Assembly (NCBI RefSeq): GCF_016432865.1
Contig: NC_067402.1
Span: 152,582,001 to 152,645,841, forward strand
Reading direction: 5' to 3'
Length of the DNA stretch: 63,841 nt
DNA from: Antechinus flavipes
Lineage: Eukaryota
Translations under genes and position numbers: made by a program
Notes under the pieces: model-generated
What the model was told of the DNA's origin: nothing
Seen by the model: the letters and a program-made list of their open reading frames with translations, nothing else
Database searches by the model: none
Part shown: one piece after another, positions 1 through 63,841 of the stretch
How positions within the stretch are numbered: the first letter of the stretch is position 1
Layout: the number at the start of each line of letters is the position of its first letter

Positions 1-744
1 TTCTTTCTCTGGCATTGCATCTTCCAATATTTTTACATGACTTTCTGTACAGCTTATCATTTGTAAGTCATAAGAGTCTCATCACTTTCAACTTTGTTCC
101 TCTGTTATCCTTTGCATGATCTTTAATTTCAGTTATTAAGCAACTGTAGCAATCCAAATTTCAAATATATATAGAATCAATCGAAGAATATTGATCTTAA
201 ATAGTCTAACCTGCTCTTTTTGAACTATTCAGTTTTAAGTTCCTTTTGTCTCTTCTTTGGTAATTGATTCAGAAAAGTGAAGTTCTCAAATAAATCAATA
301 TATTATGTTAATATATTTTCATTGCTCCATTTCCTGTTTTTATTGTCAATGGCTTTTTTGATTTGACCAGATAGGAGAGTTATGATACAATAATATAGCT
401 TCTTTCCTTCTTTATTCTTTCTTGTAAACCTATGATGATTTGTTTGTATTTGCTCTAATAAACTGATGATTTGATTTGACATGATTTAAATCTAGGATCA
501 ATATTAAATAATTGTCTATATGTTTCAATGTAATCAACTTCATTGATTTGAATGCTATTCTATATTATTTCTGCTGCTAATTGACTCTCTTCTGAAGGAA
601 ATAAATAGCTTTTAAAATAGGCACAAAATTAATCATTTGACCTTTTCCATTTCTTAATCTTGAATTATATTTTCCAACATATTTTTCTCTACATTTTGCC
701 TGAGTTTATTTTTGTACTGAAGTTACTATGCTTGATTTAGTTTA

Positions 745-860
745 TTTCAACACATATTTATTAAACATCTACTACATTAAGCATGAAGCAATTTACTGGA
801 CACTGGGGTACAAAACCAAAAGAAGAGTCTTTGTCCTCAAGAAACTGGCACTCTACAATT
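745..860 (-). mobile_element. L2 LINE 3' end relic
   Basis: ttcaacacatatttattaaacatctact...ggacactggggtacaa resembles the reverse complement of the L2 3' tail; highly diverged, boundaries approximate. Confidence 0.5.
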
Positions 861-1679
861 AACTTATTCTGAAGGGTTTAATCATATTCTTCAGGTAATT
901 TTTCTACCTTTTCATTTTCTGGAACAGTTTTCTGCAAAAGTTACAAACATTTTCATAGTTGCTGTTTCCTCTCTTTTTAATAATAAGTATTATAAGGAAA
1001 ATTGACCAGATATCCTTTTAAATAACATACTTTTTAAAAAAAAATTGGTACATAATCAATCAGATTCTATCAAAGTTGCCATGTTAACCAAGTTGCCTTT
1101 AACACGAAGTGTTAATGGTATTTCTAAGACAACCCAGTGAGTCATCCTTCCATTTTCACAGTATCAAGTTTTGTTATATGTTTTACTTTAATTTATAGCA
1201 AGGATTAATTATTCATATGATTCAGTTTCTCTAATGCTATTTCAACTCATTGCTCATTGGAGAAAGGCATTACATTTAGAGTACAATAGTTGAGTTATCA
1301 TTTATTGATGATCCCAAACCTAACACCTCTATAATTCAAAATCTTTTTTTTTTTTTTTTTTTTTGCCACCATCACAAGAACAGAAGGGGAACACAAAGAT
1401 TCAGTAGCATTTTGTATTTTTCTTTATTTCATCAGCTGCCATTGTCAAATATTTCAATGCTAAATGATGTCTATTGATGAAAAGCCTTTCAGTACCTAGC
1501 CCAGCTAGTCCCTGGACACAAAAACTTCTGTTTATGAAAATAGACTCAAAACCTTTACAAAATGATAGATGTCAACTGTGGTTACACTCTTAAGGAATAG
1601 CTTGTGATTACCTCTTAGACAAGATGAGGCATCCATTGTGAAGCTTTTCAAAAAAATAGAAGAAATTCACCATAAACAG

Positions 1680-1800
1680 TTCCTCATTGTTGAAGGTCTT
1701 CAAATAGGGTTTGAATGACCACTTGTTGGGGCATATTCTTTGTCTAGATGAACTTTGAATTTTCTTCCATCTTTTCAGTCCTATTGTTTCATGATTCTAA
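1680..1800 (+). mobile_element. L3/CR1 or MIR3 3' end relic
   Basis: cattgttgaaggtcttcaaatagggtttgaatgaccacttg...ctagatg...catgattcta matches the CR1/MIR3 3' terminus pattern. Confidence 0.5.
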
Positions 1801-2299
1801 AAGTAAGACTTTTGTGTAAATATATGTATCTGCTTCTCTGAGCTCTTCCAATTTATCATTCCCCTCCCTCTGTACCCTCCACCCCACCCCCCCACACACA
1901 CACACAGAGGAAAGAAAGAGAGAAATAATCAACATAGATGATAACGAGAATAATCTGGGGGATGGGGGGAGATGTCTTGAGAATTCTAGACAAAGGTTTT
2001 ATTCATCTTAGATCTCTACAATATAAAGCACTGTTCTACACATTATCAATGGGACTAAGCAAGTCCCAGATACTCTTTAAAACTCCCTTTTCTTATGAGT
2101 AAAATCAAAGTCACTAGATCATCTCTTCAAGCTATTACATTCAGTGAATCTTGGTCTGAGTAGAAAATATAATTTGAACAATATAGAACTAATGATTTAT
2201 ATATTTTATTTATATAATTTCACTTTCAAATAATAACAGTATAAATAATAGCTAGTACTTCTATTGTGCTTCAAGGATCGCAAAACACTTTACAAAAAT

Positions 2300-2490
2300 T
2301 GTCTAACAGTACTCTCACAACCCTAGGAGGCAAGTGATATTGCCATTCATATTTACACATGAGGAAACTGAGAGACAGAAATATTGACTTTCCCAGGAAC
2401 TTACTGCAGTTAGTGATAAATATTTCAAATGGTATTTGAAGTTAGACTTTAAGTCAAACATCTATCCACCAGACAACCAAGCTGCATCAG
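2300..2490 (-). mobile_element. MIR/CORE-SINE relic
   Basis: atttacacatgaggaaactgag...gacttt cccagg is the reverse CORE motif. Confidence 0.55.
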
Positions 2491-3290
2491 CTATACTACC
2501 TAACAAAAACAAATGAAAAGTTTCATGAGTAAGCATTATATAAAAACAATATATATTCATTGATTCCTTTCAAATTTTTATTAAGCATGTTTATTTACCA
2601 TGTTTCATTAGGTCCTTTGGGTATTATAAACGTAAAATATCTTCTTTGCCTTCAAGCTTACAATATTGTTTTATAGAAAACTGCACATATTAGTCAGTAA
2701 ATAGTGAAGTGATAATGGATTCAGTATTAAAGGCATTCAAAGGAGGCATAAAAAGTAAAAGAGGAAAAGTTAGGCAGAAAGACAAAGAGAGATAGAGAGA
2801 CAGACAGAAAAAAAAGAATCAGAGAGATGGATACAGAAAAAAGAAAATGACAGAGAGAGATCAGTTTTGGCTGAAGCATTCAAGAAACATGTAATTATAT
2901 TGGACATAGAGGTAGAAACAGATTCTGAAGCCTTGTAAGATTTGCAATAGCCTCAGGGAGCTCTATTGTTCAGGCATAGAAAGGTATTTAAAAGTGCTTA
3001 GTGTTCAAAGATTTAACACCAGGAAGCAGTTCCCAAAAGAAGTCCATCTAAAATATATCTTTAAGGACATGCTTAATGTGCACTGACAAAAAAAGGTAAA
3101 TGACTTTGGATAGTGGGGAAAAACATGAAAAGCATAATTTTAGAAGAAAATGTCAAGTTTCTTCTAGGGAATCAGAGGATAGGAAACAAAGAAGAGGTTG
3201 AACTGAAATGAGAATTTATCAGAAATTTCAAGAAAATATATTGTGGATTCTTTAATAGCAAAGTTATATTCCAAAATGGTAATTAAGATA

Positions 3291-3513
3291 GAGATGACTT
3301 AGATGGCATAGTGGATTAGAGAGCTTAATCTGGCCTCAGACACTCACTAGTTGTGTGACTCTGGACAAATCACAAACTCGTTTGCCTCAATTTCCTCATC
3401 TGTAAGCTAAACTGGAGAAGAAAATGGCAAACCATTCCATTATCTTTGTCAAGAAAGTCCCAAAAAGACATTATGAAGAGTGAAACATGACTGAAAAATG
3501 ACTAAATAACAAA
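3291..3513 (+). mobile_element. MAR1-type marsupial CORE-SINE
   Basis: tRNA-like head, CORE (tttcctcatctgtaa) and the tail ctggagaag..aaatggcaaaccattcc..tatctttg..aagaaa...catgactgaaaaatgact. Confidence 0.7.
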
Positions 3514-4387
3514 AATTAAGATATACTAATTGTCAACTGTTTAACATGGACTCAGTTAAGAAGGGATTATAGACAAAGTTGCCAAAAGTTTTTCAATATT
3601 TCTTTACGTTAGATTTTTTTCTTTAAAAGCTAAAATAATAATCATCATTTTAAATGGAATAAAATAATAAATGAACAGATTTTATGTCAAGTTTGATTTA
3701 GGAATAAGTCATTATTTAATTATTCCCATAACTAAATAAGTATCTATACTATAAGCATGAAATTACACAGATATAAATGACTTAGTCGTTTTAGAAATGC
3801 TGACGTTATCTTATAAGTAGGAATAAAAACCCATTTTAGTTTTTAAAATTAAAAAAAAAAAAGATTTGATGAGATAGTGATTAACCTTAGTTAATCTGTT
3901 TCTGTTACAGAATCTAGTCGAGATTCTCACTTGAAGATTGTTTATAAGCATTAGTACATTCTGTAGCTCCATCTGCTGTCTGAATTTGCCATTACATATA
4001 ATTTGTAAATAATGTGAATTGAAATCCTACTTTAAGAAATCAAATGTTCTACTAAGAGTGGGTTCTGGGATTAGACAATCTCAGATTTAAAAAAATTTAT
4101 TCATAGTAGATGTCCATGATGAATAAAGAAAATTAGTGTGAAATCTCATCAAGAAGCCTAAAACTCATACTGATCCAACTTGTAAAAAATCCTAAGAATA
4201 ATTAAGACACGTCTTTTTGGTGTTCTGAGAGCAAGAAGAACAAATAAAGGATAAATCTATTGCTTAGAAAAAGTGATGTAATTATAATAGACAAAAGAGA
4301 AAGGGGAAACATCAATATGTAATTCTTATTTTTCTTTTAACTTCTTTGTTAAAGAAGTTGAAGGAAAAAAAAAAAAAAACTTCTTTA

Positions 4388-4556
4388 GGGGCAGCTAGGT
4401 GGTACAGTGGATAGAGCACCACCAGCCCTGAAATAAAGAGGACCTGAGTTCAAATCTGACCTCAGACATTTAACACTTCCTAGTTGTGTGACCTTAGGCA
4501 AGTCACTTAATCCCAATTGCCTCAGAAAATAAATAAATAAATAGAAATAAATCTTA
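4388..4556 (+). mobile_element. WSINE1-type young tRNA-derived SINE
   Basis: Starts ggggcagctaggtggtacagtggatagagcacc, B box gagttcaaatc, A-rich tail; flanked by a duplicated A(n)cttct(t/c)ta target site. Confidence 0.9.
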
Positions 4557-7500
4557 AAAAAAAAAAAAAAAAAACTTCTCTAAAGGGGAATTAGAGCACT
4601 AAGAAACACTAAAAAAGCATAGCCTCTAAAGAAAAGGATTTGAATTTAAATGATCCCTCAGAAACTTTTCGTTGTCTATGAATTTGGCAACTCCCTGAGT
4701 CTCACCAAGTTTTCAATTTCCTCATTTGTAAAATAAAGGGATTGGACCTAGGATTGCTTCCACTGTAAGGGGGCTTCAATGAAAGTTAGAACACAAGGGT
4801 GAGTACTAACATTTTGAATAGGAAAAATTAAGTTCAGTTATAGTCAACAGATAGAGTCTTAACTCATTTAAGCGAATTTGACTATCTTGGAAGTGCTCTG
4901 TCTGTATCTCAGGTATCCACACAAAGAATACTACCACCGCAGACTAAGCAGAGACTTGTGATAAAGTGATGGTGCTATACGATTGAATACATCAAAGCCA
5001 GTGACTGCCTACCTATATGGAGGCAGCATCATAAAGTAGTAGCAGAAAACAGCAGGGATTTTCTATCTTCTGGTTATTGTTTATGATATTTAGTTAACAA
5101 ACCCTACACAGTCCAGTATGTTGGAATCACCGTGGGAATACATTGAACAACAGCCTATCTGGAGTAAAACTCTCCTTTTTACTTTTGCTGGATCTGGCTA
5201 ACTTTGCTGTCTGTTGGTTCCCTACTTTGTGTCTCTTCTATTATAAAATTCCTCATCTTTTATTGAAAGTGAGGGAAGGAAGAGTTACAACCACAGGCCC
5301 AGGATGGAATTATCTTATTGTGTCTGTGAAAGAAGGACTTTGTTGTAAAGTGGTTTTCTGCCTATTTTACAAAGGGTAGAAGTTTAACCTATTGAATTTC
5401 TATTAGTAGACTGAGTTGGGTGGTAAATAATGAGACACCAGCTTGTGTGCGAGACAAATGTATTCTGAGATCCTGCCTCATTTGAAAGCCTGAGGAATAA
5501 AGAGTTTGCCAAGAACAGGTTTTCTTAGCCATGTTTGTGTTACGAACTTCATTGGCATCTTGGTGAAGCCAATGGACACCTTGGAAATATGTTTTTAAAT
5601 ATATAAATATATTTTTTATTTTATATATAATATATATATGTATATATTTAAATATATAAAATAGCATGGGAAAAATTTATATTGAACCATAATCATTAAT
5701 ATATATATAAACACATATATACATATATGTATTTAAAATATTTAAGCCTTTTATGTAGAACTATGAAACCAAGGGCCAGAAAGAATTTTAAAGAAAATTG
5801 TATAGTCATCACTTTTGGCAGACATATCAGAAGACTGGACACACTTAAATTTTGTCCTAATTTTAAATGAAGGAAAAGTAGATTTAGGAAAATCTTCAGG
5901 ACAGTCCTGAAATATTTTAATTAAATGAGAGTTTTATAGAAAAGCTTAAAACCAAATTAGCAGTTTTGAAAGTTTATAACAGGCAAGCAGGGATCATTGG
6001 AACCAAAATGTGCAATTACTAGCAACTACCAGATCCAACTATGCTCCATATATCTCCTTCCTTTCTTTCCTTTTTCCAAAATTTGGAAGCCTAAATTGAC
6101 CAGAAAAATGAATGAAAGCTAATAATAGAATAGAAGGAATTTTAGCCTGAGAATAGCAAATTGGAGTTTGTGGAAGTATATAGTCTCTGAGTATAAGCAG
6201 CACAACCTGATAGTTATTCTAATTATCAATGGATTTTTATAAGACTTTAAATATGACCTTCTCATGGTAAGAACCACTGGTGATAACGTGGGCAATGTCA
6301 TTCTGCAGTGCTGACTGACAAACAAATGGAATAAGATCTGGCAGAAATTTCTCATTTGAGTTGATGAATTATGTTCATTGTGGAAGTCCCAAGTTTTTCA
6401 TACCTTGTTTGAGAAGGACAATCAAGGCATGTGCCTTGTGATATCTCTTTTAGAAAGGAGAATCATAGGTCCCTGAACTGAAGGATATTTAGATTTAGAT
6501 TTAGTTTAATAGTTTCATTATGTAAGCCAACAATGTGTCAGTTTATCTGTTGGAAATGAAGAAGCAAATAATGCAGACATTAAGGCAAACAAACCACAAG
6601 AACTTGGCCAGAGAAGAAATGACACAGCTGCCTGTTCTGCAGTCTCTTTCAACAGCTTAGATGTCCATCTATCTGGTTTTCATCAGAGCATATTAATTTT
6701 TAAGTCTTTATTGCCAAAATGAATTGATAGAGAATGGATTAGAGTATAGTTAGATTAAGTCATTGCAGTTTAAATGATAACATCTAGAGTTGAGATCCTG
6801 TTCTATTCAATGTCTCTATGATTCCAGAGGTAGCCTGCTACAATAGGAAGAAAATTAGTATTGGAAACGAAACAGCAATATGTTCCACAATTCCTTTGAC
6901 CATCAATTTTTTTCATCAGAAGAATGGGGACATGATCTGTACCCTTCCTACTCCACACGATTGATGTGAGGATCAAGGCAGATAAAATATGTAAAAGCAT
7001 TTTCTAATTATACAATACCATATGGAAAGGCAACATGGTAGAATGGAGAGAGAATCTGTTTTAAGAGAATGGAAAACATAGCTTTAAGTCCTGCCTCTTT
7101 CACATTGCTTATGTGACTTGGGCAAGGTACGTCACTAATCAGGGCTCTACTCTACCAAGTTGCAGAAAAGAAACTAACCTGCTTTTCTTTACCTCGTGAC
7201 TTTCTTTACTAATAAAATCAAAGGTCCAATTCCTATCTTTAGATTATAATAAAAAAAATGCTATTATAGATAGATCTCATTTTTTCCTTCAAAATATATA
7301 GTGGTAAATTTTGTATTAGAAAATACTAGCAATTGTAAGGGGAAAAAGTAATGAATGCAATTGATAAGTTGAAGGAACTGGGACACTGTTACCAAAAATG
7401 TTCTTCTGAAAACTATTGAAAATAACCATTTTAATTATAACTAAAATTATCATCTTTGTCTTCATGGTATGGTTCTAACAATTAAGTTAAAATTTTTAAT

Positions 7501-8156
7501 CTTTCTATATGTGTTTTTCTCATTATTACTGGAATTCTATCTATCAATCAGCCATTCACCTGCCCAATTGACCTGTTTTCTAAATTTAACATAAAGATGA
7601 AAATGTTATCACTTTTTATGTCATCAACCCTTTTGACAATCCTCATGAAGCATATAGATCTCTTTACAGAATAATCTGTTTGGGGAGTTGGGGGAATCAA
7701 TATTAAATTACTTGCCCAGAGTCATACAGCTGGTGCCTGAAGCCAGATTTGATTTCAAGTCTTTGACTCCAGATCCAGTGCTTTATCTATTGCATCTCCT
7801 AATTGCTCCAGAATAACATTTTTAAATGCATAAAATAGAACATATACGATTACAAAAGAAACCAATTCTATTGAAATATAGCTATTAAAATTTTTTAATG
7901 AATCATGTATCCCAGAGTAATAGCATTGAAGTAGAATATCAATACAAAAATATGACATTTGGAGAATTCAAGTTCTTTCTCTTTATTTCCTCAAACTTTA
8001 AAACTTTATTAAATTCCTTCCATATTCAAGGAATTGTTCAAGAAACAAGGGATTACATCTTTAGTGGTGTAAAATGTAGTCTCTTTCCTCAAAGAACTAT
8101 TAATGGAAATTTAAAATGTACACAAATATAAGCAACATGAACTTGAGGTGTATAAA

Positions 8157-8596
8157 TGTAGTGTTCTCTGGTTCGGTTTTCTTAGAAGTCTCTGAGAGCA
8201 GCTTTCGTTTCAGTTCAGTAATCACCATGTAAACAGCCAGGTGTTAAAGTCCAAATCCTTTATTATATCTTTCAAAGTCTTATCTCCTTTCCTATGGTCC
8301 AGTTAGCTTTCTTAAAGCCCTATCTCTCTCCTTTGTTCCGAGAGCTTGATCTCCCGCCTGTCTTCTCTGTCCTCTGAATCTCTCTGAATGAATTCTGGCT
8401 AAGACTCCTAGGTTATATATGCTCTACACTGAGTATTGACCAATCATTATATCACTAAGAAACCATTATTTGTTGTAAGATTAAATCAAACATACTAAAC
8501 CATGCTAAACTAGATAACCATTGTCTCTATCAATTCCACTGACTTAGTCCCTTGTAAGAATCCTTTGTTTCAAGTTCAGAGTTCTGGCCCATAATA
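8157..8596 (-). mobile_element. Solo ERV LTR (ERV2-like)
   Basis: On the minus strand: TA(TG-decayed)...CA termini, TATA-like catatataa, AATAAA near the 3' end; 6-bp TSD tataaa (8151-8156) / tatgaa (8597-8602), 5/6 match. Confidence 0.85.
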
Positions 8597-10584
8597 TATG
8601 AACAATATGTTAGAAAAGTTTAGAAAATGAGAAATCACTTCTACCTTATAGATTCTTTTATTTAAATTTCATTAAATTTCACTTTCACTTTCTCAGTATG
8701 CTTACTCCTCTTTACCTTACAATAGGGTGATATATAATGATAACCTGAAATGAAATTTAAATTTAAAAAATTTCAATTTCATATTCCTAAATTCATAATG
8801 CAACCATCTAAAAAGCTAGGAACACCCTTAACAGGATCTCTGTTTCCCTTATTTCTGTTCAATGGAAAAAATAAAAAGCTTAAGAGGCATCTAGGGACTT
8901 ATGATCCTGTCTCAGTTAAGCATATGTATTCACAATCATGCTGTGCATATAGCCATCAAAGCTGTTCCTGAAAAGGGGGGAAGGAAGTTAACAGAGTCCC
9001 AGAATACTGAAGAGAGAAGGAAAGAAAGAAACAACATGGAAATTGTTTCATCCCCTCAATAAAGGACTCATTTCTCAGTTGCCTATTATGTTTGACATAA
9101 TTCCCAATGACAGGGGCCATGGAGACCAACCAGGAGGAAATACTTTACTGAAGATCTCATCACCATGCATACTATATAGGATCTGTATAGGATCTCCCCT
9201 ACTTTCCCTATTCCAGGCGTAGATCTGTACAATAAGTTTCCTTGCTTATCTCCATTACACTATTTTCCTAAACCTTGAAGAAAGGGAGGGGAGAATACAT
9301 GTTAATTTTCATTTCTAATTTTGAAAGGAAACTTCTTTCAAATCAAACAAAAAACAAACAAACATGTATTATACATATATATGGTATGTGAAGAAAAAAT
9401 AGAAAAATATGTTGAATTTCTTAGAAATGCAGAGAATAGAAATAAATATATAAAATAGAAAAGAGATCTATCAATTTAGATCAGAGAAATTATATCAATG
9501 TGGATAAATGGTGTTATGAAAATAAGTGATCATTTGTCTTTATCCAATATAATTCTGGAGCTTTGGAAACAGCAGATAATTATGCTCTGACAATTCAGAA
9601 TGATCTTATAAGGGAAAATTGAATTAATTCTAATACAGAAACCAGACCAATGCTGGGTGGGGGTGGGGAAGAGGTTATTGGGCAACATTTTCAGTGTTAA
9701 CACAATGAGTACATAATTAATATACTCCTTATCATGCTACTGAGCATTCATAATTACGAATAATAATTGTTTTTATTGAGGTCTTAAAGGAAATTTATCA
9801 TAAAGCCTAAAGATATTCAGGGTTAAAATTTTCATGGATGCTTAGCTCAAATAGTCTCCATTCAAATATGGCATATAAAAGCATGGACTCCTGCCAAAAA
9901 GGAGGGAATATTATTGAACTTTACAAGTGTAAGGATCATCTTTTTAGAGGAGGAAACTGAACCAAAATAGTTAAATAACTGATATAATGTCACAGACCTG
10001 GAATTAGAACTGTGTCTTTTGTTCTTACTACCAAACAATGCTGTTACTTAACTCTGTAGATGATGGGCTGAAGTAGGAGGAGATTTGTAGCAAGGAAATC
10101 AACAAGTTATGAGGTGATAAGAGCTTTGTGAACTGGGATTATTTCGTTTTTTAAATTCACTTTACTTATAGGGCTTACCATAGTTCCTGGCAACGGTATG
10201 TACTTAATACATACTAAGTGAGTGATATTTCTTCACCAAGAATAATATCTTTTCTCTATCATGGGATTAATTCTTCCCAGAATCCATGTTTGTATGGTTC
10301 ACTATTAGTTGCTTCATTGCAGAATTATTAAGCAAATAATCACCTGCAGCTCTACAGAGACTTAGAATATGCACTGGAACATTCTTTAAATCTCTTGTAA
10401 ATACCATCCAGGTGTAGGCAGCCCTAAATATTCAACAGCCTGGAAAATGCATATTTTCTTTGCTGCTACCTATCTGTCTTTGAACTCTCAAACACATCTT
10501 TATTCAATCATGAGATCCTAAGACACTTGAAACTATTAAAACTGCCAAAAGAAAATAAATAAAAGTAGGCACTCTGACACTCAT

Positions 10585-10587
<3 letters not shown>

Positions 10588-10630
<43 letters not shown>
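10588..10630. repeat. (CA)n microsatellite
   Basis: About 21 perfect CA units seen directly. Confidence 0.95.
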
Positions 10631-10634
<4 letters not shown>

Positions 10635-12729
10635 AACACACACCACAAATTGACAGCTGCTTTATAAAAAGAGGCCAGCATGACTCACTTCCATCTGAAA
10701 CCTCCCTTCTGTTTCAATCCTTTTACTTCCAGAAGTGGCAGGATTGTGGATTTATGATGTGGAAGCAGGTTTTTGTGTTTTGAGGGTATTTTTTAGAGAT
10801 ATGCCACCAACCAGACTTTCTTACCATAATTCAGCTTTGAAGCATCTCCTCTCCAGAGAACAAAGCTAAGAAGACTAATAAAACAACTTATTAACACAGA
10901 GCAGCCCCATCTGGCCACCTCCTGCCACAGCTCTATTTTCTGTTTCTCTACTTACCTGTGAAGGTCACACTGCAGGTTCAGACTTTGCAGATCTCTGTAG
11001 CCAACTAGTGCATTTTATTCCTTCGACCATACAGAAACAAATAATCAGATAGTGAATTTCAAGTCTAATTAACAGTCCTGCTGGATATACAGCCCCTGTC
11101 ATTTTCCAACTGGACAAAAATATTATATACTAGCATGATGGTGGTTGAGAATGATCTTTTGTTTGTTTGAGAAACATAAATAATATCTATAACTAAACCT
11201 CTTCAGTGTTTCAAGTTTCTTTCCCTTCAAAGTTAAATTGGTTGCTATCTTTACCCTAAAACTTTTTCTGATTCCCCAACCCATCCACATGAAAGTGATT
11301 TTTCCCTCCTTAAATTTTCCTAAAACTTTTAGAGTTACCAATTTTGCATTTTACACAGGGAAGTTAAAAGAAAGGAAAATAGAGCCACTGGAACAATTGG
11401 TTTACATAATCTTCCCAGGAATGTTGACTGGATTATTTCTTCCAAAGCTAGGGAGGACATGAGAGAGTGAAAATACAATAATTTGGCAGAAAAACTAGTT
11501 ATAGAGAACGCTTGCTAATCAGGAGTAAAGAATTCCAAGGTGAGACCAATTCAGGAGAGGGGGATGACCTAAATAAGCTCCTTCAGTGATATTGATTATC
11601 TCAAATATCCAAAAATGTTGTAAAAATGATCAGACTGGCTTTTTGCTTTACAATTGTAAACCACTCCATTTATATTCATGGAAACATCATTTGAAGGACC
11701 ATAAAAAAGTGTTTTACTACAATTTTAAAATTAGTTGTCATTAAAAACATTATCATCTTATAATTCCTTTGCATTCTTTTATAATATGAGTTAAACATCA
11801 ATTATGTTTCATCAGGAAATGTTTGCATTATATAGCCTTACTGATAAAATCATCAGTAATGCTATTTTAATTTTTCAAAAATTGTTGTTGAGTTTGAAGG
11901 TGGGAGAGAGCATAGGCTTGAGCTGTGTTGGAACATTCATCTAGGACATTCTTTGCACTCTAGGGCTGCTCCCACAGAAACTGCTGATTGTAGCAACACT
12001 TCTACCAGGGTACTTAGGGGGTGGGATCAGAAATTGTGCTGACAAAGAATGGGGTGAATGCCGGGGACAGACTAATTCAGGATGGAAGGAGTGGTACAGC
12101 TGTGGACCACCAATATTAGGTCCCGGATCTTTTTTCCCCTTGTGTCATCATTGTTGTTTTATGTATGTATGTATGTGTGTGGGTTCACAGATGTTTGAAT
12201 TGTTTGAGTTCATGTCACATGCTGGTCCAGAGGCTACACACAGCATGCACCAAGCTTGGAGGACCAATCCATAATGAAAGTTATGAGCAGTTTAGCTTCA
12301 AGCTACCTAATTACAGTATTCCTGTTGAGTCTGTAATGATCTTGCCTCAGTTCAAAGATGGGGGAAGGGAACAGAGCAGCATTTCTTAGGACTATACAAT
12401 GGCTTTCAGCAAAGAGTAAATGCAGAATAGTTATTGATGAGTCGTTTAAGAAGATGTCCTTTGGAATTCATGAGAATACTACTAAGAGTGAGAAAACTAT
12501 CAATGAAACTAGTATGTGGGCGAACTGTTCAATATTGGCAAAGATAAACATCTTTAGCAAATTATTTTGTATTCTGTTTTTTATTATAACAAGAGACAGC
12601 ATGGTATACTTAATATATTGCTACACTTGACCTAAGACCTGAATTCAAGACCTGATTCTCATACTTATTATTATATAGATGAGACACTGGATATATTATA
12701 AATCATAAATCATTTAATCTCTTAGTGCT

Positions 12730-12912
12730 CAGGATTTCTTAAACTTTCCACTTGCAACTCCTTTTCACCCAAGAAATTTGTATGTGACTCCCAGTATATA
12801 AGTATGTATGTATAATGTATACATTATATATATATGTATATATGTATGTATAATAAATCATAATTTTGCAATCCTCATATTCATTATGTGACCTCACGTG
12901 AGATCCTGACCC
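12730..12912. mobile_element. Non-autonomous hAT/Charlie-like MITE nested in a MIR-type SINE
   Basis: caggatttcttaaactttccacttgcaactcc...gacccacagttt ends resemble marsupial Charlie MITEs; SINE-like sequence on both sides (about 12630-12729 and 12925-13030). Confidence 0.5.
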
Positions 12913-13989
12913 ACAGTTTGGCCTCTAGAAAACTTTCTGAGACAAAGAGGTGAAGAGAAGCTGCCAATCTACATTTGTAGAGAAAGTTTCTTTTCCTAGT
13001 AGTTCCCATATATTAATGGAATCACAGGTCTAATTCCTATAAAGTTTATATACATACCTACACATATTAGTGTTCCTCTGTACATACTGTAGTCTGATTA
13101 TCAGTTAGATAGATGACAAAGATATGTCAGTTCTTTACTGAGAAAAATAAGATACTTAAATAAAATTTTATTTTAAAAGTCAATTATTGATGCTGTTATT
13201 CTTCATTAAAACATGCAACATACGTATTCAGATATTTATACATACTACATTTTTCAACAGGAATTTTTAATGCCAAGGAAATCCATGACTTACAAACGCA
13301 AAAGATTAAGTACCCCTTAATGCAAGTATTTATCAATGACAAGCTATCTTGCCCAATGGCCAAAGAGAGAAAGAGAGAGACAGAGAGACAGAGAGAAGAA
13401 AGATATTCTACATATGGTGAAATTCTTCAAATTATTTTAATGTCAGATGGCATCATGTTAGTTTCATTGAGACCAAATTAAAAAGCCTCCTTGATGAATA
13501 GTAAAATAGTATTTATTAAATGCCTTCTTTGTGTCACAAAGACAAAAAATAAAACTCATGGAAATGTAAATAATAATAATAATAATTAGTTTAGCCAGAC
13601 CTAGTAGGAAGAAAGACAGTGGATAAAAAAATGCATATTGTACAGACATATGGCTAAATGGATAGCCTATGAAGTTAATACATCATGTATGATGATGGCA
13701 TTTGAACAAAGGGTTAGACCCAATATTTAGGAGGATAAAACTGAATGAGAATGAATTTGAAAAACAGAGTTTTTGTGATCCCAAGTTGGTATAAAAGTCA
13801 ATCCCTTTCACAACTTCTTCTAGGAAGGTTCTATTGATAAAAATCATAGGACAATATAGGCTGAGAAGAATTTAAAATATAAACTCCAAATGGAAATGGA
13901 AATGTATAATTTGCAATATGATTTTTATAAAATTGTGGAATTACATGGTTCCCATAATAAGTACATTTAAGTAGCAGAAGCTTTCAAGC

Positions 13990-14300
13990 AGTGACTCATG
14001 CAAGAAGTGCTTCAAAAAGCATTTTCAAGGACAGATATAGCTAAAAAAAATTGATGGATCAGTCATATAACAAGAATTAAACACAAAAAATGGACAGTTC
14101 AAGTGCTACAATGATTCCCCTGAGATAGTAAAAGAATAAGAAGGAAGCTCCATCTCATGGTAAATTATACCATAATGGCTTTATTTAGGATTTATGGCAA
14201 TGTATTGACAAGAATTAAACTGGATGAGCATGTATGGAAGTGATGTAATCAACACTGGAAAAGAAATGAAATCCTTACTTGAATGAAATTCATTCACATG
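13990..14300 (+). mobile_element. RTE LINE 3' end relic
   Basis: atggacagttcaagtgctaca...ggaagctcca...ggatttatgg...gacaagaatt...ggatgag..gtatgga follows the marsupial RTE 3' end; old and diverged. Confidence 0.5.
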
Positions 14301-16179
14301 AATGAAATCTCAGATTTCTACAATCAACAAAGTATTAAGAGTTATGAGTATTAGAGTAACCACAAGCTATTTTTACCAATGATGAATTTTTGCCTAAATA
14401 ATGTGAAAACAGATAGACATTTACTTGAAAGAAAATTATTTGGGCCTGTCATACATAGGGTTAGAGGGAAATTACTGGTTAACTACATTGGAATCATGGA
14501 TTCTACTCTAATTGCCTTATTTCTAAACCTCCATGTGGGTCTCAAATCTGCATCATTCTCTTTGTCTAATCATGTTCTTCCACATTCACAACTTTTCGGA
14601 TGAAATTTTAACCATCAACTCAAATTTAAAATACAAAAACTGTTCTTGACATCCTCTTCTATTGCCATTTGGATGATTGTAATTTCAGTTCTTCTGAGAC
14701 CCTAGCTTTTCTTTTGATGGGATTACTTATTTTCATATGAATGACTAGAAGTTGGCAGTGGTTGCCTAATAAATCTTTGTAGACTCACCATACAGCCCTG
14801 AATATATAGAGCTGAAAAACAGTAGATTTGAGTGTGCATGTGTATTTTTACATGTCAAAAGCTAACTAAATATAGCAGATAAAAGCACAAAGAGCAGGAT
14901 GTCTAGATTTCTCTTCTTAAACTATTCTTTTATACTGAGTTACTAACCAATTATATTTAAAGAAGAGACAGGGAATTAGGTGAGTCTTTCATGCAACAGA
15001 GCAGGCCATCTTTGGAAATATATCATTTTAAACTTTTCCTGTTTATTTCTTTGTTCCTTTCTGTTATGTATGTTGCCAAGAAAGTCATGGACTATGTTCT
15101 ATTGTTATACAAAGTCTTGGGAATAAATAATAGTACTGTTTCTATTGTTGTTTTTGTTAATGAAAATAATAATAACTGAAAATTATATCTTTTACATTTC
15201 CCTACGTACTTTGCATAAATTGTAATACTTGAACTTTACAATAGAAACACAGAGTTAGAAGGGACCTCTAATGTAACCTAATCCAATCTCTTTACTTTTT
15301 AGATGAGGAAATAGAGTTTCAGGAACATTAACTGACATGTCCAGGGTCTAATAGGTAGTCAGTATTTGGAGTAAGATTTGTCTTCTTTCCACTGTTATGT
15401 CATTTTATAGGTATTATAATTATTGTGCACATTTAACTCAAGAGAAAAATGAATGTCAGGATAAGATAGTGACTTGTCCATGATTGTATAGATAAAGGAG
15501 TATCAGAATCAAAATTTAAATCCACTTTTTTTTCTGACAGCTGTTATGCCAAGCTGCCTACCAACTAGAGCATTTAGGAAAAGATAGCGTAAAAAGATCA
15601 GCAATAGTGTCATCGTTAATATTTTATGATCTCTCTCCTACTCTATCAGAGATTGTGATAGCCTGATGTGATGGAATAACATTCCTCAAGTATCACAAAC
15701 TAGAGATTTTGTAATTATCTGAACCCCATCTTTCCCCCTCCTTATTTTTCTATTGAATATCTCCATAAGTCCTATTTCTTTCTTTCTAACATCTCTAATT
15801 GACACTTTTCTCATCCTTCCTATTGTGCCTTTTCTCCTACAACAGTTTCTCAGCTGATGTCCTTTTCTTCAGTCTCATTTTCTTCCAATCTAAACTATTA
15901 AGTTGATCTCCCTAATACACTGCCTTCATGTTACTTCTCAACTGAGAAATCAATTGCCAATCAAATCAGAATGTCCAAATTACAGAAAAAATGAAATCCT
16001 AGTGCTGTAAGGAGAATGTCAGTGGCCATCTAATCTAACCACCCTCCCCCAAAAAATTTCCATAACAGCCCTTCACCATGACCTTTACTTGAAGATCTCC
16101 AATGAGAGGAATGTCTAAGGCAGGGCATTTCAAGTATAGTGCATAATCAAGAAGAGTTTTTCCCCTTTAATTAGGCCTA

Positions 16180-16702
16180 TGTGGGACATTGATCCTTACC
16201 TAAATTAAAATCAGATACTATCAAGGTAAAAAAAAAAAAGATTTATTAAGATCTTGGGGAAAAGGAGTAACTCCCACAGATAAGGTGTCTTCAATAGAGG
16301 AGTGCAAAGCACAAGCTACAAACACAAGATTATATAGACCCTAATGTGGAAAACTCCACACCCTTTTGACCTTTTTTCCATTGACTGGGGACTCCAGGCT
16401 TAAATTCTTTATTTTTATTTTATTTATTTTATTTTTTGCTGAGCTATTTGGGTTTAAGTAACTTGCCCAGGATCACACAGAGCTAGGAAGTGTTAAGTGT
16501 CTGAGACCAAATTTGAACTCGGGTTCTCCTAACTTAAGGGCTAGTGCTATAAACAATAACATTCAAATTTACCTAGAGACTAACAAATCTTCAAGGTCCA
16601 GTCCAAGATCACAACCTTCCATTCTTTAAGGTCCTCTGTCCCTCCCAGCTACTCATGCAATGGAATAAGATTTAGAGGAAGTATTCTAGCATATTTAGTA
16701 CA
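16180..16702 (-). mobile_element. Probable solo LTR interrupted by a SINE
   Basis: Starts tgtgggac on +; tttatt (AATAAA on minus) at about 16242 and tatata at about 16331 in LTR-like order; right boundary uncertain, no TSD confirmed. Confidence 0.45.
16405..16550 (-). mobile_element. 5'-truncated WSINE1-type SINE
   Basis: T-rich tail then ttttgctgagctatttgggtttaagtaacttgcccagg...atttgaactc (reverse B box). Confidence 0.85.
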
Positions 16703-17049
16703 TCCTTTTGGGAGGATCTAAAAAAGAACATAATCAAAAAGCAGATGTAAAAATAATTTATGAATTCTGTTAATGAAAGAAATACTTCCATGGATAATAT
16801 CAAAGATTCATTGACAGTTATGGATGGAAGATTTAGTTCAAGAACTTATTGCTTTCTCCTACATGTTTGCTATTTAAATTATGATAATAATAAATAAACA
16901 GCAATTATAATAATTAATTAACAATAACATCTACATAATTTTAAGATTTACAAAACATTTTCCTTATAAAACCCCAATGATGTAAAAATAGCAATTTTTA
17001 TTATGTTGTTTTAGTGATGATGTTAGGGTTCATCTTTATTTCTTTAGAT

Positions 17050-17377
17050 TTCTTTGGACTAGGTGAAAAAGGAGATTCTTTGCCTCAATTGCCACCTAGC
17101 CTTAATCATTGAATGGATATAGTCTCAGTCAAACTGAGATTTTTTGAAGACCTTATCTTAAAAAGGCCAACATCTACCATTTTACCTGGGGTCATATCCA
17201 GTCTTCTTGATCTGCAACTTGCCACTGGACCCAGACAGCTCTGGAGGTGGGGAGAGGAGGGAAGTGAGGCAGGTGATCTTGCACAGTCCTCCCTTACTTA
17301 AATCCAATTCACCTGGATGTCATGGCATCACCTTCCTGGTGTCATGGTCCTCTTCAAGAATGAAGGACAAACAACCT
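17050..17377 (+). mobile_element. WALLSI-type (RTE-tailed) marsupial SINE
   Basis: cctagccttaatcattgaatgg...cttgccactggacccag...acttaaatccaattcac...gtcatggtcctcttcaagaatgaaggacaaacaac is the typical RTE-mobilised SINE body and tail. Confidence 0.75.
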
Positions 17378-18104
17378 CAACATATCTCTAAAATTTGGGA
17401 CAGTTCTTACATATAGTAGATAATTAAGCAAATTTGTTGAATTGTATTGAACAGAATTATATATATATACATATATATATTTTCTATCTTTTCCAGTGTC
17501 AAACATAATTCATAATTATGGGAAGACATGATTGCAAAATGCACAGAATATTGGATCTGGAATGAAGAAAACCTGCATTAAAAACTTCACCAGATATTAG
17601 TATTACCCAAAGCAAGGAAATTTTATTTCAGTTTCCCTCATCTGCAAAATATGGAATGACAATAGAACCTACCTCCAAGGATCATGGGGAGGAAAAAAAA
17701 TGATGTTTGCATAGTTTTTACCAATCTTCAAGCACATATACATTAGCTATTATTAGTAATAATAAAGTATTTTATGTTATTTATAACATAAATTGATTTT
17801 AAATTAATTTTAGGTATTCATTTTTCATAATATCAGTACTTTCCTTATAATTTCTATCTTCTAGATGTAATTTCTTTTCATGAGTAGGAAAGAGAAGAGG
17901 TTGCAATAGAAAGAAGTAGATGCCATCTTTCATGAAGCTTTCTGAGCACTATATTATTGAGGCTAAACTAAGCATAAATAAATATATTTTATTTTCTGTT
18001 TGCAATCTGTCAATCTTCTGTATAGAAATTATATTTTCTGGTGATGATCAGACACTTCTTAGAATGAAAATACACAGTACAATTTTTGAAAATACACATT
18101 TCTG

Positions 18105-19212
18105 TACATAGAGAATTGACTCTAATTTATAAGAAATCAAACCATTCTTCAATTCATAAATGGTCAAAGGATATGAACAGACAATTCCTAGACAAAGAAA
18201 TTGAAACTCTTTCTAGCCATATGAAAAGATGCTCCAAGTCATTATTAATCAGAGAAATGCAAATTAAGACAACTCTGAGATACCACTATACACCTGTCAG
18301 AATGGCTAGAATGACAGGGAAAGATAATGCGGAATGTTGGAGGGGATGTGAGAAAACTGGGACACTGATACATTCTTGATGGAATTGTGAATAAATCCAG
18401 CCATTCTGGAGAGCAATTTGGAACTATGCCCAAAAAATTATCAAATTGTGCATACCCTTTGATCCAGCAATGTTACTACTGGGCTTATATCCAAAGAAAT
18501 CCTAAAGAAGGGAAAGCAACCTGTATGTGCAAGAACATTTGTGGCAGCCCTCTTTGTAGGGGCCAGAAACTGGAAACTGAGTGGATACCCATCAATTGGA
18601 GATTGGCTGAATAAATTGTGATATATGAATAGTATGGAATATTATTGTTCTGTAAGAAATGACCAGCAGGATGATTTCAGAAAGGCCTGGAGAGACTTAC
18701 ATGAACTGATGCTGACTGCAATGAGTAGGACCAGGAGATCATTATATATTTCAACAACAATACTATATGATGATCAATTCTGATGGACATGGCCATCTTC
18801 AACAATGAGATGAACCAAATCAGTTCCAATAGAGCAGTAATGAATTGAACCAGTTTTACCCAGTGAAAGAACTCTGTGAGATGAATGTGAACCACTACAT
18901 AGAATTCCCAATCCCTCTATTTTTGTCCACCTGCATTTTTTATTTCCTTCACAGGCTAATAGTACACTATTTCAAAGTTTGATTTTTTTGTACAGCAAAA
19001 TTACTGTATGGACACATATACATATATTGTATTTAAACTTATACTTTAACATATTTTACATGTATTGGTCAATCTGCCATCTGGAGGAGGGCGTTGGGGT
19101 AAGGAGGGGAAAAATTGGAACTAAAGGATTTGTAACTGTCAATGCTGAAAAATTACCCGTGCATATATCTTGTAAATAAAAAGCTATAATAAAAAAAGAG
19201 TGAGAAAAAAAA
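18105..19212 (+). mobile_element. 5'-truncated L1 (ORF2 C-terminus + 3'UTR)
   Basis: Encodes KWSKDMNRQF..HMKRCSKSLLIREMQIKTTLRYHYTPVRMA..CWRGCEKTGTLIH (L1 ORF2 cysteine-rich end, with frameshifts); G-rich 3'UTR, AATAAA, A tail; 17-bp TSD 18088-18104 / 19213-19229 (14/17). Confidence 0.95.
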
Positions 19213-19511
19213 GAAAATGCATGTTTCTGAACACTAAGTAATAAACCTGATTTTAATTGAACATTCATATTTTCCAATCAAAATAGTTTGAGGTATTTTC
19301 AGTATGGACACCTCCAATTCAAGTAGCATAAATGCAAAATGATCCATAATTTGTAGGCATCTCAAGCTGCATCATGACAATGATTTGTCTAAGAATTGGC
19401 TTTTATTTGTGGCAAGAACAGTGGACTCAAAATTAATACTTCAGATTCTGCCACTGTCTACAGATCAGACAGCACTACTCTCACCAAAACTTATGATTGG
19501 AAGGGATTGGT

Positions 19512-19544
<33 letters not shown>

Positions 19545-19846
19545 TTTTTGCTATTAGTCTAGACACAGCTTGCCTACAACCATAAAACAGGCACTTTGTC
19601 TGAATTATCTGGGAAAAAAATGCTGCTAACGTCTGCCTTATTGCCAGAATGGGAAATAATTTGTTCTGTGCACTCAGAGCATCTGGCTCTGTTATATAGT
19701 GTCAGCTTTTGCTCCCTGGCTGAGGAAACTTTAGAAACAAAAGAAATGGTAAGGATGGAACTAAGAGGCAGGTTTGAGAGTGGCTGACAAATGACCACTT
19801 TTATAACTAAAAAGATCAGTCACTTCCAATGACCAAATGGACAGAG

Positions 19847-19878
<32 letters not shown>

Positions 19879-20979
19879 AAGTAAATTGATTATTTGCATT
19901 ATAAATAATCTTCAGTGTACCTTCCATTTAAATTATTACTGATGTGGTCTTCTCTTCTACTTAAGTATTTGATTGAGGAACTAGCATGCTCCACTGGAAA
20001 AAAATGCTGAATTTGAATTCAGAGCACCTAATCTCAAATGTAGGCTTTTCTACTTATCTGAAAACCTTGGATAAGTTATTTACCTTCTTTGAGACTTAGT
20101 TTCCTTGTTTATAAAGCAAAGAGTTTGGATTATGTAGCTTCTATGTTTCCTCCTATTTCTAAATCTATGATCCCTATGATTATAAAATAAAATCAAGAAA
20201 CATTTAATAAGCATTAATGTATAGAATATGCAATATTATGTGGCCTTAATTTTTTTTTACTATGTGTATTTTTTCAAGGACTTTCTTGTAATTGTTGTTT
20301 TCTTTTTTCATTTAGGATGGTCCATGTGGAAGGAAAAGAAAATGGTTATTAATTGAAAATGAATTAATTTCTTAAAATGTTATTTTTTCCCTAGATCCTC
20401 GTGAGTTTGAAATTTTTTCACTTCAGCAAGAATTGCCTACTTCCTCTAGGAATTACCTGTATAAAAGTCATAATCTGATGGATATCTCATCATGGAGTGC
20501 AAGTTTCTTGAAGGGTATGCCAATTGAATTAAACTCTGGCAAATCCTTTCAAGCTAGAAATGTTTTAAATTTAGTACTGGTGACAGATTTGGCCTGCTTT
20601 TCAAGGATTAGCCTAGCTAAGCAAAAAAAGGCTTATCACTCATAGGTGATGAATTATTTGCTCATAGCAACCCATAAAACAAAGAAAAATAAAAAGTGAT
20701 CCTCAGACATGTGTGGTTCTTTCCTGAATTAGAAGAGCTGAAAAAGTCAAGAAATACAATGAATTAAATTTGTTTTTAGATTATCTATATACAACAGTTT
20801 AAGTATTGTTTTCTAAAACTGAGATTCTTGTCAAATGACCAATGCTCAAAGAATATTTTAAAAATCTTAAAGGAAGATCTCTAGCATATTGGGGAGAGCC
20901 ATTGTGACAGATTTATGGAAGAAAAAAACATAAACATGAATCACACAGAATGATCAGGATGCATTCTGTTCCATTAGGC

Positions 20980-21167
20980 TAAAGGTTTCTTGACCAGAAT
21001 TCATGAACTTTCTTTTAAAAATTTTTATCTCTTCCAATACACTTGATTTTGTTCATAATGCTATTTATTTTATTTTATTAATTTAAAAATATCATTCTAA
21101 GAAAAAATGAAACAGGTCTCTTCAAATTGCCAAAGGAATACGTGACATAGAAAAGCTTCAGCACCCT
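20980..21167. mobile_element. hAT-type MITE relic
   Basis: ggtttcttgacc..ttcatgaac...ctgccaaagg..tacgtgaca..gaaaagcttcagcaccct with an AT-rich interior and degenerate terminal inverted repeats. Confidence 0.45.
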
Positions 21168-23889
21168 TACATTGAGCACAACAGTCATACTAAAAAAATG
21201 TTAGGTCCCTTGAACATTAAAATTTACTATAAGCATCCAGCTCCATTTTAATCTGATTCTCTCCTTCAGCTAAAGTAATGCAATCCATTCTTAGAATTGA
21301 ATGTTAACTAGGTCAAAATAATGAAAAACCTTTATAAGGCATGACTTCACAATTGTTCTATTCCATTTATAGTTTGTTGGGTTTTTTTTGGGGGGATTGG
21401 GCAGATAGGGATGGAACATGGAGCAAGGTTGTTCATTCCCAAATTGTATATTTTTCTCTAAAGTATAGAGACTGTTCCTCCAAGCTACATACAACTGGTC
21501 TCATTATAGTACACTCAAATCTCATATTTGTATTCATTAGACTCAAATATAAAGCATTTAACAAGAGAAAATATAAGATGTTTATACATTACTTATATTT
21601 GTTTAATTTTATATAACTTTGGAGCTTCTTTTCTGGTTTTTGCACCAGTCTTGAGATTTCTTGGTCTTAAGCTCAGGTTCTTAACTGCATTTCATGAACC
21701 AGGTGGGGTAACATAACTGAATGTGGGGGTTGAAATATTATGAAATATATGAAAAAAATATTATGAAATATTAGTAAATGTTTGATTTGTATATCTGTCT
21801 TATTTCCTTTATACCCTGAGTCATGTAAAAATGTCTTGACCTGAAAGGGATCATGAGTAGTAAAAGTTTAAGAAGACTTTTTCTGACAGTAGAGAACTTC
21901 TGGGGCCAAAGGAGATTGTGACATCTAGACTTAGAGAGTATCTTAGGACAATAAGAATTAAGTGATTTATTTAGAGCCACAAATCCAATATATATCAGAG
22001 ACATGATGTTTCTAAAGATTGCTTTATCTTCTGTTGTCTCTCTGACTTTTCAAAGTACTTTCATAACTCTGATTTCCTTTATTCTAAAATCAGTTTTGTG
22101 GACCTCTGTTTTATAATAAAAGCAAAAATGACAAAAGGGAAAGAGAGCCGGCCTCCAGGTATAAAAAACCTACATTTAAATTTTGTCTTAGACTTAACTA
22201 TCTTTATCACCTTGGACCAATCACCCAAACTCTCAATATTCCAGGTAAATTCTTTATAAATTATGGTGTAGTTCCCTGCCTAAACTGATAGAAAAGATTT
22301 CCTTAGCAAAAATTACAAATAAAGATAAAATTACAAATTCAACTTTCTTCCCCTCCAAAAGGGAAACTGGCACATTTTTTGACTTTCGCAAGACTAGGCA
22401 AATCATTAGCAAGAGAATCCCATTTCTCTTGAACTACAATCTATTTTTCTCTCCATGGCCATCTCAATAGTATTCATTTCATCACCAGCTAAAGAAAGAA
22501 GACAGATGAGCAAGAATAGAATATCCTGTTGTGCTTTGGCTTGTAATACAGAGAAATATTACCAACTCTGGTTTCATTTGAAAATGAATGGACTTAACCA
22601 CATTCGTAAATTTAAATATTGTTATTTAAATTTTCTGTCTCTAAACGTCCATGTACACATTAGAATGATTTGGCCATTCATTTTTCAGAAATGTCCAATT
22701 TAAACATTTTGTAAAGTCCTAGTCTTTTTGTTCTCAAGACATGTTAAAATCTGTCTAAGTTTATACATGAACTTGGCAGGCTCCTGAGTCCTTTGTGGAC
22801 AATTTGTTAAGAGCAAAAACTTCTATATAATTTGAAGAGAATCTGGCTCTTTGGACATGTACTAGAACAGCAGGGCATGTTTCAGGTCAAAACTAATATA
22901 GTTTGGCAGAATTGCTTAAAAAGTTTGTGCAGCATCTGTTTGGGCTGTGCTTTGATCTGCATAGTTTTTCACTTTTATATTCACTTTCAGGAAATCTAAC
23001 CAATAAATTTAAAAAATAGTTATCTCCTATCACATCATGCAAAAGGGAATGGAACTATGGTAATTCTCAGGTTGGACACTTCATTGAGTTTAGATGCTTG
23101 AAAAAAAAATTTTTTTTCACTGACTTCCTATATTCCCCTATTTAGGATAGGAATGAAAACATGGTACTTCAACAAGTTTTCTAATGGAGTTAAATCAGCA
23201 TTGGGCAATGTTCTGACTTAAAAATTTCAGAGAAACAGGAAATTCTTCTAACAGCTGATCTATATCAAAAATGGTTAAAACTTCACGTTTGTTTGAAAGC
23301 TTGGATTCTCTTACTGGAGTAATGTAGCAAGGCAAAAGTCAATCCTGACATTAACCCCAATTTGGTTGCTTGTTTTTTTTTTTTTTAAATTAAAACTATA
23401 TTTAAATTATCATCAGAGAACAAAAAGAATTGTACCATATTTTGTGTGATATTTGACATCATAGGGTATATTTTAAAACCAATGTCCTAGTATGATTAAT
23501 TGCTTATTCTTTTTATTTCTTTAGCTACATGCTCATTCCTATCATCAGGCTAATTTTAATTTAAGAAGATTAAGTTGAATAATAGTTTGCATACTTGATG
23601 AATGACTGTGAGAGATTTAGCAATGTAACTGCCTTGTTCTTTGCCTCTGACACAGTCTGTATCTTCTTGGACTGCTTTCTTTAACAGGGAACTTAGGTCA
23701 GGCTTCAACTTGGAAAGGCATGATCCTAGATAGAGGCTTATGGGTGGAGACTAATACTATTACTGGCCCCTGTATTTTGGGATATGAACTAACTCAATAT
23801 GTAGAGAAACAGACAAATGGATTTTCATGAGAAGACATCTCCCAGGAAAAGACAAGATAAAAAACTATCTGACAGAGCAACAAAAATGC

Positions 23890-24321
23890 TCTTTTCTTTT
23901 CCTTTTCTCTTTCTTTTTCCCATCTTCTCTCCTTATCTCCTCTCACCTCTTCTTTATCTTTTATCTCTTCTTTCTCTGTTTCTTCTCTTCTGTTAATCTT
24001 TTTATGTCTCTATTTTTGTATGTCTATGTCTCTCTGCCTCTGTTTCTGTCTCTATATATCTCTATCTCTCTATATATCTCTTTTCTCTGTCCCATCTCTG
24101 TTTCTGTCCCTGTTCATTATTTCTCTCTTGTTTTCTCTCTCCCTTTCCCTTTTCTTCCTTCCCTCCTTTTTCTCTTTCTCTCTCTGCCTCCACATCTCTT
24201 TCTGTCTCTGTCTCTGTCTTTGTCTCTCTCTATCTCTGTCTATGTGTGTCTCTTACCTTTCTCTCTTTAAATGTCTCTGCCTTTCTATGTCTCTGCCTCT
24301 GTGGGTGTCTCTGTCTCTGTG

Positions 24322-24357
<36 letters not shown>

Positions 24358-24358
24358 T
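23890..24358. repeat. Long CT-rich low-complexity tract ending in (CT)n(CA)n
   Basis: About 470 bp pyrimidine-rich on +; it produces the spurious Leu/Ser/Phe ORFs 23827..24270 and 24020..24367. Confidence 0.95.
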
Positions 24359-27300
24359 CTGATGTGATGAATTAATCATCAAATAACACTAGGTCAGCAG
24401 CCTCAGAGCTAAGCTCCTGGAATCTTCTGAAAAATCTTTCAGTGAACTTGGAAGAAAAGGCTGTTGTCAAAGAGTAGTATTTCTATGCTCCTAACTAGTT
24501 TTTATTGGAAAAGCCCTGTAGCCATTTTTGTTGGGTATAAGGAAGTAATTCTCTTAATTAGCTGCAGCTGTGAAGATAGTAATCGCTTTTACCTCACTGC
24601 CAACAACATACTGTATGTAATTTCAAGATGTAAAGAGTACTCCTTGGCTCTTCCTGAATTGAAATGGCAGTCAACTTCTGATTGCTGTCAGCCTGAATTA
24701 TACATCTTGTCCATAGAATCAACCATTTTTCATTCATTTTGGTTTGAAATCAGCAATATCATGATCAGATTCATTAATAATGTAAATAAGCTATAGATTT
24801 GACAAAAGTTTTATTATTCATTGTATATAGCACCTATAAATTCCTTTAGTTTTTAGGTATCTAATTCAAAAATTAACTGGAAAACCATATATTTCTTCAC
24901 TGTAAATAAATTCAAAAGCACTCTACTGATATAAGCTACTGCTATTACAACAATAGCTATGAATTACATGGTTTTCATTGACTGAAGGAATGTTTCATTT
25001 AGTAAAATTATAAAGAGAAATAACATCTAGCCTAGATTGCCCTTCGATAGTGGATTATCCAGTACATTTAGGGAGAAAGGCTTTCTAGTCTTCTCTTAAA
25101 TGGTTCAACCAAGAAAAAATATAAAACTTTCCTAATTACCCCATCCCAGTCTCTTGTCACCTCTCCAATCAAATACTTTTTTTTTTCTTTTAGTTTATCT
25201 GAGATCTCAAGATGTCTTTTATTTTGGTGGAGAGGAGACTGTAGCAAAGCAGATTAAGTGGTAGACTTAGAATCAGAGATACCTCCATTCCAATTCTGCT
25301 TGCACACTTACTAATCACATGGCAACAAGATAGACAACAAATCTCTCTCTGCCTCAGTTTCTTCATCTGTCAAATGAGAATAAGAAAACCATATAGCTCA
25401 CAGGAGTACCACAACTATCAAATAGGATATTTTTTCAATGGCTTGCAAACATTATTTTTATTATCTTGTTAAAAATCTATTTCAGGCTGGTTAATTATAT
25501 ATATATATATATATATATCTTTAATTAGCTTTACGTATCATATTACAGATTTGGAAACTGAGGCATGGAGGATTCAAGTGAGTTACCTAAAAATTCATAG
25601 TCAATTTTGTGATATAATGAGGAATAGAATTAAAATCCTCCCAGGTCAGTGCTATCTCTGCCAGTGCTACAAACACACTGATTCTTAATTAAATGAAAGT
25701 CACAATCTTGACTGAGAGCCTACTAGGTGTAAAAAAGCTCTTTATAATCAGCTAGAGAGATGGTATCACAGTGATTTACCCAGAACAATTTGGAATACCA
25801 CCCTGTTGTCTTTTTACCCAGACTAGAATGGAATGGTTGAGGGTTTTTTTTGAAGGTAAAAGTGAGAACCTATATTTTTCTCTGGGATTGTCAAAGAATA
25901 TTTCAAAAAGAATTCTTTAATTACAAATCCCTTTTTCTTTTCCTTTTAGGCTTGAAGAATGAGTATATATAAGCTCTATCTTTCTTAGAAATTAGATCCC
26001 TTTCCATCTGTTTTTCATCTGAAATCATTCTTTTATCCCAAACACAGGACCACTATTAGAGTTGTTTTGCTTCATTAATTAATTTTCATTTTTGCATGCC
26101 TAATTCAGAATAATCTGCAATTACCCTTAATGTAAATGACTCCCTCCTCTCTCTTCTAAAAGATGTGAAAAACTTGAAATGACTTTTGAGAAGAAATTAA
26201 TATATCCTGGAAATCATTCAAGTATCTTGAAAATAAGGTCAATTAGAACTGTATCCTATGTGTCCAAATTAGTTTGAATCTAATGAATTTCATATATTCT
26301 AGTTCAGGGTAGAAATAAGGCATGATACTTGGGCTGTTTACACTTGCAAAATGAAGGGGGAAATGAGGTGATTATCAAAACATTGTGAAAAAATCATTAA
26401 AATGAGCATTCTTCCCTTAATTATTTGAATATTTCAGGCCAAAATATTTTACATATTGAATCACCAGCTAATTTTTGGAAAGTTTAAAAAAATCCTAGAA
26501 TTTTGCAAATACAACTTGGCTTGTGTTAATATATTTAATATAAAAATCAGGACACCAAAACATGGGGATTATTTTGTCTTTATAATTACACTGATGAAAC
26601 TGCTGATCTGGATGTGATTAGTCAGAAAATTAAACTGAAAACTTCACAAAGTTTTGTCTTTGACCCAGTGTACCACTGTTCTATTTGATTTACAATTTTG
26701 ACAGTGCTTGTTCTGCTTTCTCCTCTTATTTTGTCACTTAAATTCCATACTTGAAAATTTTCATATCTTTATAAAATACTTAGGAGGGAATTTGTTGAGA
26801 AAAATCAGAGCATCTTTTAAATGATCCAAAAATGTTCAAAAAGGCAAAATTCTGTCCCTCATTCTTGACACTTGAAATGCTCTCCCTTCCTAATTCTCTT
26901 GAAAAGTTCCCCATTCTTCAAAGCTTAGCTTAAATCAATCTCCCTCAATGGAGTCTTCCCTGAATTCTTTTGATAACAATCTCTCTCTCTCTTTCATCTG
27001 ATCTCAGAGCACTTTGCAGGAGTCCCTTGAGTATATTTTTTCTCATATGTTTATTAATATTATAAATAAAGTATCTGAGTATAATTACTTCACTTATGGC
27101 ATATTCCTTGAGAAGGACCAAATCTTAACTTTTGCTCAACACATCTACTCCTGAAGCTGTAATAAAAGGTGACAATAAATATTTTGAGTGAATGGTATTT
27201 TTCACTGATCAAGGCACACTTGAGAAAATGTTATATTTGTTATTTTCCATTTATGAAAAGGAAATATAATTACTTTGTTCCTGTTTTTAAAAGTCATTTG

Positions 27301-28419
27301 TGATAAGTTGTCTCTAAAAAGATAATATAGGTGAAAATAATAGGCATCTTTAACATACATACATGCATAAACATATTATTGTCCATGGAGCAGAAATTTA
27401 AATCAAGCAGTAGGATCTTTAAAAAACATACTATCAGGATTTGCCAAGAAAAGATTATCTCTGCACTCAATATAAAAGATTTTTCAAGAATTGCATCACA
27501 ATCTTTTCCAGTCATTCACCCAGATGGTAACATTTCTAACTTTAAGTTTGAAAACAGTTAGCCTTATTCTTTCCCGACTCTTCAGGGGACAACAAATCAC
27601 CTCCTTTAAACCATAAAAAACAAAACAAAACAAAACAAACAAACAAACAAACAAACAAAACTATGGAGGGCTTCCCTTTGAACCTTTATAATAGGCTGTA
27701 TGAAGCTCTAGGATCATAGTTTTCTCTCTTCTGGAATCATCTCATACCCCAATCTTTACTAGGTAAAGCTTACTTATCTTTAAAGACTGATTTTTTTTTT
27801 TTAAAAATAAAGTTAACAAAGTTCAAAATTGTTGGTGACTTAGAATACTTTATCAAATAATGTTACACAGTTTAAATTTTGTTATAAAAGATTTCATTAA
27901 ATTATGATTTCTGACAGACAAAAAAAAAAAGGAATGATATAGAATTCTTAATTTTCTCTAGATGTCATGAGAGTCAGAAAGCTATAGGGAGGATACAATC
28001 CAAATGCTATTTTATCTTTTTTTGTTTTACTTTTTAAAAAAAAGTTGATACCATTTGACAACTCCACTCAGGATATTAATCAAGTTTGATACAGTTCATG
28101 GAAATTTTACTTGTGACAGAAGGCAAAACTTCTCAATCAACTAAATACAAAGTTAAATATTTCTATGTGTCAAGAAACATACTGAGGATCTAAAACCCAA
28201 AAGGAACCGGTCTCTTCCCTCAAGGACGTTCTGTTCTATATACAAAACAATTCGTTCTTTTTGGTGAGGGTCCATTAGCATTTAGGAGGGAGATTGAGAA
28301 GGAATAAAAATATGCCTAGTATGTATCAGGTGCTGTGCTAAGCACTCTTTATTACATTTTATCTCTTTACTACTCATGCAAGCGCATGAGAGCTTTCTGA
28401 CTCTCATGACATCTAGATT

Positions 28420-28745
28420 ATCTGGCTGTCTCCCATGTCTGGAATGCTCTCCCTTCGGCTCAAAGTATTGACCTCCCTGGCTTCCTTTAAATGATAACTA
28501 AAATCCCACTTTCTGCAGAAAGATTTCCTTACCTCTCTAAATATCAGCTTCTCCTCTCTGTTATTTATCTCTTCTTTTTCCTCTATGTAGTCTGCTTTGA
28601 ATATATTTGTTTGCACATTATCTTCCCCATAAAATGAAAAACTCTGTGAGGGAAGAGATTATCTTTTGCCACTTTTTGTAACTCTATCTAGCTCTTAGCT
28701 CAGTATTTAGCCAATAGTAGGAACTTAATAAACATTGAATGAGCA
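28420..28745 (+). mobile_element. L2 LINE 3' end
   Basis: ggaatgctctccct...ctggcttccttta...ctctgtgagggaagagat...tttgtaact..tagcacag-like...taggaacttaataaacattgaatg. Confidence 0.65.
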
Positions 28746-28832
28746 AATTTTGGAGAAACTCAGGAGAAAAGTCTTCCTTCTTTTCTCTGTGGGTTTGTAA
28801 TTTTTATTCCCATTGGTTTATTTTCCTTCCAG

Positions 28833-28883
28833 TGTGGTAATTTTAAACCCAGTATTGTATGATTACAAGATTTTCCCCCTAAG
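28833..28883 (+). other. Candidate 51-nt internal exon (coding status unknown)
   Basis: Acceptor ttattttccttccag| and donor aag|gtaagc; one open frame VVILNPVLYDYKIFPL; no partner exon established. Confidence 0.3.
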
Positions 28884-29044
28884 GTAAGCATTTTAACAAG
28901 TCAGGGACAATGTCATTTTCAAAAAAGAAAAGTGTTGGTCTCCTGAATTGTAGGTGATTTTTCATAGATATCTTCAAGGTGGGTCTATGAATTTTTAGAG
29001 TCTGATTGTCTTGCCTTTTATTCTCATGGTTTTTTATCCCTTTA

Positions 29045-29675
29045 TGTTGGAATCCTTACAAACAGCTAACTAATTAGAGTTGATATAATCTTACAAGAAG
29101 ATGTTTTGGGCAGAACCTGAAACAAGGTACTAAGTAGAACTAATTGGTACAATGCTTGTGTTTGCACCTTTACTCATTGGAGTTCACAAGTATGCCAGCT
29201 TCACAAAGTAAACTTTGTACCTTTGTGAGGTGTGAACTCACCTCCCTTGAAGCTCTTTGGGCCAGAGAGCACTATGGGAGAAAACCCATAATCCCTCTCT
29301 CTCATATCCCACAATTCCTCCCTCTTGGATAAAAGAAACAGACAGAGGCTCTCGGTCAGATTTCACCGGAATGACATGAAGAGTGGAGCTGGCTGGAGGC
29401 TGAAGAAAGCAGAGGCAGAGGCTGAAGGACCAGACCTTTGGATTTGGCGACATTTGGAGAGAGCTCTTGGAACTAAGCAGAGAGATAGGCCTCTAAGCTA
29501 ATCGGGCTAGATTGGAGATAATAAAAGATCTGAACTTTTATCACCTGGCTGTGTTTTGAGAAGAAAAAGCTCACTACATTTTGGCACCCGAACAGGGACC
29601 GACAAAATCCTGATTCCAGGGAAGGCACCCAGAGAGAACTTTTATAATATTTTAAAGAAGAACAAGAACTCATCA
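29045..29675 (+). mobile_element. ERV LTR followed by, or containing, a tRNA-Lys3 PBS
   Basis: Starts tgttggaatcc; AATAAA at 29520-29525; ...ctcactaCA at 29578, then the PBS and about 75 bp ending aactcatCA; 3' part similar to the LTR at 8157-8596. Confidence 0.8.
29582..29599 (+). promoter_or_regulatory. Primer-binding site, tRNA-Lys3 type
   Basis: tggcacccgaacagggac is 17/18 identical to the established Lys3 PBS TGGCGCCCGAACAGGGAC and lies 3 nt after a CA terminus. Confidence 0.85.
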
Positions 29676-30299
29676 TTTGAACTCCAACACTTTTAGATCT
29701 TGTTCCTTGAGTAAAACTCATTTGAACTTCATTTAACTCTTGATATTTTGCTGCCATATATTTTCAACCTTCCAATTTTCTATGTTTTTCTTTATGATGA
29801 AAGAATAGTAAGAATCATTCAGAATCATTCTCCCGGCTGACTTCTGAAGTCTCTCATTGATTCAGATGAAAGACACAGCATAATTTTAGAATAATTTCTC
29901 CCTTAGGCATCTTTTACCCAAGTATTCAGAATAATGATATTTCCTTTTTCAAAGGAAAAGTATAAGACATCATTTTCACCAGTAGTGATAGTAATACTTT
30001 CTTCTGGCAATTGTTATATATTAAATATTCATTTTTATTATTTAAATATAGGAGAGGGTGAAAATGTAAGATGCTTTGTAATATTATATTATCCATATAT
30101 ACCAGGCACTAAATCTTGCAATTATCATCTTATCCATGGACAGAGGTGCTAATGAATTGACTAGACTATTCCCCAAATCATTCATTTCTCCTAACCTTTA
30201 TTAAAGCAAATTATTTGGCAACTAATGAACCTAAGAGGTTATGGGTTATAAGAGAGCCAAGGACCATGTCTGCCATTTTAAAAAATTGTCACATTTTTT

Positions 30300-30475
30300 G
30301 TTTAAAATGATCATATGTGTATAACCTATATCACCTTGCTTACTGTATGGAAGAGGGGAGAGAGAGAAGGGAAAGAGGGAGAGGAAAAAAGTTTTTGATT
30401 CCAAATCTTACAAAAATAAATTTTGAAAACTATCTTTACATGTTATTAGAAAAATGAAATACTATTGAATAAAAA
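30300..30475 (+). mobile_element. Old L1 3' end
   Basis: tatgtgtataacctatatcaccttgctt..G-rich tract..aaaactatctttacatg..aaaatgaaatactatt. Confidence 0.65.
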
Positions 30476-31770
30476 TTGTCATATTTTTAAAGTACTATTT
30501 CCATTTTATGGCAATCATGAAATAATGTATCCATCATAAATGTAGATTACACATATAAGTAGGCTATATAGTGAAAAGTCTAATTTATCTAGTAAAAAAT
30601 ATCAATGCAGAAAATCATTTGTCAAACTAAAGAAAATTACATAAAAATTCCCCTTTTTTTCCTATTAATAAAAGACTTGAACATTTAACAATTACTATAA
30701 ACTACCTAGATTGTTTCATTTGTAGTTCACTCATTTTAAAAAATATTTTGAAATTTAGTGGTAACAAGAAAGATAACAGTATAATGTACAATCAGTTTCA
30801 AATTCTGCTCCTGAAACATACTGTTTGTGTGATCAAAAGCATATCATTTAAACTCTCAATGGTCTAGACAATTTCAAATTTATAAATTGCAGAGAATTTA
30901 CCCACTGAGAGTACCCCTATCAACTGAAAATGCTGACCCAAATGGGGTTAGGGGTGTAGTCAGACACAAGGATATTCTGGTAAAATTTTAATAACTGGCT
31001 CTCAGAAAACATATGGCATATTTTAAAATTTAATCTGCAATTGTAGCTTTTGCTCCATCACTTTATTAAGTCTCAAATGATCAGTGAAAGAATAAATCAA
31101 ATCCTGATTTGGAGTGTTTCCCATTTCCCAAGGTGTAAATATTCACACTGAAAATTTCACAGTGAACTTGTGCTGGCTCCAGCATGAAACATGCACACAT
31201 ATACACATATATACACATGCATACATACATAGATACACACATACATACACCCTGCTTCTACCATGTATGTGTTCTCATTTTACTGCTATGTTCTAGAACC
31301 AGAACATACAAGTTCATGAAATTTTGTTTGAAGGCCAAACAACAAATAAATAGATAGACAAATATAGGCATATATATAATACATATATATGTGTGTATGT
31401 TTATGTGTTCTGTAGATCTATATGCACATTCTATATTGTGCATTATATGTATGTGTGCATTATATATGTATATGTATATATATAATGTATGGATATAGAT
31501 ATATGCATGTGTGTACATATATGTGTGCAGTGGCAAAAACTGCAACAAAATGAAGGCGAGGCACAGTTTTTCTCCAAGGCAAGATAACAATTTATTAACA
31601 GTGATACATATAGGAATTAATAAAATAGGCTACTCTAAACATCCCAGCAAAAGGCCACAAACTCCAAAGAGATGAGAAAGTTATCTCCCCCCCAAAAAAA
31701 CATTTTATTAAGATGTTAAAAAAAGAAAAGTTCTGAGTAGTGAGAGAATAGTACAATCAATCCTTTTCTC

Positions 31771-31979
31771 TTGATTCATTTCAGTCATGTCTGATTCTCC
31801 ATGACCTCATTTGGAGTTATTTTGGTAAAGATATTAGAATAGCTTGCCATTTATTTTTCCAGTTTGTTTTACAGATGAGTAACTGAAGCAAACAGAGTTA
31901 AGTGACTTGTCCAGAGTCACATAGTGTGATCAGAAATCTATGTTCAGAACTCTATCCACTGTACCACCTAACTATCCCC
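31771..31979 (-). mobile_element. MAR1-type SINE
   Basis: catttcagtcatgtctgattctccatgacc...tttacagatgag..actgaagcaaacagagttaagtgactt...ctatccactgtaccaccta. Confidence 0.75.
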
Positions 31980-33849
31980 AGTTGGTCATAGCTAGGAAAG
32001 GATTGGTATTTAGGAATGAATGAACGTCCCTGTCCCTCTCTGGTAATTAAGGAATGTAAATTGTTTAATAGGAGTCAAAAACCCCTAATAATTTTTTTTC
32101 ACAAAATCAGAAATATCTTATTAATTATAACCCTAGTCAGCTTTCCTCTTGAAGACTATGTTAGAATATCTGTTATGAATTCAGTGGTCTCTATGAATTC
32201 TTGCTATAGCTTTCTTTTCTGTCTTTTACTACTACTGTATTCATTTCAGTATTTGAGAGTATTTGAAAAATTTAAGTAGTTCCCATATCAAATCATAGGC
32301 CATTTTTTGATTTGGGTTTTTATTTTTAATGAAGCCAGTCATATAGGCCAGAACAGAATATAAGACAAGGTGATACAGTTTGCCAGTATGCCCCTTTTTA
32401 AAAATTTCATAGTTCATTCCATTGTCAATTTATTGTAGTCTCTTTTGATTACTTATGTCAGCTTTACTGAATCTGCCTTTTTTGCTAGAATTTTTTTTTT
32501 TGGAATTATAGTAGGACTTAGGATAAGTCAGTTAAAAAAGTCAACTTTTTAAATTTATTCATTTATTTGACAAAAAGAATTAATGCAGAAAAATATCAGA
32601 ACAAGATAATTAAAATCATTTCTACTTTATTCTTAATAACACTCTGCTATTAAATATTCATTTTCTTTATTTCTTAATTGAAAAGGTTCTCAAATTCCAC
32701 ATAAACCTGCCCAATTGAAATCTGGAATAAATTAGCAATATTGAAAAGACAGTGTGTGGGTGTGGGTATATCTTTTTTTTTTTTTAATGTTGTCTTCAAT
32801 TGAAAACAAAGGTGTGCCAGAGACAAAATTATTCATTACTGACATTTGGAAACATGACAAAAAAGAATGGTCAGGATTAGCAAAAGTTAAAAAAGAGAGA
32901 ATGAGCCAAATTTAGACAAATGCTACTCAAGGAAACACTGAAAATAAAGTATTTTTGGCCTCTTCCATTGTCATTAGTCTTCAAATAAAAACATATGAAA
33001 AGTAAACTTTAATATTATGTGGGGTTACATAACGGTCAGCATAGAATTTATTGAAAAGCTAATTCTTCATCTAAACATGAATGTGTATGTTTAACCTTTC
33101 AGTAGACACCTTGAATTCAACATAAACTTATCATCATAACCCTCTTCCTAAAAAAAAAAAAAAAAAGGAGAGAAAAAAATACTGAATTAATTCGTGTCTC
33201 TCCTGACATATTTCTCAAAGATTCCTCTCTTGTCCCAGCATAAATCCTTAGAGTTACCTTTGACTTCTTCTTCTAAAAATTTTTTTGGCCTTCTTTCTAG
33301 ATAACTGGCAATCAAGTCTTGTTTAATCTTCTTTTATCATGTCTCCATGTCTGAACTTTTGCTTCTATCTGCTTGCTACCTTAGTAATTCCACTGGCCAG
33401 TCTGGAATGTTGCACAATTACTATTAAATAATTCCCTTGCTTTCACCCTCTTGCCTCTTCAACACATCCTCCTCACAGCTACCAGAATTATTATGCTCAT
33501 GTTAGAACTTTCCCTCTCAGATTATCTTCCAGTTAGTCTATATATCACTGGACTCTGATGCTTCTGGAAGAGAGAATGAAGAAAGTACTGTGCAATTCTA
33601 CCTCACCTAAAAACAGTTCATGCACAAATCATGATGTCACTGATCCTCTTCAAAACAAAAGACAATAAATATATCTTGTATGCCCATAATTATTTGTATG
33701 TTGTCTTCCTCGTGTGAGGGCAGAAACCATGATTTTGTCATATTTTTGTATTTCTAGGATTCAATGCAGTTCCTGATACAATTGGTGCTTAATAAATGTG
33801 CAATGACTTAATGAGATCTAAATTTCCTTATTATAACTATCTGTAATTT

Positions 33850-34430
33850 AGCCAACATCTTCATAAAGTATCTGCAAGGTTTGTGAAAGGCTTGGTTTCA
33901 TATTTTGCTAGAAATTATATATAATGTGTCTACAATATTTTTGGAACATAAAAGTTTATTTACTGTCACCAAAACAAGTGAGGTTTGTTTGGCATTTCCT
34001 ATTGTTCAAGAAGCTGTGATGACTTCTTTGCTTTTAAAATATATACAAATTACTCCTAGAATAAAACTTCTACAATTTTGCCAAGAATTGAAGTCAAGTT
34101 CACTGGTCTATAGTTTATAACTTTTGTGAACTTTTCCTCTCTTCTGAAAATTAGCACCTCTGCTGCTATACTTCTCCCATTCTCCATGAATTTTCAAAAT
34201 AGACTCAGCAATCATAGTTCTTCCAGTACTTTGACACGTAGGTTGTTCAAACTTGATAACATGTGTTTTTTTTTACAAAATGTAGAATTTAAGACTATCA
34301 GAATCAATGTAGACACCTCTATTTTTCTAAACATTCTGAAAACTATATTCTCCACAATTATGGAATATTTCAAATAATTTCTGTCCTCTCTTTTCTTTCA
34401 TAAACTTCTTTAGATAGTGATTGAAGTTGA
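33850..34430 (-). mobile_element. L3/CR1 reverse-transcriptase relic
   Basis: The minus strand reads YRPVNLTSILGKIVE (CR1 RT motif NYRPVSLTSIPGKILE), and upstream gtactggaagaact..attgctgag..tcatggagaatgggaga. Confidence 0.7.
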
Positions 34431-37129
34431 AGTTGACCTTTACTCTTTCACTTCCAAAAAAAAAAAAAAAAAAAGATTTCAATTATTTTTATTTCAGCAA
34501 CAAGTTGGTCAGAATTAGTCCCTAAAGAATAATTCCTTCTTTTTAGTTTCAAAGAGTGAAATTAGTGTTAAGGAGAGTCCAGAATTTATCAGTTACTTTA
34601 TTTTTGGCAGAAAACAGAACTCCAGGTGTTGATAATTAAAGTCCTCCATCATTACTGTGTGATGTTTTTCTTTGAGGTTCATGATCTGTTTCCTGATTTC
34701 TGCATCTATTTCTTCCTTCTGTCCAGATGGTCTGTATTTCAGTCCCCTCATAATATTTTTCTAAATCCTCTATCTATTGATTACAAATAGTCTTGTATTA
34801 TAATCATTTGTATACATCATCTGATCTACCAGACTCTAAATTTATTGAGTACAGGGAAGATGTTTTACTCATATTTATGTCTCCCATGATGGCTAAAACT
34901 GACACAATGATGTCTCAGTACTTATATGCTAAATGTATGTTGAAACAATAAAAAAAAATTGAAAAGATGCCTCATGGTTGAGGCACTTAATGGTTTATAT
35001 GAACCATTTACATTTGTGTTAAGATATAATATAAAAACTCATTCTTAATTTACAAGTTATAAAATTATATAAATGCTAATATTTATAAATTAATGTTTAA
35101 TAATATTTAATACACTTATCTAAATAGTTTCATATATTCATTGATCATTGAAAAAAGTACTAATATTTTTATAAAAATTGGAAGTTTTCCAACTATTATC
35201 TATGAATCTTATATCTAGTGAAAAAAAAAAACTTTTAGAAATCAACATAATTCCTGTATGTCATTTTCTATTTGAAATGGTAGCCAAAATATACCTTATG
35301 AACTTAACTCCTATAAAACTTTTATTTTGAGTGAAAAACTTTTATTTTGAGTGCATTAACACATATGGAAAGAGGGTGAATATTTTTCATTAAGAAGTAC
35401 AATCTCACTTTATATGAGTTCTCTATTCCACTTTTCTTTTCTACAACTTCTGCAATATTTTAGTATTGTAGTTTGAATTTGTAAAAGAAAAAAGTGCTTA
35501 TGGACTACTTAACACCACCAGGATAACAGATGGTTTTAATATGATCCAAGCACACTGGCAAGCAAGTAGTAAGAATGTTATAGTAGAAATGACCTGTAAT
35601 TCATATCATTTGATAAATTTATTTCACTATGAAAAAATTTGGACTGTTTTTAAGATTCCCTTAAGCATGAAGAGAATTTATATATCTTATTCATTTTTTA
35701 CTACTGCCTGTGGGTTTAAAAACATGTGTTAAATACTTCATCATCATTAGGAAAAAAAAAAGACATCAATTTAGTAATTTCAAAATATTCATCTTTTTGT
35801 TATAATTAAAAGAAATAATACTTTCACTTCGACAAATCTATAAGGTATATAAACTTTAACATTCACAATGTATAGGTAAGAAAAATGACTAGTTTATTGT
35901 AAATTTCCTCATAAACTTGGAATGAGAATTGGTCACTAAATGATTGACATATCAATATATTTATTATATCAAGAAGCATTTATTAAATAGCTAACTATTC
36001 AATATTCACTGTTTTTTTACTTTATATAGTAAGTGGCATAAAGATATAAAAAAAAGGCATGCTCCCTTCCTTCAGGAAACATACCATCCAAAATTGTTCT
36101 AAGTCATATGTGACAAATGATGAATGACAGAGTATTTTCATTTGGTTCACTCAGATAAATTGCCAGGAATTGGAAGTAGGTCTTGAAGAAGGGGTAGAAT
36201 TTCAGAAAATATAGAAATAGAGTCTGAGATGTATCTAATGGTTAATTAGTACTCTTCTTTGGCACTGGGCAGGACAAAGGCAGGACAAAAGGTAAATTAT
36301 ACGGTATAAGTTTGGATATAAAAGTTGCTTTTAAAATTTGTAGGTCCTTGAAACCCTAGCTAAAGAAATTGACCTTTAATTGTTAGACAAAGGAAAGACA
36401 CAGGAGCACAATGGTGAAATGGTAATTACATTGATTTCATACAGGTTTGCGTAATGTATTGGAGGATAAGAGAGAATGCAAAAATAAAAAGTACTTATGA
36501 AATGGCTGCAAGATTTTAGGAATCATTCCCTCAGCATTATTACATAAATATTATGTACCAAGAAGTCAATATACTGAAGGCGAGGGACACAAAGAATTAC
36601 GAGCCTGACCTAGTAAGGGCTTCATGTTTTAATTGAAAGTTAGAATAGAAAGTCTTTAAAGTCACTTCAGCAGAAAGTCTATGATTCTATGAGGACATTT
36701 TGATAGAGATGTTCTGGAAAGACAGAAATTGTTCATTATTTGGATGGCTCCAAGGCTACAAGTATCACTAGTGGGATCAGAGATAGCTACATCAGGAAAA
36801 GGAGCAGATATTGTGGAGAAATGTTAGAGATGGAAGAACTCTCCCTCCTTCCACTCTGTCCTTATTGATCAAGAATGTAGAGAAGGTAGAATAGGGATAT
36901 ATCATCTCTCTCACTTTACAGGTGAGAGAGCAAAGTGAGGTTAAATGTCTTTTCCAAATAAGTAGTAGGTATTAGACCAGTATGTGAACTAAGTTCTTGG
37001 GATTCCTTATTTAGTACTTTTTCTACTACAATACTATTTTTACAACTACTACTATTTTCCTACTACAATACACAAATATGCATCTCTTTGTTATAAATTC
37101 TACATATGGAAGAATGGCTGTAGGTTCTG

Positions 37130-37686
37130 CCTCCCTGATGCTACTCCATTGCTTTACTAGTGGTCTGGAGTATATGAGATATTCAGGAGAACTAGCATCT
37201 CTGGTGTGAGGGCTTGCCAAACTATTTTCAAAGCTGCTCATCCATCTTTGTCTACATGGTGCTAGATGTTCATCTGTGGTTTCAAGAAGCTGTAGCACAC
37301 GCCATGGCAGTCACACCCTGGTAAACTATCTCAGCAGATGAGTTATAACAGCTTGAGTGTGACCCACAGGCATCAGAATCATTGGATAATTAGGTGATTG
37401 TCTAGCCTGAGCATGTGAAAACTTCTATTTGCATTATAGGCAAATGGAACAATTTGTTCCAATGTCATAAAGGCAGCTGAAGCAAGTACAGTGGAATACT
37501 TAGAGCTTGCTCAAACATCAAGGACACCAAGATCATCCACTGCAAGGTCATCGCCACTCATCTTGATTTTTGTCTTGCCATTGGACTTTGATGACTATGG
37601 AAGATAGACTGCCTAAATCCAATTTACCCATGAATCAAGACATCATTCATGATATCCTCTTCAAAAATGGAAAATAAACAACTAAC
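37130..37686 (+). mobile_element. WALLSI4/RTESINE-type SINE
   Basis: gagaactagcatctctggtgtgagggcttgcc...ttagagcttg..caaacatcaaggacaccaag..catccactgc...ttgccattggactttgatgact...aaatccaattt. Confidence 0.7.
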
Positions 37687-37846
37687 GATTCAAGCTCCAG
37701 GATTGAGTCCAATATATTCATAAACATTATCATGACAGATATGATAATTATACACCTGGATAAAAGAATAAAATTTGTCAGACACTGTGCTAAAATGCTA
37801 AATTATGAAGAAAAAGCTAAGCTTAACAATCCCTACCTTGAAAACA

Positions 37847-37877
<31 letters not shown>

Positions 37878-37950
37878 CATACACACACATATTATATATG
37901 CTGTTTCCATCATTAAAATGTGAATAATTCCTTGATACAGAAGGGAGACA

Positions 37951-37957
<7 letters not shown>

Positions 37958-38020
<63 letters not shown>
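37958..38020. repeat. (GA)n microsatellite
   Basis: About 31 perfect GA units. Confidence 0.95.
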
Positions 38021-38026
<6 letters not shown>

Positions 38027-38050
38027 AGAAAGAGACAGAGACAGCAACTG

Positions 38051-38507
38051 TGTTTGTGGAATAGAGAGATAAGGTGAAGAACTTAGATTAAACACATATT
38101 GATCAGAGACTGTTAGCTAAAGTTGATCAAGCCTACAGGCCTCAGTTTCAGCTTCTCCAGAGTCACATGATTTTAGATAAGGCCTGGACTACGTTCCATT
38201 GTCCAAAGAAGGGATTATGTGGCCGAAGAAGCTGCATATCACCTTGTCTACTACCTTCCACTGACCAACTAGGGGAACAGTAGACTTATGTGACCAATCA
38301 CAACATACAGAATGTGGGATTTTGAAGGTTCTTTGTCTGAAATGTATAAAAGCTGTGAGCATTTTCAAGGCTCTGGCCCTATCCTGCTGTGAAATTTGGC
38401 TCACGGACCAGGATGGGGTCCACTTCTTGAGATTCTAATAAATAATTCTGCTTTCTATGAGTGATCTCTGTAGTAGTCAATTTGGATAGGTATTTTTGTC
38501 CCAAACA
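38051..38507 (+). mobile_element. Solo LTR
   Basis: tgtttgtgg...cccaaaca terminal inverted repeat; ccaat (38294), tataaaa (38345) and aataaa (38437) in LTR order; TSD not confirmed. Confidence 0.75.
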
Positions 38508-41500
38508 TGCGAGAGAGACAAAGAGGGACAGAGTCAGAGAGATGAGAGAGAGACAGAAAGAGATATGAGATGAGATGAGAGACATAAAAAGTAGATACAC
38601 TGAAGGGGGTGATATAAGCAATGGCCTCTATCAAAAGATGATGTTTAAACTGACTCATCATGAAAGCCAGAAATTAAAGGAGGTAGAAATAAGAAAGAAG
38701 TGCTTTCTAAGCATGAAGGTGTAATGCATGGTATTCATAAAGCAATAAAAAAAATTACTAACATTTACTGTTTCATATACTTGGTAGAGCTGATAATGCA
38801 CTAAGACAACACTCACCAATACATGAAATCCAATTTTATTAAAAATTTAGTAGCACAAAAATTAAGCCCTCTAGGAAAAAAAAAAGAAAAATTTGATTTC
38901 TAAAGGTCCTTGGAAACATCACACATCAGTGCTTTGTCTTTGTCCAGCTAGAGGCCACGTATCCTCCTACATACCCCACTTTTGCCCAGGTAGCATTCTG
39001 TCAAATCTCTGACAATCAGTTCCGTTCCTAGTGAACACAAGATGCTCATATTTCCAAAATGGGGGTGAGGGGGAGGAAAGGAAAACAGGAGTCTGTCCTG
39101 ATTGAGACCTAATGCTAGTATACTAGTAAAAGTTAATTGAAGCTTCTGCTGAGTTTTTATTTTCTTGGCTAATGGTGTTTACAAATTACTTCAAAGATCA
39201 CAAGTTACTGAAAAGTAACCTAAGTTATGATGAAAGGTAACTATCAATCAAAGCTAATATCATTTCTAGCATATATCAATTGTTTTTTTCCAGATTTGAG
39301 AGACAAATGCATCATTAATAGCTGTTTACCAAATCTAAGACAAAACATATGCCATTAGTAGTTATTTACCAAAGTTCCCAGAAATCAAGGTTTCCCAAAG
39401 CTTAGAAGAGTGTTTGGAGTATTGTAAAGATTCCATAATGCTTTATTATCTATTAATCTTATTTATTACAGTGGAGAATTTGATCAGGAGATGCATGGGA
39501 AATTAGAAAAGGTTGACAACAAGATCAACAAAATAAGGCTTTATAAAAGATATGACAATTCAAGGATTTTACATTTTTAGAATTTAATTAGTCATATGTT
39601 CTTCCAGTTTTCTTAGTTAAAAATTAAGTAGAAGAAAGCTATGTTTTTCAGTAATTTTTCAACATTAAAGAGTTTTTTTAGCAAATTAGATGTTATATGT
39701 TTGTTACTTCATTGAATAGGTATAATGATTATTTCATATATATATATACATATATATATACACATATGTATACAATTCTACACATTTTCAATTATATAAT
39801 TCAATTTTTTCAAACAAGATTTTTCTATGATTCATTATTATAAGCAAATTGTATTAAGCAAAATTGGATAATGAATAAATTTCATGACATGTGAAATAGT
39901 AATAAGCAACTCTTTACAAAACCAGCAGATGGCACATGTTAGCTAGGAATAAGAAAGGATTTGTTAAAGAAAATAATCAGCAATAAACATTTAACTGGCA
40001 TCTTGCAGCCTCCTCTTTATGAATCATTGGTCTTCCATACACAACCAGTCTTTGTTCCTTAACACAAATTTTCAACTAACGGAAGAAAGATGAGGCAGAA
40101 AGGCCAATAAAGCAACTAGGTTTCATAAAAATTAAATCAAATAAATAATACGCAAAGATGCATTATATTTCCAGATTGTATAATCACCAGAAAGAAAGGA
40201 TACTCTTTTTGGAAAAAAAATTATATAACTCTGTTGAATATAATTTAGTCTAATTTCTCTCCCCCTCCAACATACTTTAGTACTGCTGGGTCTATGCTAA
40301 TAGAGTTAAGTGAATGATTGAGTCAGTTCTATCCAAATATTTTTATCCTTGTACTAGAGATGAAAAGTAGAGGATAGTAGATGAAAATATAGTAGATTTC
40401 AAGTCTTGTCAACAGCTTTTGTGTGGACACAGACAAGAGATAAAATGGCAGATTAGGGAAATTCAATTACATGAGAGGTGTTCTAAGTATCTTATTTATG
40501 CTCAAATTAACTGAAATAATATTGGCATTAATTATTTATATAGTTTCTGCCTTTGGTTAAAGACATTATCTTCAGAAGAACACTGTTAAAACATATATCA
40601 CCTAAGGGTCATCTCTCATTTATAATGAATATAAAAAAATACTAATGATTAATTTATCAAATTAGCTAGCTGTCACCTAGATGACTCCAGGGTCCTGAGG
40701 GAATGAGACACAAGGGATATAGGATTTTAGGAAGGGATATAGCAGACAAAGTTCACATCATTTGGCATTGCTCTTAAAGTATAGGGATGGATAAGGTTTG
40801 GCAGTGTAGACTGTAAACTAGGGATGGTAGGAAATTACACCCAATTGATGGAAGGGATATTGAAGATACATTTTTAGTATTTGATAATCCTATCACAAGA
40901 TCTTCACTATTGTTTTAGTTGATTAGTTCTGTCTGATTCTTCATAACTTCATTTAGAAGTTCCTGAAAAATAAATGGCTGCTATTTCCTTCTCCAGAAGA
41001 TAAGACAAATAGATAAAAAATTTGTCCAAGATTATACAGTTAGTAAATATCTGAAAAAGAATTTGAATACAGATCCTCCTGACTCCAGGGCCAGTGCTGT
41101 ATCTACTGCACCATTTCTTGTTCCTCATTGTTTTTAATTGTTTATCTACTATAAATACAAATTTAAGTACAATTAACATTTATTAAGAATTTACTTTGAA
41201 TCAAAACTAGATATTAGAAAAGATAAAACATATAAGTTATGGCATCTATGACAACTAATATCCAAGTTATTGATAAAAATGTTAAACAGTACAAATCTTA
41301 GGAATACTTCACTAGAGTATGTCTTCCAAGCTGATAATGAATTTGTAACTATTCCTCATATCAAATGGTTCAGCTAATTATGAATCTAACTACTCTGTTA
41401 TCATTATAATCTAAAGGTACATCAATTTAGTATCATTTTGCAAGGAACTTAAATCAAGTTCACTTGCCTATATTTTGTACACTCAATTCTTTTTTCAGTT

Positions 41501-41935
41501 TTGAAATTTTGGACAACATTTAACCTGCTCCAACTCTTCTTATTTTCTATGAAATAGGTAGGTAAAAGAAAGGATAGATCTCTGGGCCTGAAGCAAGAAA
41601 GTTTTCTAATCTCTATGCATAGATATTTAATTACCTATGTGATCCCAGATAATCTCTGTTTTCTTCAATTTTTCAACTGCAAAATGGGGATCCTAAGAAT
41701 ATCCATGATCCCCTAGTGTTGTTTTAAGAAACATATTTAGCACATATATACTTAATATGCACATCATTGTACATATTACAATGGCACATAAGTATTTAAT
41801 AAAATTGGTTCTCATTCCTCTTCCATGATCACTGAAATTGGTTTTGTATCATATGTATCAGTTCTTAGAGAACCCTGGCATGGAGTTTTCTGGTCCTACT
41901 GATTTGACCTCAGATCATGGAAATAGGTGTTTTTC

Positions 41936-42972
41936 AATGGTCAAAGGATATGAACAAACAATTCTCAGACGAAGAAAATGAAACTATTTCTAGCCATATG
42001 AAAAGATGCTCCAAGTTATTATTAATCAGAGAAATGCAAATTAAGGCAACTCTGAGATACCACTACACACCTGTCAGATTGGCTAGAATGATAGGGAAAA
42101 ATAATGCAGAATGTTGGAGGGGATGTGGGAAAATTGGGACACTGATACATTGTTGGTGGAATTGTGAATACATCCAGCCATTCTGGAACTACACTCAAAA
42201 AGTTATCAAACTATGCATACCCTTTGATCCAGCAGTGTTACTATAGGGCTTATATCCCAAAGAGATTTTAAAGAAAGGAAAGGGACCTGTATGTGCAAGA
42301 ATGTTTGTGGCAGCCCTCTTTGTGGCCAGAAACTGGAAACTCAGTGGATGCCCATCAATTCGAGAATGGCTGAATAAATTGTGGTATATGAATATTGTGG
42401 AATATTATTGTTCTGTAAGAAATGACCAGCAGGATGATTTCAGACAGGCCTGGAGAGACTTACATGAACTGAGACTGAGTGAAATGAGTAGGACCAGGAG
42501 ATCATTATATACTTCAACAACAATACTATATGATGATCAATTCTGATGGACGTGGCCTTCTTCAACAATGAGATGAACCAAATCAGTTCCAATGGAGGAG
42601 TAATGAACTGAACCAGCTACACCCAGGGAAAGAACTCTGTGAGATGACTGTGAACCACTACATAGAATTCCTAATCCCTCTATTTTTGTCCACCTGCATT
42701 TTTGATTTCCTTCACAGGTTAATTGTACACTATTTCAAAGTCCAGTTCTTTTTGTACAGCAAAACAACTGTTCGAACATGTATACATATATTGTATTTAA
42801 CTTATACTTTAACATATTTAACATATATTGGTCAACCTGCCATCCAGGAGAAGGGGTAGGGGGAAGGAGGGGAAAAGTTGGAACAAAAGGTCTTGCAATT
42901 GTCCATGTTGAAAAATTACTCATGCATATATCTTGTAAATAAAAAGTTATTTAAAAAATTAAAGGAAATTAA
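41936..42972 (+). mobile_element. 5'-truncated L1 (ORF2 C-terminus + 3'UTR)
   Basis: Encodes WSKDMNKQFSDEE..LLIREMQIKATLRYHYTP..CWRGCGKIGTLIHCWWNC and MFVAALFVARNWK..; same subfamily as 18105-19212; TSD aaa(t/g)aggtgttttt 41921-41934 / 42973-42986. Confidence 0.95.
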
Positions 42973-43056
42973 AAAGAGGTGTTTTTATTTATCATGAGTA
43001 TCAACTACCTACTTGCCATTTTTGTCATATTCTTTCCAGTACAAAGGTCATTCTTT

Positions 43057-43259
43057 TCTTTTCTTTGCTTTTAATACTATTTTATTTTTCCAAATCCATG
43101 CAAAGATATTTTTCAACATTCACCCTTGTAAAGCTTTGTGTTCCAAATTTTTCTCCCTCTTTTTACTTCTCCCTCTCCTCAAGACAAGAAGCAATTCCAA
43201 GATAGATTGAACACATACAGTTCTTCTAAACATATTTCCACATTTGTCTTGCTGCACAG

Positions 43260-43303
<44 letters not shown>

Positions 43304-44113
43304 AAGCTCAAAAGGGGGAAAACTATAAGAAAGGGGGAAAAACAAGCAAACTAACAACAATAACAAAAGGTGAAAATTCTATGCTTTGACCAATATTCAG
43401 TCTTCATAGTTCTCTCTCTAGATATGGATGGCTTTTTCCATCATACGTTTATTGGAATTGCCTTGAATCACTTCATTGTTGAAAAGAGCCAAGTCCATTA
43501 CACTGATTATCACATAATTTTGTTGTTACTGTGTTAATGTTCTTTTGGTTCTGCTCACTTCACTTAGTAGCAGTTCATATTAGTCTTTCCAGGCCTTTCT
43601 GAAATCAACATGCTCATCATTTCTTACAGAACAATAATATTCCATTATGTTCATACATCAAAACTTGTTCAGCCAGTCCTCAAGTCAAGGGCATCCACTC
43701 AATTCCTAGGTCCTTGATATTACAAAAAGAACTTGCTAAGATAGTTTTTTGCACATGTGGTTTCTTTTTTCCTTTTTTTGATCTCTTTGGGATATAGAGC
43801 CAATCAGAGACATTACTGAATGAAAGAGTATGCAGAGTTTTATAGCCTTTTGGGCATAGTTCCAAATTGCTCTTCAGAATGGTTATATTATTCACAGTTC
43901 CACCACCAATGCACAATTCCACCGATTTTTCCACATCCCCCTCCCACAATTATCATTACCTTTTCCTGTTATCTTAGTCAACCTGAGTGATGGGAAATGG
44001 TACCTCAGAATTGTCTTAGTTTGCATTGCTTTAATTAATAATATTTTAGAGCATTTTTCATATGAGCATAGTTTTTATTTCTTCATCTGAAAATTGTCTG
44101 TTTATATCCAATA
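43057..44113 (-). mobile_element. 5'-truncated older L1
   Basis: Reverse ORF2 C-terminus (ILKSNLELCPK..) and 3'UTR with an internal (CA)n; 10-bp TSD gtcattcttt 43047-43056 / 44114-44123. Confidence 0.9.
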
Positions 44114-47084
44114 GTCATTCTTTAAAAGATGACAGAAGCAAATTTAAAGTTGAACAACTATGCTTTCTCTTTGTATCTTAGTTATCATCATCCTATTCAT
44201 GTTATTCAGTAGTTCTGACTGTTCTTCCCTCAGCTTACGCTAAATGGAAGAGAGGAATTTGGGATTAAATTGGTTTGATTTGGAATTCAACAAGAAAAAA
44301 GGATGAAGGACATTTTATGCATCAATCTCAATCAATCAAGACTTAAAGCTATATGCCTTTGGGGCTCAGACAGGGCAGAGAAGAAGCCATTTTTGTCTGA
44401 AGTGTATAGAGAATGGAAGAGAATGATTCAGATAGTGCTATCATTTATGGTAGTAATGGTAAAAATGATGAGTATTACTATCTTAATCAAAATTGAGGTA
44501 AGCTTCCTCTTTGAAGAATTTATAACTGTGGGAATCTCTTACTTTCAGGGCAAGTAATAAAAATACACATGTCTTAGGTTTCAAAGTGTCTAATGATTAT
44601 AGTACTTTACCCTCATTTGAGAGAAAATTAAAGTAACAACTATAAGCAATAGTTTTAATTACCCAAATTAAATACTTTTGTCTTCAACACATTAATAAGA
44701 AAATAAAAAAATAACTTTCTGAATGATTTTATCATAAGCCATAATATTATTGAATTTTAGAACTGAAAGATACCACATAAACATAATTATTGTTGAGTCA
44801 GTTTTTGAGGTATTTGGAAGAAAAGTTTTGTGATATTTTATTTTTATTTCTTTAATTTGTCCATACTTGAATTCAAAATGCATCAACATAATTTAAGAAA
44901 GAGAAACAATCTTATCTACAAGATTCTGCAACTCTCATTTTCTTTTCCATTAATATTTGACTATGAGGAAATATTTATCTAACAAGCAATAATCACCTGC
45001 ATACTATGTGAATATTAATATAATTTCAACAAATAATTAATCAGATGAGTAAAAACATGAGCACTACACAAAAGCATGAAAATATAAGCAGTTGGCTATC
45101 TTTTTTCTTGTTAAAAGTTTTATTTTTTGAAAAAGCCATTTTTAAACACTTCTAAAGACACATGAAGATAAAAAGATATAATGACCTTTATGCTTGTCAA
45201 ATCAAACATCTTCTATTAGAGTCTGTAGTTTTTCTTTCTTTCTTTTTTTTCCACTAGTTCAGCATCTTGATTTCACCTGTCTGACTATTGAAGAGATACT
45301 GCTCTCCTGTCACTGAAGAAAAAAAAAATCCATTATTGTGACTGTCCTATTGTCATGTCCATCTAAGAACTTTCATTATACAGCAATTAATGGTCTACAA
45401 AGAATTTTGTATAACATTATTTAATTAGATACTTCCAACTCTGTGAAACAGATGCTAGTATTATGCCCCACATATGTGGAAAGAGAAGCAGAGAGAGAAG
45501 TAATGTATATTTTTCAGATATTGTATTTTTCCACACAGATATCAAGTTTATAATGTAATATTTAAACATAGTTCTTCCTGAGTCTACATTCAGCACTTAC
45601 TCTATCTACTATTCCATTTTGCTTCTCAATCTCAGTGCTAATAGATTCAATTTTGAATGTTTTAAATGGTAAAAATAGGATGTTATAGATTTGTTAATAT
45701 TTTATAATATTTTGCAAATTTTATAAATTAAGAAATTTATAATTATAAATTATAATTAAAAATAAATACCTTAAATCTAATTATATATATATATATATAT
45801 GAGTATCTGTATATATATGTATGTGTGTCTGTGTTTTGTAATAGATGTTCTCTAGAATTTTGGGAAACTCACTCGAAGATCATTGGAAAAAATGGACAAG
45901 AATTGCATAGAGTGAAGTGCCAAAGCATTTTTTTTTAAAACCAGGAGATGGCACATCCCTACTCAAGGAATCAGGGATCCCTTAATATAATCCTTTTACT
46001 TTTCTTCATCTTTGTTAGCTCAATTTAATAATAAAGCATTACATTTAAATTTTTTATTGATTTACCAAACTTAAATATTGATTCTATTTGCAAACATGTA
46101 TTTCAAAATTAAAATAATTGTTTCACCTTCTGTAATAGAATATTTCTTTCAATGAAATTCAACAAAGATATTATTACTGTAACATTGCTGATGATTTTCC
46201 AGATTAAGTATATTTATCACTATCCATACAAAATCTTTCATATAAGCTAAAAGAAGCCAGCAATGTTTTCAGCTGCAAAAAAATAAAAAAAGCATTTGAA
46301 CTCAAAAATAAAACTACTACTTTGGCTCCTCCAAATGGGGCAATTTCTTTTTATATCGTGTAAGAGGTTTGAGGTAAGACATACTGTAACAATTTCAAGA
46401 AACTCAACAGCATAAAAACTGTAGTCAAAGACTTTCATACTAACTTATATGATTATTCTTGTGCTTTGTTTAGAGCAAATAGCCATTGTTTCTCATCCCT
46501 TATTACCATATTTTTCCTTATTTACCATTCACCACTATAATTAAAATGACATTTTATCAATCCTCATCTTTCCTGACCTATCTGCAGCATTTGACAGAAT
46601 CACCTTCTCTTTAAGTTTCCTTGACACAGCTGTCACCTGTAATCCTTCTATCTGTTCAAATGTTCCTTTTTAGTCTCCCTTGCTGGTCCATCATCTATGT
46701 GATGCTTACTGATCAAAAGGGTCCTAACAGAGTTTGTCCTGGACTCTCCATTTTACAAAATGGTTCGTGGTATTCTCACTCACTTTCATAGTTTCAATTA
46801 TCATTTCAATGCAAATGACTCTCAAATCTATATATTCAGCCCTAATATTTCTAATATTCTTCATGCATATACTCCTATATATCTTTTATTACCCTATTTT
46901 TTATATGTTATTTCCCCTATCTGAATGAAAGTTACTTGAGGACAACAAATATGTTTTTCCCTTTCTTATGTTCCTATACTTTCCACAGTGCTAAATATAT
47001 AGTAAAGATTTAAAAAATGCTAGTTGACAAAATAATAATAATAATATCAAGTAGAGAATCCCCTTATTTTTATAAATTTGAAAA

Positions 47085-48322
47085 ATGAGGCTTTTTCAGA
47101 GAAAATTTCTGAAAATTTTTCCAGTGTCACATTTTCCTCTAATGTTGACTGATGTTTATACAAAAACTTTTTATTTTTGTTTAATCAAAATTGTCTATTT
47201 TACTTCCCTATTTCATTTATCCATATATCTTATAAGTACATTTTTCCATGCTGCCCAAATGATATCACACTTTATGTCTAAATTATGTATCCATTTTGAT
47301 CTTATTTTGATATACAATGTACTTTTTTAGTTTTCCTAGGAATTTTTGCCAAATAGTGAGTTCTTGCCCCCAAAGCTTGGATCTTTGATTTTATCAAACG
47401 GTAGTTTACTATGATTTTTGCTATTTTATCATGTCTGACTCTTGATAATCACACAGATCATAATCTCCATGGTTTTTTGTTTTGTTTTGTTTTTTTCAGG
47501 GGAGAGAAAAGATAGTAGAGTAGTTTGCCATTTTCTTTTCAAGTGGATTGAGGAAATTGGTTTGTAATTTTCTTTTTCTGTCTTTGCTATCCCTGATTTA
47601 AGCATCAAAACCATCTTTGTGTCATAAAAGAAATTTGGTAGGACATTTTTTCTGTTTCTTCAAATAGTTTTTATAGTATTAGAATGAATTGTTCTTTAAA
47701 TGTTTGGTAGAATTCACTTGTAAATACAGGCTTCAGGTTCTTTGTGTTTTTTTCAGTTTTCAAAGTTGGTTCTGGGGGTCTGAAAGTTTTCAGTCCTTCC
47801 AAGGCATTGTGATCTGGGATCACTGCTCTCTTGGTCTGCACTCTGGTCTTTACCCAAAAAGGACCCATATTTTCTTAGGATTATAATTCATACTATCCCT
47901 TCTTGACTTCTTGACTAAAAGTGCTCCTCTCAGTCTTTGAATTATTACCTAGAGGTGGGTATAAGCAAACAGCATCTGGTCTCCTGGTGCTGGAACATGG
48001 GTACTTTCTAATCACTTTCTGACCAGTTGCCAGGCCCCCTTACTGTCTCTGGCTTGAAAGCTCCTAAAGTTGCTGATACTTCTGTCACTACCACCACTAG
48101 TGTTTCATCCATGTGGGCTCAGGGCCAGCCTCCTTCTCTGTTTCAAAGATCTCTCTTTACAAACTTTTATGTTGTCTTGGACTACAAGAATATATCATTC
48201 TGACCTTTTGTTGGCTCTGTCATTCAAAATTCGATTTGAGACATTATTTTAAATTGTTTTAAGGGGAATGTTGGAAGAGCTCAAATGTGTGCTTTCTCTA
48301 CTCCACCAACTTGGCTCCACCT
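47085..48322 (-). mobile_element. Internally deleted L1 retaining its 5' end, interrupted by a MAR1-type SINE (about 47428-47560)
   Basis: The minus strand starts ggtggagccaagttggtggagtagag (L1 5' terminus), runs about 600 bp of 5'UTR, jumps to ORF2 FTSEFYQTFKEQ..KTEKENYKPIS, then to a later ORF2 piece. Confidence 0.75.
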
Positions 48323-49636
48323 CTGGAAGTCCATCAACTTGATGGACCAATTTGAACACAGTGAAGCAGTCTGGATAATTAATTGCTTGGTTCATTTTTT
48401 TTTACATTATTAGGAACAGTTTTCCTATGTGACATGTAACCTGACAGAAACAATGCAATCCTCCATATTAACACAAATGCCTAGAATGCATTGCTTCTTC
48501 AACTTTGCCTCTTAGAAATTTTTTCCTTCTTTTAGGACTCAGCTCACTTGCTACCTCTATGAAACTATCCCTGACCCCCTGCCTTCATTTAGGTCTTTAC
48601 ATGTTACTTGGTATTACTTACCTATATATATGTTATGTACATATGAATATGTATATATAAAAATATAGATATGTAAGTATGCAGCTCATTTTAATAACAC
48701 CTTGAGAACAGCAATTATTTACTTTTCAAATTGTAGTACGAACAGCTAGTATAAGATTTTATGCTTGTTTAATTGAATTATTTTTTTCTGCTCATAATTC
48801 AATTTATGGAAGATAAAAATAGCACATTTAGAGATTTCTCAAAAATGACCACCAATATTTAATATAAACATCATAAAGTTGGTCACATTTTAATTTATAG
48901 AATTTTCTCTCATAAGGGGTGAATTGGTTATCAATGTATACTGTATTTCATTTTTTAAAAGCCTAAAGGTATTTTTTTTTAGTAGCTATTTCATTAATTC
49001 AACTATCAATTCTAATATTGGTGGTGTAGTGCTGACATCATGTGGTACATTTGGGAAGTAACTAGTATATATACTATATTCTAGGGCATTGGCTATTTTC
49101 TCTTTTGTCACTCTTTGGTAAATTTTCAGTGAAGCATTGAAATTCTTATAATTATTTGTCAGAAGTATGGTTATAAATGTTCTTGTTTTATTTGAGAACA
49201 AATTAGATTTGTAAGTTAGCATCATATTCTATTGAACATTATGTATGTCTGCTTTAGGGTACATGTAGCATACATATGTCATTTATTATGAATATTCTGC
49301 AAATAACTCTGCATTAAAAAAAAAAAACACTAGTAAGTATATGGAGCCAAAAGATTCAGCTGAAAATCAATCCTCTACTAATCATAAACGATTCATTGAC
49401 CTAGCATGTACACACGTGCATAAACAGACACTCTCCAAAATAAACTTCAAGCAGGCTCAAAGCCAGATAAAACCATTGGAATAAATCCTAAAATTTTAAA
49501 ACTAGGACTCTAGGGGATCAAAAAAGGAGCTCTTTACCAAAATTATGTTATTTCTCATGCTGGGAAACCTAAGCACTGAATGATCTGTCAAACATTTAAT
49601 TCACTTATAATTACAGATACTTGCTGACCTATGTAC

Positions 49637-50150
49637 AGAATCATAGAATCATAGAATTTCAGAACTTGAAGAGACCTCAAGGATGACTTACAACCACACA
49701 TGCTGCCAAAAAGAATCCCTTCTGCAAGACACAAAATGGTCTAAATAACTAGCCTTTGCTAGATAAGTGGGTCTACTATCTCTTGACATAGCTGTTTTAT
49801 TTTTGATGAGATAATTTTTAGGAAGTTTATTAAAGCTAAATTTGTCTAAGTACTTTCCGCTCTTTGTTTCTATTTCTTTGTGGGGCAAAACAGCTCAAGT
49901 TTAATCCCTCTTTTATATGAAGTGATTTGAAAAGAGCTATCTTATCTGCCTGAAAGTTTTCTCCTCCATTGTAACAATTCTTAGTTCAGTTCTGTCAATT
50001 GATCCTTATATGACTTGAACCCTATCATTCTTCTGGGAGCCCTCCTTGAAATATTCTAGAATATGTCAATATCTTAAAAAGTAGTTCTAAGAACATGAAA
50101 TAACTTGGACAAAATAGAGCAGAATTACCTCCTCTTTATTCTTTATTTTC
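49637..50150 (-). mobile_element. L3/CR1 3' region relic
   Basis: agaatcatagaatcatagaatttcagaacttgaagagacct is the reverse CR1 3' terminal repeat, followed by diverged CR1 body. Confidence 0.55.
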
Positions 50151-50963
50151 TCAGTGCAGCAGTGTTCTTTTAGTAAAATGCAGTGGTTACTTCCTTCCAA
50201 AATAGAAGATCAGATAAAAAATAGAATTTCCTATTTTTGCTTTTTCTACCATCTGAAATATGGCATTATTATTATTGACTAATAAAGAAGTTATTAGTAT
50301 CTCTGCCTTTAATAGAGATCTAGAGCTTTAGTTGGTGTCTCCATAATTGTAATCTCATTGTTATAGTATGAGTCCTCTGCTCAGCACCTATGATATATCC
50401 AGAAATCATCTATTTCCTTTCTGTCAATCTTTTCTTTATGTATATATCTTCCTATGGAAAACCAATGATTATACGAATTTTCTTTCTCTCTACTATATGA
50501 GCTTGTTTTCTATATCATCCTCTTAGCCTCCAGTCCAGAGATGAGTTTTGTTAAGTAGTGATATATGAGAAGTATTGTAGGAAGGAAAGGTAAATCCATG
50601 CATATACTCCTCAATCACTTATTGCTATCCTATAAAATCATATCTGTCCAAATTCTTTTTTTTAACAGAGCCACTTGAATATGATCTCCCTCTTTCTCTT
50701 CCCTCCTTCCTTTTCCATTTTTCTTGAACTAGAAAGTCTGATCTTTTCTTCCATTTCTTAATGTGAAAAGTCCTGAATCTGAATCTTGCTTTCCTTTAGA
50801 GAGATGACAAATGTAACTTTCTCCAGCTCTTTATGTACAATCACCTATCAGTGTCATTGAGTGACTATGGTTTTCCACTTCAAAAAGAAAGAGCCACAGA
50901 TAAAAGAAATAAAGCTAAAAACAGCAAGACAGAGACCAAGAGAGGCAAAGACAGAGATAGAGG

Positions 50964-50998
<35 letters not shown>

Positions 50999-51110
50999 CA
51001 TACATACACACAGATAGTCATAGATCATAGAAGAGTATGAAACAGAGGAATGAGGTGAGTTGAAGCAAAGGAGAGAGCCTCTTAATTATATTCTTCACTC
51101 CCACTTCTAT

Positions 51111-51253
51111 TCAGTACTCTCTCAAGCTATCATCCTTTTTTAGGTTCTTCGCTGGCTCTAAGCCCATAGTGAAATAATACTGTGAACTATCCTCCAGTCT
51201 TATCTTATTGTCATCAGGAATCTCATCACCAGTCATTGTTTGAAATTAGAACT
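51111..51253 (-). CDS. Candidate terminal exon of the unnamed membrane-protein gene
   Basis: Acceptor ccttttttaatgccttag|; the phase-1 frame reads EF* then, in the same frame, FQTMTGDEIPDDNKIRLEDSSQYYFTMGLEPAKNLKKDDSLREY*. Confidence 0.3.
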
Positions 51254-51849
51254 CTAAGGCATTAAAAAAGGATTTGTACATCAAAATCATGCTGTTTTTC
51301 ATGAGAGTTAACATAAACATGGAGTGCATTTATATTTAATGAAGCTATTAAATAGATTTATGTATCTGAAGTCAGAAATATCTAAATTCAAAACTTTCTA
51401 AAACACTTACTAGCTGTGTGACTCTGGGCAAATCATTTAAGTTCTTTCTGCCTCAATTTCCCTATTTGAAAAATGTCAAAAGTACAACACAACCAAAAAA
51501 GTTCTTTAAAAGAGGGAGGGGGAGGAAGAATGCTAAATTAAGAGAAAGGCTACGTGAAATCAAATATGACCTAAAGGTTTTAAGCTTAGGTGACTGAAAT
51601 GATAATAATTTCAACAACCCGAGCATTGAAATTCAGAAAAAAGACACCTGAAAAAGGGTCAGAGGTGAAGGAAATGATGTTCTTATATGTTGAATTTGCA
51701 ACAAAATTCAGGTACAGATATCCAGCAAGCAATTGGAGATACAATATTTAGTTCAGGGGACAGCTAAGATCTCAAGTTAAGAAATTCTAAAATTGCCTAT
51801 ATACACAGAACTTTTCAAACCCTTCAAGTATTTCCAGGGCAATGAGCTG

Positions 51850-52270
51850 ATACAGTGAAGAGAATCTTGGGACTGGAGTAAAAAAGACATCTTCTTGACA
51901 TGAGTTTAAAGACACTATCTGTGTGGCTCTGGGAAAGTCACTTTATCCTATTCCCTTCAGTTTCTTCATCTGTAAAATTATATGAAGAAGAAAATGGCAA
52001 ACTACTACAGTATCTCTGCCAAGAAAACCCCAACTGGAGTTATGAAGAAGCAAGTGGGTGGTGCAGGGATAGAGCACTTGACCTGAAGTCATGGAGACCT
52101 GAGTTCAAATCCAGCTTCAAACACTTATTAGCTATGTGTGAGTCTGGAATGATCACTTAATATAACTTTCCCATTTGTAAAATGGGTGGGAGAAAGGGAT
52201 GGCAAACCACTTCAGTATCCCTGCTAGGAAAAAACCAATTGAGGATCACAATGGATACAATTGGGGGAAA
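51850..52270 (+). mobile_element. Two adjacent MAR1-type SINEs
   Basis: Two successive head/CORE/tail units, each ending atggcaaac.ac..cagtatc..tgc.a.gaaaa. Confidence 0.6.
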
Positions 52271-52355
52271 AACAACAACAATAAGTAAAGCCAAATAGAA
52301 GAAGCAAGGAAAGTCCTAAGGGGACATCTACAAAAGGCATTAGAAGAGGATTATA

Positions 52356-52645
52356 CCCTATATTTTTGCCTGCCTGCATTTTTTATATTCTTCATAGGCC
52401 AATTGTACAATGTTTCAGAGTCCAATTCTTTTTGTACAGCAAAATAATGATTTGGTCATGTATGCTTATTTTGTATCTAATTTATACTTTAATATATTTA
52501 ACATGTATTGGTCATCCTGCCATCTAAGGGAGGGGTGGGGGGAAGGAGGGGAAAAATTGGAACAAAAGGTTTGGCAATGATCAATGCTGTAAAATTACCC
52601 ATGCATATAACTTGTAAATAAAAAAAAACTATTAAAAAAAAAAAA
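52356..52645 (+). mobile_element. Short 5'-truncated L1 (3'UTR only)
   Basis: L1 3'UTR with G-rich tract, AATAAA and A tail; perfect 14-bp TSD agaagaggattata 52342-52355 / 52646-52659. Confidence 0.93.
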
Positions 52646-53062
52646 AGAAGAGGATTATAACAAAAAAGAGGCTGAAGAAGAATGAGCAGAAGTAAAATCA
52701 TAAAAGAATGAGAGAAAATCCAGGAGGAAAAACTATCAATAATGTCAAATGCTGCAACTAGCTTAAGGGGTTAAATAATTCTTAATATTAATTAATAATA
52801 AAAATAGCTCAAATAATTCTTATATTTGAAAAGGTGATGAGATTTTAGCACTTTTGACCTTAGAATTGCAGTCTCAGAAATGGTGCAAAGTTAGATGAAA
52901 AGGTCCAATTCATTTTACATTTAGAAAAACAATCCATGAAATCAATATTATTGGTAACATTATTATAATTGACATTTAAGGCTACCTCTTTATTCATAGA
53001 TTTTTGCAAAGCTGTAAACATTGAGAATATGTGTATTTTTTTTAAACTTATCTGCCTCTTAC

Positions 53063-53099
53063 CAGGATCAAGTGCGCGTCCATCATAAACTGTTGCCAT
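53063..53099 (-). CDS. Candidate 37-nt exon (cytoplasmic tail)
   Basis: Strong acceptor ttttattttttcattttcttatag| and donor ctg|gtaaga; retains CGCG in a CpG-poor region; phase-0 frame MATVYDGRALDP. Confidence 0.5.
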
Positions 53100-54352
53100 C
53101 TATAAGAAAATGAAAAAATAAAATGTATTACTTTATCCCAAATGTGTCTTCATATTACTACATGGTAGTACAGTCAATGCTTTTTCTGCTATATAAATAG
53201 AATTTAAACTTTTTTCTGTTTGTTATTCATACTATTTTAGAATCACTAATATAACATTGAATCACAATAATTTATAACCTAAGTAATAATTTGAAGCATC
53301 AAGATACTGTAGACTGAAAATAAGGAGGCCTGGCTTCTTATGCTGGTACTACCAATTTATTTTATGAAATTTGATAAAGTACCTCACTTCAATGGACCTC
53401 AATTTTTTCAATGGTAAAATTAGGAAGTTGGAATAATGGATATTAGTTCTAAAATTATATTACTCTAAGCTAATTCTTATTGTGTGTATATATGTATATA
53501 ATTCCATTATTTCTATATATACATATATACCACCTATACATACATGCATAATATAGGCATATGCCTGTATAAATATCTATCACATATATATATATATACA
53601 CATACATATACATGACAGAATATATAAACAGTTGCTTCTATCATTTAAACCTTGTTTCCACAAAAGGACAAATGTAATTGGTTATTTTATACTTAATGAA
53701 TCCCTTAGTCTTTACTTCTCAGCCTTTACCATATTTTCCAGGAATTCTCAAATTGGTATAATTTACCTCATGGTTTTCAACATTTCAAAGGAACAAAAGC
53801 AAAATAAGTACGAATTTTCTATACTAAAATCTTAGTCCATTAGAATTTTTTACTTTACTATTCTTCATTTAAATAGTTAAAGTTCTTTACCCCTAGTTTC
53901 CAATGGTCATTCATGGGTTAAAGGATTCTAATGTTTGTCTTTTTACATTTCTACTCTTTTATTTCAGTTTTCTATCATGCTTGTTTCCCTTTTTGTTTTT
54001 TCTTTGTTTATAAGTTTCATTATTTTTGTTCTTACTACATTCTATTCCCCTGCAAGCTTGAAGGGTCAGAAGTGCTGGGTTTAATAACACTGATTTAATT
54101 TTCCTCTTTATACTTACATTTTCATTTCCAGGTAGTAATGTTGGCTTTGCATTTGACTTTTGTTGATTGTTAAGTGAGTCCACATTCCTAAATAATACCA
54201 TCAAAGAAATATTGAGAATCTATGCACAGGCATTTTCCCCTAATATTTTGTCTCTAATTGTAATCAAACTACATATTGTTGGAGAAAAAATAATATGTGA
54301 ACATGGTTGTATCAAGAATTACTCAGCACAGAATCAGGAACTAACAGAATAC

Positions 54353-54416
54353 ACATTCATCATATAGAGGATTTGTGTTTTTATCTTCAGGAGGCACTCC
54401 TGGTAATTCTTTCTAC
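54353..54416 (-). CDS. Candidate exon (cytoplasmic tail, NPxY frame)
   Basis: Acceptor tattttatctag|gtag|; the phase-2 frame from the first AG is R*KELPGVPPEDKNTNPLYDEC; donors weak (gaat|gtgtat, tgt|gtattc), boundaries ambiguous. Confidence 0.4.
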
Positions 54417-54979
54417 CTAGATAAAATATACAATGCATAATTCAGAAGTTCAGTTTTAGGACTTGCCTAAGGAATGGAACAGTTAAGTGATTTGCCCAGG
54501 TGTCATAACTTTCATATCTAATAATTGTCAGAAATGAAAATTGAATCCAACTTTATGCCCATTCACTCTGTGTTTTTCTGTATATCTCTCTCAATCTCTG
54601 TCTCTGTCTTTATTCCTTTCTTTGTCTTTCTCTCTGTTTTTCTTCTGTCTCTGACTCTGTCTCTTTTTCTCTTTTTCTCTCTTAGTTAGCCTTATTTATA
54701 TAGTGAAGGAAAGTGGCGAAGGGACTGGGCAACTATTGCACATGCTCATAAGTAAATGACATATGCCTTCTGCAAAAGCCTATGTTACAGTTGCTAAGCA
54801 GGAAAAATTAATCCTAAAATTAAACTAATTTTTTTCAAAAATTATAAAATTAATTGTGATCATTTAAATTAAAAATAATGCATATAATTTTAACTATGTC
54901 CTCACCTTTAAAATGTATTGGAATCATTGTTAAAATCTTAAAGATGAGATTAACAGACAAATATGAGCTCTTCTCTTAC

Positions 54980-55072
54980 CTGGGCATCTCAATGATCTCC
55001 TTAGTACTAACGCTTGGCTGGCTCACTTGATGCTGGTAACAATTGGGAAAGAATCTTGAACATCCCGAAGCA
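54980..55072 (-). CDS. Candidate 93-nt exon, juxtamembrane tail
   Basis: Acceptor ttgtttccttaaaattag|, donor cag|gtaaga; only the phase-2 frame is open: (D)ASGCSRFFPNCYQHQVSQPSVSTKEIIEMP; phase matches the upstream exon. Confidence 0.55.
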
Positions 55073-55419
55073 CTAATTTTAAGGAAACAATATATGCTGA
55101 CATGAGATACATAGTCACTCAAAGCATAAGTAGTTAACATTAATATTGATGAAATAGTTGCTAATCAATATTCACACAAGGTACACTATGTCTATGGAAA
55201 CACTTATTTCCAAACCATCCTCTACACAGCTGATGAAGTAATTTACCCAAATTCAAGTCTACTATGTTATTCTTTTCTTTAAAAATCTTCATTGGCTCCC
55301 TATTGCCTGTGGAATGAAATACAAATTTCTGAGTTTAATATTTAAAGCCCATCCATACCTACTATTCCCATCTCATTTCTCATTATCCCCTTTTATTTCA
55401 AGTAGAAAAGGAAGATAGA

Positions 55420-55645
55420 TGACAGAGTGAAATAACCAGGCCTGAAGTGAGGAAGACCTGAGTTCAATTGTGACCTCAAGCATTTACTAGCTTGTGATCC
55501 TGGGAAAATCCTATTTGTTTCTCAGTTACCTTATCTGTAAAATGACTTGGAAGGAGAAATCACAGACCCTTCCAATGTCTTTGCCAAGAAAGCACAAATT
55601 TGGGTATACAAAGAACCAGATATGACTACAAAACAACTGAACAGT
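55420..55645 (+). mobile_element. MAR1-type SINE
   Basis: ggcctgaagtgaggaagacctgagttcaa...atctgtaaaatg...ggagaaatcacagacc..tctttgccaagaaa...atgact.caaaacaactgaac. Confidence 0.65.
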
Positions 55646-56379
55646 AAAGAGACAGATTTTAGAGGATATCGAAGATTTTTAAATTGAAGTATATGTGACA
55701 TGATTAGATCTGAAATATAGAAAACTTCATTTGACAGATGGATTAGAAAGTGACAAGAATTAAAGAAGGAAGACGCATTTGGAAGTTATTATAACAGTTC
55801 AGAGGAGAATGATATAGGATAGTTATGTGAGAAGAAAGGGAGAAATGTATGCAAGAAATATTATGAAAGAAAAATGAAGAATATTTGACAATTTGGTAGA
55901 TAAAGGGTACAAGAGGAAGAATAAAGAACTATTTATAATTCTAAATTTGCAAGTTTGCTTGGTTAGAAAAATGTCCATGTGTTTAAAAGAAATAAGAAAT
56001 TTAGGAAGGGTGGGTTTAGATTGAGAGATAATAATTTGGTTTTAGCTGTCTATAAGACAATACAGTAGAGATGTCCAGCAAAATATGGCTAACAGAGGGA
56101 CAAGGATGATTTTCCAGTCAAGAATAATTAGAAATGATCAGATCAAAGACAGAGCAATATTATGAAATATTAATTTAAATTATTAATAAAAGAAATGAAA
56201 AAAATTCACATAAATGACTATTAGTGATCTTTATGTGTATGTTTTATATTTCCAGTTGATTTTTTAGCTTAAGTGTATTCAAATTTATTCTGATTTTATG
56301 TGTTTAATAGACATTGATATATTTCATCTATTATTTTAATCTATTGATCTTTTTGAATTTCAATCAATTAAAAGTTTCA

Positions 56380-56645
56380 ACTATCCCTGCTAATTTCATG
56401 TCATCTGCAAATTTGTGAAGTATGCAACTGTTAAATTGATAAAGACACAGTCGATTGTAAAACCCTTCAGCAAAGCACTACATGTGTCTCTTTAGTTTAT
56501 ATTAATCTGACAATCAATTCTCTTTGGGCCACATCCAGTCATCTAACCAATTCTGAATGCATTTGACTATATTGGCTTCTTATCTTCTTCACAGGGATAT
56601 CATGAGAAACTTTGCAAAATGTCTAACTGAAATATAGCTGTACAA
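56380..56645 (-). mobile_element. L3/CR1 RT relic
   Basis: gtcatctgcaaattt (reverse KFADD) and cagggatatcatgagaaactttgcaaaatg (reverse ..FAKVSH) are CR1 RT motifs. Confidence 0.6.
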
Positions 56646-57350
56646 GACAGTATATTCCTAATTATTTAAGATAGTAGTTATTTTACTTTTAAATTTGCTA
56701 CTCTAAGATTGCTTGTATTTTAGTTTTTAAACAAATTTTTCCTACTCAAATTCACCTCATCCCATTTGAGTCTATCTTTTTATTAATTATAGTAACCCAG
56801 AACTAATGAATAAATATTTATTTGCTATCTATGAGCTCGATATACTGTTACCACAAAGAACCTATTTAAAAAAAAATAATTTACATAGCCAAACTCTCAT
56901 TCCTTAGTCCCAGGTAGTATTTCCAATGAATCTGACATTTACACCTTTATAGGATGTTACAGATCGTTGCCTAAATAAATGAATCCTGGAATCTTCAGGT
57001 TGAATTTCAAGGGAAAATATCTCACTGCTATAATACCACTATTTTACCCTGTATCTTCTTTTCAAAACAAAGCAACCATACTTTTTCTTAATATATCAAT
57101 TCCAGTAACTATTAACAAAGTAAGATGGAAAATGAGATATTCTGTCTAATTAGACAAATATGTTCTAGCCACCATGTTCTTTAATTTACTCTCATTCAGG
57201 CAAAAGTTTATTTTGTTTTAGGATCTTGAATTATTTAATAATTTTTTTAGTCCATAGCCTAGACACTCTTTCATGATCTTTTTTAGTCATCCTTAATGGT
57301 ATTTATAGGGAATTAAGTTGTTTAAAGAGAAGTAATAATTCAAATCTTAC

Positions 57351-57481
57351 TCTTTGAAGAGACACCATGCCACAGCATAGACACATATCAAAAAAAGGAC
57401 ACTTGTTATAGTTATCACTGCAGAAATCCAATTATCAGGGGTCCAGTAATATGAAATTCTCATTAATATAGATGTAGTCAT
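57351..57481 (-). CDS. Candidate 131-nt transmembrane-domain exon of a single-pass membrane protein
   Basis: Acceptor gtactcttattttcag|ATG, donor aga|gtaaga; open frame MTTSILMRISYYWTPDNWISAVITITSVLFLICVYAVAWCLFK(D) with a 24-residue hydrophobic stretch ending in K. Confidence 0.55.
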
Positions 57482-59129
57482 CTGAAAATAAGAGTACATT
57501 TATTAAGCATTAATAGTTAGATGCCTTAGAAACAGCATATCTTGAAGTTTTTTTTTTTCTTCACTGGGGATGGATGGCTTATAAGTATTCCATTCTTGTA
57601 GGTCAACTTTATTTTTTAATAAAATGAAGTTCTGACTGTTATTATTAGCATAATTTAAAAGAATAAAACATTTCTAAGTTTGAATACTTAATTTTCTGTC
57701 TACAGAAATAAAAAAAAATTAACTGTTCTCCTAAGTAGTTTTAGTGAATATGACATTAAATATTAGATAATTTTACATCTTATGTGGAAAAAAGTTATTG
57801 GCTAATAATATAACAAGCAAATTATCAAGAGAAAAAATAATTTTCTTGTCACTATGTTTAGGTTGACTAAAAGTGAAGATTAAATTTTGAACAATGATTC
57901 AGAAGCTAAAAGGATAAGGAGAAAGGATTAAGGAATTAAGTTCAGCCAAGAATCAGAAACATAAAGATTTAAATCTAAGATTCACACATTGAAACCAAGA
58001 GAAAGCAAAGTCAAGAGCCCAGGAAATTAGATTTAATATGATTAAGAGAAAATCATTTTTCATTATAGGCCAGAACAAGATAGGATAAAAGTGGCACATA
58101 ATTGATTTAAATATTACTGCCCTTGGCACTAGTCTTCCTAACTAGTCTTGTCTCATCTATATGTACAGGATCATTTGAAGGCTTTTTTAAAGAATCACAT
58201 TAATATATATGCATTTTTCATGAAAATATTATCTATATTTTAAGTGCTTTATATTTTAACCACTTTAAAATAACTTTTTTTTTTCATAAGCAATTTTCCT
58301 TGTATTTTCTTAATGGTTGTTTAATACCCAAACACTAAATGGATTCAATTAATCAGATGTTTTATATAATCACATAGTGTTCAAGCTAAAAAGGATCTCA
58401 TTCTGACACACTAGTCCAAGAAGGAGAATAAGCTTATTTGTTTAACTGTCACTTTCAGACTTTCATTCTGCTACTATGACTTAATATCCACTCCTTTTTT
58501 GAATTTGGCTGGAAAAGTATATTACTCCTTTCAAATACTCTTCTAAGTTATCTATCTATTCCTTGAATATTCTCCATGTTTGTCATGATCTTTAATTCTT
58601 GCTTTTAATCTTCCTCTTCAATCCATTTATACTAGTGAATTTCAAAGCACATACTGATATTTTGTAAAGACTTTCAACTTCCCAATATATCAACCTCCTT
58701 AACTCTTGTGACCTATAAACATTTACTCCTTAACTACACCCAGGGCCAGTCATAACCCTGTATTAGTTTCTGACAGCTGTTCCTATTAAATTATTTTTTT
58801 AAAAATACGATGATATTCTTCTAAGAGAACTTTGTGCCAGTCTACCTTTCCCTGTCTTAGTCGTTTGAAACCTATTACTTATTCCAAGGATAACCTCCAA
58901 CCTCTCTACTCGGTTCTATTCTAAGCCCTTGTCACTGTTCATTTCACATTCTTCCCTTACAAGCCTTAACTCTATTCTAACTTTTTCAGCTTTAAATTGT
59001 TCTCTACTGTTGAATCTTGTCTGCTTGTAATTATTGTTGCTTATGACTTGCCAAATCCCAACCTTGCATTATTGCCACCATCTCTAATTCTATTCTTGAA
59101 CGGCTAAACAGTACTGGAGGAAGTCTTTC

Positions 59130-59717
59130 TGTAATGGGCTGAGGCTTGAGTTGATGCACTGAGGTCCCAAGCACATGAGGCTAAATAGTAATTGGACCAT
59201 ACTCTATTAATATATAAGCTTGGAGAAAGAATGGCCCCCGCCCACTCTTTGTGCAAGTCCTGATGTGTTGTATAGGAAATGACGATTCTGGTGGGTAGAG
59301 GCAGGGGAGTGGAAAAGGAAGGGGAAGAGAGACTGCTTGCTTTTGCCATTGCGATGACCTTTCTGTTTGTTTCTCTTCTTCTTTTTGCTTTTTGCTGAGG
59401 CAGTTGGGTTTAAGTGACTTGCCATGGCCACACAACCAGGAATTGTTAAGTGTCTGAGGCTGGATTTGAACTCAGGTCCTCCTGACTTCAGGGCTGGTGC
59501 TCTACCCACTGAACCATCTCCTCCCCTTCCTTTTCCACTCCCCTGCCTCCACCCACCAAAATCGTCATTTCCTATACAACACATCAGGACTTGCACAAAG
59601 AGTGGGCGGGGGCCATTCTTTCTCCAAGCTTATATATTAATAGAGTATGGTCCAATTACTATTTAGCCTCATGTGCTTGGGACCTCAGTGCATCAACTCA
59701 AGCCTCAGCCCATTACA
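59130..59717 (-). repeat. 3' LTR made of two 201-bp inverted arms (59130-59330, 59517-59717) and a 186-bp core
   Basis: Read directly: the arms are reverse complements with 3 mismatches, and both ends read tgtaatgggctgagg. Confidence 0.97.
59360..59516 (-). mobile_element. WSINE1-type SINE forming most of the 3' LTR core
   Basis: A box tggttcagtgg (59506-59516), B box gagttcaaatcc (59462-59473), A-rich tail. Confidence 0.9.
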
Positions 59718-59738
59718 TCTCCCGCTTTCTTTTGTTTT
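59718..59738 (-). promoter_or_regulatory. Polypurine tract (3' PPT)
   Basis: The minus strand aaaacaaaagaaagcgggaga lies immediately before TGTAATGGG, which fixes the provirus orientation. Confidence 0.85.
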
Positions 59739-59746
59739 AGAACACA

Positions 59747-59907
59747 GGTGATCATGCCATCCCTGACTTCTCAGGGAGGTGAGAGCCCCCAAGGGGAGGT
59801 GATCACACCTTCCCTGACTTCTCAGGAAAGGAGGTGAAAGCACTAAAAAGGAGATAATCACGCCCTCCCTGACATCTCAGGAAGGGAGATGAAAAGCACC
59901 AAAGGGA
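59747..59907. repeat. Three tandem copies of a 51-55-bp unit in the proviral 3'UTR
   Basis: The unit gg(t)gatcac.cc.tccctgacttctcagg...gg.ggtga.agc.c.aa.ggga repeats three times. Confidence 0.9.
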
Positions 59908-60684
59908 AGTGGGGGTTGCTCGCAGGTTTCTGGGCTCAAGGGTCTTATTATGCACAAACCCATCAGCATGGGAAGTATTACACAAGCACATAGCAACAAT
60001 GCAGAGGCTATTAGTGATGACTCTCCCCACAGTCAGTGCAGGCTTGATGTGGTGTAACAAATATGAATTACACACCCAAATAACAGTATAACAAACAATA
60101 TAAATTGACATTGTGTTGTAAAAGATTGCCAGAAGTCCTAGAAGGAGAGTATGTAAACAGCAGTCACACATACACCTTCTTCAGCAGCCAAGAGATAGTC
60201 CAAAACCAATCTATTGTCCATCGCTTCACATATCAGGGAATCCAATGATCCCCCCAAGTTTTTGAAGTCCAGCAAAAGTCTTTTTATGTCTTAGGGAATC
60301 CAATGATTCCAGCAGATTTTGAAGTCCTGTAACAGTCTTATCATTTCTCAGAAAATCCAATGATTCCTGAGGGCTTTCAAGTCTTATGTCTCAAAGAATC
60401 CAATGATTCCTGAGGGATTTAAAGTCCTACAACAATCTAATGTCTCAGAGAATCCAATGATTTCCGAGGGTTTGGAGGTCCAATGATTTTCTATGTCCAT
60501 GAGTCAAACACCATAACTGCCACACGCTTTCAATGGTGAGCACAATCAGCAACAGAACCATCCGATGTTTCTTGGGTCTTCTCCTTCGTTTCAAGGGTCT
60601 GCTCCGTCTCTCTGCGATGGACAAGGCGAATACAGCTCGTTGGCACCCATCTGATTCCTTCTCCACCTGTAGAGATACAAGCAA
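59803..60684 (-). pseudogene. env: env remnant (leader, heptad repeats, ISD, hydrophobic segment; SU absent)
   Basis: Acceptor tctctacag| at 60667/60666 inside the integrase CTD; RRSRPLKRRRRPKKHR-MVLLLIVL; MDNRLVLDYLLAAEEGVC (60168-60221); then CCLH and a hydrophobic run after a frameshift. Confidence 0.75.
60237..60490. repeat. Six degenerate tandem units (26-58 bp) with core tccaatgat
   Basis: Core at 60241, 60299, 60356, 60399, 60453 and 60479. Confidence 0.9.
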
Positions 60685-61032
60685 ACCCTCTCCCCCAAGC
60701 AGTTAGCGTATCTGGTCCCTTCCATTCACCACTTTCTAGGTCTCTCCACATCACCTGGCGATTATCTAAAGATAGCGGAGCTGCTCGCACTGGACACTGC
60801 CCTTCCAGTGGGTTATAAAACCTGTCTGCTGGAGCCAGTGCATCTTTGTCAAAAATCAAGAAGTTAATAGTATAAAGAGCTAGATTTAGAAGCTCTCTAG
60901 GGTTACCTGTGGCTCCCCCTTTCTTTTGTTTTTGGAGGAGCATCTTAATGTCTCTGTTTCTCCTCTCTACTATTGCCTATCCTTGAGGATTAAAGGGTAT
61001 GCCAGTGGTGTGTAAAATCTTATACTGTGCAC
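60530..61032 (-). pseudogene. pol: pol remnant: C-terminal half of a betaretrovirus-like integrase
   Basis: [38 protein letters not shown]...VMWRDLESGEWKGPDTLTAWGRGFACIS..WVP matches class II ERV integrase (HTTGIPYNPQGQAIVER; WKGPD..WGRG); one stop at 60977-60979. Confidence 0.93.
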
Positions 61033-61438
61033 AAAAGGAAGGGGAGGAGATGGCTCAGTGGGTAGTGCACCAGCCCTGAAGTCAGGAGGACCTGAGTTCA
61101 AATCCAGCCTCAGACATTTAACAATTCCTGGTTGTGTGACCATGGGCAAGTTACTTAAACCCAACTGCCTCAGCAAAAAGCAAAAAGAAGAAGAGAAACA
61201 AACAGAAAAGTCATCGCAATGGCAAAAGCAAGCAGTCTCTCCTCCCCTTCCTTTTCCACTCCCCTGCTTCCACCCACCAGAATCGTCATTTCCTATACAA
61301 CACATCAGGACTTGAACAAAGAGTGGGCGGAGGCCATTCTTTCTCCAAGCTTATATACTAATAGAGTATGGTCCAATTACTATTTAGCCTCATGTGCTTG
61401 GGACCTCAGTGCATCAACTCAAGCCTCAGCCCATTACA
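61033..61438 (-). repeat. 5' LTR copy: full arm (61238-61438), 187-bp core (61051-61237), 18-bp stub of the second arm (61033-61050)
   Basis: About 96-97% identical to the reverse complement of 59130-59534; the SINE reads on + here. Confidence 0.95.
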
Positions 61439-62040
61439 TCATACAACCCAGTTGATAGGGGTCATATGTAAATTTATATTACCCAATCTTAACTGGGCCT
61501 TCACCAGGAAATTTTTTCACCATTTTCAATTTGATTATCTATTGTATTCTCCAATGAAGTTATTCCAAATATTCTCTTCTCAAGCTTTCTACAACATCCC
61601 CTTCCCTCTTCCATAAGAGGACTTTCCCCCATAATTCACTGGAAAAACCTGCCATTCATCTTTATCTCTCTCTCCTTCCCTGAATTATATCTTAAAACAC
61701 CTTGACATATTCCTCCCCCCCCCCCCCCCGCCTTCCCATCCCTTTCTCCTTTATTCTAGCTTCAAAAGAAATAATAGTTCATTATCTTGCCAAGGCCAAT
61801 GATCATATCCCTTCCAATGACCTCTAGAAGACTGCCTTCACAATCATGCTTGAGTTACTGCCATCCCCTGGAATAAGAGGGCTATAATAAAGGACAGGGT
61901 ATAGGTATCAGATCAAATCTACAAAGTCATAAAAGAGAATTAAAGATAGGTAATTTAGAATATTTAATTTAATGAGAGATACAGATAATAAAGAAAGAAT
62001 ATATGCAAAAGCCATGAATCAAAGGAAGAAAGTTTATTTC

Positions 62041-62205
62041 TGGGTTTTTTTTTGTTTGTTTGTTTGTTTACTGAGGCAACTGAGGTTAAGTGACTTGCCC
62101 AGGATCACACAGCTAGAAAGAGTTAAGTGTCTGAGATCAAATTTGAACTCAGGTCCTCCTGATTTCAGGGCTGGTACTCTATCCACTGTGCCACCTAGCT
62201 GACCC
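62041..62205 (-). mobile_element. WSINE1-type SINE, full length
   Basis: Reverse head ccactgtgccacctagctgaccc, B box, T-rich tail; TSD aggaagaaagtt 62023-62034 / 62206-62217. Confidence 0.92.
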
Positions 62206-62270
62206 AGGAAGAAAGTTCTTTCCACATAGAAAGGGAAGATATATAATGAGAAAGATGAGGAAATAGAATC

Positions 62271-62826
62271 TTTTTTTTTTAATTAAAGCTTTTTATTTTC
62301 AAAATATATGCATGGATAATTTTTCATCATTGACCTTTGCATAGCCTTGTATTCCAAATTTTCCCCTTCCTTTTTCCCATCTCCTCCCTTAGATGGCAAG
62401 CAATCCAATATGTTATACATGTTAAAAATATGTGCTAAATCCAATATATGTAAATATATTTATACAATTATCTTGCTGCACAAGAAAAATCAGATCAAAA
62501 AGGAAAGAAAATGAATAAGAAAACAAAATGCAAGTGAAAAACAACAACAACAAAAAAAAGAATGAGAATGTTATATTGTGATCCACACTCAATTCCCACA
62601 GTCCTCTCTCTGGGTGTAGATGGCTCTCTTTGTCACAAGATCACTGGAACTGGCCTCATTCACCTCATTGTTGGAAAGAGTCACCTCTATCAGAACTGAT
62701 CATCATATATTGTTATTGCTGTGTACAATGATCTCCTGGTTCTGCTTATTTCATTTAGCATCAGTTCATGTCTCTCCAGACCTCTCTGAAATCATCCTGT
62801 TGATTGTTTTTTAATAGAACAATAAT
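62271..62826 (-). mobile_element. 5'-truncated L1 (3'UTR and last ORF2 codons)
   Basis: Poly-T, reverse L1 3'UTR, atctcctggttctgcttatttcatttagcatcagttcatg; probable TSD aat(a/g)gaatc. Confidence 0.9.
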
Positions 62827-63227
62827 GGAATCCTTTTTTTAAAAATAATGTCTTAGATTAGATACATGTGTTAAATAAAATCCTGTCTTGGAACCCATTA
62901 ATATGGCATTCTCTCCTTATTGGTATAGAAAAATGTTGCACTGTGTGAGGGGCAGGATACAGCTGGCAAGAAACAAGAGAGCTTCAGTTCTCATCCAACC
63001 TCTTTTCTGAACTCTTCAAGTGCTAGTTCCTTTAAGAACTTTCCAAGCTTCAAGTTTTCTTCAAGTATCAACTCATTCCTGGCACTTATGGCTTCTAGCT
63101 TTGAGGGGGAAGATACAAGAGGCTAACACCACTCAGATTGCTGAGGAAGAAATCCCAGGAAGACATGAGTGGAACTGGTAGTCCAGTTTGCTATACTGAA
63201 GAATTTGAGGTACAATAAATAAATGAC

Positions 63228-63325
63228 TCTGGAGTCAGCAGGTCCTGAGTTCAAATCTAGCCACAGATACTTGACATTTACTAACCATGTGATCCTGGAC
63301 TAATCATTTAAACCTGACTCCTCAT
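63228..63325 (+). mobile_element. 5'-truncated tRNA-derived SINE
   Basis: ctctggagtcagcaggtcctgagttcaaatctagccacagatactt...gtgatcctggac.aatcatttaaacc. Confidence 0.7.
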
Positions 63326-63841
63326 CTCCCCACCTCTCTACCCCCCCCCCAAAACAACAACAACAACAACAACTGATGAGTTTGCTTTGGGTGAGAGTTG
63401 GGATCGTTTCTCTAAGTTGATCTGCATTACTTCACTTCTAATTGGAAAGCTCCTTCACTCTGTATTGTCTGATATATATTCTCCTAGGTATAAACTTCCT
63501 CAGATGTCTGTTTTACTATAATTTGGATAAATGGCTTTCTTTTCTATTTTTATATGTTTATAGTGGAACTGATTATTGAATAAAAAAGGTTATGCCTTAG
63601 ATATAGAACTTGGAATCTTCCTTTCACCTAGAAATGACAGTGATGAGAAGTTACATGTAACCTTATCATATATCCCAGATGGATAATATTTAACAGAGAA
63701 GAGAAATATACTTTTAATCTTATACCCATTCCCTTTAAAGAGACCACAGTGACTTCTAAACCCAAATACTTGTTTCCCCTCTAGGTAGGAATGAGTCTCC
63801 CTTGCCGTAATGTGGGAGAAAAGAGCCACACTATGATAGCC

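Follow-up and report, generated by a model that had tools for sequence, protein, structure and literature searches.

A 588-nt hairpin in the genome of Antechinus flavipes, at positions 59130-59717 of the 63,841-nt stretch analyzed here (NC_067402.1, 152,582,001 to 152,645,841; hereafter the window), belongs to a family of non-autonomous elements that probably parasitize an env-less class II endogenous retrovirus (ERV) by acting as its primer. The two arms (59130-59330 and 59517-59717) are 201 nt long, 99% complementary and spaced by 186 nt, and they are identical except for three mismatches at arm positions 159, 168, and 197. Both correspond to LTR 1-201 of the parent ERV, counted from its U3 attachment end: the first, on the plus strand, is the right-hand arm on the minus-strand reading, and the second, on the minus strand, is immediately preceded by a polypurine tract (PPT). 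The arm alignment bears out the arm-core-reverse arm layout, with a U3 terminus at both ends, that the first-pass annotation had described. As it had also reported, AATAAA is absent from both strands and each arm carries ATTGG (position 62), TATATAA (82), and a GC box (108; first occurrences). The hairpin has the TG...CA termini of a canonical retroviral LTR and lacks the poly(A) signal and the U5 end, both of which are present in the parent LTR; we agree with the earlier opinion that this form is unlike described LTRs. The facing Pol II promoters, the substrate for siRNA, ADAR or other double-stranded RNA pathways, and the cruciform to which that annotation drew attention are possible side effects of the hairpin. 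What it overlooked is the core, a SINE that has the motifs of a Pol III unit and whose predicted ends match two sharp genome-wide breakpoints.

The hairpin is neither an assembly artefact nor a single-locus event, both of which are ruled out by its genome-wide copies, the junction counts, and the target duplications of these copies. The whole unit matched at 40 of 40 scored loci, i.e., itself and 39 others at 93-97%, among 3898 candidates. The junction between arm and SINE has 72 matches as an exact 31-mer and 599 as a 25-mer with at most 2 mismatches, and the reversed-pattern controls gave 0. All 72 exact matches were mapped and represent 70 loci, 47 of which (counted by hand) are stand-alone units of ~590 bp bounded by two U3 ends and devoid of PBS and PPT, in most cases with an exact 6-bp target duplication. 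The genome-wide junction search that had been proposed thus retrieved many independent loci, and an exact 6-bp target duplication flanks 53 of the 72 hairpins of a set that pools junction loci with copies from the whole-unit search. The structure is older than the insertion in the window, one of the two possibilities that the first-pass annotation had named.

The hairpin is composed of LTR 1-233, an antisense SINE from which the first 12 nt are missing, and a reversed LTR 201-1. The joint at the SINE head is common to the family, whereas different LTR subtypes are combined on the tail side, which in three loci (L063, L088, and L113) consists of a whole inverted LTR with the start of a PBS. One hairpin (L196, C1:18046679-18047346) has another SINE-head joint, near LTR 228, and the family is therefore larger than the 599 junction matches. 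In L046 (4900-4990), an arm ending at 192 adjoins a SINE head that is more divergent, and this may be a separate capture of a SINE at the same site. Four one-armed copies (L060, L105, L107, and L059) end in the SINE tail or the LTR tail, three of them at a cryptic CA, and have duplications of 5-6 bp. Larger inverted duplications of ERV internal sequence are found in L053 (3925-7720, with 1.3-kb arms at 99.5%), L128, L108, and L150; those in L053, L108, and L150 integrated as single units with target duplications. Finally, two LTR-PBS joints lie face to face, 638 bp apart, at C1:252037117 and 252037755, and they are probably a U3-U3 unit of two full LTRs.

The parent element, hereafter the helper, was characterized from proviruses found via an internal fragment (20 of 40 fetched loci). 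It is a class II ERV with an LTR of ~415 bp (range about 385-440 nt) that has AATAAA and a U5 end, a Lys-type PBS, an integrase of the IN_DBD_C type, and a 6-bp duplication, and it is env-less judging from the length of its 3' region and the list of open reading frames. Genome-wide, we counted 10,085 U3 ends, 7,766 U5 ends, 952 exact PPT-LTR joints, and 497 LTR-PBS joints; the U3 and U5 counts were made with different mismatch limits and are not a basis for the number of hairpins. The description resembles that of MEBrv 3, a betaretrovirus-like ERV that lacks env and is found in Dasyuridae (Harding et al. 2024, PMC11334065): both are class II-like, env-less, about 7 kb long, and very abundant, a match made by description only. 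The words 'inverted', 'hairpin', 'palindrom', and 'primer' do not occur in the main text of that article.

In the window, the hairpin stands at the 3' end of a composite that is read on the minus strand. Its PPT (59718-59738) is that of the parent ERV and is preceded by a 3' internal fragment of the same element (59739-61032), which includes the C-terminal part of the integrase (ORF 60533-60976, IN_DBD_C, PF00552, E 1.3e-14) and lacks PBS, gag, pro, and RT. Upstream of it, a 406-nt 5' piece (61033-61438) is a partial hairpin copy with a reversed core: arm 1-201 (61238-61438), LTR 202-233, the antisense SINE (61051-61207), and the reverse arm 201-184, after which the sequence jumps into the integrase over a 5-nt microhomology, with no PBS. 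The first-pass annotation had placed the arm/SINE junction in both LTR copies; the junction is indeed present in the upstream piece, but this piece is partial and its core has the opposite orientation. The hexanucleotides at 61439-61444 (left) and 59124-59129 (right) may be a target-site duplication and are identical at 4 of 6 positions. We read the 5' piece as plus-strand DNA that copied the primer RNA, and under the primer model the locus would be a product of a plus strand that jumped into internal sequence, here with a full hairpin at the 3' end. Short tandem-like repeats occur in the env-less 3' region of the helper (59746-59881 and 60238-60495, with periods of about 52 nt and 43-57 nt). 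Elsewhere in the window (23788-24367), two overlapping stop-free frames lie on a CT-rich simple repeat and offer no gene candidate.

The core is a tRNA-derived CORE-type SINE with an A-rich tail (59361-59516, minus strand), which matches the host SINEs of the window at 79-84%. It carries an A box (59506-59516) and a B box (59462-59473) on the minus strand, and the first TTTT downstream of the SINE (59313-59316, minus strand) is the complement of LTR 184-187 and is predicted to be both the Pol III terminator and the 3' end of the primer. A and B boxes followed by a run of four T define Pol III units, and from its motifs the SINE core would be such a unit. The predicted RNA of ~218 nt (59313-59530, minus strand) runs from LTR 188 to the TTTT, with ends deduced from the breakpoints; a start near LTR 190 is expected because the head of the host SINE extends 12 nt 5' of the A box. 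It is predicted to form a 14-bp terminal stem (in both the MFE and the centroid structures) with a 3' U overhang, and it is no more stable than shuffled sequences (z -1.31, not significant). Its 3' ~50 nt are complementary to LTR 184-233, and within them the segment antisense to LTR 202-233 (59331-59362, plus strand) is a putative single-stranded toehold, which would pair with the helper RNA.

These motifs recur across the family. The B box is kept in 69 of 72 hairpins, the A box being present by pattern selection, and among the 65 hairpins with a TTTT, the first one corresponds to the complement of LTR 184-187 in 60; both tallies, of B boxes and of TTTT, are biased upward, since 30 loci were picked by their likeness to the window copy. 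The lack of an earlier TTTT shows no selection, because it is largely inherited: 33 of 39 ordinary LTRs have none before the terminator site either. The Rfam tRNA match to the core is weak (E 0.84), no Rfam family matched at the gathering level, and the microRNA matches are due to chance and arise from the inverted repeat. We found no RNA run that contained half of the 21 words searched for. Three runs, apparently from another species, have reads on the generic SINE only, which are uninformative on the predicted ends, and contig set X15 has just one piece of 79 nt across the tail/LTR joint, which shows 7 differences and is insufficient as evidence. Around the A box (59500-59516), one haplotype of the captured SINE head is nearer to tRNA-Lys than the host SINE reads are, a hint that the promoter may have been repaired by recombination with the tRNA primer.

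From the structure of the units and the two breakpoints described below, we infer the following route. Pol III would transcribe the SINE core from around LTR 188-190 to the TTTT at LTR 187-184. The 3' ~50 nt of this RNA would pair with LTR 184-233 of the helper genomic RNA, a pairing that would also get it packaged, and would prime minus-strand DNA there, bypassing tRNA-Lys, the PBS, and the first-strand transfer. The PPT-primed plus strand would copy the helper U3 (1-187) and continue through the RNA primer up to the 5' end of the latter. The new 3' end of the plus strand (reverse LTR 201-188) could fold back on its own arm or on a sister arm, the folded strand would run off at the PPT-defined U3 end, and a second plus strand would fill in the complement. 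The resulting duplex of ~590 bp, with its two U3 attachment sites, would be inserted by the integrase with a 6-bp duplication, and every new copy would again carry the Pol III unit. If the plus strand jumped into internal sequence instead, the product would be a provirus that lacks a PBS, carries the SINE in its 5' piece, and has its 3' LTR cut at 186-187.

The first breakpoint lies around LTR 188, on the side of the RNA 5' end. After the antisense SINE, the match of partial reverse arms stops mostly at 184-192 (30 of 44 rows, which include some small indels inside complete arms), and in the 5' piece of the window it stops at 184. In one locus (L202), a near-whole tRNA-Lys with its CCA is fused to the SINE head, and the LTR-derived end begins at 188. 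At the same locus (L202:1457-1540, C1 near 82156890), the tRNA-Lys(CTT) is fused at the D-arm and is followed by what appears to be the reversed U5 of another LTR element; this chimera resembles the tRNA-primed strong-stop intermediate that was reportedly once proposed as the origin of tRNA-Lys-related SINEs. A SINE-free U3-U3 unit (L197, C1:30921553-30922168) lies between 6-bp duplications and joins a full LTR to the reverse arm 148-1 through 39 nt of complement to tRNA-Lys(CTT), from the 3' part of the tRNA. This unit shows plus-strand read-through into the primer, a switch onto the arm, and integration with two U3 ends; judging from it, fold-back seems native to the helper RT. The tRNA was identified by alignment to a tRNA-Lys(CTT) gene in L203, and ARAGORN found no tRNA in L197, L201, and L202. 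Adjacent matches at C1:482981943 and C1:548320480 are compatible with an LTR-PBS joint followed by read-through into the body of tRNA-Lys. As for the integration of such ends, U3 and U5 attachment sites are described as short imperfect inverted repeats that suffice for it (PMC12789967).

The second breakpoint lies around LTR 186, in the 3' LTRs of the helper. Among 40 PPT-preceded LTRs, taken from the start of the list of 952 joints and our sole source for the distribution of ends, we count 31 full LTRs, 1 hairpin, and 8 truncated LTRs, 7 of which end at 180-193 (binomial p 4e-10 against a uniform distribution over 415 nt). A pattern for arms ending at 186/187, which fixes the end at 186 or later and cannot give a distribution of ends, retrieved 41 loci against 13 at a control position (not normalised). 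By hand tally, these comprise 22 PPT-preceded stubs, 5 solo U3 stubs, 5 untruncated LTRs, 6 template switches at this point, and 3 mixed or unclear cases. The 6-bp duplication is exact at 185-187 in 18 of the 22 stubs, although this end is not CA, and also in the five solo U3 stubs (LTR 1-186/187; L142, L143, L145, L151, and L153), which are another kind of truncated solo LTR. An RNA primer that annealed at 187 and beyond would leave such ends when it is removed. Their position at 186-187 nevertheless speaks against a primer with the full U4, as it requires either 0-1 U at the primer end or a primer that was not completely removed. The same stretch is also purine-rich and could be a Pol II start or a pause site, a further point against the primer model.

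The other end of these proviruses is also informative. The PBS-gag leader is kept in none of the 22 stubs, and 17 have a SINE in their 5' piece (13 antisense and 4 sense), to be compared with ~599 junctions per 10,085 U3 ends in the genome. The 5 stubs lacking the SINE count against the primer model; in 3 of them, the LTR is ordinary and is accompanied by all or part of a PBS copy. In two SINE-less stubs (L144 and L152), the PBS copies differ from the genomic PBS, which suggests plus strands that came from a tRNA-primed partner RNA and landed on a SINE-primed minus strand. Another truncated locus (L158, at 180) has an ordinary LTR-PBS 6.1 kb upstream, which is likewise unfavorable to the model. 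One locus with an antisense 5' piece (L091) was predicted to end in a stub and has one at 186 with a matching 6-bp duplication; in a second test of this prediction, the locus (L067) ended too early to show its 3' end. The 4 stubs with a sense SINE also count against the primer model, as they need an extra strand-switch step.

These sense-type pieces are easier to derive if the template were instead Pol II RNA reading through a small number of master loci (PPT-arm-core-reverse arm), with no role for Pol III, an alternative that we regard as unlikely without being negligible. Position ~188 would then be the U3/R boundary, and the hairpin RNA or cDNA would prime itself or replace the minus strong-stop DNA. 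A TATA-like TATAGGAAA lies about 40 nt before 188, and PPT-bearing loci of both core orientations exist (the window, L051, L054, and L195). However, such masters leave unexplained why the right end coincides with the first TTTT that follows the SINE, why core deletions spare the A and B boxes, and why antisense 5' pieces predominate (13 of 17).

The sequences of the arms bear on how each copy arises. Over LTR 1-183, arm divergence is 1.8% within an element and 2.9% between elements (medians of 1.1% and 2.5%, respectively; p 2.6e-9, n=69), so that this segment seems to be copied twice from one template at each event. Minor variants at positions 84, 85, and 111 occur in both arms of 7, 17, and 23 elements, where 0.8, 4.7, and 10.6 are expected. 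Over LTR 188-201, there is no such likeness (4.5% both within and between elements), the copy on the SINE side being uniform (1.4%) and the other diverse (7.3%); this segment would thus be inherited separately on each side, like the two ends of the RNA. Palindromic gene conversion was considered as the cause of arm likeness and rejected: it is not needed, because the direct U3 copies of stubs differ by the same median of 1.1% (n=18, against n=69 hairpins; p 0.44). Arm haplotypes are partly linked to the core class (haplotype TGA is found in 11 of 19 H2-deletion cores), which fits inheritance by lineage as well as a shared helper. The arms are identical in 14 of 69 elements, and nine ordinary LTR pairs differ by 3.8%. 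With a substitution rate near 2e-9 per site per year, the burst of hairpins falls roughly within the last 3 My.

The stand-alone hairpins might also be nothing more than solo LTRs, formed by recombination between the direct arms of composites and spawning no copies. Composites with direct arms exist (the window, L055, L063, and L082), the ordinary LTRs of the family are mostly solitary, and recombination over ~190 bp does take place, as is evident from the 5 solo U3 stubs that have duplications. Yet, by hand count, stand-alone hairpins outnumber their possible precursors by 47 to at most 8, whereas the ratio of solo to two-piece stubs, of the same age (both medians 1.1%) and length of homology, is 7:22 (p 4e-8). 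Most hairpins have therefore probably integrated directly. As recombination would in addition explain neither the origin of the composites nor the two breakpoints, we consider this account improbable.

The first-pass annotation had taken the hairpin for an LTR that replaces the U3-R-U5 layout in a lineage of proviruses. Such a lineage would replicate through the usual tRNA/PBS pathway, and each of its ends would carry a palindromic LTR. Full hairpins do occur as a 5' piece (L132, L141, and L150) or as a 3' piece (the window). However, no fetched or mapped locus, whether identified by junction, provirus, or stub, has two direct hairpins around a PBS and an internal region, the two copies of the window have opposite core orientations, and hairpin 5' pieces join internal sequence at scattered points with a core of variable orientation. 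Most copies are stand-alone units, and the LTR of the parent ERV has remained ordinary; with the lack of paired direct hairpins, this indicates that the hairpin is a derivative spreading with the ERV and not its LTR. A hairpin-LTR lineage is thus close to refuted and highly implausible. Least credible of all is a MITE moved by a DNA transposase that recognizes long terminal inverted repeats: these repeats and the fixed-length target duplication would fit, but the ends are retroviral TG...CA attachment sites, shared with an ERV that encodes an integrase, the 6-bp duplication is also found at U5-ended loci (L115 and L108), and the cores combine LTR subtypes, PBS starts, and tRNA copies into mosaics typical of RT switching.

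Within the primer model, we lean slightly towards a more specific scenario, in which a SINE was freed from LINEs by acquiring an antisense tail to a retroviral LTR and became a self-propagating 'primer parasite', with an RNA made only of a promoter and a pairing tail that displaces the tRNA primer, acquires both arms anew from the helper in each cycle, and is integrated as a U3-U3 hairpin. About one helper insertion in six would then be aborted as a by-product (7 of the 40 sampled 3' LTRs end at the primer site), and the element may restrain the dominant ERV of the genome in a defective-interfering manner.

If this is true, transposition would take place outside the usual classes, with a mobile RNA that is a primer and not a template, and that can do without its own PBS, PPT, packaging signal, and LTR. 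It would be a case, in a mammalian germline, of a retroviral RT that accepts a non-tRNA primer at scale and reads through primers, and of an integrase that inserts DNA with two U3 ends hundreds of times. It would also be a way for a SINE to exchange the machinery of LINEs for that of retroviruses, and the element would be a natural case of antisense interference with an ERV that the literature links to genome instability in dasyurids. Mechanism aside, several hundred young and near-perfect 200-bp palindromes are candidate sources of dsRNA and candidate fragile sites, which repeat annotation would file as solo LTRs or MITEs. We found no description of the hairpin element or of its spread in the literature; Repbase, Dfam, or supplements might hold one.

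The closest known systems are the TRIMp3 elements Cassandra, Helenus, and Ajax, which have two LTRs with a PBS and a PPT between them, are said to follow the standard tRNA/PPT route, and are proposed to originate from the insertion of a SINE into an LTR (Kojima 2024, PMC10886601). Like them, the hairpin is short and non-autonomous, uses the machinery of LTR elements, and has a Pol III promoter derived from a SINE or small RNA, here predicted from the sequence. Unlike them, it is a stand-alone unit with inverted arms that are common with the helper, has no PBS and no PPT, and its RNA is apparently a primer, not a template. The core itself probably derives from marsupial CORE-SINEs of the WSINE1 type, a subfamily name that we assign tentatively, which have a tRNA-derived head with A and B boxes. 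SINEs are treated as non-LTR retrotransposons and WSINE1 has been inactive for ~30 My in dasyurids (Gallus et al. 2015, PMC4408412), whereas one SINE copy would here have respread in the last few My via retroviral RT and integrase. Accordingly, the hairpin units end in U3 attachment sites with 6-bp duplications, not in an A-rich tail with duplications of variable length. An ERV1 solo LTR described in the same article is of similar length, has a 4-bp duplication, and is a different element (PMC4408412).

Compared with solo LTRs, the hairpin is likewise a single LTR-derived unit between 6-bp duplications, but it lacks R-U5 and the poly(A) signal, has two U3 ends, and is too numerous for the precursors seen. 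Tf1 also primes without a tRNA; it has direct LTRs and primes itself in cis from its own 5' end, whereas the hairpin RNA would prime in trans on the helper RNA. DIRS elements share the inverted terminal repeats and are autonomous, with a tyrosine recombinase, whereas the hairpin would be integrated by a DDE integrase. MITEs are short and non-coding, with terminal inverted repeats and a fixed target duplication; the hairpin differs from them in its presumed RNA intermediate and its retroviral attachment ends, and no transposase is implicated. The hairpin is therefore outside both the canonical LTR elements and the LINE-mobilized SINEs, and is MITE-like in outline only.

Follow-up and report, generated by a model that had tools for sequence, protein, structure and literature searches.

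An insert at positions 59130–61438 of a 63,841-nucleotide stretch of the Antechinus flavipes genome (NC_067402.1, positions 152,582,001 to 152,645,841; hereafter the window) has the U3 part of an ERV LTR at both ends and carries two SINE copies. Judged from sequence, it is a defective element that probably arose when a SINE-derived Pol III RNA, instead of a tRNA, primed ERV reverse transcription and was itself copied; we infer this mechanism from DNA products. The accepted view is that SINEs rely on LINE machinery and that retroviruses take tRNA as their host primer. If true, an ERV-priming SINE would be a new route of SINE mobilisation, and SINE-primed reverse transcription of an ERV a means of SINE multiplication not yet described. 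In the literature searched, with repeat databases and most subscription papers outside the search, we found no description of such priming or of these chimeras.

Structure of the window element

The segments 59130–59534 and 61033–61438 are inverted repeats that align as 294 nt at 97% identity and 113 nt at 96%, with a 1-nt indel between. Within the left segment and beyond it, the arms 59130–59330 and 59517–59717 are inverted copies of each other (201 nt, 99%), and 59517–59719 is repeated directly at 61238–61440 (98%). It follows from these alignments that the SINE-bearing core lies in opposite orientations relative to the directly repeated arm. An earlier note on this DNA had described oppositely oriented cores at the two ends, and had offered terminal inverted repeats of about 405 bp plus an internal arm copy (59517–59717) as one account of them; the alignments confirm both. 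The same note had also read the repeats as two LTRs of one provirus, one with its core flipped. They are not two LTRs: the arm is U3 only, and the normal LTR of the family usually has no SINE.

On the plus strand the element begins with arm and core and continues with arm, PPT, integrase, core and arm, these last five all inverted. The left arm (arm L, 59130–59330, plus strand) is the U3 part (nt 1 to ~201) of the ERV LTR with its integrase end outward, and is 97% identical to nt 1–204 of a natural LTR in L036, a full-length-like copy described below; the arm thus spans LTR nt 1 to ~204. It is followed by core L (59331–59516, plus strand), which comprises the start of R (~30 nt) and one young, antisense WSINE1-like SINE with its tail, the body resembling WSINE1 in the supplement to PMC4408412. 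Core L would be a copy of the primer RNA. Arm M (59517–59717, minus strand) is a U3 preceded by a polypurine tract (PPT; 59718–59737, minus strand) that adjoins position 59717. Arm M carries T at LTR nt 159, and arms L and R carry C (figure for this allele: 52/313 arms); arm M may have been copied from viral RNA after re-priming.

The 3′ internal region (59738–60529, minus strand) contains short tandem repeats and an env remnant resembling the immunosuppressive domain (60138–60290), a motif that we take to be the ISD. Tandem repeats with units of ~52–57 nt lie in the env remnant at 59746–59881 and 60257–60495. Pfam returned nothing useful for the window ORFs 59803–60180 (one weak hit, E 0.065), 60138–60290 and 23788–24270. 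Next comes a C-terminal integrase fragment (60530–61032, minus strand; ORF 60530–60976, PF00552, E 1e-14), which matches the L036 internal region. The only parts of the ERV retained in the element are the PPT and this integrase C terminus, and there is no PBS.

The right-hand copy is an incomplete LTR that ends 18 nt into its second arm, at the SINE 5′ end like most other copies, and passes into integrase through a 5-nt microhomology (AAAAG, 61033–61037, plus strand) common to integrase and the U3 arm. The same 5-mer is present in L036 and in 5/6 other integrase copies compared (L003, L009, L171, L265 and L173); the sixth, L185, has a local deletion. Arm R (61238–61438, minus strand), assigned by repeat alignment and nt 159, is a U3 whose integrase end, the second in the element, faces outward. 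Cores L and R have in common a rare allele that none of the other 130 of the 132 cores compared carries.

Read in the sense direction, both SINE copies predict a Pol III unit of 217–218 nt with an A box, a B box, a tail and, as its last part, ~60 nt that are antisense to the U3/R junction and run to the first TTTT. The left unit (217 nt) occupies 59313–59529 on the minus strand. The right unit (218 nt) occupies 61038–61255 on the plus strand, with its A box at 61051, its B box at 61096 and its first TTTT at 61252–61255, and is predicted to fold with a terminal stem (z −2.96). Boxes and terminators were called by general Pol III rules. The first TTTT of the predicted unit lies opposite LTR nt 184–187.

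Possible TSD halves flank the element at 59124–59129 (TCTTTC) and 61439–61444 (TCATAC), both on the plus strand. They match at 4/6 positions, which is weak alone; 4/36 two-U3 copies of the family are likewise 4/6. When the two host flanks are aligned separately, both fall on a single old repeat copy at another locus (L282), the left at 1409–1652 and the right at 1680–1815, with 65–66% identity. This collinearity indicates one insertion site and bears out the previous view that the flanks fit a single insertion.

The ERV family and its LTR

A 51-nt U3 pattern has 3,848 exact matches in the genome. Forty regions around the first listed matches were mostly ordinary, SINE-free LTRs of 357–442 bp that end in U5 and have a 6-bp TSD; in 4/40 (L045, L046, L057 and L064) there were two inward-facing U3 ends and a TSD. 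The normal family LTR is ~440 bp, ends in U5, and usually has neither a SINE nor a second arm.

The family has class II ERV features: gag, RNase H and integrase between direct LTRs, with a PBS (presumably Lys-type), a PPT and a 6-bp TSD. L036, a young copy of 6.96 kb with identical LTRs, has Gag_p24, RNase_H, rve and IN_DBD_C domains and no env ORF; no RT domain was found in its three scanned ORFs. The family is a young, env-less betaretrovirus-like ERV. Tandem three-LTR elements with internal regions deleted also occur (L035 and L261).

By description, the family resembles MEBrv 3, an env-less betaretrovirus-like ERV of Dasyuridae, in its class II features, lack of an env ORF, ISD-like remnant after pol, length of ~7 kb, LTR of ~440 bp and identical LTRs in a young copy (PMC11334065, accessible text). 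A search of one supplement for a sequence match to the published MEBrv 3 representative gave no hits. Unlike MEBrv 3, L036 measures 6.96 kb and shows no RT domain in the ORFs scanned, and the accessible text of PMC11334065 mentions neither SINE chimeras nor inverted ends.

Two-U3 inserts and SINE copies across the genome

A diagnostic SINE 33-mer has 308 exact genome matches. We examined 70 loci, or 69 after leaving out L095, a second SINE copy within the L094 element; one listed SINE match is the same locus as L015, and one PPT match the same as L096. In 36/69 the SINE lies between two inward-facing U3 ends, with TSDs matching at 6/6 positions in 24, 5/6 in 7, 4/6 in 4 and 2/6 in 1. The remaining copies comprise 18 with only the upstream arm and an antisense SINE, 6 with only the opposite arrangement and 9 without a U3 terminus. 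Where 4/6 TSDs are imperfect (L079, L109, L122, L128 and L011), the mismatch adjoins the element and reads GA or its complement TC; GA is the dinucleotide with which the PPT adjoins U3, and a 5′ overhang of the viral end was possibly retained in such TSDs.

The junction of arm and sense SINE has 64 exact matches, and most of the 30 annotated loci are palindromic inserts with TSDs. The window's layout of arm, core, inverted arm, inverted PPT and inverted internal region recurs at independent loci (L173, L182, L190, L267 and L270). The suggestion that an element with inverted termini arose during replication is supported and can be made more precise: each terminus is a U3 integrase end, and two-U3 inserts are common genome-wide. 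A MITE or other TIR DNA transposon was rejected, the termini being the ERV U3 end and the interiors variable.

The head of the SINE is tRNA-like, including an A box and a B box; its body resembles the WSINE1 rows in the supplement to PMC4408412, and its subfamily is young (88–98% identity). Free copies of the LINE type, with a long TSD and an A-rich tail, were clear in only 2/69 (L098 and L111, with TSDs of 15 and 13 bp), both among the nine that lack a U3 terminus, and the window copies are not of this kind. The 5′ end of the free copies lies 13 nt inside the U3 motif. The 5′ end is sharp: after setting aside copies that were 5′-truncated (13) or folded back (7), 42 of the 49 scorable copies stop 7–18 nt past the anchor, matching the two free copies.

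At least three R types occur in the chimeras (43/26/23), and a shorter, younger SINE variant accompanies R type B. The three R types and the tie between this variant and one of them suggest recurrent events that track the helper. A single founder of all chimeras was rejected, given the three R types and the mosaics at junctions. The younger, internally deleted SINE is seen in near-perfect palindromic inserts of R type B (L192, L194, L199, L203–L206, L208, L210, L213, L217 and L218). The SINE is also found inside ordinary U5-bearing LTRs (L031, L017, L193 and L187), and some copies have therefore spread canonically. L187 (the same as L008/L010) is a direct-repeat element with an arm and a sense SINE in both terminal repeats. 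At L136 a SINE pair stands head to head, its flanks forming a long inverted duplication of host DNA.

Where 3′ LTRs end

If a SINE RNA primed the minus strand, the 3′ LTR should break opposite the TTTT, near nt 186; this prediction was set beforehand. From the 652 exact genome matches to a PPT+U3 41-mer we took 84 PPT-preceded arms in list order (71 + 12 + L096), with L225, whose U5 is divergent, counted as U5-bearing. U5 was missing from 16/84. Consistent with the prediction, 10/16 break at nt 184–189, the others breaking at 97, 146, 180, 195, 202 and 233 (p 9e-16, computed for 10/14 entered, with L096, at 146, and the inner arm, at 202, left out).

The TSD served as a ruler in 12 truncated elements chosen for having both ends. 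Nine end inside the A-run, seven of them exactly after nt 186; of the other three, one ends at nt 145 and two could not be placed by TSD. The TSDs of the nine match at 6/6 positions in eight and 5/6 in one. SINE sequence stands at the 5′ end of 8/9, in one case as the start of the tail only. A-run ends combined with a 5′ SINE are to be expected if plus-strand synthesis continues from U3 into the primer, which RNase H then removes, and if the plus strand jumps onto the minus strand without a PBS. L120 and L270 carry A185G in both arms, showing nt 185 to be virus-templated. A cryptic att site at nt 186 was rejected, since the terminal sequences (GGAAA, GAAAA or GGAGA) do not resemble the end of U5.

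However, several observations run counter to SINE priming. L261 ends at 186 without a 5′ SINE, and other elements ending there have a missing or different 5′ end (L153/L262, L266, L268 and L269). Conversely, some SINE-bearing elements have a full or otherwise ended 3′ LTR: L180 (full), L181 (ending at 145), L176, L114 and L175. The exact end at 186 fits a primer ending in 0–2 U rather than the full TTTT, and implies that integrase used a non-CA end. In the window, the template argument from arms L, M and R uses two sites only, and the TSD is only 4/6.

Proposed mechanism

We take the details of tRNA-primed retroviral reverse transcription as general background. In the SINE-primed variant, an RNA of ~218 nt would be transcribed from copies with an arm and a sense SINE and be co-packaged. 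Its 3′ end would anneal to U3/R near the 3′ end of the viral RNA and prime the minus strand without a first transfer. The PPT-primed plus strand would then copy U3 followed by the entire RNA primer, yielding an arm with an antisense SINE, and RNase H would remove the primer, setting the minus-strand end at LTR nt ~186. With no PBS to match, the plus strand would jump illegitimately. Because the copied primer end is complementary to U3 nt ~191–203, the 3′ end of the plus strand could fold back, giving arm, core and inverted arm, or re-prime on viral RNA. Integrase would insert the product, and palindromic products would carry a new sense SINE gene. At the window locus, the left arm and core would have re-primed on a second viral RNA, extended through U3, PPT and integrase (1.5 kb), and then switched across 5 nt onto their own 5′ end.

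We lean towards a broader reading in which this SINE is a self-propagating primer parasite. With LTR-derived ends on the SINE, its Pol III RNA would replace the tRNA primer, be copied whole and fold back to an integrase-inserted two-U3 palindrome encoding new primer RNA. It would track the helper's R, revive a SINE lineage thought extinct here and perhaps restrain the ERV by defective interference. About one in five of the sampled PPT-preceded arms (16/84) lack U5, so the RNA may sap ERV replication. Short RNAs offer an in vitro test of the claim that the SINE is a primer.

Alternative explanations

Template switching by itself is the alternative that survives best, although we consider it unlikely. 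Reverse transcription would be tRNA-primed as usual, the plus strand would jump to a co-packaged SINE RNA used as template, and the nt-186 ends would come from another antisense primer or a boundary effect at U3/R. Retroviruses do package Pol III RNAs and patch in host RNAs by template switching, according to the accessible part of PMC4997597; in addition, R junctions vary, an occludin mRNA was captured in L012/L180, and L261 ends at 186 with no SINE. This account, however, does not predict that the right end falls at a single nucleotide facing the predicted terminator, and does so in the very elements that have a SINE copy (8/9). By the logic of reverse transcription, such a right end requires minus-strand initiation there. 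In L180 (990–2150; the same as L012, G000:C3:80557000–80561000), the captured fragment is from the 3′ part of the occludin mRNA (PF07303, E 3e-11), with an arm+SINE end on one side and a normal LTR on the other.

It is improbable that two DNA molecules each gave one U3 end to one integrase complex and that host end-joining fused their free ends. Such joining would suit the highly heterogeneous middles, and separate end oligonucleotides undergo concerted integration in vitro (PMC11054761, accessible part). The minor alleles of the arms speak mostly against it: within two-U3 elements 55 are in both arms versus 39 in one arm only, against 696 versus 4551 for random arm pairs and 43:18 for direct LTR pairs. 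The 39 one-arm alleles fit two molecules; the usual sharing does not, and neither does the allele common to the window cores, found in 2 of 132. Two-molecule joining also leaves the SINE orientation bias and the 186 ends unexplained, but it could still act after the plus strand has copied the primer in the SINE-primed model.

The earlier note had proposed a flip-flop cassette, in which an element began with two direct arm-core-arm LTRs and recombination between arms flipped one core after insertion, turning the Pol III promoter. We regard this as very improbable. Inverted arms of 201 bp could perhaps recombine at a low rate, the nt 159 pattern alone is compatible with a crossover, and the family includes SINEs of either orientation: 8 loci have a sense SINE after a PPT and 5 an antisense one. 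These loci are unrelated copies with heterogeneous middles, from a non-random set. Junctions in the family are heterogeneous, unlike fixed crossover sites. A switch would also need a second event that deleted 183 nt of one arm together with everything from PBS to RNase H, and that began at the point where most unrelated copies stop. Among the annotated loci there was no element with direct arm-core-arm LTRs at both ends; in L187 the two LTRs are oriented alike; and a scan of the three long ORFs of one full-length-like copy (L036) gave no recombinase domain. We found no sign of a regulated switch.

Local misassembly of a young palindromic repeat is scarcely credible, since the copies differ at ~13/405 positions and the layout recurs at the independent loci named above; the flanks, moreover, are collinear with one old repeat.

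Comparison with known systems

DIRS elements use a tyrosine recombinase and have no TSD. The window element is like them in its inverted termini and internal copy of a terminus, but in its family the integrase is retroviral, TSDs of 6 bp are made (6/6 in 24/36) and the internal arm is inconstant, so that the loosely DIRS-like organisation seen at first is superficial.

As in tRNA priming, the primer in SINE priming would be an RNA annealed to the viral RNA, the plus strand would take in a copy of it, and its removal would set the right end (PMC4997597, accessible part). Unlike a tRNA, the SINE RNA would bind U3/R rather than the PBS and be copied from end to end, and a further primer gene can be encoded in the product.

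In Cassandra TRIMs the 5S part supplies a promoter inside the LTRs, and the chimeras are likewise non-autonomous LTR elements with a Pol III promoter in the LTR (bioRxiv 10.1101/2023.07.14.548913, accessible part). Here, in contrast, the predicted Pol III RNA runs antisense to the helper and is likely a primer, and the ends are often inverted U3/U3. A TRIM or Cassandra identity, with short direct LTRs, PBS and PPT, was rejected: the window and 36/69 copies have inverted U3 ends, the window has no PBS, and direct forms such as L187 are few.

Under an old idea, primer-plus-strong-stop products can found SINE-like elements; SINE priming, if true, would be a living case. The inserts also provide a large collection, made by nature, of integrase events that involve U3/U3 and non-CA ends.

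WSINE1 is reported to have been inactive in Dasyuridae for ~30 My, a silence that SINE priming, if true, would revise (PMC4408412, accessible part). The chimeric SINE is like WSINE1 in its body and its A and B boxes, and unlike it in forming a young subfamily with LTR-derived 5′ and 3′ ends that is nearly always inside ERV-made inserts. An older, free WSINE1-like copy lies at 62040–62200 of the window and is ~80% identical to the chimeric SINE.
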